Shown one piece after another: positions 1 through 64,000 of a DNA stretch of 64,000 bases. A program made the position numbers and the translations under genes. This DNA is from an uncultured Trueperaceae bacterium (GTDB lineage: Bacteria; Deinococcota; Deinococci; Deinococcales; Trueperaceae), in NCBI GenBank assembly GCA_963727505.1, contig CAVSGP010000009.1, positions 160,001 through 224,000 on the forward strand, written 5' to 3'. The notes under the pieces were generated by a model, which was given only the letters and a program-made list of their open reading frames with translations, did no database searches and was not told the DNA's origin. The number at the start of each line of letters is the position of its first letter. Positions within the stretch are counted from its first letter, which is position 1.

Positions 1-33
1 CGGGATCGGTGATGTCCTCTCGTCGGGCGAGGG

Positions 34-696
34 TCATTGCAGGGGCTGGCTCGTCTTGTTGCCGGCGCTGTCCTCCACCACCACGGCGCCGCCCTTCTGG
101 GCCGGTACGTCCACCGAGAAGGGCACGTCCGGTCCCGGCGTGAAGGCGAGGGGCTGGCCATCGATGGTGATGCTCGCCACGCGGTTGTTGTCCTTCGCCT
201 CGCCTTCGACGTGGATCTGCCCGCTGCCGACCGAGCCCACCTTGCTGAGCTTGACCGTGGGCGGGGTGTTATCGATGGTCAGGTGGTAGTCGAGCGTCGA
301 GGTGCGGCCGTTGACGTCGGCGACAACGATGTGCGTCGTGACCTCGCCGTCCTGCAGGCCGCCCACGGTGAAGCGGAAGCGGATGAGCCGTTTGCCGCGT
401 TCGCCTGCGTAGGCCGCGTTCTGCAGCACGTCGGTGCCGTTGATCTTGATCGAGGCCACGCCGAAGTCGTCCATGGCGTAGCCCGTGATGGTGAGGTTGT
501 CGGCGGTGCGGGTGGTGCCGCTCTTGGGATCGCTGATCCCCACGATCGGCGTGGTCGAGTCCCCGCGACCCATACAGCCGGCCAGCAGCGGGAGGAGCGC
601 CCCCGTCGCGACGAGCAGCGCAACGGCGCGGCGCAGACGCGGGGCGCGCCGACGGCGCGCAGGTTTGGAAGCGGCCGGTGTCATGGACGGAAGCAT
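34..696 (-). CDS. Lipoprotein with tandem Ig-like (Big-type) beta-sandwich domains
   Basis: Basic N-terminus, hydrophobic stretch and lipobox LAGC; repeated 'ITGYAMDD..VASIKING' / 'VEGEAKDN..VASITIDG' and 'IDNTPP' linker. Start 696 follows -10 TAGACT; 684 is an alternative. Confidence 0.65.
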   Translation of the reverse strand: MLPSMTPAASKPARRRRAPRLRRAVALLVATGALLPLLAGCMGRGDSTTPIVGISDPKSGTTRTADNLTITGYAMDDFGVASIKINGTDVLQNAAYAGERGKRLIRFRFTVGGLQDGEVTTHIVVADVNGRTSTLDYHLTIDNTPPTVKLSKVGSVGSGQIHVEGEAKDNNRVASITIDGQPLAFTPGPDVPFSVDVPAQKGGAVVVEDSAGNKTSQPLQ

Positions 697-994
697 CGAA
701 CCGAAGTCTATCCTACCGGCTCGCACGTGGCCGGACGGTGGCGGACGAGGAGGAACCCATGGGCCCCAGCATGGCAGGCCCGGGAGAGCCCTTCGTGAGC
801 CTCCCCCTCATACGGTCTCATGCGATGTACCGCATGCACTTTGGTAAACTGTGAAGACCGTCCGACCGGGGGCGCCAATGCCCTGAGCGAAAGGAGGCGT
901 GGCGAGGCAACTTCGCGATCATCATCAGACCTCGTCGAGCCGCGCAAGGGCGCGGGCGACGGAGCTACGTTGAACACCACGATGTGGGAGGAAC

Positions 995-2752
995 ATGAAA
1001 CGAATTCTCATTCTACTTGCCGTTGCGCTGATGGCCAGCGCGGTCTTCGCGCAGACGGCGCAGAACACGCTGGTCGAGGACAAGTTCGGCTCGATCGATA
1101 CGCTCGACCCGGCGCAGTCCTACGACACCTCGTCGAGTCTGGTCATCCAGAACGTCTACGAGACGCTCTACGCCTACAAGGGCTCGAGCGCCGGCGAGTT
1201 CGTTCCCGCGCTCGCCACCGACTACAAGGTGTCCAGCGACGGCGGCACGTTCACCTTCACGCTGCGCAAGGGCGTCACCTTCCACAACGGCGATCCCTTC
1301 ACCTGCGCCGACGTCGCCTACTCGATGAAGCGCGCGGTCATCACCAACAACCCGCAGTCGGGCGACTGGATCCTGGCCGGGCCGCTCAGCGGCTACACCG
1401 CGGACGCCTCCACCGCCCTGGGCAAGGACGCGACCGACGCTGATTACCACAAGTACTTCCAGACGGTCGACAGCAGCGTCACCTGCCCCGATCCGTACAC
1501 CGCGGTCTTCCACCTGGCCCAGCCGAGCCCGACCTTCTTCGCGCGCCTGCTCTTCGGCGCGGCCTCGATCATCGACAAGAAGTGGGCGATCGAGAACGGA
1601 CAGTGGGACGGCACCGAAGCCACCTGGAAGAAGTGGATCGGCTACGACCTGCACAACAACTCCTACCTCCAGGACCACATGAACGGTACCGGCGCCTATC
1701 AGATGGTGCAGTGGGTGCCCGGGCAGAAGTTCGTGGCCAAGGCGTACGACGGCTACTGGGGCGACAAGCCGGCCATCAAGAACGTCCTGATCAACCGCGA
1801 CAGTGAAGTGTCGACCCGCATCCTGAACCTGCAGAAGGGCAACGCCGACTACATCGACCTCGGCGCCCGCTCCGACGTCAAGCAGGTCGAGGGTGCCCAG
1901 GGCGTGAAGATCTGGAACCTCGACGGCAAGCTCGGTTGGTCCGAAGCCGCCGTGGACGCCATCTTCTTGAACGAAAACATCAAGGCCGCCAACAATTCCA
2001 ACATCGGCTCCGGCAAGCTCGACGGCAACGGCGTTCCGCCGGACTTCTTCGCCAACAAGGACGTCCGCCTGTGCTTCAACTACGCCTTCGACCGCCAGGC
2101 GTACGGCCAGCAGGTGCTCCTGGGCATGGGCCTGCAGCTGACGATGGCGCTGCCGAAGTCGTTCCTCGGCTACGACCCCAACATCCCCGAGTACAACCTC
2201 GATCTCGAGAAGGCCGCCCAGCACTGCAAGGCCGCCTTCGACGGCAAGCTCTGGCAGGACGGCTTCAAGATCACGCTGCTCTACAACACGGGCAACACCT
2301 CCCGCCAGACGGCGCTGGAGATCCTGAAGTCGAACCTCGAGTACATCAACCCGAAGTTCAACGTCACCGTTCGCGGCGTCGCCTGGCCGGACTTCATCAA
2401 GCAGGCCAGCGAGAGCACCATGGCGGCCTACGCCCTCGGTTGGGGCGCCGACTACGCTGACCCGGACAACTTCATCACCACGTTCTACGCCAAGGGCGGC
2501 TACTACGCCGACCAGTACAACTTCTCCAACCCTCAGATCAATCAGCTCAACGAGCAGGCGCGCACCGAGACCAACAGTGACGCCCGCAAGCTGATGTACA
2601 GCCAGATCGGCAACCTGGCACATGACCTGTCGCCGATCATCCTCGTCCCGCGGGCCTACCCGATCCTCGTGACGAGCACGTCGCTCAAGGGCGTGTACTA
2701 CAACCCCATGATCGGCAACGGCGAGTTCCTCTGGAGCAAGGTCTCCAAGTAG
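995..2752 (+). CDS. Peptide/nickel ABC transporter substrate-binding protein (family 5)
   Basis: Signal peptide; 'TLDPA..YD', 'YETL', 'LRKGVTFHNGDPFTCADVAYS', 'NGTGAY', 'GWGADYADPD'; RBS GGAGG. Confidence 0.95.
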   Translation: MKRILILLAVALMASAVFAQTAQNTLVEDKFGSIDTLDPAQSYDTSSSLVIQNVYETLYAYKGSSAGEFVPALATDYKVSSDGGTFTFTLRKGVTFHNGDPFTCADVAYSMKRAVITNNPQSGDWILAGPLSGYTADASTALGKDATDADYHKYFQTVDSSVTCPDPYTAVFHLAQPSPTFFARLLFGAASIIDKKWAIENGQWDGTEATWKKWIGYDLHNNSYLQDHMNGTGAYQMVQWVPGQKFVAKAYDGYWGDKPAIKNVLINRDSEVSTRILNLQKGNADYIDLGARSDVKQVEGAQGVKIWNLDGKLGWSEAAVDAIFLNENIKAANNSNIGSGKLDGNGVPPDFFANKDVRLCFNYAFDRQAYGQQVLLGMGLQLTMALPKSFLGYDPNIPEYNLDLEKAAQHCKAAFDGKLWQDGFKITLLYNTGNTSRQTALEILKSNLEYINPKFNVTVRGVAWPDFIKQASESTMAAYALGWGADYADPDNFITTFYAKGGYYADQYNFSNPQINQLNEQARTETNSDARKLMYSQIGNLAHDLSPIILVPRAYPILVTSTSLKGVYYNPMIGNGEFLWSKVSK

Positions 2753-2764
2753 GACGCCGATCCT

Positions 2765-2807
2765 GTCGCGGCGAAGGGGGCGGCCATCAGGCCGCCCCCG
2801 CCGCGGC
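2765..2807 (+). other. Intercistronic stem-loop after the substrate-binding gene (likely differential mRNA stability)
   Basis: GGGGGCGGCC-atca-GGCCGCCCCC with outer pairing and no U-tract. Confidence 0.5.
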
Positions 2808-2824
2808 TATGAGGTGACAAGACG

Positions 2825-3862
2825 TTGCTAACCTTTATCGTTCGACGCGTTCTTTTCCTGCCGGTCGTCTTTCTTGGAGTCACGCTCATGATCGTGCTCC
2901 TGATGCAGCTCCTCAGCCCGGCCGAACGGGCGGCGACCTTCATCACGTCGCCCGCCCAGCTTCAGAACATGGATGCCATCATCGCGAAGTACGGGCTCGA
3001 CAAGCCCTGGTACCAGCAGTACTGGCGCTGGCTCGATTCCGCCGCTCACGGCAACCTGGGCTACTCCACCGTGGCGCGGACCACCGTGGTGAAGGCCATC
3101 GCGACGCGCTTCCCGCGCACCGTGACGCTGGCTCTGGCCGCGCTCTTCCCGATCGTGGGGGTGGGCATCTGGCTGGGAACAGCCGCGGCCCTCAATCGCG
3201 ACAAGATGGTCGATCAGATCACACGCGTGCTGGCCATCGTAGGCTGGTCGCTGCCCACGTTCGTGCTCGGTATCTGGCTGCTGGTGATCTTCTACGGAGG
3301 ACTCAACTGGTTCCAACCAGGGATTCTGACGACCGGGGATTCGATCCGGTTGTCGAACCTCACCGCCAACGGCGCCTTCCACGACTACACCGGTTTCCTT
3401 ATCCTCGATTCGATCTTCAACGGCCGCTTCGGTATCTTTCTGGACGTCGTCTGGCACCTCGTTCTCCCCGTCATCACGCTGTCGGCGGTGACGAGCGCCC
3501 AGATCATGCGCGTCATGCGCTCGTCGCTTCTCGACGCGCTGGGGCAGGACTACGTTCGCACCGCCCGCTCCAAGGGCCTCTCCGAGCACGTGGTCAACAC
3601 CAAGCACGCCCGCCGCAACGCCCTGATCCCCGTCCTGACGGTCTCGGGCTTCACGATCATCTTGTTGTTCAACGGCGTGGTCATCACCGAGACGATCTTC
3701 TCCTACCCCGGGATGGGCCAGTGGTTCGCCGCGGCGGCCACCCAGCTCGACTACGCGTCGGTGCTCGGCGGCGCGGTGTTCACTGCCATGATCGTGGTGC
3801 TGGCGAACCTGGTCGTTGACGTCCTCTACGCCCTGGTCGATCCCCGGATCCGGTACGACTGA
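2825..3862 (+). CDS. Peptide ABC transporter permease (DppB/OppB family)
   Basis: TM segments; EAA-type loop 'QDYVRTARSKGL...HARRNALIP'; C-terminal 'DPRIRY'; TTG start. Confidence 0.95.
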   Translation: MLTFIVRRVLFLPVVFLGVTLMIVLLMQLLSPAERAATFITSPAQLQNMDAIIAKYGLDKPWYQQYWRWLDSAAHGNLGYSTVARTTVVKAIATRFPRTVTLALAALFPIVGVGIWLGTAAALNRDKMVDQITRVLAIVGWSLPTFVLGIWLLVIFYGGLNWFQPGILTTGDSIRLSNLTANGAFHDYTGFLILDSIFNGRFGIFLDVVWHLVLPVITLSAVTSAQIMRVMRSSLLDALGQDYVRTARSKGLSEHVVNTKHARRNALIPVLTVSGFTIILLFNGVVITETIFSYPGMGQWFAAAATQLDYASVLGGAVFTAMIVVLANLVVDVLYALVDPRIRYD

Positions 3863-4908
3863 TGGCCGCGCCTTCCAAACATGCCGAGATCACCGCTGAC
3901 GGCCTGCTGCGAGACGACCAGCGCGGTTTCTGGCGCTCGAAGGCCTTCAAGCGCTTCCGGCGCAACCCGCTGGCGATCACCGGTACGGTGCTGGTGATCT
4001 TCTACATCCTGGTGGCCGTCTTCGCGCCGCAACTGACCTACTTCCAGCTCAAGACCATCCGCAACACCTGCGTGCGCGACCTGGGCCTGGGCTTCGGGGA
4101 GACGCACAAGATCGTCGAGCCCTGGACCCCGGTGTTCTGGCGCGCCATCGTGGCTCCGCCCTCGACCTGTTTCACCATCCCTCGGGCGAGCTACTCCGCG
4201 GTTCCCACGCCGCCGAACGGCAAGCTCTGGCTGGGCGCTACCAGCGGCGGCTACGACCTCTACTACGGGCTGGTGTGGGGGACCCGGTCGGCCTTCTACG
4301 TCGGCATCCTGGTGGTGGGCTTCGGGATCCTGTTCGGGGCCCTGGTGGGGTCGATCGCCGGTTACACCGGCGGCTGGCTCGACAACGCGATCATGCGTTT
4401 CGTCGACGTGGTGCTGTCGATGCCCAGCCTGGTCATCGCCATCGTCATCGTGACCATCCTGGGGCAGGGCCTCACCCACGTCATGATCGCGATCGCGGCG
4501 GTGCAATGGGCGCCCTATTCGCGCATCCTTCGTGGTGACATCATGTCGATCAAGGAGCGGGACTTCATCGACGGAGCCCGCGCCTTGGGGGCACGGGGGC
4601 CGAGGGTGGTCCTGAGGCACATCCTGCCCAACTCGCTGGGGCCGCTGCTGGTCATCGCCAGCCTCGATATCGGCGCCATCGTGCTGACCGCTGCGGCTTT
4701 GAGCTTCCTTGGGCTCGGAGCGCCGGTGGGCTACGCCGACTGGGGGCAGATGATCAGCTTCGCCCGCGACTGGATCAAGGGACCTCCCGGTCAGCCGTTT
4801 GCCTACTGGTTCGTGTCCGCCTGGCCCGGCCTCGTCATCGTGGTCTTCGTGCTGGGCTGGAACCTGCTCGGCGACGCGGTGCGCGACGTGCTCGACGTGC
4901 GTAGCTAG
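3862..4908 (+). CDS. Peptide ABC transporter permease (DppC/OppC family)
   Basis: 'FRRNPLA', 'DFIDGARALGA...RHILPN', 'LSFLGLG...WG.MI', 'NLLGDAVRDVLD'; TGATG coupling to the upstream gene. Confidence 0.95.
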   Translation: MAAPSKHAEITADGLLRDDQRGFWRSKAFKRFRRNPLAITGTVLVIFYILVAVFAPQLTYFQLKTIRNTCVRDLGLGFGETHKIVEPWTPVFWRAIVAPPSTCFTIPRASYSAVPTPPNGKLWLGATSGGYDLYYGLVWGTRSAFYVGILVVGFGILFGALVGSIAGYTGGWLDNAIMRFVDVVLSMPSLVIAIVIVTILGQGLTHVMIAIAAVQWAPYSRILRGDIMSIKERDFIDGARALGARGPRVVLRHILPNSLGPLLVIASLDIGAIVLTAAALSFLGLGAPVGYADWGQMISFARDWIKGPPGQPFAYWFVSAWPGLVIVVFVLGWNLLGDAVRDVLDVRS

Positions 4909-4934
4909 GCGCCACCCCCGCTCGAACCGACGTC

Positions 4935-4973
4935 ACGCGGTCCGCACCGGAACGGTGCGGACCGCGTTCTTTT
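4935..4973 (+). terminator. Rho-independent terminator of the ABC operon
   Basis: Perfect 15-bp stem ACGCGGTCCGCACCG-gaa-CGGTGCGGACCGCGT followed by TCTTTT. Confidence 0.85.
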
Positions 4974-5016
4974 GGGCGTTCTCTCTTGTGGGTTCCGGCC
5001 GGGGGCGCTTAGCGCA

Positions 5017-5601
5017 CTAGCGCGTGACCGTGAGGTCGCCGGGGCCGCCCGTGAGGGTGGCGGTCGGCGGCATGGCACCGTTCAGCGCCAGCAGGAAGGC
5101 CGTGAGCTGGACGTACCGGGCGTCGTTGAACTTGCCGGGATCGTAGCGCGGCATGGCGCTCTTCACGTAACGGAAGAGCGCCGACGGCGTCGGGTATTCC
5201 TGCAGCAGATCGGTGCCCCGCAGGGCGGGAGGCTGGCCGATCGAGAAGCTGTTCCTGGCCGTGATCTGGGTGTCGGACCAGCGCGCGGGGTTGGCGGGCC
5301 GGTGGCAACGCTCGCAGGCGCGGTGGTCGGGGATGAAGGCCATACGGGCCTCGGCGAAGCCCTTGCCGGTGGGGCCGTGACAGGTGGCGCACACGATGTG
5401 GAAGGTATCGGAGCCCGCCTTCACCTGGTCGCTGGCGTGCGCCAGCAGCGAGGCCAGCACCGGATAGTGCGTGGGTGAAGGCAGCGCGTCCGGCGAAGGC
5501 ATGCCGGCGTAGTCGTTGGGGCTCAGCCACACTTCGGAGAACGCGCTCAGCAACACCACGATGGGGACGAGCGCCAGCACCAGGCCCAAGCGCCTCAGCA
5601 T
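5017..5601 (-). CDS. Exported c-type cytochrome with two CxxCH motifs
   Basis: Signal/anchor, CATCH and CERCH, distal 'SAMP' Met motif. Confidence 0.8.
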   Translation of the reverse strand: MLRRLGLVLALVPIVVLLSAFSEVWLSPNDYAGMPSPDALPSPTHYPVLASLLAHASDQVKAGSDTFHIVCATCHGPTGKGFAEARMAFIPDHRACERCHRPANPARWSDTQITARNSFSIGQPPALRGTDLLQEYPTPSALFRYVKSAMPRYDPGKFNDARYVQLTAFLLALNGAMPPTATLTGGPGDLTVTR

Positions 5602-5688
5602 CGCGGAGAGCCTGGCAGGCGCCGGCGCCCGGCGCCCGGAACGAACAGTCGTTGGGCCCCTCCATCCCGACCGGCGGGGCCCAACGGG

Positions 5689-6147
5689 TTAGTTACGCTT
5701 GTCGTCGTCTTCGCTGTCGGACTCTGGCGCGGGGGCCCCGTCGTCGGGGAGCTCGTCGGCCGGCGCCGTGTCCTCGACCGCGCTGTCCTCGGGCGCCGTG
5801 TCCTCGACGCTGGCGTCCGTCACGGCCGCGGGCTTGCCAGGAGCGGGTGGGGTGGTCGTGGAGGGAGGCGTCGTTCCGCCCGGAGCCGTGCTCGCGCTGG
5901 CCGGCGCCGCCTGGCGGGCCGAGCGGTCACCCTGCAACACCCGGACCACGAAGTAGATCAGCCCGGCCACGATGGCGACCGGCACGATGAACCGGAGCAA
6001 CCACCAGATCAGCCCTGCCAGGAACTTGAGCAGAAGACCGACCCATCCCAGGACCCAGCCGCCGAGCCACAGCACGCCTGTGCCGATGAGCAGGGCGATC
6101 AGCCCGAAGACCACCAGTTCGACGACTTCCTGCAACGAGCGCTTCAT
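5689..6147 (-). CDS. Hypothetical membrane protein with acidic low-complexity tail
   Basis: MKRSLQEVVELVVFG..., 2-3 TM helices; -10 TATACT 6 nt before the ATG. Confidence 0.7.
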   Translation of the reverse strand: MKRSLQEVVELVVFGLIALLIGTGVLWLGGWVLGWVGLLLKFLAGLIWWLLRFIVPVAIVAGLIYFVVRVLQGDRSARQAAPASASTAPGGTTPPSTTTPPAPGKPAAVTDASVEDTAPEDSAVEDTAPADELPDDGAPAPESDSEDDDKRN

Positions 6148-6253
6148 GCGGGCAGTATAGCAGGGAGGCCCGGCGCTTCCCGGAGGAATGCGCGCGTGCG
6201 TGGGCGAAAGCGTCGCGTCGGCGGTCGGCGTGCCGCACCGGTAGACTGATCGG

Positions 6254-7489
6254 ATGAGGCTCGACGTCCGACTCGAACGGATGGTCCACGGCGGGGCGGC
6301 CCTCACCCGCACCGAGGATGGCCACGTAGCGCTGGTGCGCGGCGGCCTCCCCGGAGAACGCGTGCGGGCTGAGGTGGAGCCCGTCAAGGGCGTCCTGCAG
6401 GGCCTCGTCACGGAGGTTCTGGAGGCTAGCCCCGACCGGGTCGAGGCGCCGAACCACCCGGGCCTCGACTACGGGTTCATCGCCTACGCGCGCCAGCTCG
6501 AGCTCAAGCGCGAGGTGGTCGGCGACGCTTTGCGGCGCGCCGGTGCGGGGGAGCGCGACGTCCCGCCGGTGCGCCCGTCGCCGGAGACCTGGGGCTACCG
6601 GAGCGCGGCCCAGCCGGCGGTGAGCCGCCGCGGCCTGGGCTACCGCCGCAGTGGCTCGCACCAGGTGGTAGCGCTCGACGTCGACCCCGTGGCCAACGAG
6701 GCACTGCAGCATGCATGGCAGGTGCTCGCGAGGCGCCTGGAGGACCTGCGCGGCGTGCACGAAGTGGCGCTGCGCGGCAACGACGACGGCGAAGCCCTGG
6801 CGGCACTGGTGACGACGCTACCCGAGCGCGAGCTGTTGCCGCTGGCCCACGAGCTGGTCCGCGAGGGGATCCGCGGTGTCGCCCATGCGCCCTTCGATCC
6901 TCGCGGGCGCTTCCGCCGCGGCAGCTCGCGGCTGGCCGGGGCCCGGACCCTGCGGCAACGCTTCGGCGACGTCGACCTCAGCGTCGGCGCTACGGCCTTC
7001 GCCCAGCCCAACGCTCATGCGGCCGGCGAGCTCTACCGGGAGCTGGTGCGCTGGTTGCCGGCCGGAAGACACGCGTGGGACCTCTTCGCCGGCGGCGGCG
7101 CCATCGCCTTCCACCTCGCGCAGCGCTTCGAGACCGTGACCGCGGTCGAGATCGACCGCGCGGCCGTCGCTCGCGGCGAGCGTGACGCCGAGCGCCTGGG
7201 TCTGGGCGGCGTGCGCTTCCTGCGCGCCGACGCGCGGCGCGCGCCGCTGCCCGGCGACGCCGAGCTCGTAGCCGTCGATCCGCCCCGTGCGGGCCTGTCG
7301 GCCGAGGTACGCCACGCCATCGTCGACAGCCCGACGCCGCGGCTGCTCTACGTGTCGTGCGACCCGGCGACCTGGGCCCGGGACGTGGCGGCTTTCGAGC
7401 AGGCGGGGCTCCGCCTCGTACGGTTCGAACCCTTCGACTTCTACCCGCACACGCACCACGTCGAGCTTCTGTCGCTGTTCGAGCGCTGA
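6254..7489 (+). CDS. TRAM-domain RNA (uracil-C5)-methyltransferase, RlmD/TrmA family
   Basis: N-terminal TRAM ('GLPGERV'), 'WGYR', 'AFAQPN', 'DLFAGGG', 'VDPPRAG', 'YVSCDPAT', 'FYPHTHHVE'. Confidence 0.9.
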
Positions 7490-7511
7490 GGACGGGGGTA
7501 TGCTGCGGCCC

Positions 7512-8285
7512 ATGCTGGCGCGCCGCATCATCCCCTGCCTCGACGTCGCCGCGGGCCGGGTCACCCGCGGGCAGCAGTTCGGTCGGGCCGAACGTGGCGA
7601 GCTCGCGGACGTCGGCGACCCGGTCGAGTTGGCTCTGGCCTACAACGCGCAGGGCGCGGACGAGCTGGTGTTCTACGACATCACGGCCACCGCCGAGGGG
7701 CGCGGCGCCATCCTCGAGGTGGCGACCCGCACCGCCGAGCAGTGCTTCATGCCGCTCACCATCGGTGGAGGTGTGCGCACGCTGGCCGACTTCCGTGCGC
7801 TGTTCCTGGCCGGTGCCGACAAGGTGTCGGTCAACTCGGGTGCGGTGGCCCGGCCCGACGTGCTCCGCGAGGCGGCCGACCACTACGGCAGCCAGGCGGT
7901 GGTGCTGTCGATCGACGCCAAGCGCACGGCCGACGGTCTCGAGGTCTACGTGGCGGGCGGCCGCAAGGCCACCGGCCTGGAGGTGATCGCCTGGGCCGCG
8001 CGTGGGCAGGAGCTCGGGGCGGGGGAGATCGTGCTCAACAGCATCGATGCCGACGGGATGAAGACCGGCTTCGACGTCGAGGCGACGCGGGCGGTGGCGC
8101 GGGCGGTGGACATCCCGGTGGTGGCCTCGGGCGGCGCCGGGCGCGCCGAGCACCTGCGGGAGGTGCTGCTTCAGGGCGAGGCGGACGCCGCCCTGGCCGC
8201 CGGCATCTTCCACCGCGGCGAGGTGACCGTCGACGACGTCAAGCGCGTGTGCGCCGAGGCCGGCCTGGTCGTGCGGCGGGTGTGA
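7512..8285 (+). CDS. hisF: Imidazole glycerol phosphate synthase cyclase subunit
   Basis: [44 protein letters not shown]; leaderless start after TATGCT. Confidence 0.97.
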
Positions 8286-8329
8286 GCCGGAACGCGGCGC
8301 GCGCCGCCAGCGAGGATGAGGAGGAACGC

Positions 8330-9466
8330 GTGAGCGACGATCGCCCCCACCTGGAAACCCTGGCGGTGCACGCCGGCAGCGAGCCCGACCCCGCGACCGG
8401 GGCCGTGACGCCGCCCATCCACCTCAGCACCACCTTCCGTCGCGACGCCGACGGCACGTACCCTCTGGGGTTCGTCTACACCCGCAGTTCCAACCCCAAC
8501 CGGCAGGCACTGGAGACGGCGCTGGCCGCGCTCCAGGGCGGAGTCGAGGCGGCGGCGTTCAGCTCCGGCTCGGCGGCTGCCGCGGCCGTGCTGCGTTCGG
8601 TCCGCCCCGGCGACCACGTGCTGCTGCCGGTCGAGCTGTACCACGGCATCCGCAAGCTGGTGGACGGAGCGCTGGTCCCGTGGGGGCTGGCCGTGGATTA
8701 TGTCGACCTCACCGACGTCGACGCGCTGCGCCGCGCCTGGCGGCCGAATACGCGGCTCGTCTGGGTGGAGACCCCTTCCAACCCGCTGCTGAGCATCACC
8801 GACCTGCTTGCGGTGAGCGAGATCGCGCACGCCCGTGGCGCGCGTGTGGCGGTGGACGCCACCTGGACCCCGCCCGGTGTGGCCGACCCCTTCGCGTTCG
8901 GCGCGGATCTGGTGGTGCACGCCACCACCAAGTACCTGTCGGGACACAGCGACGTGCTCGGCGGCGCGGTGGTCAGCGCGCGCGCTGACGTGGCCTGGGA
9001 GCGGATCCGTTTCCTACAACAGCACGAGGGCGCGGTCCCGAGCCCGTTCGATTGCTGGCTGGCGCACCGGGGGCTGCGCACGCTGCCCTACCGCATGCGC
9101 GGTCACGGTGAAGGGGCGGCGCAGGTCGCGGCGTTCCTGGCCGACCGGCCGGAGGTGGCGCGCGTGCACTATCCGGGCCTGCCGAGCCACCCCGGGCACG
9201 CGCTGGCGGCCCGGCAGATGATCGGGTTCGGCGGCATGCTGTCGTTCCGCGTGCACGGAGGGGAGGCGGCCGCCATGGCGGCCGCGGCGCGCGTACGGCT
9301 GTTCACGCGCGCCACCAGCCTCGGCGGCGTGGAGAGCCTGATCGAGCACCGCGCCTCCATCGAGGGATCGGGAACGACGACGCCGGACGACCTGCTGAGG
9401 GTGTCGGTGGGGCTCGAGCATCCCGACGACCTGATCGCGGACCTGGCGCAGGCGCTGGCCGGCTGA
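8330..9466 (+). CDS. PLP-dependent trans-sulfuration enzyme (cystathionine gamma-synthase/lyase family)
   Basis: 'YTRSSNPN', 'ETPSNP', PLP Lys motif '[11 protein letters not shown]', '[11 protein letters not shown]', 'LRVSVGLE'; GTG start after GAGGA. Confidence 0.9.
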
Positions 9467-9507
9467 CCCTACCGGGCCGCGCGGCCCCGCGCCGTAGACT
9501 GGTCGGC

Positions 9508-10230
9508 ATGACGTTTCCGCGCTTCCGTTTCGACGATGACGGCCTGCTGCCCGTCATCGCGCAGGACGCCTCATCGGGCGAGGTCCTGATGCTCGCGTAC
9601 GCCGATGCCGAGGCCGTCGAGGCCACCCTTGCGACACGCCAGGCGCATTACCACAGCCGCTCGCGCGGTGAGCTGTGGCGCAAGGGTGAGACCAGCGGTC
9701 ACGTGCAGCGCATCGTCGAGGTGCGCTACGACTGCGACGAGGACGCGCTGCTCTACCGCGTGGAGCAGACCGGCCCGGCCTGCCACACGGGGAACCGGAG
9801 CTGCTTCTACCGCAGCGTCGAGACGAGCGCCGCCGCCTCGGGCGACGCCGCCGACGCGCCGGCGGCCGGGACGGTCGCTGCCGCCGCGAGCGCCTCTGGC
9901 CCGGGCGCTTCTGCCGAGGAGGGGACCTCCCTCGGCGACGTGCTGGCGCTCCTTCAGCGGGTGGTGGGGGAGCGCTTGCGTGCGCTGCCGGAGGGTAGCT
10001 ACGTGCGGCGGCTGCACGAGCGCGGGCTCGGCTACGTGGCGCAGAAGGTGGTCGAAGAGGCGGGCGAGAGCATCGTGGCGGCGCTCGAGCACAAGGACGA
10101 CGAGCTGGTTGCCGAGGCGGCCGATCTGCTGTTCCACTTGACGGTGCTCCTGAACGAGCGCGGACTGACGCTGGACGACGTCGCTGGCGAGCTCGAGAAG
10201 CGGCACCGCGACGCCCCGCGCCGAACCTGA
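9508..10230 (+). CDS. hisIE: Bifunctional phosphoribosyl-AMP cyclohydrolase / phosphoribosyl-ATP pyrophosphatase
   Basis: 'LWRKGETSG', 'DCDEDAL', 'ACHTG..SCF', 'KVVEEAGE', 'EAADLLFH'; Ala-rich linker. Confidence 0.95.
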
Positions 10231-10334
10231 ACGTCGCCCGGGACGCGGGAGCGTGGGCGCGACTGCGCCTCCGGGGCCGTGCGCCGCCGCGGCGGGCGTG
10301 ACAAGAGCACCCCCCGGCTGGCACAATGCAGGTC

Positions 10335-11375
10335 ATGGCGTCCTCGAAGAAGACGACGCGGCCGCGGGCGAGACGCCCAGTGGCCGGGAGCAGCAGTGTC
10401 GACATGGAACGCGCTCTGGTGCTCGACACCGTCCGCGTGACCGAGCAGGCGGCCATCGCCGCCAGCCGGGTGGCGGGCAAGGGTGACGCCGACCTGGTCG
10501 ACCAGGCGGGGACCGACGCGATGCGTCGCGTGCTCAACGAGCTCGACATCGACGGCGAGATCGTCATCGGCGAGGGCGAGCGCGACGAGGCTCCCATGCT
10601 GTTCATCGGGGAGCGACTCGGCCGCGCCGGAGAAGGCGCGTGGCCGGTCGACATCGCAGTGGACCCGGTGGAGGGCACGAACATCACCGCCCGCATGGTC
10701 GCCAACTCGGTGGCGGTGATCGCGCTGGCCGAGCACGGCGGCCTCTTCCACGCCCCCGACACCTACATGCAGAAGCTGGTGGTGGGCCCGCCGGCCGTGG
10801 GCACGGTCGACCTGTTGTGGCCGGTGGCGGCCAATCTGCGCTCGGTGGCGCTGTCGCTCGACCGCGCCGTGGACGACCTGACCGTCGTCATCCTCGACCG
10901 GCCCCGCCACGCCGAGCTCATCCAGGAGGTCCGGGACGCCGGCGCCCGCGTGAAGCTGATCGGCGACGGCGACGTCATCGCCGCACTTTCGGCGGCCGTG
11001 CGCGGCACGGGCGTGCACGCGGTGATGGGAACGGGCGGGGCGCCGGAGGGCGTGCTGGCGGCCGCTGCCCTGAAGTGCCTGGGCGGCGAGATCCAGGGCC
11101 GCTTCCGGCCCCGCAACGACGACGAGAAGGCGCGCCTGGAGGCCATGGGGGCGTCGGTGGACAAGGTCTACCGCACCAACGACCTGGCGCCGGGCAAGAC
11201 GGTCGTGTTCAGCGCGACCGGCATCACCGACGGTGACCTGTTGCGGGGCGTCAAGTTCTTCAAGAACGGCGCGCGTACCTACAGTGTGACCATGGGTCTG
11301 CAGTCGCGCGTCATCCGCTTCAGCGACGCCGTCCACCTGCTGGGTGACGGCGCCCGGGTCACCATCCAGGTCTAG
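10335..11375 (+). CDS. glpX: Class II fructose-1,6-bisphosphatase
   Basis: '[13 protein letters not shown]', '[10 protein letters not shown]', 'DRPRH', 'GGAPEGV', 'ATGITDG'; start uncertain (10326/10335/10404). Confidence 0.95.
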
Positions 11376-11401
11376 AAAGCCTTCCCCGGAGGGGGCACCG
11401 C

Positions 11402-12160
11402 ATGGAACCCGCACGGCAACCCTTGCGGCTGGACGGTGTGGTCGAGAGCCGGCGCTCGGACATCGAGCTCCGTTTCCCGCGCGGCGAGGACGTCCGGGCG
11501 GACGCGGCGGCGGCGCTGGTCGAGGTGCTGAGGCCGGTGGTGGCGCGCTACCTGGGGGTCGCCTGGCAGGGTCCGGTGCGGCTGGAGCTGCTGGAGAAAC
11601 CGCGCGCCAGCGGCGTCAACCCCGTCACGGGCACGTTGCGCCACGCGCTGCGAGGGTTCGACGAGCGCTCGCCGCGCTCGGCCGGGGCGCTCAGCTATGA
11701 GCTCGGCCGGATCCTGTTCTACCGGGCGTCGGTTGAGGACGCCTTCCCGGGAGCGGGCCCGCGCCACCCCGACTGGCTGTTGGAGGCGGCGCTGCTGCCG
11801 CTGCGGCATATCTGGGACGATCGCGCTACCTGGATCGACGCGGTGGCCGAGCAGGTGGCGCTGTTCCGCTGGCGCAAGCCGTTCGCAGAGCCGCTGTTGC
11901 GCGACATGCGGCGTCTCAACCCGCGGCAGCGCGTGGTGGCGTCCGCGCAGTGCCTGCTACGCGGCCAGACGATCGCGCGGCACCATCCGGACTGGGTGCG
12001 CCTGTGGCGCGCACAGCTGGCCGCGATCGCCGAGATCGACGGTGAGCAAGCGCTTCAGCGGGTCACGTCGACCTCACCGGCGGACTGGGAGGAGCGCTTC
12101 GCCGCGGACCTGAGGAACGCCACCGACACGCTGAGGGACACGCCACCGACCAACTGGTGA
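11402..12160 (+). CDS. Hypothetical protein, possibly a degenerate peptidase-MA-like fold
   Basis: Good RBS; 'YELGR' and 'PDWLLEAA' resemble HExxH...PxWxxEG but lack the His ligands. Confidence 0.6.
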   Translation: MEPARQPLRLDGVVESRRSDIELRFPRGEDVRADAAAALVEVLRPVVARYLGVAWQGPVRLELLEKPRASGVNPVTGTLRHALRGFDERSPRSAGALSYELGRILFYRASVEDAFPGAGPRHPDWLLEAALLPLRHIWDDRATWIDAVAEQVALFRWRKPFAEPLLRDMRRLNPRQRVVASAQCLLRGQTIARHHPDWVRLWRAQLAAIAEIDGEQALQRVTSTSPADWEERFAADLRNATDTLRDTPPTNW

Positions 12161-12171
12161 GCCCGCCGTCC

Positions 12172-12243
12172 GGCGGGTGGTTCGGAGCGGCGGGAGGTTC
12201 AGAGCGGCCGGCGGGAGGTTCAGAGCGGCGGGAGGTTCAGAGC
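12172..12243. repeat. Four near-tandem copies of the 17-mer GGCGGGAGGTTCAGAGC (first copy degenerate)
   Basis: Copies at 12172, 12189, 12210 and 12227; the last overlaps the rdgB stop codon. Confidence 0.9.
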
Positions 12244-12881
12244 TTGGCGTCGCGGCGGGGCATCGTCTCCTGCATGGTGCGCTTTCCGATAGGGGTGAGG
12301 GCCCACTCCAGGAAGCGCTGCAGTGCGCGCCCGCGGTGACTGACCCGCCCCTTGGCGTCGCCGTCGGCTTCGGCGAAGGTCTTGCTGAGCTCGGGGCTGA
12401 AGAACACGGGATCGTAACCGAAGCCGTCTTCGCCGCGTGGCCCCTCCAGGATCTCGCCACGGCATTCCCCGACGAAACTCTTCACTTCGCCCCCGGGGGT
12501 TGCCAGGACCACGGTGCTCACGAAGCTGGCAGCGCGGGCTCCGCGAGGAACGTCGCGCATCTTCTGGAGCAGGTACGCGATGCGCTCCCCGTCGCGCAAC
12601 TTGCCCCCGAAACGCGCCGAGTAGATCCCCGGAGCGCCGTCGAGAACGTCGACTTCCAGGCCGGAGTCGTCGGCCAGGGCGGGCAGGCCGCTCTGCAGCG
12701 CAGCGTAGCCGGCCTTGAGCAGGGCGTTCTCTTCGTAGCTCGCGCCGATCTCCTCGGGAAAGCGTCGGATGCCGGCGTCCTCGGCGGACAGCAACTCGAC
12801 GTCCAGGCGCGACAGGGCGCGCCGGAACTCGCGCAGCTTGCCGGCATTGCCGGTGGCGATGACGATGCGCAGGCGGCTCAC
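12237..12881 (-). CDS. rdgB: Non-canonical purine NTP pyrophosphatase (HAM1 family)
   Basis: 'ATGNAGK', 'ENALLKA', 'ADDSGL', 'PGIYSAR', 'GFGYDPVF', 'SHRG'. Confidence 0.95.
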   Translation of the reverse strand: MSRLRIVIATGNAGKLREFRRALSRLDVELLSAEDAGIRRFPEEIGASYEENALLKAGYAALQSGLPALADDSGLEVDVLDGAPGIYSARFGGKLRDGERIAYLLQKMRDVPRGARAASFVSTVVLATPGGEVKSFVGECRGEILEGPRGEDGFGYDPVFFSPELSKTFAEADGDAKGRVSHRGRALQRFLEWALTPIGKRTMQETMPRRDAKL

Positions 12882-13588
12882 GAGAGCTGCGGCCTCACGA
12901 TCTCCACGACGCGTTGCGCGGCACGGACACCGTTCGCGACCAGGGTGACGTAGGTCTCGGCAGGGATCGGCCGGTCCTCGCCGCCACCCTGCACCTCGAC
13001 CACGTCCCCCCCGCCCGTCGCGATGACGTTGAGATCGACCTCGGCCTGCACGTCCTCACTGTACTGGAGGTCGACGAGGGCGGCGCCGTCGACGAGCCCA
13101 ACGCTCACGGCAGCGAGCTCGTGCTTGAGCGGCCACTCGGAGAGCGTGCCGTCGAACACCAGCCGGCTTGCGGCGTGATGGAGGGCGGCGTAGCCGGCTG
13201 TGATTCCGGCGCAGCGGGTGCCTCCGTCGGCCTGGAGCACGTCGACGTCGACGATGAGGGTCTTGTTGCGGAACATCTCCAGCGCGACGATGCTGCGCAG
13301 AGCGCGGCCGGTGAGCCGCTGGATCTCCTGCGTCCGGCCGCCCGCGTAGAGTCGTTCGCGCTGGCTCCGCTCCTGCGTGCTGCGTGGCAGCAGCGCGTAC
13401 TCGGCCGTGAGCCAGCCGTTCTTGGCGCGGCGGCCGCGCAGGTGTGGCGGTAGACGGCTGTCGATGGTGACGGTCGCAAGGACCACGGTATGCCCCCACT
13501 CGACCAGCGCCGAGCCCTCGGCATAGCGGTTGAAGCCGGGGGTGACGGTGATCGGGCGCAGCTCGTCGGGACGTCGTTCGGTTCGCAT
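12878..13588 (-). CDS. rph: Ribonuclease PH
   Basis: 'AEGSAL', 'GWLTAEY', 'GRTQEIQRL', 'DVLQADGGTR'. Confidence 0.96.
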   Translation of the reverse strand: MRTERRPDELRPITVTPGFNRYAEGSALVEWGHTVVLATVTIDSRLPPHLRGRRAKNGWLTAEYALLPRSTQERSQRERLYAGGRTQEIQRLTGRALRSIVALEMFRNKTLIVDVDVLQADGGTRCAGITAGYAALHHAASRLVFDGTLSEWPLKHELAAVSVGLVDGAALVDLQYSEDVQAEVDLNVIATGGGDVVEVQGGGEDRPIPAETYVTLVANGVRAAQRVVEIVRPQLS

Positions 13589-13600
13589 GGGGACGCCGCC

Positions 13601-14416
13601 TCAGCCGGGTGCGGGCTCGAGCGCATCGAGGACGACACGTTCGGCGGGCCCCATGGGGCCGCCCAGGACGCGAGCGGTGTGCAGGTAGGTGTCGACGTCA
13701 CCGGTGACCAGATGACGGATGGCGCCCTCGACGCCGGCCGGGGCCGCCAGGCCGGTACGGCGCAGGTCGCGCGCCACCACGGCGGCGGTCGACTCGGCCG
13801 AGTCGACCAGCGTCACGCCCTCCCCGAGCACCGCCTGCAGCGTTGCCCGGAGAGCGGGGTAGTGGGTGCAGCCGAGGATGACGGTGTCGACGGCGGGTCG
13901 CGAGGCAAGGTAGTGCTCCGCGACGAGCGTCGCGATGGCGGAGTCGGAGATGCCCTCCTCGACGATCGGGACGAACAGCGGACAGGCCTTGCCCCAGGTG
14001 GAAATGCCCGCCGCTTCCAGGCGGTCCTGATAGACGCGGGTGTCGATGGTGCCCACGGTGCCGAGCACGCCGACATGCCCGGAGCGCGTAGCCGCCAGGG
14101 CGGCCTCGACCCCGGGGTCGACCACGCCCCATACGGGAACCGGCAGCTCGTCGGCGAGCTGCGGCAGGCTGGCTGCCGAGGCGGTGTTACAGGCCACCAC
14201 GATGCCCTTCACGCCGCGGCGGAGGAGCTCGCGGCTGATCTGACGGGCGAAGCCGCGCACCATGTCGAGCGGTTTCGATCCGTAGGGGACGCGGGCGGTG
14301 TCGCCGAGATAGAGAAGTGACTCGTTCGGGAGCGCCCGTTGCAGGGCGCTCAGGACCGTCAGCCCACCGACCCCGGAATCGAAGACGCCGAGGGGCTGCT
14401 TGGCGAGGTCCGGCAC
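13601..14416 (-). CDS. murI: Glutamate racemase
   Basis: 'FDSGVGGLTV', 'PYG', 'ACNTAS', 'LGCTHYP'. Confidence 0.97.
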   Translation of the reverse strand: MPDLAKQPLGVFDSGVGGLTVLSALQRALPNESLLYLGDTARVPYGSKPLDMVRGFARQISRELLRRGVKGIVVACNTASAASLPQLADELPVPVWGVVDPGVEAALAATRSGHVGVLGTVGTIDTRVYQDRLEAAGISTWGKACPLFVPIVEEGISDSAIATLVAEHYLASRPAVDTVILGCTHYPALRATLQAVLGEGVTLVDSAESTAAVVARDLRRTGLAAPAGVEGAIRHLVTGDVDTYLHTARVLGGPMGPAERVVLDALEPAPG

Positions 14417-14492
14417 GCGCGTAGTTTACCATCCGCGTTCCCGTTGGGACGTGGACAATCCCGCGTGGTCGACGCCCCAGGGGCCGCGGGCC

Positions 14493-14711
14493 TCACGGCA
14501 GCATCTCGACGTAGTAGGCGGAGCCGGAGGGGAAGACGCGGGTGCCGCCACGACCCCGCTGGCGCAGGAAGAGGAAGGTGCGGGCGCACTGCACGTTGGT
14601 GAAAGGCCCGACGATGCAGCCCCGCTCACCGCTCCAGGCGGCCGGAGGAACGGCGGCGGCGGCGTGAACACCGCGTTCATCGCGTATCCAGACACGCTCG
14701 TGTGGACCCAT
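14493..14711 (-). CDS. Small hypothetical protein (72 aa, MGPHERVW...)
   Basis: GAGAGGAG RBS upstream of the ATG; fills the intergenic gap; no recognised motif. Confidence 0.45.
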   Translation of the reverse strand: MGPHERVWIRDERGVHAAAAVPPAAWSGERGCIVGPFTNVQCARTFLFLRQRGRGGTRVFPSGSAYYVEMLP

Positions 14712-14837
14712 GAGGACGGCTCCTCTCTTGCGCCGGTTTCGGCGCTCGTTTCGACACAGCCAGCCTAGCCGGGCGGCGTGAGACCAGCCTAGGACGTGCA
14801 TGACGAGGGTGAGACCGACGGTGTCGCTCGTGACTAG

Positions 14838-14864
14838 ATACCCACCAGGGGTATGTGATAGCGT
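14838..14864 (+). promoter_or_regulatory. CsoR/RcnR-family-like operator next to an extended -10 promoter
   Basis: Palindrome ATACCC-accag-GGGTAT (14838-14854) followed by TG-A-TAGCGT (14856-14864). Confidence 0.55.
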
Positions 14865-14898
14865 GGTCCTGGTTAGTTTGGATGGAAGGGAGCCACGT

Positions 14899-15585
14899 AT
14901 GGCTTTTCTCGATGAAGATATCCGGAGTCAGGTCCGGGACGCACTGAGCGGCCTCCAGAACGACGTGGAGATGATCGTCTACAAGGGCGGTCAAGTCGTC
15001 GTGCCCGGGCAGGACCCGGTGGGAGAACAGGAAGCGACGGTCCAGCTCCTCAACGAGGTCGCGGAGCTCAACGAGCACGTCGAGGTGATCGAGCGCAACC
15101 TTGGCGCGGACGACGAGGCCAAGGCACTCGGCATCACGCGGGCGCCGACCACGTTGTTCCGGCGCAAGGGGACGACGCGCAGCAACATGCGCTTCCTGGG
15201 GATTCCCAGCGGCTACGAGTTCACCACCCTGCTCGAGACCCTGCTGATGCTGGGCGGCGGTGAGCTCGAGCTCACTCCCACACTGGAGAGCGTCAAGGAG
15301 ATCGGCGACGACATCAACCTGCAGACCTTCGTGACGCCGACCTGCCCCTACTGCCCGCGGGCGGTCCTCACCGCCTTCCGGTTCGCCCTGGTGAACGACC
15401 GCATCGTCGCCGAGGGCATCGAGGCGAACGAGTTCCCCACCCTGTCGCAGCAACATCGCATCTCGGGCGTGCCCGACACCATCGTCACGGGGGCCAACGC
15501 CACCCGCGTGCTGGGAGCGCAGCCCGAGCATGCCTTCGCCGAAGCTCTCAAGCAAGTGAGCCAGGGGGCCACCGCTCAGGCTTGA
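14899..15585 (+). CDS. Protein disulfide oxidoreductase (PDO / AhpF-NTD-like, two thioredoxin folds)
   Basis: 'RFLGIPSGYEFTTL', 'VTPTCPYCP', 'EANEFP', 'GVP', 'GAQPE'; only the C-terminal CxxC is present. Confidence 0.88.
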   Translation: MAFLDEDIRSQVRDALSGLQNDVEMIVYKGGQVVVPGQDPVGEQEATVQLLNEVAELNEHVEVIERNLGADDEAKALGITRAPTTLFRRKGTTRSNMRFLGIPSGYEFTTLLETLLMLGGGELELTPTLESVKEIGDDINLQTFVTPTCPYCPRAVLTAFRFALVNDRIVAEGIEANEFPTLSQQHRISGVPDTIVTGANATRVLGAQPEHAFAEALKQVSQGATAQA

Positions 15586-15628
15586 ACGAACGCCACCGAC
15601 GGCGACGCCGAGAGGATCCTTCCTCGAG

Positions 15629-15678
15629 GCACGCGCCCCCGGACACGCGCCCCCGGACCATGGTCCGGGGGCGCGTGC
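15629..15678. repeat. Hairpin with a duplicated 5' arm between PDO and tRNA-Ser (possible bidirectional terminator)
   Basis: CACGCGCCCCCGGAC occurs twice, followed by the complementary arm GTCCGGGGGCGCGTG. Confidence 0.6.
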
Positions 15679-16014
15679 TGCGTGAAGCGGGATGCGGTGG
15701 TGTTGGGGGCGCTGTGTTGGGAGGGGAGGAGTGTGCCGGAATCTTGGGGGGCGATTCCGGCACCGTTCGAACGTATCCGAGACGTGGCCCCGGGAGAAGG
15801 CCCGTTTCTCGGATATCGGGAGCTGGTGCGTCGATCGGGGGAGGGGGCGTCGTGGCGGCTCGGTCTTCGACCAGGCGGTCATGAACGCCGTTCGGCAGCT
15901 CCACGACGAGACGCCGCCCCGCGGACAGGGCTCGTGGACGCCTCTGTTCGGGGCGCGGTGTCCGCGCAGCGTACGTAGTGCCGTGTTCGTGGCGCCGCCC
16001 GGCGGCGGAACAGT

Positions 16015-16107
16015 TGGCGGAGAGGGCGGGATTCGAACCCGCGAGGCAGGGAATGCCCACCTACACGCTTTCCAGGCGTGCTCCTTCAACCACTCGGACA
16101 CCTCTCC
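16015..16107 (-). tRNA. tRNA-Ser (anticodon GGA)
   Basis: GGAGAGGTGTCCGAGTGGTTGAAGG...CACGC-CT-GGA-AA-GCGTG, long variable arm, GGTTCGAATCC, encoded CCA end. Confidence 0.97.
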
Positions 16108-16244
16108 GTCCCGTCGGTGGCATCGCCGAGTCTATCAGGCGCCACCGGGGCGGTCAACGAAGGTCCCGTCCCGGAAGGGTGCGCAACACGACATCGTCCG
16201 GCCGACCGGGGCACCTACAATCAGGGTGCGCAGGAGGAGTGAGC

Positions 16245-16898
16245 ATGCTGAATGATCGAGTCGTACTACTCACCAGTGAAGAGGCCGTGGAAGCCTTCCT
16301 CGGCCGCTTCCCGTCGAGCGTCATCTTCAAGGCAGGGACCTGTCACAAGACCATGCAGGGCTTCGGCCATCTCGAGGACCGGTTGGCCGGTCGCGAGGAC
16401 CTGATGTGCGGCGTCATCCGGGTGGTGGAGGCGCGCCCCGCCAGCAATCTGGTGGCGGAGAAGACGGGCCTCCGGCACGAGTCGCCGCAGGTCATCGTGT
16501 TCAAGGACGGCGCCCCCGTGTTCGAGGCCAACAACTGGGGCATCACGCCGGAAGCCCTGGCCGAGGGTTTCGAGCGCGTACCCGAGGGAGCGGCCGTCAC
16601 AGCCGAGTCCGGCAGCGCCGGCACCAGTTTGAAGCCCTACCTCGACGTGCTGGAGCAGTACCTGACCGGCGTCATCGACGAGCGTCAGTTCGAGGCGATG
16701 TACACGCAGATGTTCCGTGACGACGACGCCCTGCGCTCGAGCGCGGAGGTGGAGGCACTCAACAGCATCTTCGGCGACGTCGACCAGCACATGAACATGC
16801 ACCTGATGATGGCCGGCAAGGCGGACAACGCCAAGCTGCGGATGAGGGCGCAGGGAGCGTACGACCAGCTCCGGGAGCTGGCGCAGGCTCCTGCCTGA
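16245..16898 (+). CDS. Monothiol bacilliredoxin BrxC/YtxJ family (AbxC-like) with a C-terminal helical domain
   Basis: 'FKAGTCHKT' active site and 'HESPQVI'; the C-terminal helical part resembles colicin-D-immunity-like domains; RBS AGGAGG. Confidence 0.8.
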   Translation: MLNDRVVLLTSEEAVEAFLGRFPSSVIFKAGTCHKTMQGFGHLEDRLAGREDLMCGVIRVVEARPASNLVAEKTGLRHESPQVIVFKDGAPVFEANNWGITPEALAEGFERVPEGAAVTAESGSAGTSLKPYLDVLEQYLTGVIDERQFEAMYTQMFRDDDALRSSAEVEALNSIFGDVDQHMNMHLMMAGKADNAKLRMRAQGAYDQLRELAQAPA

Positions 16899-16970
16899 CG
16901 TCGTCGACGCCCGCGACAACGAATACGCACTTCGACGGTTCCGGCCGTGCCCACGGGCACGGCCGGAACG

Positions 16971-17867
16971 TTAGGATCCGGGCGGCGGGCGCAGGCCGGG
17001 CAGCTCGCCCCGCAGCGCTTGCAGGTAGCGGCGCCGGCCCTGTTCTACTGCTTCGCGGGCGCCCTGCGCCACGCACCCGCCTTCGAACGCCCCGTAGATC
17101 CGGTCGAAGGCTAGGGGCAAGACCGCGTCGGCTACGGCATCTACCTCCCAGGCGGGGAGCGGAAGGTAGTTCGGGAACGAGTACATGAAGCCCACCACGC
17201 CCCGATCCGGGGTGACCTGCAAGATGTCGCCGGACAGCACCACTCCGGCGCCACCGGCTCCGGCCGCCCAGTGCAGGACGGTGCCGCCCGGGAAGTGCCC
17301 GCCGGCGCGCACCAGCGTGACCCCCTCGAGCAGGTGCTGCCGGTCGCCCTCCCAGTGCCGTAGACGCGCGTGCGGGTCGACCACCCACTCGCTGTCGGCT
17401 CCGTGGAGGTAGACGGGTGCGTCGAAGGCCTCGGCCCAGAGGCGCTGGGAGCCGTAGTAGTGGGGGTGGCTGATGGCGATGGCGTCGATGCCGCCGAGGG
17501 CGCGCACCGCCTCGACGGTGCTGCGGTCGAGGAGGGTGATGCAGTCCCACAGCACGTTCCCTGCGGGCGTCTGCACCAGCAGCGCGCGCTGACCGATGCC
17601 TACGCGGGGTCCGCTGTGGATCGCGTAGAGGCCGGGCTCGAGGCGATCGACGGCGTTGCGGTGACGCGAAGCCAGTTCCACCTGCGTCGTCCAGCGCTGG
17701 CCCGCCTCGGGCACGTACTGGCGAACGTCCTGGCAGACGGGGCAGGCGCCCGGCGGCGCTTCCCCCGCCGGGAAGAGGGTGCCGCAGGTAGCGCAGATGA
17801 AGGCGGTGCTGCCGCTCACGAGCGAGGACTCCTGGGACCGGGCATGCGGGACCTCCTCATGCCTCAT
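16971..17867 (-). CDS. MBL-fold metallo-hydrolase with N-terminal Zn ribbon
   Basis: CATCG...CPVCQD, 'LWDC', 'ISHPHYY', 'GGHFPG', 'SGD'; start 17867 (ATGA overlap) or GTG 17819. Confidence 0.85.
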   Translation of the reverse strand: MRHEEVPHARSQESSLVSGSTAFICATCGTLFPAGEAPPGACPVCQDVRQYVPEAGQRWTTQVELASRHRNAVDRLEPGLYAIHSGPRVGIGQRALLVQTPAGNVLWDCITLLDRSTVEAVRALGGIDAIAISHPHYYGSQRLWAEAFDAPVYLHGADSEWVVDPHARLRHWEGDRQHLLEGVTLVRAGGHFPGGTVLHWAAGAGGAGVVLSGDILQVTPDRGVVGFMYSFPNYLPLPAWEVDAVADAVLPLAFDRIYGAFEGGCVAQGAREAVEQGRRRYLQALRGELPGLRPPPGS

Positions 17868-18940
17868 TGTGCTGCTTCGGCGCCCCGGTCGGGCAGCAGC
17901 AGGTGCACGTCCCCGAACTCGTGCCACAGGTAGCCGGCCCCTAGCGCCACGCGGTAGGCCTCCGCCACCAGTGCCTCGCCCGCGAGGGCGGTGAGCAGCG
18001 CCAGGTGGGTGCTCCGCGGTTCGTGGAAGCCGGTGAGGAGGCCGTCGACGGCGCCCCGGACTGCGCCCGGGCGCACGTAACGTCGGGTGAAGCCGCTCGC
18101 AGCGCGTACGCGGCCCTGTCGGAAAGCTGTCTCCAACGCACGCACGACGGTGGTACCCACCGCGATCACGCGCCCGCCGATCTCGCGGGCGGCCTCGATG
18201 CGCTCGGCGGTCGCTGCGTCGACCTCGAAGGGCTCGGCGTACAGCCCCGCCGGATCGACCTGCTCGGGCTCGATCTCGATACTGCTCACCCCGGTGTGGA
18301 GCGTGAGCGTGGCGACGCCCACGCCGCGCGCTTCCAGGGCGGCGAGCGTGGCGCGGGAGAAGGGGCGCGCCGCCGACGGCATCTCCGCGCTGCCCGGTAC
18401 GCGGGCGAAGACGGTCTGGTAGGCGGCGAGCGGCTGGGGCCGGTCGAGGTAGGCGTAGCGGATGGGGACGCCGTCCGCGGCCAGAGTGGGTTCCAGGGGT
18501 GCATCGACGGCCACGAACCAGAGACGGGGCGACCCCGGGTAAGGAACGACGAAACGCGCCCGGACCGGGCGGCGGCTGCCGATCGTGGCCAGGTCGCCGG
18601 GATCGAGTGCCAGCGGACCTGGCGCGTCGTGGCTGCGTCGCGGCTCGGCCAGCCACAGCCGCGGGCCGTAGCGGGTCGACAGGTTCAGGCGGAAGGTTCC
18701 GAGCCGCGCCTCGGCCGGCAGGCTGGCGGCGAGCGTGGCGCTGTCGTTGACCACCAGCAGGTCTCCGGGAGCCAACGCGCGGGGAAGGTCGGTGAAGTGC
18801 AGGCCGCGGTGACCGCGTCCGCTCGACACCAGCAGGCGTACGTCGTCGCGGCCCGCGCCGCGGAGTTCCGCCGGGAGCGCTGCGTGAGGCAGCACCGTCC
18901 GTGGAGCGAAGGTGGCGGCGCTCGGCGGGGCGCTAGGCAC
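17864..18940 (-). CDS. QueA-like protein (SAM:tRNA ribosyltransferase-isomerase paralogue)
   Basis: 'GDLLVVNDS', 'YQTVFA..PGSAEMPSAARPF', 'LHTG', 'AVGTTVVRALE', 'LLTGFHEP.STHL', 'WHEFGD'; start approximate. Confidence 0.85.
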   Translation of the reverse strand: MPSAPPSAATFAPRTVLPHAALPAELRGAGRDDVRLLVSSGRGHRGLHFTDLPRALAPGDLLVVNDSATLAASLPAEARLGTFRLNLSTRYGPRLWLAEPRRSHDAPGPLALDPGDLATIGSRRPVRARFVVPYPGSPRLWFVAVDAPLEPTLAADGVPIRYAYLDRPQPLAAYQTVFARVPGSAEMPSAARPFSRATLAALEARGVGVATLTLHTGVSSIEIEPEQVDPAGLYAEPFEVDAATAERIEAAREIGGRVIAVGTTVVRALETAFRQGRVRAASGFTRRYVRPGAVRGAVDGLLTGFHEPRSTHLALLTALAGEALVAEAYRVALGAGYLWHEFGDVHLLLPDRGAEAAQ

Positions 18941-19679
18941 GTCTGGTCCCGACTTCGGCCAGCGTCCAGGCATCGGCCTGAGCCTCGAAGCGGCGGCCGT
19001 CGACGTCCTCGCGGCGCTGGCCGAGAAGCCACGCCCAGAAGGGGAGGGTCACCTCCGGCGCCGGCCGGTCGCCGATGTCCTGGCCGGGGAAGGCCCGCTG
19101 GTGCATGGCCGTGCGCATGTCTCCGGGATCCACGCACACCACGCTCACGCCGGAGAGCTCGGCCGCCAGCGTCCTGGCCATCAGCTCGAGCGCAGCCTTG
19201 CTGGCGCCATAGACGCCCCAGCCGGGATAGGCGCCTTGGGCCGCGTCGGAGCTGACGGCCACCACCGTTCCGGCGGCGCGCTCCAGCGCCGGTAGCAGCG
19301 CCTGGGTCAGGGCGAGTGGCGCAACCACGTTGGTCTCGATCACGCTACGGACGTCCCCGAGGTCGACCTCGGCCAGGGCCGGCAACGGACTCGGCCCGAG
19401 CTCGGAGGCGTTGTGCACGAGCAGGTCCAGGCGCTCGCCGGCGAGCCCGGCCAGCCGCGCGCGGTGGCCGGGCTCGGTGACGTCGCCGGCCAGCGCCTGG
19501 ACCTCCCCTGCGCCGCGGACCTCCGCCACGGAGCGCTCGAGCGTCTCGGCCTCGCGCGCCGTGACCACGAGGTCGTAGCCGAGTCCGGCCAGGAAGTGAG
19601 CGAGGGTCAGGCCCAGCCCGCGACTGGCACCGGTGATCAGCGCGCGGGGCCGCGTCCCTCCGAGTCCGGCGCTGCTCAT
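18933..19679 (-). CDS. Short-chain dehydrogenase/reductase
   Basis: 'TGASRGLG', 'HNAS', 'SSDA', 'YGASK', 'VDPGDMRT'. Confidence 0.92.
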   Translation of the reverse strand: MSSAGLGGTRPRALITGASRGLGLTLAHFLAGLGYDLVVTAREAETLERSVAEVRGAGEVQALAGDVTEPGHRARLAGLAGERLDLLVHNASELGPSPLPALAEVDLGDVRSVIETNVVAPLALTQALLPALERAAGTVVAVSSDAAQGAYPGWGVYGASKAALELMARTLAAELSGVSVVCVDPGDMRTAMHQRAFPGQDIGDRPAPEVTLPFWAWLLGQRREDVDGRRFEAQADAWTLAEVGTRRA

Positions 19680-19984
19680 GCGCAGCTCGAGCAGGGGACG
19701 CCCTGCGTCGTCGAGCGGTGCGTGCCCAACCTCGGATGCGGGCGGGGGCCGCTGGTCCCGTTCTCGGTCGCCGGCCGCGAGCGACCGGTGACGCTGGTGC
19801 GGCGTGCCGCCTGCCGTAGGCGGCGCAGGGTGGCGGCGAGCCAGCGCACTCCCCGCCCTGCACGCGCACTGCGACCGGCGGCACGCGCCTGCCGCAGCTG
19901 GCTGAGCTGGCGGGCCTCGCGGTCGCGGTCGTGTTGCAGGGAGCGGAAGAGCGTCTCGGTCGATGGGGCGTGTTCCAGGGGCAT
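19676..19984 (-). CDS. Small basic hypothetical protein (102 aa), first gene of the SDR-QueA-like-MBL operon
   Basis: GGAGG RBS; ATGA overlap with the SDR gene. Confidence 0.55.
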   Translation of the reverse strand: MPLEHAPSTETLFRSLQHDRDREARQLSQLRQARAAGRSARAGRGVRWLAATLRRLRQAARRTSVTGRSRPATENGTSGPRPHPRLGTHRSTTQGVPCSSCA

Positions 19985-20056
19985 GGTTGCACCTCCGATG
20001 AGGAAGTATCGTAGACGCGCCGGGAACGGCGCCTCGGCGGAGCGTCGCAGGGTCGC

Positions 20057-20074
20057 CTGCGACCAAGGTCGCAG
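20057..20074. promoter_or_regulatory. Perfect 8-2-8 inverted repeat (NarL/LuxR-type operator) between divergent genes
   Basis: CTGCGACC-AA-GGTCGCAG, plus extra half-sites GTCGCAG/GGTCGCC at 20044-20057. Confidence 0.6.
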
Positions 20075-20101
20075 ACCGCTCGCGCGAGGGAGGGGACGGA
20101 C

Positions 20102-20968
20102 ATGGATCGCTTGCAGGGACGGGTCGCGGTGGTCACGGGCAGCACACGCGGGCTCGGGTTCGCGATCGCGAGGGCGTTCGTGCGCGAGGGCGCCCACGTG
20201 GTGGTGAGCTCGCGCAGCGCGAAGGCCGTCGACGACGCCGTCGCCACGCTGGGCCCCGACCTGGTCGAGGGCGTGGTGGCCGACGTGACGTGCAAGCGGG
20301 ACCACGAGGCGCTGCTGGCCACGGCGCTCGAGCGCTTCGGGCGGCTGGACGTGTGGGTCAACAACGCTGGTGTCTCCGGCATCTACGGTCCGACGCCGGC
20401 CATCCTCGACGACGATTTCCTGCGCGTGCTCGACACCAATGTCCGCGGCGTGTACTTCGGCTCGATGGTGGCGAGCCGCCACTTCCTGGCCGGCGACGGT
20501 GGCAAGCTCATCAACATCCTCGGTAGGGGCGAGCGCGGCCCGGTCCCCAACCAGAACGCGTACGCATCCTCCAAGATCTGGGTGCGGTCGTTCACGCTGG
20601 CGCTCGCTCGTGAGACGCGCGGGCACGGCATCGGCGTGTTCGCCTTCAACCCCGGCCTCATGCTCACCGACCTGGTGGGGGAGGTGCGCGCGGTGCGCGG
20701 CTTCGAGACCAGGATGCGACCGTTCGCGACCGTCCTGCGGTTGTGGGGCGAGGATCCGGCGGTGCCCGCGGAGACCGTCGTCGATCTGGCGTCCACCGCG
20801 ACCGACGGCAAGACCGGCCTCACGCGTAGCATGCTGACCCCGTGGCGGATGCTGGCCGGCGTGGTCCGCGATCTGGTCCGGCGGTTGCGTCGCGAGCCCC
20901 CTCCCGCCATCACGCTGCAGGTAGAGAGCGCCGATCCGGTCGTCCCCATGGACCCCGCCGGGCGCTGA
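20102..20968 (+). CDS. Short-chain dehydrogenase/reductase
   Basis: 'TGSTRGLG', 'NNAG', 'YASSK', 'NPG'. Confidence 0.92.
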   Translation: MDRLQGRVAVVTGSTRGLGFAIARAFVREGAHVVVSSRSAKAVDDAVATLGPDLVEGVVADVTCKRDHEALLATALERFGRLDVWVNNAGVSGIYGPTPAILDDDFLRVLDTNVRGVYFGSMVASRHFLAGDGGKLINILGRGERGPVPNQNAYASSKIWVRSFTLALARETRGHGIGVFAFNPGLMLTDLVGEVRAVRGFETRMRPFATVLRLWGEDPAVPAETVVDLASTATDGKTGLTRSMLTPWRMLAGVVRDLVRRLRREPPPAITLQVESADPVVPMDPAGR

Positions 20969-20980
20969 AGCCGCCGCGAT

Positions 20981-21586
20981 CTACAGCCCGTGCTCCTTGG
21001 CGATGAGCACCGCCTGGAGCCGATCGTCCACCCCTAGCTTGGCGAAGACGTGGCCCGCGTGCGTCTTGACGGTCTTCTCGCTGATGGCGAGCTGCGCCGC
21101 GATCCGCTTGTTCGCCATACCCTGTGCCATCAACGTCAGCACTTCGCGCTCGCGTGGCGTCAGATCGCCGAGCGGATCGACGACGGGCACCGCCAGAGCC
21201 CGCACGGCGTCGGGGTCGAGCGGCACCTCGCCCCGCAGCGCCGCGCGAAGCTTGTCGAGCAGGGCGCTCGGCCCCGCGTGCTTGAGCAGGTAGCCGGAAG
21301 CGCCCTGGCGCATCGCCTGGCGCACCTTGGCCTCGTCCAGGAAGCTCGTGAGCACGAGCACGCGAGCTTGCTGTGCGAGCTCGTCGATGAGCGTCAGACC
21401 GCTGCCGTCGGGGAGTTGAAGGTCGAGCAGGACGAGCTCGGGGACTCGTTCACGGACGCGTTCGCGCGCCTCGGCCAGCGAGCCGGCCTCGCCGACCACC
21501 TCGAAATCCTCCTGGAGGTCGAGGAAGGCGCGGAGGCCCGCTCGCACCACGGGGTGGTCGTCGACGATCAGGACGCGTGTTGCCAT
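20981..21586 (-). CDS. NarL/LuxR-family response regulator
   Basis: REC domain 'VDDHPVVRAG...LLDL.LP'; HTH 'LTPREREVL...NKRIA..L.ISEKTVKTH'. Confidence 0.95.
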   Translation of the reverse strand: MATRVLIVDDHPVVRAGLRAFLDLQEDFEVVGEAGSLAEARERVRERVPELVLLDLQLPDGSGLTLIDELAQQARVLVLTSFLDEAKVRQAMRQGASGYLLKHAGPSALLDKLRAALRGEVPLDPDAVRALAVPVVDPLGDLTPREREVLTLMAQGMANKRIAAQLAISEKTVKTHAGHVFAKLGVDDRLQAVLIAKEHGL

Positions 21587-22722
21587 GGGACCTCGACGAG
21601 GATACGGGCGCCCCCGGCCGCGCGGTTCTCGAGTCGTAGCGCGCCCCCTGCGGCGGCGGCGCGGTCGCGCATTCCTGCCAGCCCGAAACCCCGGCCGATG
21701 CAGGCCGAGGGGTCGCTACCGAAGCCGACGCCATCGTCCTCGACCTCCAGGCGCAGGTGCGGCCCGGAGGCGGTGAGCCGCAGCCACAGGCTCTCGCCAT
21801 CCCCGTGCCGGAGGCTGTTGTGTACGGCCTCCTGGGCGATACGGTAGAGGGCCTCCCCCACCTCCGGGGGCGGCTCGAGCTCCACGGCCTCGAGGTGCAC
21901 CCGCTTCGCGGCGCGGGTGCGGTGGGCCAGCCGCGCGAGCGCGGCGTGGAGCCCGGCCGACAGGTCCGCCGGCCGCATCACCTCGACCAGCGAGCGCAGC
22001 TCGCCGAGCGCCGCACGAACCGCCTCACCGGCGTCCTCGACAGCGACCCGGCGGCGGTCGGCTTCGGGATGCCGGGCCGCGACGTTCAGCGACAGGTCGG
22101 CGGCGAACAGCAGCTGCGCCAACGAGTCGTGCATGTCCTGGGCGAGACGCTGGCGTTCCTCCAGGGTCGCGGTGTAGCGCGCGTGGCGGGTGCGCTCGTC
22201 GAGCAGGCGCGAGCGCTCGAAGGCCACGGCGAGCTGCCGGCCCACGGCCGATAGGAACGCCAGCGTCTCGTCGTCGAAGCGCTTCTCCCCGGGCGCCGCG
22301 AGGTTGAGGATGCCGACCGGCCCGTGACGTCCCGGCAGCGGCACGCTGGCATGGATCTCGAGACCGCCCTTGTCCCCTTCGGCGTCCCGCAGGCGGCTGC
22401 AGGTGACCATGTTGATGCCGCGGTCGAGCTGCCCTCGTCGCAAGAGCCGCTGGCACTCGCACCCCGCCTCTCGGAGCGGCTCCCGGTCGTCCCGCGCAAG
22501 CGCGGGAGGCACGCCGGTGGAGGCCGCGAGGCGGAAGGTGCCCTGGTGGGTGTCACCCTCGTCGACGTTGGACAGGAAGAGCCAGCAGGTGCTGAGGCCC
22601 ACGCGGGGCAGCAACCGGCGGAGCGCCTCGGGAGCCCCCTCCTCGAAGGTCGGTGCGGCGTTCAACACCTCGCCGATGGCGTTGAAGGTGGCGAGGCGTT
22701 GCAGGCGGGTGGGGGCCTTCAC
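21568..22722 (-). CDS. Cytoplasmic GAF-domain HisKA_3 sensor histidine kinase
   Basis: GAF domain with Cys residues (CEC, CSR); 'ERQRLAQDMHD', 'QEAVHNSLRH', 'DDGVGF', 'GFGLAGMRDR'; no TM helix. Confidence 0.93.
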   Translation of the reverse strand: MKAPTRLQRLATFNAIGEVLNAAPTFEEGAPEALRRLLPRVGLSTCWLFLSNVDEGDTHQGTFRLAASTGVPPALARDDREPLREAGCECQRLLRRGQLDRGINMVTCSRLRDAEGDKGGLEIHASVPLPGRHGPVGILNLAAPGEKRFDDETLAFLSAVGRQLAVAFERSRLLDERTRHARYTATLEERQRLAQDMHDSLAQLLFAADLSLNVAARHPEADRRRVAVEDAGEAVRAALGELRSLVEVMRPADLSAGLHAALARLAHRTRAAKRVHLEAVELEPPPEVGEALYRIAQEAVHNSLRHGDGESLWLRLTASGPHLRLEVEDDGVGFGSDPSACIGRGFGLAGMRDRAAAAGGALRLENRAAGGARILVEVPWQHAS

Positions 22723-22837
22723 GGGGCGAGTCTATCGTGGCGGCCCCGGGGTGGGAGCGGCTGTCGGACAAGCACCGACGGCGCGTGTCCAGGAGGGACC
22801 GACGACAGTACTGGCCGTAGCGGTCTAGCGTTGAGGT

Positions 22838-24373
22838 ATGGACCCGATGCCGAGGATCGAAGGGGACCGTGCCCGACCGCTCTACGGGCGGGGGGCGGAT
22901 GGTCGGCGAGCGTCCTGGTCTCCTTCGGTCCGCGCCCGGGTCGCGCTGGCGGTCCTGGCCCTGCTCGTGCTCCTGGGCACCCTGAACCCCGGCGCACGCG
23001 CCGCCGGCGCTGACATGGTGCTGTTCTGGGGGGAGGGATGCCCGCATTGCGAAGTGGCAAAGCCCTTCCTGGAGGGGCTGGCGGCCGATGAGCGCGTCAC
23101 GCTGCGCAGCTTCGAGGTGTACGGCGACGAGGCGAATCGCCGGCTCTTCGCAGCCGCCGGTCGCTCGTTCGGCTTCGAGGCCGGCTCGGTGCCCACCATC
23201 CTTGTCGGGGACGAGGTCTACATCGGTTTCTCCGACGCCGTGGCACGACGCGTCGAGGCGCGGGTGGCCGCCTGCCTGGAGCGGGGCTGCCCCGATCCTT
23301 GGCTACGCGTGGCCGAGGCCGCGGGGCTGCCGACAACGACGCCGGCAGCGCCGTCCGCAGCGCCGTCCGCAGCGCCGTCCGCAGCGCCCGCCCTCCCGCC
23401 GGCCGGCGGATCGGGCGCCGCCATGACCCCGGCCGGGCTCGAACCGCTCAGGCTGCCACTCATCGGCCCGGTCACGCTGGCGGGCCGCTCGGAGCTGGCG
23501 ACGACCGCCCTGATCGCTTTCGTCGACGGCTTCAACCCGTGCTCGCTGTGGGTGCTGTCGCTGCTGCTGGCCGTGGTGATCAACACCCGCTCGCGCCGCA
23601 AGGTGCTGCTCGTCGGCACGACCTTCCTGGTGGTCGCCGCGGGTGTGTACGCCCTGCTTCTGGCGGGGCTGGTCAATCTGCTGGCCCTGGTGTCGGTGCT
23701 GCCCTGGGTGCGCGTCGGCGTCGCCCTGATCGCGCTGGCCTTCGCGCTCGTCAACCTCAAGGACTACTTCTGGTGGGGTCGCGGCCCCTCTCTGACCATC
23801 CCGGAATCGAGCAAGCCCGGCATCTACCGGGGCATCCGGGGGGTGATGGCGCGCGAACGCAGCACCGCAGCCATGCTCGGCGCCACCGCCGCCATGGCGG
23901 CCGGCGTGACGCTCTTCGAACTGCCCTGCACGGTGGGCTTCCCCATGGTGTGGGCCGGCTTGATCGCGCAGTGGAAGCCGGGCGCGGCGGCGTTCGGGGG
24001 GCTGCTGCTGGTCTACCTGTTGGTGTTCCTCATCGACGAGCTGGTGCTGTTCGGCGCCGCGGTGGCGACGCTGCGTGTGACGCGCCTGGAGGAACGGCAG
24101 GGCCGGCTGCTCAAGCTGGTGGGCGGCATGGTGATGCTGTTCCTGGCCGCGGTCATGGTGCTGAGGCCCGACTGGATGAACGAGCTGTTGCCCGCAACGC
24201 TGGTGGTGGTGTCGGCGCTGCTGGCGGCCGGCGTCGTCCACCTGCTGGTCCGTCTGGCCGGGCGGCGTGGCGGGATGCCGCGGGGCGCCGCTACAACGGG
24301 GCCGGATCGTCGAAGTCCGGATCGCGCTTCGAGCGCAACGAAGCCACGCCCTCCCGTACGTCGGGGCCGGTGA
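22838..24373 (+). CDS. Glutaredoxin-like CPHC domain fused to a DsbD/CcdA-like transmembrane domain
   Basis: Signal peptide, 'GCPHC', 'VPTI', TM Cys pair 'DGFNPC' and 'ELPCT'. Confidence 0.85.
23345..23388 (+). repeat. In-frame 12-bp tandem repeat (GCAGCGCCGTCC x3.6) in a linker
   Basis: Encodes AAPS repeats. Confidence 0.9.
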
Positions 24374-25094
24374 AGCCCAGGAACTCGAGGGCGAGGCTCG
24401 TGTCGAAGGTGGGCCCCGCCAGCCGGTACCAGTTGTTCAGCGCGTACTTGGTCCAGCGCACAGCGCTGGCGCTGCCGGCGCGCAGGCGGCGTGCCACCGC
24501 CATCGCAGACTCGTCGAGCTCGGAGGCGTCGACGCACAGGCTGACGAGCCCGAGCCGCTCGGCCTCCTCGCCGGACATCGGCTCGCACGTCAGCAGGTAG
24601 TACTTCGCCTTCGCCATCCCGATCAGCAGGGGCCACACCGCGGCGGCGTGATCACCGGCCGCCACCCCCAGGCGTGTGTGCCCGTCGATGATGCGGGCGT
24701 CGCGCGCGGCGATCGACACGTCCGCAAGCAGGCCGGCCACCAGGCCGGCCCCCACGGCCGGGCCGTGGAGGGCGGAGACCACCGGCTTGCTGCAGTCGAT
24801 GAGGTTGCGAACCAGGTCGCGCGCCTCCTTCCAGACCCGCACCCGCGTGCTCCAGTCGTCGGCGATGCGCTCGACCATGTCCAGATCGCCCCCCGCTGAG
24901 AACCCCGCGCCGGCGCCGCGCAGGACGGCGACGTCGACGTCGTCGGCGGCGTCGACGTCGCGCCAGATCTCGACCAGCTCGCGATGCATCGTCTCGTCGG
25001 CGGCGTTGAGCCGTTCCGGGCGGTTCATGGTGATGAGGAGGATGCCCTCCTCGGGCCGCGTCACCTGCAGGCGTTGGTATCGATCGAAGGACAT
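24291..25094 (-). CDS. Enoyl-CoA hydratase/isomerase family protein
   Basis: 'NRPERLNA', 'FSAGGD', '[15 protein letters not shown]', 'AERLGLV'. Confidence 0.92.
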
Positions 25095-25157
25095 GGTCCC
25101 CCTCCCGTCGTTGGAGCTTGCTTCCAGGCTACCCGCGACGGCGCTGGCTGCGCGGCC

Positions 25158-25436
25158 TCAGAAGTCGGACTCGTCGCGCCGGGGATCCGATCGCAGGAAG
25201 CGCTCGAACGCGTCGTCGTTGCTGCTCGTATGGCGGGTCACCCGGGCCTTGGCCCCGCGGACGTCGTCGTTGCTGGGGCGCGTGGCGGCATCGGGTGGGG
25301 GCTCTCGATGCTCGCGTACGGCGGGGGCGGGTGTGGCGCCGCCGTGGTCGTTCAGGGTGAGTGCGGCCCAGATCGCTAGGCTCGCCGCGATCACCAGCAG
25401 GAATCCGAGGAGGAGCATGACCACGAGTGCCGACAC
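25158..25436 (-). CDS. Small single-pass membrane protein
   Basis: One N-terminal TM helix; GTG 6 nt after -10-like TATCCT. Confidence 0.55.
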   Translation of the reverse strand: MSALVVMLLLGFLLVIAASLAIWAALTLNDHGGATPAPAVREHREPPPDAATRPSNDDVRGAKARVTRHTSSNDDAFERFLRSDPRRDESDF

Positions 25437-25496
25437 CCCCCCAGGATAGTCCAGCGCTTCATGCAAGGACAACGCGCGGCGGCGCGGGGGCCTCGC

Positions 25497-26513
25497 TCAG
25501 GCGTCCTCGGGTTGCTCCTGCAGGAGGCGGCAGAGGAGATCGTCGTCGATGTTCCCGCCGGAGATCACCAGCACGGTGGGGCCGGTGGCGAGGCTAGGTC
25601 CGTCGCCGGAGCCAGCCAGGAGGCGTTCGAGCGCGGCCAGCGTCAACGCTCCGGTCGGCTCGACCACGAGCCGGGCGCGGCGCGGGTACCAGGCGGCGGC
25701 CCGGCGGATCTCGACCTCGCGCACCGTTTGAACGCCGGCCAGGTGACGGTGCAGGATGCGGAAGTTGAGCTCGCCGATGCTCTGCGTGCGCACCCCGTCG
25801 GCCACCGTGCGGGTCACGTCCTCGGCGGGCCAGGCGATGCGTTCGCCCGCCAGCAGCGAAGCGTGGGCGTCGGCCGCGAGCTCTGGTTCGACCCCGATGA
25901 CGCGCGCGCCGGGGGCGCGCTGCGCCAGTGCCAGCGCCACACCGGCCGACAGGCCCCCGCCGCCGATCGGTACCAGCACGTTGGCAACGTCCGGGAGGTC
26001 CTCGGCGATCTCGAGGCCGACGGTGCCCTGGCCGGCCACGATCCAGGGGTGGTCGTAGGGGGGCACCAACGTTGCGCCCGAGGCCCGGGCGATCTCCTCC
26101 GCCGTCTCGTGCCGGGAGGCCTGCGTGTTCGCACAACGCACCACCTCGGCCCCGAGCGCGCGGGTGCCCTCGACCTTGACGCGGGGTGCGCCCTCGGGGA
26201 TCACGATGGTGGCGCTCACCCCGAAATGGCGCGCCGCGAACGCCACCCCTTGTGCATGGTTCCCGCTGGAGTGCGTCACGACCCCGCGCGCGCGGACCTT
26301 CTCGGGCAGCGAGGCGAGGAAGTTCAGCGCGCCCCGCAGTTTGAACGATCCGGTGCGCTGCAGGTTCTCCGGCTTGGCGTACACAGCGCCCCCGCCCGGC
26401 CCCTGGGCGTCGAGTCGGAGCAGGGGCGTACGCAGTGCGGCGCGCGCGACGTGGTCCTGGGCGCGCTCGAGATCGGCGAGGGTGGGGAACACAGGGGTCG
26501 CGTCGGGGCTCAT
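25497..26513 (-). CDS. PLP-dependent threonine/serine dehydratase (short, catabolic type)
   Basis: 'KPENLQRTGSFKLRGA', 'SSGNHAQG', 'GQGT', 'PIGGGGL', 'VEPTGA', 'SGGN'. Confidence 0.93.
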   Translation of the reverse strand: MSPDATPVFPTLADLERAQDHVARAALRTPLLRLDAQGPGGGAVYAKPENLQRTGSFKLRGALNFLASLPEKVRARGVVTHSSGNHAQGVAFAARHFGVSATIVIPEGAPRVKVEGTRALGAEVVRCANTQASRHETAEEIARASGATLVPPYDHPWIVAGQGTVGLEIAEDLPDVANVLVPIGGGGLSAGVALALAQRAPGARVIGVEPELAADAHASLLAGERIAWPAEDVTRTVADGVRTQSIGELNFRILHRHLAGVQTVREVEIRRAAAWYPRRARLVVEPTGALTLAALERLLAGSGDGPSLATGPTVLVISGGNIDDDLLCRLLQEQPEDA

Positions 26514-26627
26514 CCCATCAGTCTGCCACGGGCACGGCCGCGGGGGCGCTTCGGGCGCCGAATACACGCCTTCGCGGGCGATCGGGTGCGCTGAACGTCG
26601 GCCATGACGTCGCAACGGTGCATGGTC

Positions 26628-26656
26628 TTGACGAATCCCGCATAACTGCGTATAAT
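26628..26656 (+). promoter_or_regulatory. Near-consensus sigma70 promoter with no downstream sense CDS
   Basis: TTGACG-17 nt-TATAAT in an AT-richer patch. Confidence 0.8.
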
Positions 26657-26661
26657 GCATT

Positions 26662-26705
26662 CACATTAAGAGAACGGCGGGCGCCCGAGAGGCGCCTTCT
26701 TCTTT
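26662..26705 (+). ncRNA. Candidate ~45-nt small RNA ending in a terminator-like hairpin
   Basis: Follows the promoter; GGGCGCC-cgaga-GGCGCCT then TCTTCTTT; the next gene is convergent. Confidence 0.45.
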
Positions 26706-26759
26706 GGTCTGCGATCTGGTCTGCGAGGCCCGTGCAGGCGTGTCGATCAGGCGTGAGGA

Positions 26760-27728
26760 TCAGCCGTCGTGCTGGGCCAGGAAGGCCTCGAGCTCGTCGC
26801 GCGAAGGGAGTGCCGGGATGGCGCCCCGCCGCGTGGTCGTGAGCGCCGCGTAGGCGTTTGCGCGCCGCAGCGCGGCAACGAGTGCGTCTCGCGTCTTCTC
26901 CAGGCCGTCATTCTGCAACACGCTGGCGAGCAGCGCCGCGGTGAAGGCGTCGCCCGCGCCGGTGGTGTCGACGGTATCGACCCGGAAGCCGGCCACCTCC
27001 CCTTCGCCCTGACGCGTGAGGTACCAGGCGCCCGCGTCGCCGCGCGTGACCACCAACAACCGTAGCGCCTCGTGGCGGAGCGTCCGCGCCGCCGCCATGT
27101 CGCGCGCGCCGGTGAGGAACTCGAGCTCGTCCTCGCTGATCTTCACGACCTGGGCACGCCGCCACACGCTCCGGATGCCCTCCCGCGCGGCATCCGGCGA
27201 CGGCCACAGCGGAAGCCGCAGGTTGGCGTCGTACGACACCCAGAGTCCGTGCTCCGCCGCCAGGTCGAGCGCGCGCAGCGTGGCGCTGCGCGAGGTCTCC
27301 TGGATGAGGCTGATGCTTCCCACATGCAACATCGAGGCGCCCGCCACGTAGGCCTCGCTCACCTCTTCGGGACGATGCCGCATGTCCGCGCTCGGGTGCC
27401 GGTAGAACAGGAAGTCGCGTTCACCCGAGCTCGTGAGCGACACGAAGGCGAGCGCGGTGCGCGCCTGCGGGTCGAAGCCGACCTGGCTGACGTCCACCCC
27501 GTTGTCGCCGAGGACGCCGGTCAGGAAGTGCCCGAAGGGATCGTCGCCGACCTTCCCCATGAACCCCGTGTCGATGCCCAGCCGCGCGAGCCCCACGGCC
27601 ACGTTGGCGGGTGCGCCGCCGGGGGCCTTGATGAACGCCCGCGCGTCGGCCAGCGAACGGCCGTTCTCCTCGGGCACGAAGTCGATGAGCAGCTCTCCCA
27701 GGGCGATGGCCTGCGGTGAAGCGGTCAT
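26760..27728 (-). CDS. PfkB-family carbohydrate kinase (fructokinase-like)
   Basis: 'GELLIDF', 'PGGAPANVAV.LARLG', 'YDANLR', 'VDTTGAGDAF'. Confidence 0.93.
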   Translation of the reverse strand: MTASPQAIALGELLIDFVPEENGRSLADARAFIKAPGGAPANVAVGLARLGIDTGFMGKVGDDPFGHFLTGVLGDNGVDVSQVGFDPQARTALAFVSLTSSGERDFLFYRHPSADMRHRPEEVSEAYVAGASMLHVGSISLIQETSRSATLRALDLAAEHGLWVSYDANLRLPLWPSPDAAREGIRSVWRRAQVVKISEDELEFLTGARDMAAARTLRHEALRLLVVTRGDAGAWYLTRQGEGEVAGFRVDTVDTTGAGDAFTAALLASVLQNDGLEKTRDALVAALRRANAYAALTTTRRGAIPALPSRDELEAFLAQHDG

Positions 27729-28032
27729 GGCGCAAGGGTACCGCAGCCCGCCGCGTGCCTCCCACACGGAGGGGCGCGGCGTCGTGTGGGAGGGGCCCTT
27801 CGCGGGGACCCCGTGTTACAACGGAGGGCGCATGAAGGAGGTCCCGTGCGCGGTGGAGGCGCCCCTGCTCGCCGCGCGAACCGACCATGCCTAGGCACGA
27901 TCCTTCGCCGGCAGCCCCCCGGGCAGCCGGCACCCGTCCCCCACGGCCATGTTCACGCGAGGATCGCTGCGCGTTCCTTCGGGCGCGGAGCCGTCGCGCC
28001 GGTCCGCGGCTGCGGCGAGGCGGGGACAAAGA

Positions 28033-28101
28033 GGACAGGGGCCGAAAAGGATGGGGGCCGTAGAAGATGGGGCCGATGCGAAGAGGATGGGGGCCGATGC
28101 G
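28033..28101 (+). repeat. Degenerate purine-rich tandem repeat (~GGATGGGGGCCG x4) upstream of sucA
   Basis: ggacaggggccg / ggatgggggccg / agatggggccgatgcg / ggatgggggccgatgcg. Confidence 0.7.
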
Positions 28102-28119
28102 GCGCGCCGGAGTGAGGCC

Positions 28120-30921
<2,802 letters not shown>

Positions 30922-30952
30922 AGAGCCCCGGCACCGTGAGGAGCGATACGTC

Positions 30953-32314
<1,362 letters not shown>

Positions 32315-32317
32315 AGC

Positions 32318-33715
32318 ATGCCCAAGCACGACATCGTCATCATCGGTGCAGGACCTGGTGGCTACGTCGCCGCCCTGCGCGGCGCGCAGCTCGGCTTCGA
32401 CGTCGCGGTGGTGGAGAAGGAGGAGGCGCTCGGCGGCACCTGCGTGCGCGTCGGTTGCATCCCCAGCAAGGCGCTGCTGGAATCGAGCGAGCGCTACCTG
32501 GAGGCGCGGGAACACCTCGCCGAGCACGGCGTGGAGGTCAAGGAGGTCGGCCTCGATCTGACGACCATGCTCGAGCGCAAGACCCGGGTCGTTAAGCAGA
32601 ACACCGACGGGGTCGCCTTCCTGTTCAAGAAGAACGGGATCACGCGCTACCGGGGCACCGGGGAGCTGGCCGGCGGTCGCAAGGTGACGGTGCATGGCGA
32701 GGACGGCGACGAGGATCTCGAGGCGCAACACATCGTGCTCGCCACGGGCTCCGTGCCCGCGTCGCTGCCCGGGGTGGACTTCGACGGCGGCGCGGTGGTG
32801 AGCAGCACCGAAGCGCTCGACTTCCCGTCGGTGCCCAAGCGCCTGATCGTCATCGGGGCGGGGTACATCGGGCTCGAGCTGGGCTCGGTGTGGTCGCGCC
32901 TCGGCGCCGAGGTGACCGTGCTGGAGTACTTCGACCGCATCCTGCCGGGCATGGACCTGGAGACCGCCAAGGAGGCCCTCAAGGTCTTCCAACGTCAGGG
33001 GCTGGACTTCCGGCTCGGCGCGCGCGTGACCGGCGCGAAGGTGTCGGGTCGCGGCGGCAGCCGCAAGGTCACCGTCGAGATCGAAGGGGCCGAGCCGGTC
33101 GAGGCGGAGCGCGTGCTGGTCGCGGTCGGCCGCCGGCCAGCCACGCAGGGGCTCGGCCTCGAGAAGGCGGGCGTCGAACTCGACGACCGTGGGCGGGTGC
33201 GGGTCGAGGACGGCTTCCGCACCTCGGCAGAGGGCATCTACGCGATCGGCGACCTCATCGAGGGCCCCATGCTCGCGCACAAGGCCGAGGAGGACGGCGT
33301 GGCCCTCATGGAGCGCCTCGCCGGCAGCCCCGGCCACGTCGACTACGATCTGGTGCCGGGCGTCGTCTACACCGACCCAGAGATCGCCACGGTGGGGCGC
33401 AGCGAGGAACGCTTGAAGGAGGACGGGGTGCCCTACCGCAAGGGGGTGTTCCCCTTCACGGCCAACGGGCGCGCCCGGGCGCTAGGCAAGACCGGGGGGC
33501 GCGTGAAGATCCTCGCCCACGAGGAGACCGACCGTGTCCTCGGCGTGCATATCCTGGGTCCGCGTGCGGGCGACCTCATCGCCGAGGCGGTGGCGGCCAT
33601 GACCTTCGGTGCCAGCGCCGAGGACCTGGCGCGCACCGTTCACGCGCACCCGACGCTGTCGGAGGTCGTCAAGGAAGCAGCGCTGGCCGTCGACGGCCGT
33701 GCGCTGCACATGTGA
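32318..33715 (+). CDS. lpdA: Dihydrolipoamide dehydrogenase E3
   Basis: 'GAGPGGY', 'GGTCVRVGCIPSK', 'LAHKA', 'HAHPTLSE'. Confidence 0.97.
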   Translation: MPKHDIVIIGAGPGGYVAALRGAQLGFDVAVVEKEEALGGTCVRVGCIPSKALLESSERYLEAREHLAEHGVEVKEVGLDLTTMLERKTRVVKQNTDGVAFLFKKNGITRYRGTGELAGGRKVTVHGEDGDEDLEAQHIVLATGSVPASLPGVDFDGGAVVSSTEALDFPSVPKRLIVIGAGYIGLELGSVWSRLGAEVTVLEYFDRILPGMDLETAKEALKVFQRQGLDFRLGARVTGAKVSGRGGSRKVTVEIEGAEPVEAERVLVAVGRRPATQGLGLEKAGVELDDRGRVRVEDGFRTSAEGIYAIGDLIEGPMLAHKAEEDGVALMERLAGSPGHVDYDLVPGVVYTDPEIATVGRSEERLKEDGVPYRKGVFPFTANGRARALGKTGGRVKILAHEETDRVLGVHILGPRAGDLIAEAVAAMTFGASAEDLARTVHAHPTLSEVVKEAALAVDGRALHM

Positions 33716-33809
33716 GCCCGGTCTCCGGGCGGTCGACGCCCTCGCAGGGGACGTCGAACTGCAAGACAGCGACCCGAGACGCTGCTGGACGGGAGCTATA
33801 CTCGGCGCA

Positions 33810-34940
<1,131 letters not shown>

Positions 34941-34947
34941 GGCGACG

Positions 34948-35844
34948 ATGGGCCGGGGCGACGCGGGAGCTCCTCCCGTGAGCAGCCGTCCGGACGCCCC
35001 GGGGGTGCCCCCGGAGGTGGCGTCGGGCCGTGTCGAGCGCCTCGGCATCGTCTCGTACACGAACGTTGCGCCGCTGCACTGGGGGCTCGCTCCCTGGCAG
35101 ACGTCGCAGGGGCGCGCGGAGTTCGTGCGGGGCGTGCCAACGGAGCTCAACGCCGCGTTGATGGACGGCGCCATCGACCTCACCCTGATCTCGTCGATCG
35201 AGTTCGTCCGCAACCGCGACCGCCTCCGGGCCCTTCCCGACTTCTCCATCGCCACCCTGGGGCCGGTGTACAGCGTGATGCTGTTCCACTGGCGCCCCTG
35301 GCAGGACCTGCAAGGCGCGCGCATCGCCGTCACCACCGACTCCGCCACGAGCGTGCAGCTGCTGAGGGTGCTCCTCGAGGCGGACGGCCTGGAGGCCGAG
35401 GTGGTCGGGATCGCGCCCGATCTGGACACCATGCTCGCGGAGTGCGACGCGGCACTCCTCATCGGCGACGCCGCGCTGCGCGAGGCGGTGACGCGCCGCG
35501 AGCTGGGCGGTCGCCGGCCCTTCGTGACCGACCTGGGCGAGGCCTGGTACCAGCACACCCGGCTGCCGTTCACGTTCGCCGTATGGGCCTCGCTGGACGA
35601 CCGGCCGCCCTCGGAGATGCTGGTCGCCCGCTTCCGGGCGGCGCGCGAAGCCGGGCTCGGCCGCTTGTCGGAGGTCGCGGCCGTCGAGGCCGAGCGCCTG
35701 GGGCTGTCGCATGAGGTGGTGCAACGCTATCTCGCCAACTTCCGCTACTACCTCGAATTGCCCGATCGCGACGGCCTGCTGGCGTTCGCGCACGCCAGCG
35801 ACCCCGCCTTCGAGGACGCGCAGTTACGGTTCTGGGAACTCTGA
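34948..35844 (+). CDS. mqnA: Chorismate dehydratase (futalosine pathway)
   Basis: 'VSYTNVAPL', 'PTELN', 'GPVYSV', 'SATS', 'LLIGD', 'DLGEAW', 'LPFTFAVW'. Confidence 0.9.
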
Positions 35845-35857
35845 GACGGGCCCGTAC

Positions 35858-38032
<2,175 letters not shown>

Positions 38033-38040
38033 GGGCGTCC

Positions 38041-39444
38041 TCAGTCCTCCAGCCGGATCCAAGCGGTGACCCTGCGCGAGGCCAGCCTGAGGGCCTCGTA
38101 GTCCGAGGCCGTCTGTCGGGTCACGGCGCTCTCCAGCAACCGGTGGACCTCGCGGTCGGCGGAACGCCGCAGGTCCGTGTGCGACGTGCTGGCCTGCATG
38201 CGGCGCAGGCTCAGTGCCAGGTGGCGGGCCACCATCGGATCGCCGGCCGCGTTCACGCGAAGCTCCCCGAACAGGTGCTCCAGTAGCTCGCCTACCTCGG
38301 GGCGTGGCACGACGAGCCGCAGGGCGCCCCCCTCGTCGGTCATGTAGGAATCGGGGAGGCGACGGCGGGCCAACAGGTTGAGGGCTTCGGACATGCGGTC
38401 GATGCAGGTCATGGCCGTGAAGGGGTCGTTCATGCTCGGAGACAGCGCCCGGAGCGCCACCTCGAGGAGCTGATCGAACAGGAAGTAGGGGTCCTGCTGG
38501 GGAGTCCGCACTGCGCCGAGAACGTAGTACGGCTCGATCCTGCCGGTGAGCCCGTCACCTGCGTCGGGCGGGTAGATGTCGGCGAGCGGGCCGTCGAGCA
38601 TGAGGAAGCTGCCCGGCGGGTGGTGCAGCCGCAGCACGGCGTCGTTCTCCCGTGCGAGCTTCACGAGTCCCGTGAGGTCGATGGCCTGTACGTAGCCGGC
38701 GCGCGTGGCCCGAACGGTGATCGCCTCCCGGCCGAAGTCCTCCGGTAGCTCGGGCCGGGTCGAGGGGGGCCCGCCCTCGCTATCGGCTTCGGCCTGACCG
38801 ACACCGGTGCGGTTCCCGCCGGTCTCCTCGTCCTCAGGCTCCTCGTTCTCAGGCTCGTCGTCCTGTGGGAAGGACAGGATCTGCTGCGTCAGGCCGCGGC
38901 CAACACGCGCCAGCACATAACTCACCTGGACGCTCTCGGCTGCGTGATGGATGAAGTAGATCAGCACTCCGAGGCTCAGCAGGGTGAGCACCATGGCCAC
39001 GGCTACGGAGAGATGCGGCACGAAGGACTGGATGCCGAGCTGGGTGTCGGCGCTGCGTACCGTGACGAGCACCATGAGGCAGTACAGGAAGGTGCCGATG
39101 AAGGCGCCCAGGACGAGCTGGTTGCCACGGTCGCGCATGAAGTTGCCCACCAGCCGGGGGCCGAACTGTTGCGAGGCCAGCGACAGGCCCACCAGCGTCA
39201 TGGAGAAGACCACGCCGGTCACCGTGATGAGCGAGCCCGCTACCGTGCTCAAGAGGGAGCGCGCTCCGGCGGGCCCGTTGAGGCCACCGAGCGCCCGGAG
39301 GGCGGGCATTCTCGCGAGAGTGATCGAGTGGTCGACCGCGAGGGTGGCGGCTGCCAGCACCAACGCCCCCAAGGCCATGAGCGCGGGGAGGAACCAGTAG
39401 CCCGAGCGCAGCCGTTCCAGCCAGCCGAGTAGGCGTACGCTCAC
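38041..39444 (-). CDS. DUF2254-family membrane protein
   Basis: 'ASQQFGPRL', four TM helices, 'GYVQAID', 'RT.QQD', 'ALRALSPSMNDP.TA'. Confidence 0.85.
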   Translation of the reverse strand: MSVRLLGWLERLRSGYWFLPALMALGALVLAAATLAVDHSITLARMPALRALGGLNGPAGARSLLSTVAGSLITVTGVVFSMTLVGLSLASQQFGPRLVGNFMRDRGNQLVLGAFIGTFLYCLMVLVTVRSADTQLGIQSFVPHLSVAVAMVLTLLSLGVLIYFIHHAAESVQVSYVLARVGRGLTQQILSFPQDDEPENEEPEDEETGGNRTGVGQAEADSEGGPPSTRPELPEDFGREAITVRATRAGYVQAIDLTGLVKLARENDAVLRLHHPPGSFLMLDGPLADIYPPDAGDGLTGRIEPYYVLGAVRTPQQDPYFLFDQLLEVALRALSPSMNDPFTAMTCIDRMSEALNLLARRRLPDSYMTDEGGALRLVVPRPEVGELLEHLFGELRVNAAGDPMVARHLALSLRRMQASTSHTDLRRSADREVHRLLESAVTRQTASDYEALRLASRRVTAWIRLED

Positions 39445-39536
39445 GCGTCCCTCCCCTCTACGGGCGGCGGTATCCCCTCCATGCTAGCAGGGGTTCTCCG
39501 ACCGGGCGCGTGCGCCGTGCCCGTGGTGGCCGATTG

Positions 39537-40844
39537 TCACAGCACGTAGCGGCTGAGGTCCTCGCTGTCGACGATGCCGTCGAGTTTGCGACGCACGTAG
39601 CCCTCGTCGATGGTGACGGTGCCGAGTTCGGTCCCGAAGGACACGTCCTCGAGCACCGTCTCCAGGATGGTGTGGAGGCGGCGTGCACCGATGTCCTCGA
39701 GGTCGCGGTTGACGCGCTCGGCGTATTCGGCGATCGCGACGATGCCCGACTCGTCGAACCGGATGTGGGTGCCGTCGACGGCCAGTAGCTCCGTGTACTG
39801 CTTGGTGAGGGCGTGGCGCGGTTGGGTGAGGATGCGCTGGAAGTCGCCGGCGCCGAGCTCCTCGAGCTCCACGCGGATGGGGAAGCGCCCCTGCAATTCC
39901 GGGATCAGGTCGCTGGGCTTGGAGACGTTGAAGGCGCCTGCGGCGATGAAGAGCATGTGGTCGGTCTTGACGGGTCCCTGCCGGGTGTTGACCTGGGTTC
40001 CCTCCACCACCGGCAGCAGGTCACGCTGGACGCCCTCGCCGCTGACGTCGCCGCCGCTGGTGCCCTCGGAGCCGGCGATCTTGTCGATCTCGTCGATGAA
40101 GACGATGCCCATGTTCTCGGCGCGGTAGATCGCCTCGCGTCCCACGGCGTCGTGATCGATGAGCCGATCCGCTTCCTCTTCCTCCAGGATGCGGTGGGCG
40201 TCACGCACCTGAACGGAGCGCTTGACGCTGCGCTGAGGCATGAGATTCGACAGCATGTCCTGCAGGTTGAGCCCCATCTCCTCCATACCCGGCATCATCA
40301 CGCCGGCCGACTTCTCGTCCTTCACCTCGATCTCGACGGTGCGCTCATCGAGGTCGCCGGCGTCGAGCAGCGCGCGCATGCGCTCCCTGCCCTCCGTCGT
40401 GCCGCCGGGAAGAAGCGCGTCCAGGAGGCGTTCCTTGGCCGCGGCCCGGGCCCTGCCGCGCACTTCCTCCTTCTTCTCGGCCTCCACCATGGCGGTGGCG
40501 GAGCGCACCAGGTCGCGCACGATGCCCTCGACGTCGCGGCCCACGTAACCCACCTCGGTGAACTTGGTGGCCTCGACCTTCAGGAACGGAGCCTTCGCCA
40601 GGCGGGCCAGGCGCCGCGCGATCTCGGTCTTGCCGACACCCGTCGGGCCGATCATGAGGATGTTCTTGGGGGTGATCTCGGCCTGCAACTCCTCCGGCAG
40701 GCGCCGCCGCCGGTAATGGTTACGTAGCGCCACGGCGACGGAGCGCTTGGCCTTGCTCTGGCCGATGATGTGGCGGTCGAGCTCCTCGACGATCTGCAGC
40801 GGCGTGAGCTCGGCCGCGTACGCCAGCAGGGTATCGGCGCTCAT
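39537..40844 (-). CDS. hslU: ATP-dependent protease ATPase subunit
   Basis: '[13 protein letters not shown]', '[12 protein letters not shown]', 'FIDEIDK', 'GVQRDLLP', '[11 protein letters not shown]'. Confidence 0.97.
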
Positions 40845-41434
40845 GCCTGGGCCGCCTCGTTGGCGGCGTCGTCGTCGGACGGCTCGTCGTCCTCTTGGCC
40901 GCCGGTGACCAGCACCGTGGCGTTCCCCGAAGTGTAGATGTCGATCTCCGCGGCGATGGCCAGCGCCTTGCGCGCGATCTGTTCGGCGCCGAGATCGGTC
41001 TCGCGCAGGAGCGCCGTTGCCGCAGCCTGCGCGTAGGGGCCGCCGGAGCCCACCGCAGCGATCGGCTCGTCCGGTGCGATGACGTCGCCGACACCCGAGA
41101 GGGTGAGGATCTGTTCGTCGTCGGCCACGATCAACATCGCCTCCAGGTTGCGCAGGGCGCGATCGGTGCGCCACTCCTTGACGGTGTCGACGGCGGCTTT
41201 CAGGAGGTTGCCCTTGGCCGAGGTGAGGTAGCCCTCGAACTTGTCGAGCAGGGTGAAGGCGTCGCTGACGGCCCCGGCGAAGCCGGTGACCACGCGGCCG
41301 TCCGCGAGGGCGCGCACCTTGACGGCGCCGCGCTTCACGACGGTCTCGCCGAGGGTGACCTGGCCGTCCCCCGCGATGGCGGTGATGCCGTCCTTGTGGA
41401 CGGCCACGATGGTAGTACCGTGCATGCGCTTCAT
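40841..41434 (-). CDS. hslV: ATP-dependent protease peptidase subunit
   Basis: 'TTIVAV', 'GDGQVT', 'GFAG', 'WRTDR.LR.LEA', 'GSGG'. Confidence 0.96.
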
Positions 41435-41535
41435 ACGCCCCGCAGCGTATCAGAGCGCCGGAGGCGGCCGGGTATCCGTCGCGCGGCGCGTGGTGGCCAC
41501 CGACGCGGGGGGCGCGCGGGGGGTAGCATGGCGCC

Positions 41536-41925
41536 ATGCGAGCGCACGAGTTCGGAGGGGGTTGGCTGGAGCTGACCGTCGGTCCGATGTTCGGCGGCAA
41601 GTCCGAGGAGTTGATCCGTCGGGTCAACCGGGCGCTCATCGCGCGGCAGTGCGTGCAGGTGTTCAAGCCCGCCATCGACGAGGGGCGGTTCCTCGATTCA
41701 GCTCTCGTGGCCCTGGCGCTCGAGCTCGCCGACGCGGGGACGCGGGTACTGATCGCGGGTCTCGACCTGGACTTCCGTGGTGAGCCGTTCGGCCCCATCC
41801 CGGCCCACGTCGACGACCCTTTCGTGCTGGTGGGGGCCGCCGAGCGTTACGAGCCGCGTTGCCGGGCGTGCCACACGGTGGCGCGCTCGGCCCGGCTCAT
41901 GCCACTGTTCGACCTAGCACGTTAG
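41536..41925 (+). pseudogene. tdk: Diverged thymidine kinase copy with two in-frame internal deletions (41 and 33 codons)
   Basis: Collinear with the intact tdk at 56074: 203-41-33 = 129 aa exactly; lacks the first Zn-binding Cys pair. Confidence 0.85.
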
Positions 41926-41934
41926 GTCCTCGGG

Positions 41935-44379
41935 GTGTCGACGGTGATCGAAGTGACGCTCCTGGGGGGTCCACACATTCGCGTGGACGGCCTCGAGGTG
42001 ACGCTGGGCTCGCGCAAGGCGGTCGCGCTGCTGGCCTACCTGGCTCTGAATCCCGAGGGGGCGACGCGCGAGCAGCTCGCCGAGTTGCTGTGGACGCCAG
42101 GAAAGCTGGGCAGCGTGCGCCAGGCGCTTTACGAACTGCGCAAGCTGCCGGATGCGGATGCGTGGCTCGAGGAGCGTGAGGGGCGCGTGCGCGTGCGCGC
42201 GTCCACGGATGTGGAGGCCTTCGAGGACGCCGTCGCAACGGGCGAGCACGGCGAGGCGCTGGAGTGCTGGGGTGGTCCGCTGCTCGCCGGTATCGACAAG
42301 CCCGGTGCCGGGCCGTTCCGTGAATGGCTGGCCGTGGAGCAGGCGCGCCTGGATATGGCCCGGCTCGAGGTCATGCAGCTTCGTGCCGCCGAGCTCGAGC
42401 GCGAGGGGCTAACAGCGGACGCCCTTGCCATGGTGGACGCCCTCCTTGCCGCCGATCCGCTCAACGAGACGGCCTACCGCAGCGCCATGTGGTTGCACTA
42501 CCAACTGGGACACCCCGCCGAGGCGGTGGCTGCCTTCGAGCGCTGCCGGGGGGTGCTTCGGCGCGAGCTCGACGCGGCGCCGCTGCCCGTCACCATTGAG
42601 CTGGCCGACGCCATCGGCCGCGGCTTGCCGCTCCCGGTCCACGCTGCCGTGCAGGCGCTGCCCGACCGGCTCCAACGCCTCCTCCAGGCGGTGGCGGTGG
42701 GGCGCGGGGAGCTTGGAGCGGCGGCGCTGGCGCACACCCTCGAGCGCGACCCCTACGAGGTTGCCGCCGGCCTGGTAGAGCTCGAGCGCCGGCGCCTGCT
42801 CAATGCCCACCACGGCGTGGCGCGCCACATCCTGTATGACACGGCGACCACCACGCCAGCCCCCGTGGCGCGCCTGATGCACGAGCGCATCGCACAGTGG
42901 CTCGAGGCCGACGGGGCCGGACCCGGTGCCGTGGCGCGCCACTGGCTCGGTGCCCACCGCCCGGACCGCGCCGCGCCGCTGTTGCTGGAGGCCGCGGAGG
43001 CCGCCGCCGCCGAGGGGGATCCGGGCGCTACGCTGCGGCGCTGCTACCGTGCCTTGTGGGCCGCCGAGGGCGAGCCGCGGGTGAGCCTGCGCGCCCTGTT
43101 CCTACTGGAGGGGGCCGCGGCGCAACGCCAGGAGCTCGAGACGCAAGAGGCCGCCCTCGGCGCGGCCGAGCGCATCGCCCGGAAGGGGCAGGACGACCGC
43201 GACCTGATCGAGGTGCGGTTGCGCCGGTCTCGGCAGCGACTGGCGCAGGGGCGTGTCGAGGACGGCCTGGAGCTGGCCCGGCGCGCCCTGGACGCCGCGG
43301 AACGCGTGTCCGACGCGCGCCTGATCAGTCGCGCCCGCAACGGCTTGGGCGGCGCACTGTTCTACGCAGGCCGGATGGAAGAGGCCGAGGACGCCTTCGC
43401 GTCCAACCTCGATGCCGACAACGCCACGGAGCAATTTCGCGCCCGCAACAACCTCGGCGCCATCGCGGGCATGCGCGGGGACTTCGCGCGCTCCTACCAG
43501 CACTTCGAGGTGGCGCTCACGCTGGCGCGCAGCGAGGGGCGTCGCGACGACGTCGGCGCCTGCCTCAACAATCTGGCGGCGACCGCCGAGCGCATGGCGC
43601 TCTACCGCCGCGCCGCGCAGCACCTGGAGGAGGCACGCCAGCTCGCTCGAGATCGCGGCAACCAGGCCTACGAGGCGCGGCTGCTGGCGAATCTCGCCGC
43701 GGTGTACGTCAAACAGGGGGCGCTGGGGCCGGCCTGGAACACGGCGGCGGAGGTGGAGGAGATGGCGACGGAACGCGGGGACGACCGCATGCGGGCTCAG
43801 GCGCTCGAGCTGCGCGCCGAAGTCGCCCGGCACTGCTTCGCCGACGAACGCGCCGAGGCGCTGTTCCTCGAGGCCGAGGGCATCGTGCGGGGCCTTGGGG
43901 ACGAGCGCAAGGCGCGACAGTTGGCGGGGCAGCTGGCCGTCATGAGGGAGGCGGCCGCGGCGCCCATGGAGCGCGCCGAGGACGTGCTGACGGCCATGGA
44001 GGATGCCGGCCAGCAGGACCTCGCCGCCTGGTTGTGGCTGGAGTGCTCCCTTCGGGCTCCCGATGCCGCCGACGCCGCGCGCTACGCGGAGCGTGGCGCC
44101 GCGGCTCCGGGCAACCCGCACCGGGCGAGCCTGGCCCGGGGGGCCCGCGCCTGGGCCCAGTGGCGCGCCGGTGCGGCCGGCGCCGCGGCGGAGCTGGCGC
44201 GCGCCGCCGACGCTCTCGAGTCGCTCGGGGCCGTCGAGGCGACGCTGATGTGGCGGCTGGCGGCGCGGGCGGCGTCCAGCACCGAGGACGCGGACGCCGC
44301 CCGCGAGCGCGAAGCCGCGCTCACCGCGGCCCAGGCGCCGGGGTTGCCCGCGCTCCTGCGCCGATCGCTGGCCGCTTGA
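41935..44379 (+). CDS. SARP/AfsR-like transcriptional activator: wHTH + BTAD + TPR repeats
   Basis: 'TLLGGP', 'RKAVALLAYLAL', 'REQLAELLW', 'F.EWL..E', 'DPLNETAYR..M', 'L.RELD..P', multiple TPRs ('NNLG','NNLA','NLA'). Confidence 0.85.
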   Translation: MSTVIEVTLLGGPHIRVDGLEVTLGSRKAVALLAYLALNPEGATREQLAELLWTPGKLGSVRQALYELRKLPDADAWLEEREGRVRVRASTDVEAFEDAVATGEHGEALECWGGPLLAGIDKPGAGPFREWLAVEQARLDMARLEVMQLRAAELEREGLTADALAMVDALLAADPLNETAYRSAMWLHYQLGHPAEAVAAFERCRGVLRRELDAAPLPVTIELADAIGRGLPLPVHAAVQALPDRLQRLLQAVAVGRGELGAAALAHTLERDPYEVAAGLVELERRRLLNAHHGVARHILYDTATTTPAPVARLMHERIAQWLEADGAGPGAVARHWLGAHRPDRAAPLLLEAAEAAAAEGDPGATLRRCYRALWAAEGEPRVSLRALFLLEGAAAQRQELETQEAALGAAERIARKGQDDRDLIEVRLRRSRQRLAQGRVEDGLELARRALDAAERVSDARLISRARNGLGGALFYAGRMEEAEDAFASNLDADNATEQFRARNNLGAIAGMRGDFARSYQHFEVALTLARSEGRRDDVGACLNNLAATAERMALYRRAAQHLEEARQLARDRGNQAYEARLLANLAAVYVKQGALGPAWNTAAEVEEMATERGDDRMRAQALELRAEVARHCFADERAEALFLEAEGIVRGLGDERKARQLAGQLAVMREAAAAPMERAEDVLTAMEDAGQQDLAAWLWLECSLRAPDAADAARYAERGAAAPGNPHRASLARGARAWAQWRAGAAGAAAELARAADALESLGAVEATLMWRLAARAASSTEDADAAREREAALTAAQAPGLPALLRRSLAA

Positions 44380-44407
44380 CGGGCGCTTGACGGCGCCCGA
44401 CTACGCT
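44376..44407 (+). promoter_or_regulatory. SARP-type direct-repeat promoter 1
   Basis: TTGACGG-GCGC-TTGACGG-N8-TACGCT; overlaps the regulator stop codon. Confidence 0.7.
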
Positions 44408-44429
44408 CCTAACACACCACCCCACCGCA

Positions 44430-44530
44430 CCGGCGCCGCCCGCGCCAGCCTTAGGCACCTGAGGACGAGCGAGCAACGCCACTTCGCCGATCTCGAAGGG
44501 TTGCTCGACTTCCTCCATCGCGGGGCGTCC
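44430..44530 (+). pseudogene. Relic of a small protein ('RASLRHLRTSEQRHFADLEGLLDFL') without a plausible start codon
   Basis: Protein-like motif directly downstream of promoter 1; no in-frame ATG after the -10. Confidence 0.4.
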
Positions 44531-44640
44531 CGGCGACCGCCGGCGCCTGGCCCCCCGACGCGCCCTCCCTCACGATCGATGTCGAAACCTGCGAGTCACG
44601 GGATGCCGGCGTGGCCCCCGTCCGACGCCGCGCAGCCCCA

Positions 44641-44672
44641 TTGACGGGCGCTTGACGGGCCTGCCCTAGGCT
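44641..44672 (+). promoter_or_regulatory. SARP-type direct-repeat promoter 2 (drives the 44744-54363 operon)
   Basis: TTGACGG-GCGC-TTGACGG-N8-TAGGCT. Confidence 0.75.
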
Positions 44673-44743
44673 CGCACGCAAGCACGAACGTTGCGCCAAC
44701 CTCGGCGAGCCCCGGCCGCCGAGGCTCCTGGGAGGGAGATCCG

Positions 44744-45877
44744 ATGCCCAAGCTCTACCTCGGTGAAGCCCTAGGTCTGATCGGCAAGACGCTGCCGTTC
44801 CTGTGGATCAGGCTCGGCAGTTACCTGGTCCTGGGCGTGGCCCTGGGCGTCTACTTCGGCGTGCTGGGCGGGGTCGCCTGGTTGCTCGGTCGCCTCTGGG
44901 CGCCGCTCGGCTTCCTGGTGTTCCTCATCGCCTTCGTCGGCGCCATCGGCGTGGTGCGTTGGGCCAGCCGCTACTACTTCTACCTCCTCAAGGCCGCCCA
45001 CACCGCCGTCATGACGGAGTTCATCACCCAGGGGCGGGGGCCGCAGGGCTCGCAGGTGGCCTACGGCAAGGAGCAGGTCATGACCCGCTTCCGCGACACC
45101 AGCATCCTGTTCGCCGTCGATGTGCTGGTGGACGGCATCGTCAAGGCCATCGTCCGCACCTTCACGCGCATCGCGGGGATCCTGCCGATCCCCGGCATCC
45201 AGGGGATCGGCCGCCTCATCGAGCGCGTGGCCGTGATGTCCACCACCTTCATCGACGAGGCGGTGCTGTCGCGCGCCTACAAGGAGCGCGAGCAGAACGT
45301 CTGGAAGGTCGCCCAGGACGGCGTGGTGCTCTACGCCCAGGCGTGGAAGCCGATCCTCGCCAACGCCGTGGTGCTGGCCCTGATCGGGTACGTCGAGTTC
45401 GTGCTGTTCCTGATCGTGCTGGGACTCCCGGCGGTCGCCATCGGTGCGGCCCTGCCCGGCCTGCGCCTGGCGCTGGGCATCGGCGTCATCATCGGTGCCT
45501 GGATGCTCAAGCTCGCGCTGGCCGACGCCTTCTCCCTCGCCGCCACGCTCATCGCCTACCACCGGGCCACCGAGGGGCTCGCGGTGGACGAGGAGTGGAA
45601 GGCGAAGATCGCCGGCGTCAGCAACAAGTTCCAGGAGCTCGGGCGCAAGGCGGCGGAGGCGGTCCGTGCTTCTCCCGGCGGCGCCGAGTCACAGCGCCCC
45701 GCCCCCCCGACGGGCGCGGCGACGGCCGCCGCCGGCGCGGATCCTGCGGCCCGCGGGTCCGCGAGCCCCGGCGGTGGCGCCACGGCGCTCCCCGCCGACG
45801 ACGAGCCCCGGGCGCCCTCGCCATCGCCCGCGACCGGTCCGACCGGCGCGGACCAGGGCGAAGACCGGGAGCGTTGA
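44744..45877 (+). CDS. Hypothetical multi-pass membrane protein
   Basis: RBS GGAGGGAG; about four TM helices; Ala/Pro-rich tail. Confidence 0.85.
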   Translation: MPKLYLGEALGLIGKTLPFLWIRLGSYLVLGVALGVYFGVLGGVAWLLGRLWAPLGFLVFLIAFVGAIGVVRWASRYYFYLLKAAHTAVMTEFITQGRGPQGSQVAYGKEQVMTRFRDTSILFAVDVLVDGIVKAIVRTFTRIAGILPIPGIQGIGRLIERVAVMSTTFIDEAVLSRAYKEREQNVWKVAQDGVVLYAQAWKPILANAVVLALIGYVEFVLFLIVLGLPAVAIGAALPGLRLALGIGVIIGAWMLKLALADAFSLAATLIAYHRATEGLAVDEEWKAKIAGVSNKFQELGRKAAEAVRASPGGAESQRPAPPTGAATAAAGADPAARGSASPGGGATALPADDEPRAPSPSPATGPTGADQGEDRER

Positions 45878-45880
45878 GCC

Positions 45881-46501
45881 ATGGGCAAGAAGCTCGCCAT
45901 CGGATGCCTCAGCGTCTTCGTGGTGCTGTTCCTGGCCGGCGGCATCTTCGCCTACGTGCGTTTCGTGCGCCCCGCCCAACAGGCCTTCGCCGCCGCCAAG
46001 CAGGTGGCCGCCTTCCAGTCGCTGGACCGCGACGTGCGCGAGCGCGGGGACTACCAACCCCCCGCGGACGGCGTGCTACAGGCCGACCAGGTGGAGCGCT
46101 TCGTGGCCGTCCAGTCCGCCATCTCTGGTGACCTCCAGGGACGCGTGGACGAGCTCGATCGTCGCTACAAGGCCCTCCACGACAGCGGTCGAGAGCCCGG
46201 CTTCCGGGAGCTGGCGCGCGCCTGGTCCGACGTCGCGGGCCTGCTGGTGGAGGCCAAGCGCAGCCAGGTGAGTGCCCTCAACCGCAATAGCTTCTCCCTC
46301 GCGGAGTACGCCTGGGTGCGCGGGCAAGTCCTACGGGCCGCCGGTTACGCGGTGTATCGTGTGGACCCATCGCAGCTCGCCTCGGGGCGGGGGAACGTCC
46401 CCGTCGAGGAGGCACCCGTGCCGGCCGCCAACGTGGAGCTGGTGGCCCCCCACGCCGAGGCGCTCGACGCCGCCTTCGCCCTCTCGGTCTTCGGCCTGTG
46501 A
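45881..46501 (+). CDS. Hypothetical membrane-anchored helical protein
   Basis: MGKK + single TM helix ('IGCL'); starts 3 nt after the upstream stop. Confidence 0.8.
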   Translation: MGKKLAIGCLSVFVVLFLAGGIFAYVRFVRPAQQAFAAAKQVAAFQSLDRDVRERGDYQPPADGVLQADQVERFVAVQSAISGDLQGRVDELDRRYKALHDSGREPGFRELARAWSDVAGLLVEAKRSQVSALNRNSFSLAEYAWVRGQVLRAAGYAVYRVDPSQLASGRGNVPVEEAPVPAANVELVAPHAEALDAAFALSVFGL

Positions 46502-46577
46502 CGTCCCTGGCGCCCCCGGCGCCCGCCCCCCGTTCCGGCGCCGCCGAGCGCCCGCCATCCGTTGGAGGGAGACCCCG

Positions 46578-48983
46578 ATGACACGACGCCCCCCTCGCCA
46601 TCACGTCCGTCCGGCCGCCGGCGCCGGATCGGTTCGGCGCTGGGCCCGCCTCCTCGCGGTGCTCGTGCTGCTGGTCGCCCCCACCGTGGCCACCGCGCAG
46701 GGCGACGCGTCGGGGCGTCCGGTGTGGCTGCAGGACCTGGACCGTTACGTCGCGATCGTGCGCGCAGGGGTCGACGACACCGAGCCCGGGCGCCGGTCGC
46801 TCGATGATCTGAGCCTCGAGCTGGCGATGGAGGAGCCGGATGCCATCGTCGACTGGGTGCGGAGCCACGTCGCGTACCAACCGTACGCGGGGGTGCTGCG
46901 CGGGCCCGAGGGCACCATCGTCACCGGTGCCGGCAACGCCTGGGATCAGGCCCTGCTCCTCGCCACGCTCCTCAAGGACGCGGCGTTCGACGCCCGCATC
47001 GCCTACGCACGGTTGCCCGAGGGTGCCGCGGCGCGCCTGCTGGCCGCGGTCGCGGCACCGCCGAGCGCGGCGCCCGACGTCGCCGTCCCGCTGGGAGAGC
47101 TCGGCACGGTCTTGGGCTTCGATCCGGACCAGGCCGAGGCCTGGATCGCCGAAGCCGACAGGCAGCTCGGCGAGCTGCGGGACCGGAGCGATGCCATGGC
47201 GGATAGCCTGCTCGCGGCGCTGGAGGGCGCGGGCGTCGAGATCGGCGGCGACGCGTCGGAGCGGGCCGCGCTGCTCGCCGACGCCGAGGACTACGCGTGG
47301 GTCCAGGTGCGGCTTCCGGGCGGCGACTGGCGCGACGTGCACCCCGCGTTCCCGGAGGCGCCCTCGGATCTCTCGCTCGAGCCCGCCGGCGTCCTCGAGG
47401 ACGCCGTGCCCCCCGAACACCAACACCGCCTGCGTATCGAGCTGGTGCTCGAGCAGCGCCTGGGCGACCGCCTGGAGGAGAAACCCCTGATGCAACCGTG
47501 GGAGCGCCCCACGGCCAACCTCTTCGGTCTTCCGCTCACCATTGACATCTCCGCCGACGGCATGGACGACGCCGCCTACGCCGCCGGCGACGCCCAGGCC
47601 GTGCTGGACGCCACGCACTTCTTCGCCCCCAGTTTCAACGGGGCGTTGCCCCCAGGGGGCAAGGTCTTCGACCTCGCCGGGCGGGTCGTGCCGCCCGACG
47701 CCGCCGGGAACGTCGCCGCGGCGCTCTTCCAGACCGTCTCAAACGCAGCCAACAAGGCCGCGAGCGCCCTGGGCGACCTGGGCGGCAACGACGCCGAGGA
47801 CGACGCCGGCGCGATGGCGTTGGCCTCCGTGTTCGTGCGCTACACGCTCATCCTCCCGGGCGGCGAGGAGCGCAGCGTGCGGCGCGACCTGCTCGATCGG
47901 GTGGGCGCCGCCAACCGCGCCCGCGGGAGCAGCGCGTTCGGCAACGACATGAGCGAGATCGACATGCTCGAGGCGCTACAGGGAAGCACCACGCTCATGG
48001 CCATGACCGGCTCGTTCAGCGAGGCGTACAGCCTCCGGCGCGCCCTGGACGCCACCGTGGCTGTGCGTGACGAGCTTGCCCGCATCGACGAGGCGCTGCG
48101 CTCCGACTCGTTCCGGAGCTACCGCCCCACCACGGAGCTCGCCGACGCCACGCGCCCCATGGCGCACGTGCGGCTGTTCGACCTCTTCGATGCCGGGACC
48201 GCGCCCGAGGGCGCGGTGGTCTTCCGTCCCGCACCGACGCTGGTGGCGTTCGAGCAGCACTGGCCCCAGGGTCGCGACGTGGTCGACGTGATCGCCAACC
48301 CCACGAGGGCGCTGACCATGGGCGAAGACGGCCCGGCGCCGTTGCCGCGGGAGGTCCTGCGGCGCGGTGTGTGGGAGACCCGCACCGAGGGGCTCCCGCT
48401 GGCGGGCGACGGGATCGCCCGCCACGGCGCCTTCGACAGCGTCGCGGCGGCGCTCGACGATGGCGCGACGCTCGCGGTGGTGCGCGACGCAGCGCGCCTG
48501 CCGGGCGACTGGCCCGCGCGGAGCCGGGCCGCCGCGGCGCGCGATATCGAGGCGGGGTACGTGGTGCTCTTGCCGGAGGGTCCGCCGGCCGACGGTCGGG
48601 AGCCGGCTTGGTTCCGCGTCGACCCCGGGCGCGGCGTGGCCCTGGGGCTCGCCGGCGCGGGTCGGGGGCAGGAGGCCACCGAGTACCTGGTGACCGAGAC
48701 GCTCAGCTTCTTCAACGACTACGCGGGCATCGCCCTGATGGTCCGCGACCTCCACGCCTGCGACGCGAAGCCGAAGCTGAGCGAGAGGGTGTGCTGCCTG
48801 ATGGAGGTCTACGTCAACAACGTGATCGTGGGGATGCCCCTCGGGGCGGCCGTCGGCGGCGCCTTCGGCGTGGCCGGCAGCACCATGCTGACGGCCATGA
48901 GCGCGGCCAACGCGGTCCCGAACTTCGCGGCGAACATGGGCGTCTGCGAGGTCATCGACCCAACGAATCTCGATGACCTGTGA
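46578..48983 (+). CDS. Exported ~800-aa protein with a degenerate transglutaminase-like region and a Cys-rich hydrophobic C-terminus
   Basis: Signal peptide ending ATA-Q; 'WVRSHVAYQPYAGVLRGPEGT...GNAWDQALLLATLL', 'DYAWVQV'; RBS GGAGG. Confidence 0.75.
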   Translation: MTRRPPRHHVRPAAGAGSVRRWARLLAVLVLLVAPTVATAQGDASGRPVWLQDLDRYVAIVRAGVDDTEPGRRSLDDLSLELAMEEPDAIVDWVRSHVAYQPYAGVLRGPEGTIVTGAGNAWDQALLLATLLKDAAFDARIAYARLPEGAAARLLAAVAAPPSAAPDVAVPLGELGTVLGFDPDQAEAWIAEADRQLGELRDRSDAMADSLLAALEGAGVEIGGDASERAALLADAEDYAWVQVRLPGGDWRDVHPAFPEAPSDLSLEPAGVLEDAVPPEHQHRLRIELVLEQRLGDRLEEKPLMQPWERPTANLFGLPLTIDISADGMDDAAYAAGDAQAVLDATHFFAPSFNGALPPGGKVFDLAGRVVPPDAAGNVAAALFQTVSNAANKAASALGDLGGNDAEDDAGAMALASVFVRYTLILPGGEERSVRRDLLDRVGAANRARGSSAFGNDMSEIDMLEALQGSTTLMAMTGSFSEAYSLRRALDATVAVRDELARIDEALRSDSFRSYRPTTELADATRPMAHVRLFDLFDAGTAPEGAVVFRPAPTLVAFEQHWPQGRDVVDVIANPTRALTMGEDGPAPLPREVLRRGVWETRTEGLPLAGDGIARHGAFDSVAAALDDGATLAVVRDAARLPGDWPARSRAAAARDIEAGYVVLLPEGPPADGREPAWFRVDPGRGVALGLAGAGRGQEATEYLVTETLSFFNDYAGIALMVRDLHACDAKPKLSERVCCLMEVYVNNVIVGMPLGAAVGGAFGVAGSTMLTAMSAANAVPNFAANMGVCEVIDPTNLDDL

Positions 48984-48996
48984 GGGTAGGGGCGCC

Positions 48997-51900
48997 ATGA
49001 CCAAGGGCCTCCCGCAACACCAGACGGGTCGCCGATCCGGCACCCACGATGGCGGGGCCGGGCGCGCGCGGGAGACGTTCGGCTTCGCCCGCTGGTTGCT
49101 CGTGCTGATCGTCGGCGTGACGATGGGCGCGGCGTACGCCCAGGACTGCACGCTCGAGACCGAGCCCAACGACGTGCCGGCCGACGCCGACACGCTCGAG
49201 GGGCACGCCTGCCTGGTGGGCGAGATGGCGGGGCAGGACCAGGATGCCTACCTCTGGACCGTGACCGAGGAGGACGCCGCCACGCCCTGGGTCGTCGAGA
49301 CCGAGGGGATCGCGGGTCAGGTAACCAAGGTCGACCTGTTGCGCGTGGCCTTCGCCGACAACGGTCGCGACGTGACCGGCGTCGAGACCCTCGGCAGCTT
49401 CGGAACGAGTGACGGCAGCCTGCAGGCCGGCCCCCCGTTCCTGATCGCTCCCGGGCGCTACGTCCTGGGCGTCTCCAAGAGCGGGGGCGAGGGTCAGTAC
49501 GTCGTCCACCTGCGGCCGGGGGAGGAGCTGCGGCGCGGCCGCCGCCCGGGCCAGGGGGCCGGCCCGGCGGAGAACGCGTTCGCGCACTTTGGCGTGCTGG
49601 ACGGGGAGCTCGAGCTGGATTGGACGGTGGCGGCCGACGGCCCACCGAGCCGCTGGGACATCGAGCTGCGTACGGCCCTGGGCGAAGCGGCGACGCTGGT
49701 GCTGAGCGCGCCGGACGGCGCCACCGTGGCGGAGGCCTCTGCGGACGCGTTGGGCCGGGCAGCACTCCGGTCGCTGGGGCCCGGGGCCGGCGACTACCGC
49801 ATCGTCGTGCGCGGCGCCTCCGGCGGCGCGCCCTACACGCTGGCCGCCGTGCCGACGGGCGTGCTCACCGACGGCGACGAGGTGGAGCCCAACGACGACT
49901 GGAGCCAGGCCAACGTGCTGACCCTGGACCGTCCGATGCACGCCGCCGGCCCGGGCTCGGACACCTTCGTCCTCGACGTGCCGCCCGAGCGGCTCGGGCA
50001 GACCTTCGACCTGAACGTCGGCGGCCAGGCGAACCTCGATGTCCGCCTGTTCGACGCCGATCGGCGCCCCCTGCAGGAGCGCCGCGGGACCTCGGGCGCG
50101 TTGCGCGGCCTGGTGCTGGATCAGGGGCGCTACTTCGTCACGGTGCGGGCACCGGACGACGGGGGTTACACCCTCTCCTTCGCGGGCGCGGCCCCCCCCG
50201 AGGAGGGCAGCGAGAGCGAACCCAACGACGCGCTCGTGGCGGCCGATCCGCTCTCGGACGCGCGGACCGTGCGCGGCGAGTTGCAGCCCCAGGACAAGGA
50301 TGTCTACCGCTTCACCGTCGGCGCACCCACGCAGCTCTGGCGCATCCAGGCGGTGGGTCCGGGCGTGCGCACGCTCGCCACCTACGACGCCGGGGGCGCG
50401 CGCCAGGCGTCGCAGCGCGGTGAAGGGCGCATCCGACTGGACAACCTGGTGCTGCTGCCGGGGGAGCACTACATCGAGGTCACCGGCGACGAGGGGCGCT
50501 ACGCGCTGCGCGCGCTGCCGATCGGGCCCGTGCCGGAGGCCGATCGGGCCGCGGCTGCGCCGCCGCTCGACGACGAGCCAGCGCTCGAGCCGGCGGCCGC
50601 GGCGCCGCCATCCGAGCCCGAGGCCATCGAGCCCGCGGGTCCGCCACCGCCCCCCGGGCTGTCCGAGCTCGAGCCCAACGACGATGAGAGCCGCGCCGAG
50701 CTCTTGGAGTCCTCGGTCGTGCGCGTCGGAGCGCTCCCCGGCCAGGACGACGTCGACATGTACCGCTTCTACCTGGCCAGCGACCAGTACCTGCGTATCG
50801 AGGCGGTACCGCCCGCCGACGGCAGCGTCTTCTTCGACGTGCCTGAGGTGGGCATCCGGGCGCAGCCCGGCGCGCTCGGCGAGAGCGCCGTGCTCGAACG
50901 CCGTTTTCTCGCGGGCAACTACTTCCTGCGTCTGCGCCCGGACATCGCGTCGGACGGGTACTACCAGCTGCGCATGACGCAGCTCGACCCCCTGGCGCTG
51001 CCCGCGGACGCCGAGCCCAACGACGACGTCGCCACGGCCAACCGCCTGCCCGCGGACCTGGTCGTTCCCGGTCGCGTAGGCGAGATCAACGGCGACGACT
51101 TCTACACCCTCCCCACCTTTGCCACCGCCACGACGCTGCATGTCGAGCTCGAGAACGACGATGCGGGGGTGCGGCTCGCGCTGCTGGGCGAGGGTGCGCC
51201 GCGTCTCGACGGGGGCGAGCCGGGCGCCTTCGATGCCGAGCTTCCGGCGGACACCCCGCTGGCGCTGCGCGTGTCGGGGCGCGGTCGCTACCGCATGACA
51301 CTCGCGTTCGGGGCTGAGGTCGACCCCTCCCAGCTCCGGCCGCCGGAAGGCGACACCCGCACCAGTGCCAGCTTCGCGCAGCCCGACTCCCGCGTGGCCG
51401 CGTACTGGCACGAGGGCCAGGTGTGGACCGGCGAGCTCACCCTGGAGAACGGGGCGGACCGCGCGCAGAGCTACGCGCTCCAGGCCGCGTCCAGCAATGT
51501 GGACTTCATCCCCGAGGTGCCGGCCACGTTCGATCTCGGCCCCGGCGAGCGCGGCAGCGTACCGGTGACGGTGCGCATCGCGCCCGACGCCCGCGACGAC
51601 CAGCCGGTACGCATCACCGTGGGCGCGCGAAGTGAGATCGGCTTGGTGACGGCCGCGGCACGGATCGCTCCCGCCTGCGAGGCGCCGCCGGTGGCGCCTC
51701 GCCCGTCGTGGGCGCTGCCGGAGCCGCTGCTCGGACGCCTGGACGTGGCCTGGACGGGGTTGGGTGCGTCCGTGGTGGACGACTCCGGCCGCGACGCCGA
51801 GCTCTTCGACGGGCGCACCTCCCCGGCGACCGGCGTGCACCACGCCGTGGGGGAGTCCGTGACGATCGACCTCGCGGGGGACGAGCCGATCCTCCTGGCA

Positions 51901-54363
51901 GGTACCACCCTTCACCCCCAGGCGGGCTCGGCCGTCCGGCGCCAGCTCCGCGACTTCCGGGTCCTCGTCTCACTCGACGGCTCGAGCTTCACGCCCGTTC
52001 TCGAGGGGCGTCTGTCCGCCGCCCGCGTCGAGCAGGCGTTCGTGTTCGAGGAGCCGGTGCCGGCGCGTTACGCGCGCCTCGAGTACGGTGCCGACCAGGG
52101 TGGCCGCACCGATGGTTCCCTGGGGGAGTGGAAGCTCATCGCGGCCGAGGACGCGCCGCTGCCGGCCGCCAACCTCGCCGATCCCGCCCTTGGCGGCCAC
52201 GTGGTGTGGTCGGACCCGTTGGTGCCGCAGGCGCGCGGCCACGCCAGCCTTCTCGACGAGGAGGCCAACCGCCCCAGCGTCGACGGGCGCGGCGTCGACG
52301 CGGCCGTGTGGGTGGTGGGCTTCCAGCACGACCGCGCCGGCCAGGTCGCGCGCCTCGAGTGGGCGGAGTCGCCCGACAGCCGGCCCGAAGGACAGTTCCA
52401 GGACGTGGTGGTGGAGGCAAGCCTCACCTCCCCGGTGGGCCCGTGGCGCCCGCTCGCCTCCTGGGAGTTGCAGCGGGATGCTGCGGGAGTCGCCGTCCTG
52501 AGCCTCGACGAGCCCATCTGGGCCCGGTACCTGCGGTTCACCGCCCGCGGCCAGCAGGAGGGTGCGCGCACGCTCTTCCCGCCCGACACGCTGCGGGTGA
52601 TCGAGCGCGCGGCGGGGGACGGCTACCGCTCCATCCTCGGCGAGTGGGGGCAGTACCGGCGGGAGGCGGCCTACGAGTGGACGCGCGACCGCGCCCCCGC
52701 CGCCGCCGTGACCGAGGCCGATGACAACGACACGCGGGAGGCGGCCCAACCCCTCGCCACGGGCGAGGTCGCGGAGGGCACGGTGGCGGTCGCCGAGGAC
52801 GTGGACTGGTACCGCGTGACGGTGCCAGACGGGCAGAACCACCTTGAGCTGCGGCTCGAAGGCGACCCCACCATCGCCTACATCTACGACCTGACCGACG
52901 CGGACGGTGCACCGGTGCCGTACGAGGAGTCGGCGGACGGCGACGCCGTGGTGCTACGCGCCTTCGTCGAGCCGGGCACGTACGACCTCCGGCTGTCCGA
53001 ACCCAAGCGCTCGGTGATCTTCGCCTGGGACACGAGCGGAAGCGTGGGGCCGTACACGCCCATCACCTACGCCTCGCTGGCGCGCTTCGCCCGCGACCTG
53101 GACCCGGAGCGGGAGTACGTGCAGCTCCTGGCCTTCAACGACCCGGCGCCGATCTGGTTGCTGCCCTACTGGAGCGCCGATCCCACCCGCGCGCAGCAGG
53201 CGATCAACGACTTCGATCGCGACGCCGATTCGAGCAACTCCGAGCTCGCCCTCCTCACCGCCAGCCGGGCGCTGTCCCAGCGCGAGGGCACGCGCGCCGT
53301 GCTGTTCATGACCGATGCGGAGTCCCCGGGCTACGCGCTGACGCCCGCGCTGTGGCGCAGCCTGGAGCAGACGCGGCCGCGCGTATTCACCTTCGAGATC
53401 AGCACCTCCGGCTCGGACTACTCGCAGGACCTGATGCAGTCCTGGGCCGACGTGAACCACGGCTTCTACGACTACGCCCGCAACGTGGGCGATTTCGACG
53501 TCGGCTTCGCGCGGGCGAGCTGCCTGCTCCGGCGCCCCAAGCGCTACCGCGTCGAGGTCACCACCAGTGCCGAGACGCCGCCCGGGCCCGGGAAGATCCG
53601 CGTGGTCGCGGGAGCGGGCGCGACGCTGCCGGCCGTAGAGGTCATCCTCGACGCCTCGGGCTCGATGGGGAAGAAGCTCCCCGACGGCACCTCGCGGATC
53701 GACGCGGCGCGCGGTGTGCTGAGAGACTTCGTGTCGGAGGTGGTGCCCGAGGGCACGCCCTTCGCGCTGCGGGCCTTCGGGCACATCAAGCCGTCGTCGT
53801 GCGAGACCCGGCTGGAGATGCCGCTCGCGCCCCTCGACGCCGGGGCCGCCTCCGACGTGATCGATGCCATCGAACCCAAGCTGCTATCGCAAACGCCGCT
53901 GGCGGACTCCATCGCCGCCGTGGCCGAGGACCTCGAGGGCGCGCCAGCGGGCGGCACGCTGCTGCTGCTCACCGACGGCGAGGAGTCCTGCGGGGGCGAC
54001 CCTGCGGCGGCGCTGGTCGCGCTTCGAGACGCGGGCGTCGACGTTCGGCTCGCCATCGTGTCCCTGGGTCTGGAGGAGGATGCCGCGAGGGGCCGCTTCG
54101 GCGCCCTCGCCGAGGCGGCCGGGGGCAGCTACGTCGACGTCACCGGTGTGGATGCGCTGCGCGCATCCGTGACGGAGGCGGCGCACCCGGCCTTCGACGT
54201 CCTCTCGGCCGACGGGGCGGTCGTCGCGTCGGGCCGCGTCGGGGGGGACGCCGTCGAGGTGCCGGCGGGCGTCTACCGTGTGGTGGTCGGCGGCGCGCCC
54301 GCGTTCGAGGACGTGCGCGTCGGGGGGGACGCGTCCGTCGAGCTCGAGCTCGCCGCCCGTTGA
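48997..54363 (+). CDS. Giant exported protein: EPND/PPC-like repeats, discoidin-like region, two VWA domains
   Basis: Signal peptide ending AYA-Q; five EPND motifs plus one EADDND; MIDAS motifs 'DTSGS...TD' and 'DASGS...TDGEESCGGDP'. Confidence 0.85.
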   Translation: MTKGLPQHQTGRRSGTHDGGAGRARETFGFARWLLVLIVGVTMGAAYAQDCTLETEPNDVPADADTLEGHACLVGEMAGQDQDAYLWTVTEEDAATPWVVETEGIAGQVTKVDLLRVAFADNGRDVTGVETLGSFGTSDGSLQAGPPFLIAPGRYVLGVSKSGGEGQYVVHLRPGEELRRGRRPGQGAGPAENAFAHFGVLDGELELDWTVAADGPPSRWDIELRTALGEAATLVLSAPDGATVAEASADALGRAALRSLGPGAGDYRIVVRGASGGAPYTLAAVPTGVLTDGDEVEPNDDWSQANVLTLDRPMHAAGPGSDTFVLDVPPERLGQTFDLNVGGQANLDVRLFDADRRPLQERRGTSGALRGLVLDQGRYFVTVRAPDDGGYTLSFAGAAPPEEGSESEPNDALVAADPLSDARTVRGELQPQDKDVYRFTVGAPTQLWRIQAVGPGVRTLATYDAGGARQASQRGEGRIRLDNLVLLPGEHYIEVTGDEGRYALRALPIGPVPEADRAAAAPPLDDEPALEPAAAAPPSEPEAIEPAGPPPPPGLSELEPNDDESRAELLESSVVRVGALPGQDDVDMYRFYLASDQYLRIEAVPPADGSVFFDVPEVGIRAQPGALGESAVLERRFLAGNYFLRLRPDIASDGYYQLRMTQLDPLALPADAEPNDDVATANRLPADLVVPGRVGEINGDDFYTLPTFATATTLHVELENDDAGVRLALLGEGAPRLDGGEPGAFDAELPADTPLALRVSGRGRYRMTLAFGAEVDPSQLRPPEGDTRTSASFAQPDSRVAAYWHEGQVWTGELTLENGADRAQSYALQAASSNVDFIPEVPATFDLGPGERGSVPVTVRIAPDARDDQPVRITVGARSEIGLVTAAARIAPACEAPPVAPRPSWALPEPLLGRLDVAWTGLGASVVDDSGRDAELFDGRTSPATGVHHAVGESVTIDLAGDEPILLAGTTLHPQAGSAVRRQLRDFRVLVSLDGSSFTPVLEGRLSAARVEQAFVFEEPVPARYARLEYGADQGGRTDGSLGEWKLIAAEDAPLPAANLADPALGGHVVWSDPLVPQARGHASLLDEEANRPSVDGRGVDAAVWVVGFQHDRAGQVARLEWAESPDSRPEGQFQDVVVEASLTSPVGPWRPLASWELQRDAAGVAVLSLDEPIWARYLRFTARGQQEGARTLFPPDTLRVIERAAGDGYRSILGEWGQYRREAAYEWTRDRAPAAAVTEADDNDTREAAQPLATGEVAEGTVAVAEDVDWYRVTVPDGQNHLELRLEGDPTIAYIYDLTDADGAPVPYEESADGDAVVLRAFVEPGTYDLRLSEPKRSVIFAWDTSGSVGPYTPITYASLARFARDLDPEREYVQLLAFNDPAPIWLLPYWSADPTRAQQAINDFDRDADSSNSELALLTASRALSQREGTRAVLFMTDAESPGYALTPALWRSLEQTRPRVFTFEISTSGSDYSQDLMQSWADVNHGFYDYARNVGDFDVGFARASCLLRRPKRYRVEVTTSAETPPGPGKIRVVAGAGATLPAVEVILDASGSMGKKLPDGTSRIDAARGVLRDFVSEVVPEGTPFALRAFGHIKPSSCETRLEMPLAPLDAGAASDVIDAIEPKLLSQTPLADSIAAVAEDLEGAPAGGTLLLLTDGEESCGGDPAAALVALRDAGVDVRLAIVSLGLEEDAARGRFGALAEAAGGSYVDVTGVDALRASVTEAAHPAFDVLSADGAVVASGRVGGDAVEVPAGVYRVVVGGAPAFEDVRVGGDASVELELAAR

Positions 54364-54366
54364 CAG

Positions 54367-54398
54367 CCCCGCGGGCCGGCCACGGCCGGCCCGCGGGG
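54367..54398. terminator. GC-rich hairpin between convergent genes
   Basis: CCCCGCGGGCCGGCC-ac-GGCCGGCCCGCGGGG; no U-tract. Confidence 0.55.
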
Positions 54399-54426
54399 GG
54401 CGTTCGGACTCGTACGCGTTTCGGGG

Positions 54427-55101
54427 CTAGAACTCCGTGCGGATGGCCCCCACCACCTGATCCACGGCCGCGTTGGAGGCCTCGGCCAGCAGCGGGCCTA
54501 CCTCCGGATCGTCGTAGGCGATGCGGCCGGTGGGGATGCGGTTCACCGCTACGTTGGGGTTGGAGGCGTCGCCGGCGCCGGTCATCGACACCACCACCTC
54601 GCCGGTGATGATGTCCGTGGCGCGCACGTCCACCTCGACCTGGGCCGTGGTGGAGCCCAGCGTCACGCCCAGAAGGCTGACCGTGGGCTTCGCGATGGTG
54701 GCGCGCGTGACCACCCCGGTCACCACGTAGCCGGCGCCGGCGGCCTCCGCAAGCGCCACGGGGTCGAGGGACTCTAGCCCCTGTTGCGCGATCAGATCCT
54801 GCAGCTCGCTGCGCTCGACGATGGTGTAGCAGCCCGAGGCCTTCATGCGGGTGATGAGCCGCGCCGTCGCGGCCGACTCCACCCCGGTCACCGTGGTGCC
54901 GTACTGGGAGGTGGTGTTGTCGAACTCGAAGATCGCCACCACGGGGATCTCGCTGCTGGCGCAGGCCTCCGGACCGGCGTCCTCGACGGCTGCGGCGTCC
55001 TCAGCCTCCGTGGACGGCGCCTCCGTGGCGGTGGGCGCGCAGGCGGCGAGGAGCACGACCAACAGGGGTATCACGGTCAGTGCTATACGGCGTGGCATCA
55101 T
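54427..55101 (-). CDS. CsgG/HfaB-family lipoprotein
   Basis: Lipobox LAAC; 'VAIFEFDN', 'TIVERSELQDLIAQQ', 'AGYVVTGVVT', 'VDVRATDIITGEVV'; RBS AAGGAG. Confidence 0.75.
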   Translation of the reverse strand: MMPRRIALTVIPLLVVLLAACAPTATEAPSTEAEDAAAVEDAGPEACASSEIPVVAIFEFDNTTSQYGTTVTGVESAATARLITRMKASGCYTIVERSELQDLIAQQGLESLDPVALAEAAGAGYVVTGVVTRATIAKPTVSLLGVTLGSTTAQVEVDVRATDIITGEVVVSMTGAGDASNPNVAVNRIPTGRIAYDDPEVGPLLAEASNAAVDQVVGAIRTEF

Positions 55102-55122
55102 GGCTCTCCTTTCGGCGACCGT

Positions 55123-55154
55123 AGCCTACATGTGGGTCGTCAACGCCCCGTCAA
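55123..55154 (-). promoter_or_regulatory. SARP-type direct-repeat promoter 3 (CsgG-like gene)
   Basis: Minus strand TTGACGG-GGCG-TTGACGA-N8-TAGGCT. Confidence 0.75.
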
Positions 55155-55219
55155 AGTGCCCGGGAACGCGGCCGTCAGCGGACGGACAGCGGCCTGCGGG
55201 CCAGCACCCCCACGTTGCC

Positions 55220-56032
55220 GCGCGCTCTGGTAGCGGATCTCGTACGCCCCGGGATCCGTGGGTACGTCGATGGTGAGCGGCCACCCCGCCGAGGTGTAGG
55301 TGTACGTTCCGGACGCCCCCTCGGACGCCTCGCCCGGCACGATGATCACGTAGTCTTTCGGGCCGTTCGGGCCGGTCCAGACGACGTGGAAGACGCTGCC
55401 GACGAAGACGGCGTCGTCGATGACCTTCAGCGTGGCCGGGTTGGGGGTGACGGTCAGGGTGCGGCGGGCCGCGACGGTGCCGGCGCTCAGGTAGCGCAGT
55501 TCGAGCGTGCCGGCGTCCAGTGGGGCGACGGCGCCGAGATGCTCGACGCCCTCCACGTAGCCGATGAAATGCCCTCGGGCGTGGTCCAGGACACCGGGTT
55601 GCGCCGTGACGACGACGTCGCCGGCCACGGGCTCACCCTTCCACGTCACCGCGTACTCGGCGTTGACGAAGGTCGCCGGGCCGGAGAGGTGTTGGCCGCT
55701 TTGGGGGCGAGATCGAACCCGATGACGCGCAGCTCGACGGCGGGCTGCATCGCCCCGAGTTTCGCCAGCGCGGCCGTCAGGTCGCCACCGCAGGACTCCT
55801 CCCCGTCGGTGACGAGGACGATCATGCGCTGTCCCGACCCGGCGCTGAAGTCGCCGACCGCGGCCAGCAGAGAGCCGACGATCGGCGTCGCTCCCCTGGC
55901 CTTGACGGTGCCTACGCTGGTCTGCAGGCTTGCCTCGTCCACACCCGAAAGCGGCACGAAGAGCTTCGTCTCGTCGCACGCGCCGGGTGCCAGGGTGTCC
56001 ACGGTGGAGCCGTAGATTCTCAGGCCGACGTC
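55220..56032 (-). pseudogene. 5'-truncated, frameshifted VWA + Ig-like domain gene
   Basis: 'DVGLRIYG...C...GATPI...IVLVTDGEESCGGD' in one frame and 'WTGPNGPKDYV...PGAYEIRY' in another; shift near 55685. Confidence 0.75.
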
Positions 56033-56073
56033 CGTCGCTCTAGCGCGCCGGCACCCTGGGGTAGCATGACGGC

Positions 56074-56685
56074 ATGCTAGCGCACGCCTTTGGTGGAGGC
56101 TGGATCGAGCTGATCGTCGGCCCCATGTTCAGCGGTAAGTCCGAGGAGCTCATCCGGCGCGTCAACCGCGCGCTCATCGCCAGGCAACGGGTCCAGGTGT
56201 TCAAGCCCGCGATCGACGATCGTTACGTGCCGGAGGCGGTTGCCTCGCACGACGGTCGCTCCCTGAAGGCGATCCCGGTCGACGACACCGCCGGCGTCCG
56301 GCATTTGCTCGCCGACGAGACGCAGGTGGTGGCGGTGGACGAGGGCCAGTTCTTCGACGACGCGCTGGTGGGGCTGGCGCTCGAGCTCGCCGATGCCGGC
56401 AAGCGCGTCATCGTGGCCGGGCTCGACCTCGACTTCCGGGCAGAGCCGTTCGGCCCCATGCCTACCCTGCTGGCGCAGGCCGAGGTGGTGGAGAAGCTGA
56501 CGGCGATCTGCTCGTGCGGACGCGCCGCGACGCGCACGCAGCGTCTCATCGGCGGGCGCCCGGCCCACTACGACGATCCGGTCATCCTGGTGGGGGCGTC
56601 GGAGCGATACGAACCGCGCTGCCGCAGCTGCCACGTCGTTCTCAAGGAAGCGCGCGACACCCCGCTGTTCGACCTGGCATCGTAG
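56074..56685 (+). CDS. tdk: Thymidine kinase
   Basis: 'GPMFSGKS', 'FKP.ID.RY', 'DEGQF', 'GLDLDFR.EPF', 'AICSCG', 'YEPRCRSC'. Confidence 0.97.
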
Positions 56686-56688
56686 CGC

Positions 56689-57981
56689 TCAGGGCTGGAT
56701 GCGGCTGCCGTCGCGGGGGAAGGCGCGCGCGAAGCGGACGTTGGGGATGCCCAGCAGCAGGGCCGTGAGGCGCTCGGCGCCGGCCGCGAAGCCGCCGTGG
56801 GGCGGCATGCCGTGGCGGAACACGTCGAGGTAGCCGCGGAAGGCTTCCGGGTCCATGTGCCGCTTCTCCAGCTCTCCGAGCAGCATGGCGTGCTCGTGCA
56901 CGCGCTGCCCTCCGGAGGTGATCTCCACGCCGCGGAACAGCAGGTCGACGCCGCGCGTCAGCTCGCTGTCGGGCTCGGGGTAGGTGTAGAAGGGGCGCGC
57001 CGCCTGCGGGAACTTGGTGACGAAGACGAAGTCGCTGCCGTGCTCCTCGCGCGCCCAGCGGCCCAGCAGGCGCTCGGCCTCGGGGTCGAGGTCCTTCCCC
57101 CCGGTGCGGTGACCGTAGCGCTCGGCCACGAGCTCGCGGGCCTCGAGGAGGGGGATGCGCGGGATGGCCGGGTCCAGCGGGGGCGCCGCCGCCTCCATGA
57201 GCTCGAGCTGGGGAGCGCAGCGCTCGGCCACGCGCGCCATCATCGCCTTGAACAGACCCTCCTGCAGGTCCATCACCTCTCCCTCGTCCCGGATGAAGCC
57301 GAACTCCACGTCGAGCGACAGGTACTCCGCCAGGTGCCGGGTGGTGTGGCTGGGTTCGGCGCGGAACACCGGGGCGACCTCGTAGACACGTTCGTACACC
57401 GCGACCATGATCTGCTTGTAGAGCTGCGGCGATTGCGCCAGGTAGGCGCGCTTGCCGTAGTAATCGACCTCGAAGAGGTTGGCGCCGCTCTCGGCGCCCG
57501 CCGCCACCAGCTTGGGGGTGAAGATCTCGGTGAAGTCGCGGGCATCGAGGTAGGCGCGGAAGGCGCTCACCAGCTCGGCCTGCACCTTCAGCGCCGCCTG
57601 CGCCTTGAGCCCGCGGACGGTCATGTGGCGGTACTCCAGGAGGGTCTCGGGGTTGGCGTGCCACTCCTCCTTGGAGATCTCCACCGGGGGCGGGGTCAAC
57701 GCGCGGCTCAAGACCTCGAGCTCGCTCGCTTGCACCTCCACGCCGCCGGGCGCACGGTCGTTGGCGACCACGCTGCCGCGCACGCGCACGCAGCTCTCGT
57801 GCAACGGGAGCTCGGTGTGCTTGAACACGCACTGCGCCAGGCCGCTCCGGTCGCGCAGCAGCAGGAACTGGATGCCGCCCAGATCACGTCGGTTGTGCAC
57901 CCAGCCCTGCAGGGTCACGGTCTCGCCCACCTGGGTCGGCAGCGCGCGTGTGAGCGTACGCTCGTCGGTCAAGGTCTCCAT
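56689..57981 (-). CDS. aspS: Non-discriminating (archaeal-type) aspartyl-tRNA synthetase
   Basis: OB-fold 'GWVH.RRDLGG..F..LRDRSG', 'LAQSPQLYKQ', 'FRAE...RHL.EY', 'EITSGGQR', 'GMPPHGG..GAER'; ~430 aa with no GAD insert. Confidence 0.93.
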   Translation of the reverse strand: METLTDERTLTRALPTQVGETVTLQGWVHNRRDLGGIQFLLLRDRSGLAQCVFKHTELPLHESCVRVRGSVVANDRAPGGVEVQASELEVLSRALTPPPVEISKEEWHANPETLLEYRHMTVRGLKAQAALKVQAELVSAFRAYLDARDFTEIFTPKLVAAGAESGANLFEVDYYGKRAYLAQSPQLYKQIMVAVYERVYEVAPVFRAEPSHTTRHLAEYLSLDVEFGFIRDEGEVMDLQEGLFKAMMARVAERCAPQLELMEAAAPPLDPAIPRIPLLEARELVAERYGHRTGGKDLDPEAERLLGRWAREEHGSDFVFVTKFPQAARPFYTYPEPDSELTRGVDLLFRGVEITSGGQRVHEHAMLLGELEKRHMDPEAFRGYLDVFRHGMPPHGGFAAGAERLTALLLGIPNVRFARAFPRDGSRIQP

Positions 57982-57994
57982 CCTACGCTCCTCC

Positions 57995-58027
57995 AAGAAA
58001 AACACCCCGAGGGGAACCTCGGGGTGT
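57995..58027 (-). terminator. Attenuator terminator in the aspS leader
   Basis: ACACCCCGAGG-ttcc-CCTCGGGGTGT-TTTTCTT just upstream of the aspS RBS. Confidence 0.85.
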
Positions 58028-58047
58028 CCAATGGGCCGAACCGCGGC

Positions 58048-58110
58048 CTACGCCCCGAGCCACCTCGCGGGGGAATTGTCGTCAACCAGAAGGTTCCGGG
58101 GCGCACACAT
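58048..58110 (-). CDS. Putative aspS leader peptide MCAPRNLLVDDNSPARWLGA
   Basis: 20 codons with an N...DDN cluster, between the promoter and the terminator. Confidence 0.65.
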   Translation of the reverse strand: MCAPRNLLVDDNSPARWLGA

Positions 58111-58120
58111 CTTGGGCGGT

Positions 58121-58149
58121 AATCTAGCAGGCGTCCGCGGGCGTGTCAA
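58121..58149 (-). promoter_or_regulatory. sigma70 promoter of the aspS leader
   Basis: TTGACA-17 nt-TAGATT. Confidence 0.85.
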
Positions 58150-58208
58150 CGGTGGGAGCGTCGGGACGCGCCGGCCCGGCTGCGGACGGCCGCGCCTGGG
58201 ATGAAGCG

Positions 58209-58598
58209 TTAGCCCAGCATCGCGCGCAGCAGCGCCACGTGCTCGCGGTCCTGGGGCCGGTCGAGGCGCTCCTTGAAAGCGAGCAGCGAACGCAGGTCGA
58301 CGCAGGGCCAGCCGTCCACCTGCTCGGCGGTGTCGATCAGGGCGTCGACGTCGTCACCCAGCCAGCCTCCCCAGATCTCGACCTCGGGCTCGGGTCGGAC
58401 CACCGGGTCGCGCAGCCCGCGCTCCGGCGCAGCCATCGTGCAGGCGACGCGCCAGGCTTCGCCTCGCGCCAGCACGTCGAGGTCGCGGGCCCCGCCGATC
58501 AACCCGCGGAGCAACAACGCGCCGCTACCGTGCACGACGTAGGCCCCTTCCGGGAGTGCCAGCGTCGCGAGCTTCGCGGCAGCCTCCTCGCGCGTCAT
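58209..58598 (-). CDS. Small nucleotidyltransferase-fold hypothetical protein
   Basis: 'VHGSGAL...G....DLDV' and C-terminal 'K..L.RPQD..H'. Confidence 0.6.
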   Translation of the reverse strand: MTREEAAAKLATLALPEGAYVVHGSGALLLRGLIGGARDLDVLARGEAWRVACTMAAPERGLRDPVVRPEPEVEIWGGWLGDDVDALIDTAEQVDGWPCVDLRSLLAFKERLDRPQDREHVALLRAMLG

Positions 58599-58608
58599 CC
58601 GCGCGTCC

Positions 58609-59043
58609 TCAAGCGTCCGTCAGCGCGGCCGCCACGAACACAGCCCGTACCAGTGGAGCGAGCGTGCTGGTAGCCGCGAATTCATCGGGCGTCAACCAGG
58701 CGTGGGCATCGTGCTCGGCGGTGCGGACCACCTCGCCGGGCTCGGCGTCCGCGCGGTAGACCACCACCACCATGGGTTCACCGGCGCGACGCGCCTGATA
58801 GGCGGTGATGGGCCGGGAGCGCACCTGGACCTGCAGACCGCACTCCTCGCTGATCTCGCGCGCCACCGCCGCGGCGGGGTCCTCGCCCAGTTGCAGGCGG
58901 CCCGAGAGGGTCTCCCACAGCCCGGGCCCGGCGTCGCGCGTGGCGGAGCGGCGCATGGCCAGCACCCGGCCGTCGCGGAAGACCGCGGCGGCCACTGCGA
59001 CCACGAAGTGCTCGGTGATCTCGCCGTCGCTTCGTTGCCTCAC
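58609..59043 (-). CDS. NUDIX hydrolase
   Basis: Nudix box 'GRLQLGEDPAAAVAREISEECG', 'EHDAHAW'. Confidence 0.88.
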   Translation of the reverse strand: MRQRSDGEITEHFVVAVAAAVFRDGRVLAMRRSATRDAGPGLWETLSGRLQLGEDPAAAVAREISEECGLQVQVRSRPITAYQARRAGEPMVVVVYRADAEPGEVVRTAEHDAHAWLTPDEFAATSTLAPLVRAVFVAAALTDA

Positions 59044-59117
59044 CGCTGCCTCCCTTCCCGTGCCTCGCTCCCCAGGCTAGCCCCTCAGGGCGCTCGACGA
59101 AACGTGCGCCGCGCCGC

Positions 59118-59146
59118 TTGACGGTCATGCACCAACCTCCTAGACT
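59118..59146 (+). promoter_or_regulatory. sigma70 promoter
   Basis: TTGACG-17 nt-TAGACT upstream of the gene at 59217. Confidence 0.7.
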
Positions 59147-59216
59147 TCCCCGAACCGCTCTGCGCTGGTCCGTCGAGCGGGCTCTCCACGGGGACGCCCC
59201 CCGGGAAGGACCGATC

Positions 59217-59516
59217 ATGGTCAAGAAGCAGTTCGTGAAGACGCGCAACATCACGAAGGTGACCTTCGAGGTCGACGCCAACGTCGCGGCCGACGAAGTC
59301 CAGCTCATCGCCGATTTCACCCAGTGGCATCCCGTTGCCTTCGGTCGCCTCAAGAACGGGCGGTGGAAGCTCGTGCAGGAGATCGAACCTGGCCATAGCT
59401 ACCAGTACCGCTACCGTCTGGTCAAGAACGGCGCCGTCCTGTATCGCAACGAAGAGAGCGCCGACGGGCTCGTCGGGAACACGCTCGGTACCGAGAACGC
59501 GGTTCTGAAGGTCTGA
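59217..59516 (+). CDS. Stand-alone glycogen-binding (CBM48 / isoamylase early-set) protein
   Basis: 'KVTF', 'V.LIADFTQW', 'LKNG.W', 'YQYRY', 'N...ADG...N..G.EN'. Confidence 0.85.
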   Translation: MVKKQFVKTRNITKVTFEVDANVAADEVQLIADFTQWHPVAFGRLKNGRWKLVQEIEPGHSYQYRYRLVKNGAVLYRNEESADGLVGNTLGTENAVLKV

Positions 59517-59541
59517 GCCCCCGCTCGCGCGCCCCGCGCGT

Positions 59542-60750
59542 TCAGATGTCGACGGCCTCGGCCGCCTCCACTCCGACGCGGTCCAGGGCACGCAGCACGT
59601 CCTCGAGCAGGTCGTCGCCGTCCTCGATGCCGATCGACAGGCGCACCAGCCCGTCGCCGATGCCCTGCCGTGCGCGCACGTCGGGGTCCAGCAGTTGGTG
59701 GGTGGTGCTGGCCGGGTGGGTCGCCAGGGATTCGACGTCGCCCAGCGAAACGGCCTGGGCGAAGAGGGTGAGCTCGTCCAGGAAGAGTTCCGCGGCGCGC
59801 GCGCCGCCGCGCAGCTCGAGCGCCAGCATGCCGCCGAAGCGCGCCATCTGACGGGCGGCCAGCGCGTGGCCTGGGTGATCCTCGAAGCCGGGGAAGTGTA
59901 CGGCGGCCACCGCGGGATGGCTGCGCACACCGTGCGCGACCTTCTCGGCGTTGTCGCAGTGGCGCTCCATGCGCACCGCCAGCGTCTTGCAGCCGCGGAG
60001 GAGCAGGAAGCTCTCGAACGCCCCGAGAACGGAGCCGACATGGCGCAGGCCGTGGCTACGCAACTCCGCCATCAGCTCCGTCGGGCCCGCCACCACCCCG
60101 GCGACCAGGTCGCCGTGCCCACCGAGGTACTTGGTGGCCGAGTGGACCACCACGTCGATGCCGTGTTCGATCGGGCGCGTCAGGTAGGGGGTGCTGAAGG
60201 TGTTGTCGGCCACGGTGAGGATCCCCTTGCCGCGCGCCATGGCGGACACGTGGCCGAGATCGTGCAGCCCGAGGGTGGGATTGGTGGGGGTCTCGAGGTA
60301 GATCATGCGCGTCGAGGAGCCGATGGCTTCGGGAAGCTCGGCGTCGTCCACGTACCGGTGGTGCACGCCGTAGGGCTCCAACACGTCGCGCAGCAGCCCC
60401 TCGGTGCCGCCGTAGAGCGGGCCGAGCGCCAGCACCTCGTCGCCCGGCCGGAGCACGGTGAGCAGCAGCGCGCTGATGGCCCCCATGCCGGACGCGAACG
60501 CGACGGCGTCCTCGGTGCCCTCGAGCGAGGCGAGCTTCTCCTCGAACGCGCGTGTGGTGGGGTTGCCGATGCGGCTGTAGACGTACCCCTCGGCTTCGCC
60601 CGCGAACAGGGCTGCGCCGTGGGCGTAGGTGCCGTAGCTGAAGGTGGAGGTCTGGTAGATGGGGGTCGCGTGGGCGCCGGTTCCGGGGTCGGGGTGCTGG
60701 CCCTGGTGGACCGCGCGTGTCGCGAAGCGATGACGCCGTTCACTGCTCAT
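59542..60750 (-). CDS. Methionine gamma-lyase / trans-sulfuration family PLP enzyme
   Basis: 'PIYQTSTF', 'YSRIGNPT', 'ETPTNPT', 'SATKYLGGHGD', 'AVSLGDVESL..HPASTTH'. Confidence 0.88.
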   Translation of the reverse strand: MSSERRHRFATRAVHQGQHPDPGTGAHATPIYQTSTFSYGTYAHGAALFAGEAEGYVYSRIGNPTTRAFEEKLASLEGTEDAVAFASGMGAISALLLTVLRPGDEVLALGPLYGGTEGLLRDVLEPYGVHHRYVDDAELPEAIGSSTRMIYLETPTNPTLGLHDLGHVSAMARGKGILTVADNTFSTPYLTRPIEHGIDVVVHSATKYLGGHGDLVAGVVAGPTELMAELRSHGLRHVGSVLGAFESFLLLRGCKTLAVRMERHCDNAEKVAHGVRSHPAVAAVHFPGFEDHPGHALAARQMARFGGMLALELRGGARAAELFLDELTLFAQAVSLGDVESLATHPASTTHQLLDPDVRARQGIGDGLVRLSIGIEDGDDLLEDVLRALDRVGVEAAEAVDI

Positions 60751-60859
60751 GGATGCGCTCCTTGCCCCATTGAAGCAGATGGCGCGCGGGTGGCGCGGCG
60801 TTGTCCGGCGCCGTGCGACACCGATCCGCGGCGCCGGCCGGCGCCGGGTCGCGTGCCCG

Positions 60860-62572
60860 TCAGCGTGCTTCGAGCCAGAGGGTCTGGCGGGGTTCGAGCG
60901 CCAGCGCCTCGGACGGCTCGAGGGTCCCGCCCGCGAGAAGATCGCGACCGCGCCGCGGCCGCGCTGCCGCGGGCACGGCGACGGGGCGGTCGGACAGGTT
61001 GTGCAGACACCACACGCTCCGGCCCGCTGCTTCGCGCCGCACGCCGAACACGCCCGCTTCGGTCGGGAGGATCGCCTGCGCCGCCCGGGGCGCGAAGGCC
61101 GGATGAGTGCGCCGGACTTCCAGCAGCGTTCGTAGGGCCGCCAGGACCCGGGCACGGCGCCCTTGCGGGTCGGCGAGCTCGGTGCTGAGCCGGTCCAGTT
61201 CGAGCTTCTCGCGGTTGATGCTGCGCGCCCGGCCGGTGCGCGCGACCTCCTCGGGCGCACCGCTCGAGCCGAGCAGGCTGTGGGCGTACACCCCGGGAAC
61301 GCCGGCGAGCGCCAGCATGGCGGCGTGGACCGTAGCGAAGCGCTGCACGCTGGCAGCGAGCGCTTCGCCGGGGGGCGTGAGGGCGTCGAAGAGGTTGACG
61401 TTGAGCTCGTAGGGCCGTTCCCCGCTCGCCGTCGCGCGGCTCGACACGCGCCCCCCACGCTCCTGCACCGCGGTGACCATCGCATCCAGCGCGGTGTCGT
61501 CGAGGATCCCCTCCACGGCGCGGAGGCCGATGCCGTCGTGCGAGGCCAGGAAGTTGAAGAAGCAGGTTGCTTCGGAGGGGGTCGCGAGCCCGGCCGCCCA
61601 GCTCCGCAGCGTCGCGGCGTCCCCGGACAGCACGCTGTGCAGCACGAGCGGCGGCAGCGCGAAGTTGTAGACCATCTGCGCCTCGTCGTGGCCGTCGCCG
61701 AAGTACCCGACGTTCTCGCGGTGAGGGACGTTCGTCTCGGTCAGCACCACGACCCAGGGGGCGGCCGCCTCCAGCAGGCCGCGCAAGACCTTGAGCACGG
61801 CGTGCGTCTGCGGGAGGCTGGCGCACGTCGTGCCCGGCTCCTTCCACAGGTAGGTGACGGCGTCGAGGCGGAGCAACCGCGCGCCGCGCGCCACGTAGTG
61901 CAGGAGCACCCTGGCGACCTCGAGGAGCACCTCCGGTGTGTGGTAGTCGAGGTCCACCTGGTCGGCGCTGAAGGTCGTCCAGAGGTCGTGGCGCAGCCCG
62001 CTTGCATCGTCGAAAGGGGTGGCCAGCGACGTCGTGCGGGGCCGCACCACGGTGCTCAGATCCATGTCCGGCGTGATCTCCAGGAAGAAGCCGGCGAACC
62101 GCGGATCGCCCGCGAGGAACCCCTGCAGGTAGGCGCTCCGAGCAGACACGTGGTTGATGACGGCGTCGAACATCAGCCGGTGGCTGCGCGCCAGGGCGGC
62201 GATCTCCTCCCAGCCGCCGTGTGCCGGGTCGACGGCGTCGTAGTCCACCACGCTGAAGCCATCGTCGGACGACGACGGGCAGAACGGTAACAGGTGCACG
62301 CCCGACACGGTTCCGGCGAGCGGCCCGTGCAGCAGTCGTCCCAGGGTGCGCAGAGGCGCCTCGCCGGCGGCGTGCACCTGATCGGGGTAGGAGATGAGGA
62401 GCACGTCGTCCTCGCTCAGGCGCGCTTCCGGAGGCGTCGCGCGACGCGGATGGGCGGCACGGAAGGCGTCGGCTTCGCCCTCGAGCAGCACGGCCAGGCC
62501 AGCCCCCCGCTCCTCGCCGTAGAGCGCGCGAAGATGGCGGTGCACGGCCGGCCCGAGCGCCACCGCACTCAT
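60860..62572 (-). CDS. GH13_18 sugar phosphorylase, probably glucosylglycerate phosphorylase
   Basis: 'HLLPF.P.SSDDGFSV', 'DAVINH', 'WTTFSADQ', 'RLDAV', 'TETNVPH', 'FLASHDGIG', 'PYELN'. Confidence 0.85.
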   Translation of the reverse strand: MSAVALGPAVHRHLRALYGEERGAGLAVLLEGEADAFRAAHPRRATPPEARLSEDDVLLISYPDQVHAAGEAPLRTLGRLLHGPLAGTVSGVHLLPFCPSSSDDGFSVVDYDAVDPAHGGWEEIAALARSHRLMFDAVINHVSARSAYLQGFLAGDPRFAGFFLEITPDMDLSTVVRPRTTSLATPFDDASGLRHDLWTTFSADQVDLDYHTPEVLLEVARVLLHYVARGARLLRLDAVTYLWKEPGTTCASLPQTHAVLKVLRGLLEAAAPWVVVLTETNVPHRENVGYFGDGHDEAQMVYNFALPPLVLHSVLSGDAATLRSWAAGLATPSEATCFFNFLASHDGIGLRAVEGILDDTALDAMVTAVQERGGRVSSRATASGERPYELNVNLFDALTPPGEALAASVQRFATVHAAMLALAGVPGVYAHSLLGSSGAPEEVARTGRARSINREKLELDRLSTELADPQGRRARVLAALRTLLEVRRTHPAFAPRAAQAILPTEAGVFGVRREAAGRSVWCLHNLSDRPVAVPAAARPRRGRDLLAGGTLEPSEALALEPRQTLWLEAR

Positions 62573-63825
62573 GCCGCCACGCCCAGTCGCACCAGGGCCT
62601 CATCGACGATCCGTTGCAGGGTGTCGAGCCCGTAGTGGCGGCGCGCGAGCGCCAGATTGTGCTCGGTCATGGCCCGTACGGCGTCGCCGTTCTCGAGCAG
62701 CTCCCGCACCCGACGGACCGCGTCGGTGGTGACCTCGCCGTCGATCTCCACGAAGCGGAACCCCTTGGGTGCGATATCCGCGACGTAGACGGGGAAGCGG
62801 TTGACAAGGGCCGGGCGTCGGAACGCCACGGTCTCGAGAAGTGCGTTGCCGAAGCCCTCGTAGAGGCTGGGATAGGTCACGAAGTCGGCGTGCAGATAGG
62901 CATCGCCCAGGGCGTAACGCTTGCGTCCGTCCGGGCCGTTGCCGCGCGCGTCTCCGATCCGGTCCCCCAGCGTGCGCAGATCGACGCCGCGTTCGCGTGC
63001 GTAGCCGCACAGGCGGTCCAGATACGCGAGTCCCTCGTCGCCCGCGGCGTGGCTGATCAGCAGCACGTTGCGGGGATCGTCGAGCCCCGCCAGCAGGTCG
63101 ACCGCCAGCTCGATACCCTTGCGTGGCACCACCCGTGTCGGTTGCAGGAAGAGGCGCTGCTCCGGCTCCAGCCCGGCGGCCCGGCGGAAGTCGGCGCCGT
63201 AGGCGTCGACGCTCTCGGGCGAGGCGTCGAAGTCCATGACGTTGGGCAGGAGCAGGGCGTCGATGCCCCGCCTAGCCAGCAGCTCCCGCCGCGCGGGACC
63301 GTTGATGCTCAGGTGCACCACGCGCTCGCTGTGGTACGGGAAGTAGCGCTCGAGGAACGCCGGCACGCGGCACGCGGAGAAGCGCTCGCGCTCCCAGGCG
63401 TAGTCGTGCTCGTGCGACAGCACAGGGAGGCCGGTGTCTTCGACCAGCAGGGCGAGGGCTCGGGCCAGGGGGAGTTGCATGGGGATGGCCCAGGCGTTCT
63501 GGACGATCAGCAGCTCGGGTCGAACGTCGTACGCCACCGCCAGGAGTTGCTCCTCGAGCATGCGGGCCCGCTCTTCCAGGCGCTCGGGAAGCTCCGGGTC
63601 GGGTGGGCGCCCGCCGAAGGCGCGCTCGCCCAGCTCCACGGCAACGGCGTCCCGGAAATGCATCGCGGGAATGCAGAGCGCGCCGGGACGCTCGACCTCG
63701 CCGGCGCACTCGATCGTCTCGATCCCTCGCTCGGCCAGCGCCCCCGCCAGCTTGACGGCCTCCAGGCTGACGCCGTCGGTTCCGGACAGCCGGGTGGCGA
63801 GCATCAACGCGCGTCGCACGGACAC
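62569..63825 (-). CDS. GT4 glycosyltransferase, MggS (mannosylglucosylglycerate synthase)-like
   Basis: 'TRLSGTDGVSLE', 'HDY.WERERF', 'PNVMDF', 'QPTRVVPRKGIE', 'YPSLYEGFGNA'; GTG after GGAGG. Confidence 0.8.
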   Translation of the reverse strand: MSVRRALMLATRLSGTDGVSLEAVKLAGALAERGIETIECAGEVERPGALCIPAMHFRDAVAVELGERAFGGRPPDPELPERLEERARMLEEQLLAVAYDVRPELLIVQNAWAIPMQLPLARALALLVEDTGLPVLSHEHDYAWERERFSACRVPAFLERYFPYHSERVVHLSINGPARRELLARRGIDALLLPNVMDFDASPESVDAYGADFRRAAGLEPEQRLFLQPTRVVPRKGIELAVDLLAGLDDPRNVLLISHAAGDEGLAYLDRLCGYARERGVDLRTLGDRIGDARGNGPDGRKRYALGDAYLHADFVTYPSLYEGFGNALLETVAFRRPALVNRFPVYVADIAPKGFRFVEIDGEVTTDAVRRVRELLENGDAVRAMTEHNLALARRHYGLDTLQRIVDEALVRLGVAA

Positions 63826-63835
63826 CGCTCCCTCC

Positions 63836-64000
63836 TCATCGCCCCAACGGGAGCGGCTCGAGCATCTCCAGGCCCAGCCCCATCGCGACCAGGGCGGCAT
63901 CCCAGTTCCACTGGTGCGGAACCTGGTGGAGCCCGGGTTTGACGAGGTCGCCGACGTCGTTGGTGGTGAGGGTGAGGCGAGCGCCTTCCAGGAAGCCCTG
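63836..64000 (-). pseudogene. End of an ORF carrying the N-terminal motif of GH63 mannosyl/glucosylglycerate hydrolases, then an early stop
   Basis: Reads ...ARLTLTTNDVGDLVKPGLHQVPHQWNWDAALVAMGLGLEMLEPLPLGR*; runs off the window edge. Confidence 0.6.

Follow-up and report, generated by a model that had tools for sequence, protein, structure and literature searches.

To our knowledge, SARP activators are known almost exclusively from actinomycete antibiotic clusters. AfsR and the Streptomyces SARPs combine an N-terminal winged helix-turn-helix (wHTH) domain and a BTAD with C-terminal TPRs, and afsS, a target of AfsR, adjoins afsR. According to one account, the direct repeats bound by AfsR at afsS end 8 nt short of the −10 element, on its upstream side, and the spacer there is 20 bp (PMC11301090); another describes SARP sites as heptameric repeats in 11-bp units overlapping the −35 element (PMC10972967).

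The envelope proteins considered here recall further systems, among them the CsgG/HfaB lipoproteins with their curlin, CsgF or holdfast partners, and the ring-forming outer-membrane lipoproteins of the PelC/FlgT/TolB-N type. Bat/TgpA-type sets combine a MoxR ATPase, DUF58, VWA, TPR and transglutaminase-like membrane proteins.

The locus described here belongs to an uncultured member of the Trueperaceae and lies in a 64,000-nucleotide stretch of DNA, which was analysed as a whole and is called the window (Table 1). An earlier note on this DNA had read positions 41935-55154 as a SARP-like regulator followed by envelope genes matching no nameable system. Pfam and the sequence itself confirmed all six genes, with the domains and coordinates claimed for them; no description of this regulon was found in the literature, and no characterised system was matched.

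Table 1. Features of the regulator locus (positions in the window)
Feature	Position	Strand	Description
REG	41935..44379	+	814-aa SARP-type activator; wHTH + BTAD, then C-terminal TPRs
Box P1	44376..44407	+	TTGACGG-N4-TTGACGG-N8-TACGCT; overlaps REG stop codon
Decayed P1 unit	44424..44640	+	what is left of SP, a small conserved ORF, and of a ~150-aa lipoprotein gene
Box P2	44641..44672	+	TTGACGG-N4-TTGACGG-N8-TAGGCT; MEM1 start codon 71 nt further on
MEM1	44744..45877	+	377 aa, inner membrane; uncharacterised family with CysZ-like predicted fold
MEM2	45881..46501	+	206 aa; single N-terminal membrane anchor, invariant C-terminal GL
TGL	46578..48983	+	801-aa membrane-anchored transglutaminase-like protein without catalytic Cys
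Giant VWA protein	48973..54363	+	1796 aa, secreted; signal anchor, PPC-like modules, discoidin (F5/8C), PPC, two VWA
CsgG-family lipoprotein	54427..55101	-	short, 224 aa; PF03783, lipobox LLAAC
Box P3	55123..55154	-	TTGACGG-N4-TTGACGA-N8-TAGGCT; lipoprotein start codon 21 nt further on
Truncated remnant	55140..55979	-	second VWA-plus-repeat protein gene; stop codon overlaps box P3

The regulator and the promoter box

The SARP-like character claimed for REG was borne out by two lines of evidence: Pfam places BTAD (PF03704) at residues 88-227 with 70.1 bits (cut-off 22.1; E 3.4e-19), and the SARP domain of AfsR (DBD plus BTAD, 8hvr_I residues 50-282) aligns to residues 10-227 with E 1.3e-6. REG thus has the two defining elements of a SARP, an OmpR-type winged-helix DNA-binding domain and a BTAD after it, and TPR_12/TPR_1 were also matched; Trans_reg_C gave no Pfam match at E ≤ 0.01. 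The central NB-ARC/P-loop ATPase that defines large, AfsR-type SARPs was not detected, as Pfam found no AAA, NB-ARC or P-loop ATPase between the BTAD and the TPRs at E ≤ 0.01, whereas the Chloroflexota counterpart of REG (locus L084) retains an NB-ARC ATPase. No hydrophobic segment was found in REG. Its host is a member of the Deinococcota and that of AfsR an actinomycete, and its predicted targets are envelope and surface proteins, in contrast to the biosynthetic genes targeted by Streptomyces SARPs.

Each box consists of a heptamer, 4 nt, a second heptamer, 8 nt and a −10-like hexamer, TAnnnT, which is separated by 20 nt from the upstream TTGACG. All three copies thereby follow the rule for SARP target promoters (heptamer repeats in 11-bp units, 8 bp from the −10 element), and the geometry is that of AfsR at afsS, with the same 11-bp register, the proximal heptamer 8 bp and the upstream repeat 20 bp from the −10 element; the repeat sequence, TTGACGG, is unlike that of Streptomyces SARP sites. 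In a plain sigma-70 scan the box sites did not register as canonical promoters. OmpR/PhoB-type response regulators likewise use tandem 11-bp repeats, so a protein other than REG could bind the box.

The promoter motif proposed to be common to the operon and the lipoprotein gene proved genuine, well above chance expectation and confined to this locus. Its exact form, TTGACG-N5-TTGACG, matches three times in the 3,261,185-base genome, always in the cluster (44376+, 44641+ and 55154-); with one mismatch allowed, three matches appear outside the cluster, compared with four for a reversed control pattern in the same genome. The copy at the REG stop codon, P1, had been overlooked in the earlier note. 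When the −10 hexamer was included, the pattern was found 3 times in genome G000, 2 in G003, 8 in G019, 2 in G020 and 5 in G017, and 4, 5, 6, 4 and 2 times in G041-G045, respectively; the reversed control gave no match in any of these ten genomes.

Gene order and distribution among relatives

Judged by gene spacing alone, MEM1, MEM2, TGL and the giant VWA gene likely form a four-gene operon: MEM1 and MEM2 are 3 nt apart, MEM2 and TGL 76 nt apart, and TGL and the VWA gene overlap by 11 nt. The lipoprotein gene is convergent to the operon and has its own box. Alignment of the P1 unit with G019 (locus L014) reveals three deletions that removed the N-terminal half of SP and most of the lipoprotein gene, and part of the system has therefore been lost in this genome. 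The SP family shares the motif RYLLRVWR..W.ASLRDV..G...F..L..L..YL in alignment, and in relatives this box-driven small ORF lies directly downstream of REG, in parallel to afsR-afsS. At the other end of the cluster, the remnant ORF has no Pfam family; VWA-like similarity extends beyond its start to 56035 (tblastn), and an intact version of the gene is present in G019 (L014 808-2781). A core of 10.8 kb seems to have been traded recently with a different genus.

Across 24 genomes of the family, the box was present in all ten with a REG orthologue (E ≤ 1e-40) versus two of the fourteen without one (G004 and G013). Neither box nor REG was found at the thresholds used in G015, G016 and G021, in which MEM1 or TGL is present. 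The overlap of the REG stop codon with a box recurs in G019, G003, G008, G017, G024 and L094-L097. In Trueperaceae relatives the cluster genes are shuffled or lie on separate contigs, each unit with its own box. Homologues thus co-occur across the Trueperaceae and the box is retained, in support of the earlier note.

The most widespread arrangement is a minimal BOX-MEM2-MEM1-CsgG unit from which TGL and VWA are absent. Four of five genomes with this minimal locus carry REG-BOX-SP on a separate contig, and in all four loci examined from such genomes TGL is a solitary gene behind a box. Two genomes (L105 and L113) likewise have the giant VWA gene on its own with a box. MEM1 and MEM2 are absent from some clusters (G003 and G008). 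Among TGL-anchored loci, VWA and other cluster genes are found in variable order in 8/15, and boxes in 8/15. Further box-driven genes encode large exported lipoproteins with fn3/Big_5, PMP-repeat, papain-like or PD40 domains. The description of the cluster as a self-contained module consequently finds only partial support: membership varies, parts are scattered over up to four separate loci in other genomes, and additional lipoproteins belong to the regulon. This fluid membership fits a surface-protein regulon better than one fixed machine. Within the family the distribution of the cluster is patchy.

Observations counted against the regulon account include the occurrence of MEM1 without REG outside the family, the family genomes that lack box or REG, and the decay of the P1 unit.

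Envelope products and competing explanations

Every cluster product except REG carries membrane or export signals, as had been claimed. MEM1 (hydrophobic segments 19-76, 119-139 and 202-266) and MEM2 match no family in Pfam or NCBIfam at E ≤ 0.01, which includes the CysZ/EI24 type for MEM1. With homologues in 577 representative clusters at E ≤ 1e-3, MEM1 is a member of a family that extends beyond this cluster; MEM2 adjoins it in 35/59 loci anchored on MEM1, and of the 18 Trueperaceae-like loci whose flanks are long, 16 show this pairing. MEM1 without REG occurs in Salinivenus and in four of the five Chloroflexota genomes examined. The MEM1 structure model (pLDDT 88) aligns with the CysZ sulfate permease 3tx3_B over 219 of 226 CysZ residues (Z 13.4, rmsd 4.7, 10% identity), a score that helical folds can reach by arrangement alone; the next unrelated structure follows at Z 7.1 (VIA-align 2), and CysZ is also the top Foldseek match, though with E 0.2.

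This resemblance invites an account of the genes as an envelope-stress or ion-homeostasis regulon, in which MEM1 would act as a channel or permease like CysZ, the integrity of the envelope under salt, desiccation or oxidative stress would be supported by the lipoprotein, MEM2 and TGL, and the VWA protein would play an accessory part. In its favour, the structural matches of MEM1 are only to CysZ and choline-transporter-like proteins, the minimal unit built on MEM1 is the commonest, and some MEM1 family members bear cytoplasmic FHA or zinc-ribbon domains suggestive of signalling. The neighbour of MEM1 in Trueperaceae encodes a Clp-type ATPase, and in Salinivenus MEM1 directly follows ClpB ahead of peroxiredoxins, but the Clp/thymidine kinase neighbourhood may be plain synteny. 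Given further that the fold match comes without a sequence-family match, and that transport leaves the adhesin-like lipoproteins and the giant binding-module protein unexplained, we regard this account as unlikely.

The lipoprotein matches the Pfam CsgG family (PF03783) with 63.3 bits (cut-off 20.8; E 2.6e-17), over 191 of 210 profile positions, carries its lipobox at residues 17-21, and has relatives publicly annotated as "CsgG/HfaB family". It could accordingly build a pore in the outer membrane through which a substrate that forms polymers or serves as an anchor is exported, in the manner of curli or holdfast secretion. Like CsgG/HfaB, it is a lipoprotein with an alpha/beta fold, and its model (pLDDT 77.5) aligns with CsgG at Z 12.5 over 149 residues with 22% identity; PelC (Z 13.6; rmsd 2.1 over 127 residues) and LPHT/FlgT (Z 13.0) nevertheless score no worse (VIA-align 2). 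The mature form is about 60 residues shorter than CsgG, its folded part comprises only ~175 residues, and the model takes 179-190 residues to cover what CsgG covers in 204-222. The loops at the positions of the CsgG hairpins look short in the model, at ~13 (138-150) and ~11 (182-192) residues. No curlin, CsgF or holdfast partner was found for the lipoprotein: Curlin_rpt (PF07012) and CsgF (PF10614) have no match in the genome (97.4% complete; E. coli control positive), which extends genome-wide the earlier remark that neither is nearby, and the cluster contains no amyloid-like repeat protein. A curli-like exporter is thus improbable, and the original curli/holdfast analogy, despite the family match, is weak. 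Proteins of the PelC/FlgT/TolB-N type, small and without long membrane hairpins, which the lipoprotein also seems to lack, give the best structural scores, although no sequence-family match joins them and the cluster has no Pel or flagellar genes.

TGL matches Transglut_core (PF01841) with 29.7 bits against a cut-off of 23 and has hydrophobic segments at 22-44 and 749-767. The pseudo-enzyme reading extends to the homologues, 21/21 of which have Ala or Ser in place of the catalytic Cys (motif GN[AS][LWF]DQ), and the catalytic His position is mostly Tyr. In the giant protein, Pfam matched PPC, F5/8C and the two VWA_2 stretches expected from the earlier description, with MIDAS sequences DTSGS at 1353 and DASGS at 1560; the DxSGS of both VWA domains is kept in 20/20 homologues. 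ExxPND-type motifs occur at residues 62, 303, 414, 565 and 1248. Bat/MoxR-VWA-transglutaminase (TgpA-type) sets likewise bring VWA-domain and TPR proteins together with transglutaminase-like membrane proteins; unlike those, the cluster pairs a secreted multi-module VWA protein with a Cys-less core, and no MoxR AAA+ ATPase or DUF58 was found by Pfam in the six proteins or the scanned flanking ORFs. A conflict or defence module, in which the VWA, transglutaminase-like and STAND-derived TPR parts would detect competitors or invaders and set off a response in the envelope, is very improbable: such parts recur in conflict systems catalogued in PMC7159879, the REG counterpart in Chloroflexota has its ATPase, and the cluster is patchy and apparently recently exchanged, but Pfam found no MoxR ATPase, effector nuclease, peptidase or toxin domain in the cluster, TGL lacks its catalytic Cys, and the VWA protein is an exported one that has binding modules instead of cytoplasmic effector domains.

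A probable SARP-switched envelope regulon

The specificity of the box, its conservation with REG and the envelope-type targets argue for a real activator-plus-regulon for envelope proteins, and on this sequence evidence the regulon and its SARP-type control are very probably genuine. That the activator gene commands its own small regulon whose envelope products act together is, as an overall account, the explanation we favour with some reserve. Because they share the rare double TTGACG box, the genes are likely switched on together, remodelling the cell surface.

We propose that REG is the box-binding protein and that its TPR part receives the inducing signal. A REG dimer would likely sit on the two TTGACGG heptamers in their 11-bp spacing, with 8 bp between the proximal one and the TAnnnT downstream, and would in consequence recruit RNA polymerase to promoters without usable −35 spacing, like AfsR at afsS. 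The products may then cooperate in the envelope, with MEM1 (four predicted membrane helices in a CysZ-like fold) and MEM2 in the inner membrane, TGL as a non-catalytic anchor or scaffold, and the lipoprotein as a ring or scaffold attached to the outer membrane. Surface-exposed ligand-binding cargo is the role predicted for the giant protein, with its two metal-binding VWA domains, PPC and discoidin modules. Domain content makes a function in inducible surface adhesion or display a serious possibility, though short of an even chance. More tentative still is the specific proposal of an undescribed SARP-switched surface-display system, in which MEM1, its bitopic partner MEM2 and a short ring-forming lipoprotein would provide a new path for giant VWA adhesins and large lipoproteins to the outer face of the Deinococcota envelope, with TGL as the anchor.

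Trueperaceae inhabit saline and extreme habitats, and their outer envelope biology is largely unstudied. In this phylum, Deinococcota, SARP promoter geometry would mark a compact envelope-protein regulon that can be predicted genome-wide; the prediction specifies a single protein, a box of 28 bp and between two and eight promoters in each genome. The regulon also links families of no known function: MEM1, MEM2, SP and the short CsgG clade.

A shared promoter box and its probable SARP-type regulator

The pattern TTGACGG-N4-TTGACG(G/A)-N8-TA(G/C)GCT occurs at three sites: across the stop codon of the gene for REG, a SARP-type regulator (box P1), before the gene for the membrane protein MEM1 (P2), and before the gene for a short CsgG-family lipoprotein (P3). 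The claim of an earlier note that the operon and the lipoprotein gene have a common promoter motif is thereby upheld. Close homologues carry public names that assign the window to Trueperaceae (Deinococcota). In the genome, which comprises 3.26 Mb in 15 contigs (G+C of the window 0.68–0.75), the exact double hexamer has three copies, all in the cluster; three one-mismatch matches were found elsewhere versus four for a reversed control pattern, which is no excess. Gaps of 9 and 20 nt separate the TTGACG copies from the −10-like hexamer, neither spacing being usable, and a plain sigma-70 scan found no promoter at the box sites. The boxes share the layout of SARP targets as described in two papers, in which heptamer repeats in 11-bp units overlap the −35 element (PMC10972967) and the AfsR site at afsS lies 8 nt upstream of the −10, within a promoter having a 20-bp spacer (PMC11301090).

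REG resembles SARPs in promoter layout and also in its DNA-binding module, with the SARP domain of AfsR (8hvr_I) aligning to residues 10–227 (E 1.3e-6). It differs from large SARPs in missing their ATPase feature, as no NB-ARC/P-loop part was detected in REG by Pfam scan, and it lies outside the usual SARP taxon and target class. By hydropathy scan, REG has no hydrophobic segment, whereas MEM1, MEM2, TGL, the giant protein, and the lipoprotein have at least one apiece. From MEM1 to the gene for the giant VWA protein, neighbouring genes are separated first by 3 nt and then by 76 nt, and the last pair overlaps by 11 nt, which suggests a single operon. A look-up of RNA runs covering 44300–47300 listed none.

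Features of the cluster and its surroundings, in window coordinates
Feature	Position	Strand	Description
Left flank		− (both)	DUF2254 gene and Clp-type AAA gene
Degraded thymidine kinase (TK) copy	41536–41919		Beside REG; about 50% aa identity, internal deletions
REG	41935–44379	+	814 aa; BTAD and TPRs (translation, family scans)
Region behind box P1	44424–44640		Three deletions relative to G019
Block shared with G019	44605–55380		10.8 kb; box P2 to just beyond the lipoprotein gene
MEM1	44744–45877	+	377 aa; membrane protein without family match
MEM2	45881–46501	+	206 aa; membrane protein without family match
TGL	46578–48983	+	801 aa from internal Met; transglutaminase-like, Transglut_core weak, above threshold
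Giant protein	48973–54363	+	1796 aa; PPC, F5/8C, two VWA stretches
CsgG-family lipoprotein	54427–55101	−	224 aa; convergent with operon
Truncated ORF	55140–55979	−	279 aa
Intact TK	56074–56685		Far end of cluster
Right flank			The intact TK and an Asp/Asn-tRNA synthetase gene

Across the family sample, boxes were found in 10 of 10 genomes with REG (called at E ≤ 1e-40) versus 2 of 14 without it, a co-occurrence that constitutes a pattern rather than a statistical test since these genomes are kin. The full box pattern gave 2–8 matches per genome, and the reversed control none, in all 10 genomes scanned. Five genomes run counter to a strict rule: boxes are present and REG was not detected in G004 and G013; in G015, G016, and G021, TGL or MEM1 is present with box and REG both absent at the thresholds used. 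A sister-family genome of the same order (G028, genus g20) encodes a full-length REG-like protein of 31% identity and has six box-pattern matches, but two control matches as well, making its signal less clean.

Conservation, dispersal, and probable replacement of the gene set

The search for co-occurring homologues proposed in the earlier note was run from two anchors, and homologues do co-occur across Trueperaceae. Among the other family genomes, 10 of 24 yielded a TGL homologue, against none of 16 genomes from four sister families. Around 15 TGL matches, with up to 20 kb fetched for each, the giant VWA gene is present in eight loci; most of these eight also contain REG and the CsgG-like gene, sometimes with MEM1/MEM2, and the genes vary in order and orientation. 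TGL stands by itself in six loci, and one locus ends at a contig edge. Boxes occur in eight of the 15, each directly upstream of a cluster gene, the G017 locus having five. An isolated TGL (L015, G020:C1:485463-487844) is 76–78% identical to that of the window and has no box or cluster genes nearby; the in-cluster TGL of the same genome is only about 34–36% identical, and several genomes have 2–4 TGL paralogues.

Anchoring the scan on MEM1 yielded 59 loci on named public contigs, for the most part those of Trueperaceae MAGs. Of these, 18 are Trueperaceae-like and extend 7 kb or more to either side; in this subset, MEM2 was found in at least 16, the box in 12, VWA in 11, TGL and REG in 10 each, and the CsgG-like gene in nine, all being lower bounds because the 10-kb flank is too short to span the full cluster. 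A minimal form, BOX-MEM2-MEM1-CsgG adjoining a thymidine kinase gene, recurs; among five such genomes examined, four have a REG orthologue on a different contig, with a box and then SP, a small conserved ORF, behind it, and an isolated TGL with its own box was present in all four loci fetched. The giant VWA gene is isolated behind a box in two genomes. Chance adjacency of the cluster genes was rejected because the box accompanies them even when dispersed.

Beyond the family, MEM1 is found unaccompanied by REG in Salinivenus and the majority of the Chloroflexota genomes examined. The Salinivenus (Rhodothermota) homologues (L080, L081, L076, L083; 55–59% identity) immediately follow clpB and precede peroxiredoxin genes; none of the other cluster genes is nearby. 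They possibly reflect cross-phylum transfer among halophiles. In an Aggregatilineales MAG (Chloroflexota; L084, 6633–11026), a full SARP-NB-ARC-TPR regulator is divergent from an SP-like ORF followed by a MEM1 homologue, with an AAACG-N6-AAACG repeat upstream. Of 60 further genomes of this order searched, four encode MEM1, and REG and SP are absent from its vicinity in each (7.8–10 kb fetched, about 3–6 kb per side). As this core was seen in one Aggregatilineales locus only, and is missing from Salinivenus as well, the idea of REG-SP-MEM1 as an ancient cross-phylum triad was dropped.

The block from box P2 to just beyond the lipoprotein gene has 95.7% DNA identity to a genome of another genus (G019, locus L014), versus 88% for REG and 74–82% for the flanks, and MEM1 was found in none of nine congeners of the window's genome. 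The cluster lies between two TK copies that share one orientation, and the degraded one sits at the ancestral TK place, where TK lies in relatives. Together, these observations point to recent replacement of the operon through recombination with a G019-like donor.

SP (60–75 aa, motif RYLLRVWR...W.ASLRDV.DG...F..L..L..YL) directly follows REG in many relatives. Compared with G019, the window has lost the first half of SP and most of the next lipoprotein gene through three deletions, so that box P1 heads a dead unit. A Pfam search with SP and the G019 P1 lipoprotein gave no meaningful match, and SP falls into unnamed ESM Atlas clusters only. The 279-aa ORF represents the tail, truncated here, of a second VWA-plus-repeat protein, which is full-length in G019 and in L074 also occurs close to the cluster. 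The ORF ends in a stop codon that overlaps box P3, paralleling the REG stop codon and box P1. Elsewhere (G019, G041–G044), boxes precede large lipoproteins containing fn3 and Big_5 domains, PMP repeats, fn3 with a papain-like region, or PD40 repeats, as well as a second SP copy; two of the examined boxes have no clear downstream gene.

Predicted products and candidate function

The MEM1 model is confident (pLDDT 88; >90 in nearly all blocks up to residue 310). Only CysZ (Z 13.4 over 219 aligned residues) and a pair of choline-transporter-like proteins stand out among its fold matches, with 7.1 for the one ranked after them; between helical proteins, Z values at this level suggest a shared fold without proving it. 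Foldseek returned no match at E ≤ 0.001, and MEM1 falls into unnamed ESM Atlas clusters, where a search with MEM1 and SP gave a weak DUF6159 lead (0.82). Within the family (577 representative clusters), distant members (P0170, P0178, P0211, P0229, P0157, P0249) carry an N-terminal FHA domain or, at one end or the other, zinc ribbons. These domains place the ends of MEM1-family proteins in the cytoplasm. An uncontrolled complex prediction for MEM1 (1–312) with MEM2 scored 0.06 against a mark of 0.32. A role in stress or transport, with MEM1 at its centre, is considered unlikely.

The CsgG-like lipoprotein belongs to a tight clade (210–228 aa) that sources name CsgG/HfaB. Its model (pLDDT 77.5 overall, high in the folded part, residues 50–224) gave GNA1162, CT253, and pre-pore CsgG as top Foldseek matches. 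With VIA-align 2, PelC (Z 13.6, rmsd 2.1, 127 residues), LPHT/FlgT (Z 13.0), and CsgG (Z 12.5, 149 residues, 22% identity) are tied within 1–2 Z units. A true CsgG-type secretion system is considered improbable; the model has short loops at the positions of both CsgG membrane hairpins, and PelC and FlgT score equally. A ring or scaffold type would fit no less well than a pore. A conflict module is rated lower still. TGL lacks the catalytic Cys in 21 of 21 aligned homologues and found no PDB sequence match at E ≤ 1, and the DxSGS motifs of both VWA domains of the giant protein are kept in 20 of 20 homologues.

The preferred reading is a regulated surface system. The TPR part of REG would receive a signal; judging from geometry, homology, and the REG-box association, REG would then bind the two heptamers and recruit RNA polymerase. 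From their export signals, the products are predicted to be sent to the envelope, where they may build or remodel a surface feature, with the giant VWA protein as the ligand-binding part, a role proposed because of domain content and the adhesin-like character of the other box-driven genes. Literature searches found no paper describing this gene set, and the earlier statement that the cluster matches no nameable system stands, the structural genes having no described counterpart in the literature searched. We rate the regulator and regulon as an activator with a cluster-situated regulon, itself a known kind of arrangement, that would govern several families of unknown function.

Follow-up and report, generated by a model that had tools for sequence, protein, structure and literature searches.

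In the classical attenuators of Escherichia coli, trpL and the his, leu, thr, ilv and pheA leaders, a short ORF carries clustered codons of the amino acid that is sensed, the antiterminator and the terminator are mutually exclusive and have one strand in common, and the antiterminator strand is hidden once a ribosome has reached the stop codon. Rfam holds the Trp_leader, His_leader, Leu_leader, Thr_leader and Phe_leader families. An aminoacyl-tRNA synthetase (aaRS) gene may be subject to the same type of control: E. coli pheST is under leader-peptide attenuation through pheM and senses its own charged tRNA. The aspS, asnS and gatCAB genes of Firmicutes are regulated by T-box riboswitches. The non-discriminating aspartyl-tRNA synthetase (AspRS) and GatCAB together constitute the tRNA-dependent asparagine route, which is reportedly the only one available to Deinococcus radiodurans and Thermus thermophilus.

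The closest described system comes from Deinococcus deserti, for which de Groot et al. (2014, Genome Biol Evol, PMC4007540) proposed 14 leaderless leader peptides and leader-peptide control of seven aaRS genes. Their Table S9 includes a putative leader peptide, Deide_10019, before the gene of the non-discriminating AspRS; it is leaderless, N/D-rich and 14 residues long, and transcription attenuation was proposed for it. Mapping placed the transcription start site (TSS) on the first base of the leader ATG, and the tables give a second TSS at -93. The 45-nt leader received 117 and 214 sense reads and the 1290-nt aspS2 received 118 and 99, so that the read density over the leader exceeds that over aspS2 by ~28- and 62-fold (PMC4007540). 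In the parts of that paper considered here, Deide_10019 is one row of a supplementary table, with no structure model, test or comparison beyond Deinococcus. The kind of element discussed below is already in print, its mechanism is classical and it opens no new category; the statement in the initial annotation that no attenuator of this kind was known has to be withdrawn in view of the D. deserti counterpart listed in PMC4007540. This paper was the sole find on aspS/Asn leader-peptide attenuation in a literature search with subscription journals outside its coverage, and the element has so far been on record for one species only, as putative.

The locus described here lies in a window of 64,000 nucleotides, the whole stretch of DNA that was analysed, from an uncultured Trueperaceae bacterium. 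Its parts, in the direction of transcription, are:

58144..58149, minus strand: -35 hexamer TTGACA, from the sequence and a promoter scan
58121..58129, minus strand: extended -10, TG-c-TAGATT, 10/12 matches with TG present
58048..58110, minus strand: leader ORF of 20 codons, encoding MCAPRNLLVDDNSPARWLGA, with its TAG stop
58096..58105, minus strand: possible segment 1 (TGCGCCCCGG, codons 2-5), partner of segment 2 in the MFE fold
58075..58083, minus strand: regulatory codons GAC GAC AAT (Asp-Asp-Asn, codons 10-12)
58050..58059, minus strand: segment 2 (CTCGGGGCGT), the antiterminator 5' strand, from pairing and alignment
58034..58048, minus strand: small spacer hairpin GGCCG-CGGTT-CGGCC between leader stop and terminator, role uncertain
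58002..58027, minus strand: intrinsic terminator hairpin, -22.8 kcal/mol with its G.U extension
57995..58001, minus strand: T tract TTTTCTT after the terminator stem
57989..57994, minus strand: Shine-Dalgarno sequence GGAGGA of aspS2, 7 nt before the ATG
56689..57981, minus strand: aspS2, 430 aa, archaeal-type non-discriminating aspartyl-tRNA synthetase, from a profile match

Within the promoter, the hexamer TAGATT occupies 58126-58121 and the TG 58129-58128, with a 17-nt spacer to the -35 hexamer; it was the best of three promoter-like sites within 6 kb, a span in which shuffled sequences gave 0.2 +/- 0.5. The leader ATG at 58110 begins 10 nt past the -10, and the stop TAG occupies 58050-58048. 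Judged by sequence, this leader may be near-leaderless, with ~3 nt of 5' UTR if transcription starts 7 nt past the -10. A further Asn codon, AAC, lies at 58095-58093, and the leader taken alone has merely four N/D among its 20 codons. Segment 2, which starts 15 nt after the end of the AAT codon, takes in the three codons that precede the stop and the T of the TAG. On the minus strand, CTCGGGGCGT (58059-58050) pairs at nine of ten positions with ACACCCCGAG (58027-58018) to form the antiterminator, so that the 5' arm of the terminator (segment 3, ACACCCCGAGG, 58027-58017) is also a strand of the antiterminator. The terminator is completed by a TTCC loop and the 3' arm (segment 4, CCTCGGGGTGT, 58012-58002); its GC-rich stem has 11 bp, and two G.U pairs could lengthen it. 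An automated terminator scan of the window region did not list the hairpin at 58002..58027, probably owing to the G.U extension, which uses up part of the T run. From the T tract to the aspS2 ATG at 57981 there are just 18 nt, too few for another promoter. These results confirm the initial annotation in the order and coordinates of its TTGACA-17-TAGATT promoter, 20-codon ORF with N..DDN, 11-bp terminator and aspS RBS, and equally in the 9/10 pairing between the end of the ORF and the terminator 5' arm.

The assignment of the downstream gene rests on two profiles: its product scored 543.5 bits against the NCBIfam aspartate--tRNA(Asn) ligase model NF003483 (cut-off 353) and 384.7 bits against TIGR00458 (cut-off 368.4), and the Deinococcus orthologues compared are 62-64% identical to it. 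The gene is monocistronic, its neighbour being a convergent thymidine kinase gene (PF00265, plus strand, 56074-56685). Both gatB and asnS were found in the genome of the window. The same genome has four AsnB-family matches above cut-off; asnA was not found in it. AspRS2 may thus not be the sole asparagine route in this organism, and the claim that it is was rejected.

With Deide_10019 the window leader shares the downstream gene, which encodes an orthologous AspRS, and it fits the same type by sequence, that of a leaderless ORF straight after the -10 box. The D. deserti peptide, MFAALANNNDNDPH, is very similar to the leaders recovered here from Deinococcus, for example MSAAQANLNNDPH. The two differ in length (20 codons in the window, 14 in Deide_10019), in the codon cluster (DDN as against NNNDND) and in the spacing of the ATG from the -10 (10 nt as against 7 nt), and only the window leader has the family-specific RxLGA end that constitutes the antiterminator strand.

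Compared with the trpL-type leaders, the locus has the same essential parts by which an attenuator is recognized, namely a clustered-codon ORF, an intrinsic terminator and a strand-sharing antiterminator at a position that a ribosome can mask. It differs from them in its predicted leaderless or near-leaderless initiation (the trpL-type ORFs are SD-led), in its target (an aaRS gene, where the others act on biosynthetic operons), in that it may read two amino acids, and in a 1:2 pause helix without covariation support. The pheST attenuator resembles it in acting on an aaRS gene through a leader peptide, yet differs in phylum, sequence and amino acid; pheM is SD-led, and no model match links the two. 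T-boxes follow the same logic, in which uncharged tRNA raises expression via an antiterminator, but they bind tRNA directly, whereas sensing in the window leader is proposed to occur via translation; the leader is also about half the usual T-box length.

How widely this layout is kept was examined in 40 aspS2 loci out of 41 related genomes and in a second set of 15 named Deinococcota loci. A promoter-proximal short ORF stands at 38 of the 40 loci, its ATG 6-11 nt past a strong -10; no leader was found at the other two, L013 and L020, and the leaders of L014 and L019 are poor. TTGACA or a one-mismatch variant occupies the equivalent site in 37 of the 38 leaders. In the lineage of the window the leader ATG lies 10 nt past the -10, and in its relatives 7 nt. 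A T-tailed hairpin begins 15-38 nt past the leader stop in 34/38; at L034 and L038, which are of the Thermus type, the hairpin is strong yet lacks a T tract. All 15 named loci (Trueperaceae MAGs, Deinococcus spp., Thermus caliditerrae and Meiothermus cerbereus) have the leader. It was missing at every one of 65 outgroup aspS2 loci (Chloroflexota, Actinomycetota, CPR, Clostridia and archaea); a scan for N/D windows that ignored the promoter matched a single one of these 65, far upstream and chance-like. By these comparisons, the putative leader is kept throughout the Deinococcus-Thermus families sampled. The initial annotation had taken a leader ORF neither conserved nor translated as grounds for giving up its interpretation, and conservation at 38/40 loci speaks for that interpretation.

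What is conserved is not the peptide. The leaders differ by family (..DDN..RxLGA, MxAANNNVNDDPC, MRGLLNNDR and MKCFFNNSADDDN), and common to the families are the N/D codons and the layout only. This bears on the idea of an independent small gene, a micropeptide or small RNA, with aspS2 expressed by leak-through or from another start and with no sensing of amino acids. Such a gene could explain why the C-terminal RxLGA is kept in the window's family, as well as the large excess of the short leader RNA over the aspS2 body and the upstream TSS in D. deserti (PMC4007540). Yet RxLGA is encoded by the very bases of the antiterminator strand, and a constraint on the RNA accounts for its conservation, the distance from the T tract to aspS2 leaves too little room for a promoter, and the element is always coupled to aspS2 wherever it occurs in the two locus sets. 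We regard this idea as very improbable.

An alternative in which the RNA itself is the sensor, a switch that binds protein or tRNA (T-box-like, or by autoregulation through AspRS2) and has an incidental ORF, draws on the facts that aaRS genes are frequently T-box-controlled or autoregulated and that the alternative helices exist whether or not translation occurs. The initial annotation had named a T-box call as an outcome that would tell against it. When both strands of 57700-58500 were compared with Rfam, with matches listed to E = 10, no family attained its gathering score (the best match had 23 bits vs 112); the list contained sub-threshold, terminator-like matches only, with no match to the T-box or to the Trp, His, Leu, Thr or Phe leader families, so that a T-box or other described RNA family was discarded as a candidate. 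An 'aspS RNA motif' is said to have been reported, and no Rfam match to any such family was seen here. Furthermore, the whole leader region is just ~115 nt in length, the ATG keeps its short distance from the -10 in 38/38 leaders, the stop is fixed beside segment 2, the sequence varies codon by codon and the D. deserti TSS coincides with the leader ATG (PMC4007540), all of which makes a switch of this kind hardly credible.

The pairing data were obtained chiefly from the 19 leaders of the window's family. Over these, 91.1% of the cells of the antiterminator helix are paired, as compared with 26-60% in controls with a shifted partner; the helix has 7 bp, three of which show compensatory changes, and none of 500 shuffles matched any of the measures. 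The leader stop codon lies directly 3' of segment 2 in 19/19, with an invariant TA. In families other than Deinococcus, a G run right behind the stop pairs with a C run in the terminator 5' arm; this antiterminator emerged from a model-free fold around the stop codon, a procedure that gave no clear picture for Deinococcus. With the A site set at the last N/D codon and 15 nt masked, an initial stall model did not work for the short leaders of the other families. The alignment that the initial annotation had suggested as a check thus returned both of the things it looked for, kept D/N codons and compensatory pairing in the antiterminator helix. Its central claim, a leader-peptide transcription attenuator before a non-discriminating aspS, is strongly supported by the 40 + 15 loci and the pair counts, and the same evidence supports the placement of the D/N codons such that a stalled ribosome leaves the antiterminator strand free.

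Folding energies were less informative at the 70% GC of this sequence. The MFE of the window leader is not beyond that of shuffles (z = -1.55), the energy of the antiterminator conformer was equalled by 15 of 200 shuffles, which is not convincing at such a GC content, and terminator columns in the MAFFT register are 76.5% paired, a value attained by 43 of 500 shuffles. With the first 48 nt masked, the full-length leader still has the terminator conformer as its MFE structure, at -37.4 kcal/mol vs -22.2 kcal/mol for the antiterminator minus the 3' arm; read-through would therefore need kinetic trapping. Of the two-conformer fold suggested in the initial annotation, then, both structures can be folded, but their energies do not rise above those of shuffles and the terminator stays the MFE. 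Two further helices were considered. A possible upstream 1:2 helix, which had gone unmentioned earlier, appears in the MFE of the window and most relatives; the ORF fold that contains it was equalled by 29/200 shuffles, its aligned columns are 56.5% paired vs 37-54% when slid, with no support from covariation. The spacer hairpin was rejected as a conserved element: 78 of 500 shuffles of the window's hairpin fold equally well, and, borderline cases apart, none of 16 leaders stands above shuffles at the 5% level.

The element is probably a transcription attenuator of the ribosome-mediated (trp) type; it would have the monocistronic aspS2 under its control and read the charging of Asn-tRNA and probably that of Asp-tRNA. 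From its parts we infer translation of the ORF, ribosome stalling, a kinetic competition between the helices and the physiological signal, as follows. Transcription would begin at the leader AUG or a few bases upstream, and a ribosome would load on the nascent leaderless RNA and translate the 20-codon ORF. With ample Asn-tRNA(Asn) and Asp-tRNA(Asp), the ribosome would reach the UAG and cover segment 2 (CUCGGGGCGU, the last codons); segments 3 and 4 could then pair, the terminator would form and RNA polymerase would halt 18 nt short of aspS2. If charged tRNA(Asn), and probably also tRNA(Asp), ran short, the ribosome would stall while GAC, GAC or the rare AAU occupied the A site, its front edge a few bases before segment 2, which would be free to pair with segment 3 before segment 4 exists, so that no terminator would form and aspS2 would be transcribed. 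More AspRS2 would provide more Asp-tRNA(Asn) for GatCAB as well as more Asp-tRNA(Asp), closing the loop. The element would be a natural, if putative, example of leaderless leader-peptide attenuation of an aaRS gene across the sampled Deinococcota families, with the conserved Asn/Asp leader as a simple, testable control point for the tRNA-dependent asparagine route.

Which of the two amino acids is sensed can be approached through the codons. Asn codons occur in 38/38 leaders and adjacent N/D codons in 33/38, while Asp codons are missing from three (L014, L034 and L039); in the proposal of the initial annotation that the leader reads both Asp and Asn, dual sensing stays an interpretation. In alignment A1 the consensus over the regulatory codons of the window's family (19 leaders) is GACGACAAT; the AT of the regulatory AAT is invariant, and the Asn codon of DDN is the best conserved position. 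AAT is rare in the genome of the window (1022 of 15788 Asn codons, 6.5%), yet it makes up 27 of the 36 Asn codons in the leaders of this family. With one leader taken per genus (21 genera), Asn accounts for 41 of 362 residues and Asp for 39, as compared with 1.9% and 5.3% in the genome of the window, an enrichment far higher for Asn than for Asp. All this would suit a sensor of Asn alone, in which the Asn codon or codons are the control point and the Asp codons are tolerated neighbours, GAY and AAY being one base apart, or serve to tune spacing. On the other hand, Asp codons are still about twofold over background, Asp and Asn codons are direct neighbours in most families (DDN, NDD, NND, DDD), L022 and L024 have GAT at the position where other leaders have AAT, and tRNA(Asp), by the family assignment of AspRS2 and established knowledge, is charged by this enzyme too. 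We consider an Asn-only sensor rather unlikely. The fuller version of the attenuator model, a phylum-wide two-input sensor of tRNA-dependent asparagine synthesis that would read the end product, Asn-tRNA(Asn), at a deliberately rare AAU and the precursor pool, Asp-tRNA(Asp), at the neighbouring GAY, and that would make aspS2 a feedback-controlled committed step and in effect set an amino-acid biosynthetic attenuator on a tRNA synthetase gene, is put forward tentatively, as a proposal that may well fail. D/N positions vary chiefly by third-base changes or D/N/E swaps. The D. deserti data also leave room for the idea that D/N codons ending in T (GAYAAT) may serve in addition as the -10 box of a bypass transcript without the leader ORF.

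Finally, the arrangement is not confined to aspS2. The full composite, defined as a promoter, an ATG 5-11 nt past the -10, an ORF of 5-40 codons and a terminator of <= -12 kcal/mol, has only five occurrences on both strands of the 3.26-Mb genome, and three of the five stand before aspS2, ilvB and leuC. Counterparts of the leaderless leader peptides proposed in D. deserti, 14 in number, thus exist in Trueperaceae, here at least for aspS2, ilvB and leuC.

The sequence upstream of aspS2, the gene for the archaeal-type non-discriminating aspartyl-tRNA synthetase AspRS2, is a real feature and very probably a leader-peptide attenuator of this gene. Its parts, which the initial annotation had placed correctly on the minus strand, are as follows.

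58149-58144, minus strand: -35 element TTGACA, upstream of the leader ORF
17 nt between -35 and -10, minus strand: spacer, with TG inside
58126-58121, minus strand: -10 element TAGATT
ATG at 58110 to stop codon TAG at 58050-58048, minus strand: 20-codon leader ORF MCAPRNLLVDDNSPARWLGA
58048-58034, minus strand: small spacer hairpin between the ORF stop and the terminator
58027-58002, minus strand: terminator hairpin (ACACCCCGAGG, loop TTCC, CCTCGGGGTGT), followed by TTTTCTT
57994-57989, minus strand: Shine-Dalgarno sequence GGAGGA of the 430-aa gene, whose ATG is at 57981

The antiterminator pairing proposed there, of segment 2 (CTCGGGGCGT, 58059-58050) with ACACCCCGAG at nine of ten positions, was borne out as well. 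Of the promoter-like sites in 6 kb, three in all against 0.2 in shuffles, the leader promoter scores best. The window and its closest relatives have AAG at the ancestral position of the leader ATG, 7 nt past the -10 box, and use the following ATG instead (comparison with the related aspS2 loci L005, L006, L007 and L009; window 58111-58120, minus strand), while L006 retains ATG ATG. The window leader transcript may therefore carry a 3-nt 5' UTR.

For the 430-aa product, NCBIfam NF003483 (aspartate--tRNA(Asn) ligase) scores 543.5 bits against a cut-off of 353, and TIGR00458 scores 384.7 bits against 368.4. A convergent thymidine kinase gene follows, which makes aspS2 monocistronic. A bacterial-type aspS is also present in the window's genome, as are gatB (502.6 bits) and asnS (447.9 bits); this is the enzyme set of Deinococcus and Thermus. 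No asnA was found in this genome and four matches to the AsnB family exceed the cut-off; we therefore do not claim AspRS2 as its only route to asparagine.

Of 41 related genomes, with that of the window counted in, 40 have an AspRS2 orthologue; in the remaining one (G004, 81% complete) only paralogues, and no orthologue, were found. The DNA upstream of all 40 loci was surveyed with a short-ORF finder that used promoter score, ATG distance and reading frame, and nothing else. A short ORF begins 6-11 nt past a -10 box in 38 loci; the other two, L013 and L020, lack both an intergenic region at aspS2 and a leader. All 38 leader ORFs contain Asn codons, 36 have at least two Asn/Asp codons, and 33 have an adjacent pair of these (not L005, L014, L017, L024 or L039); L014 has one Asn and zero Asp, and the promoter of L019 is poor. 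The peptide reads ..DDN..RxLGA in the window's family and MxAANNNVNDDPC, MRGLLNNDR, MKCFFNNSADDDN or MLRADDNL elsewhere, so that the Asn/Asp cluster and the layout are common to all families while the peptide sequence varies by family. With one leader taken per genus (21 genera), Asn makes up 41 and Asp 39 of 362 residues, against 1.9% and 5.3% in the window's genome, relatedness of the leaders inflating any P value on this enrichment. AAT accounts for 1022 of 15788 Asn codons in the window's genome and is nonetheless the near-invariant Asn codon of the DDN motif in the 19 leaders of its family; it supplies 27 of 36 Asn codons there, a comparison weakened by low-GC genomes among the members.

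A hairpin with a T-rich tail starts 15-38 nt past the stop in 34 of the 38 leaders; L024 has no qualifying hairpin by the criteria used, and the L019 pick is weak. At the Thermus-type loci L034 and L038, leader hairpins of -30.3 and -28.9 kcal/mol are followed by CCAAAGC or TCAAACC and no T tract; either these two loci terminate without a U run or their control works in another way. Among named records, the leader occurs at 15 of 15 Deinococcota loci (Trueperaceae MAGs, Deinococcus spp., Thermus caliditerrae and Meiothermus cerbereus), some of them representing species already included above, and at 0 of 65 aspS2 loci of Chloroflexota, Actinomycetota, CPR groups, Clostridia and archaea. A promoter-independent scan for Asn/Asp windows matched a single one of them, at 211-331 nt upstream.

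In a MAFFT alignment of the 19 leaders, the antiterminator helix between segment 2 and the terminator 5' arm is paired in 91.1% of cells, compared with 26-60% after sliding the partner 1-3 columns out of register. Compensatory changes occur in three of its seven main-helix pairs, none of 500 shuffles matches it on any of five measures, and the stop codon lies directly 3' of segment 2 in 19/19 leaders (TA invariant). The terminator columns are 76.5% paired in the MAFFT register, not clearly above shuffles, a low value attributed in part to misregister of the 3' arm; every terminator folds individually. The upstream helix of codons 2-5 with segment 2 appears in the minimum free energy fold of the window and most relatives, but as aligned columns it is 56.5% paired versus 37-54% when slid, and is unsupported there and by energy. 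The spacer hairpin does not rise above shuffles, and folding energy taken alone (z = -1.55) was uninformative at 70% GC. In the other families except Deinococcus, where the alternative pairing is ambiguous, a G run just past the stop pairs with a C run of the terminator 5' arm.

Counted from the start of the ORF in the window leader, AAU occupies nt 34-36, and nt 52 is the first of segment 2. A ribosome with AAU in its A site would cover about 12-15 nt downstream, so that segment 2 would just be free. With nt 1-48 masked and the 3' arm absent, the antiterminator folds (-22.2 kcal/mol), and with nt 1-75 masked, as for a ribosome at the stop codon, the terminator alone forms. For the full-length leader masked over nt 1-48, the terminator conformer is still favoured (-37.4), and hence the switch must be kinetic. 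The same holds for classical attenuators.

Leaders of this kind have previously been put forward as putative, and the present one adds no new kind. For Deinococcus deserti, de Groot et al. 2014 (PMC4007540) described 14 leaderless ORFs as putative leader peptides, one of which, Deide_10019 (MFAALANNNDNDPH), is listed for 'Aspartyl-tRNA synthetase, non-discriminating' and has its transcription start at the A of its ATG. In the untreated libraries of that study, 117 and 214 sense reads fall on the 45-nt leader versus 118 and 99 on the 1290-nt aspS2; the ~28- and 62-fold higher density fits premature termination, subject to the 5' bias of the libraries. A TEX-enriched second start lies at -93, and its assigned -10-like GATAAT is formed by the D/N codons inside the leader ORF (PMC4007540, Table S5). 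Transcripts beginning there would not include the start of the leader and might escape attenuation. In the window the D/N codons read GACAAT (58075-58080, minus strand), and in 6/19 relatives GATAAT, a -10-like hexamer. Literature searches outside subscription journals found nothing on the aspS2 leader beyond PMC4007540; new here is the Trueperaceae case, with its family-specific antiterminator.

Both strands of the whole 3.26-Mb genome (G000) were scanned for a composite of a TTG-type -35, a TAnnnT -10, an ATG 5-11 nt later, an ORF of 5-40 codons and a terminator no weaker than -12 kcal/mol at most 70 nt away. Five matches were obtained, the aspS2 locus among them; the others are as follows.

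C4:59899-59970, plus strand, outside the window: L121, leaderless short ORF and terminator before ilvB
C9:587225-587305, minus strand, outside the window: L124, leaderless short ORF and terminator before leuC
C4:750876-750944, plus strand: L122, promoter, short ORF and terminator before a 298-aa gene
C9:701217-701252, plus strand: L123, promoter, short ORF and terminator before a 219-aa gene

Behind L121 lies the gene for the large subunit of acetolactate synthase (774.9 bits), and behind L124 the gene for isopropylmalate dehydratase (714.3 bits). Leu is abundant in the leuC leader, MRIRRRLRVINLWQSVLLQGGGPVRV, and leaders for both genes are also listed in D. deserti Table S9 (PMC4007540). The 298- and 219-aa genes gave no NCBIfam match.

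Upstream of the window leader lies a 129-aa ORF (58209-58598, minus strand), without a Pfam or NCBIfam match, which is syntenic with aspS2 in several genera and shares a C-terminal ..LAFKERL.RP.D..H..LL motif. At L013 and L020, from two other genera of the family, its homologue reaches aspS2 and carries ..TCNN.. at its end, right before the aspS2 ATG, and in L013 the two share one open frame (582 aa). This arrangement may represent a fusion, or what is left of the Asn codons of the leader. In the window, a NUDIX gene (58609-59043) precedes the 129-aa ORF.
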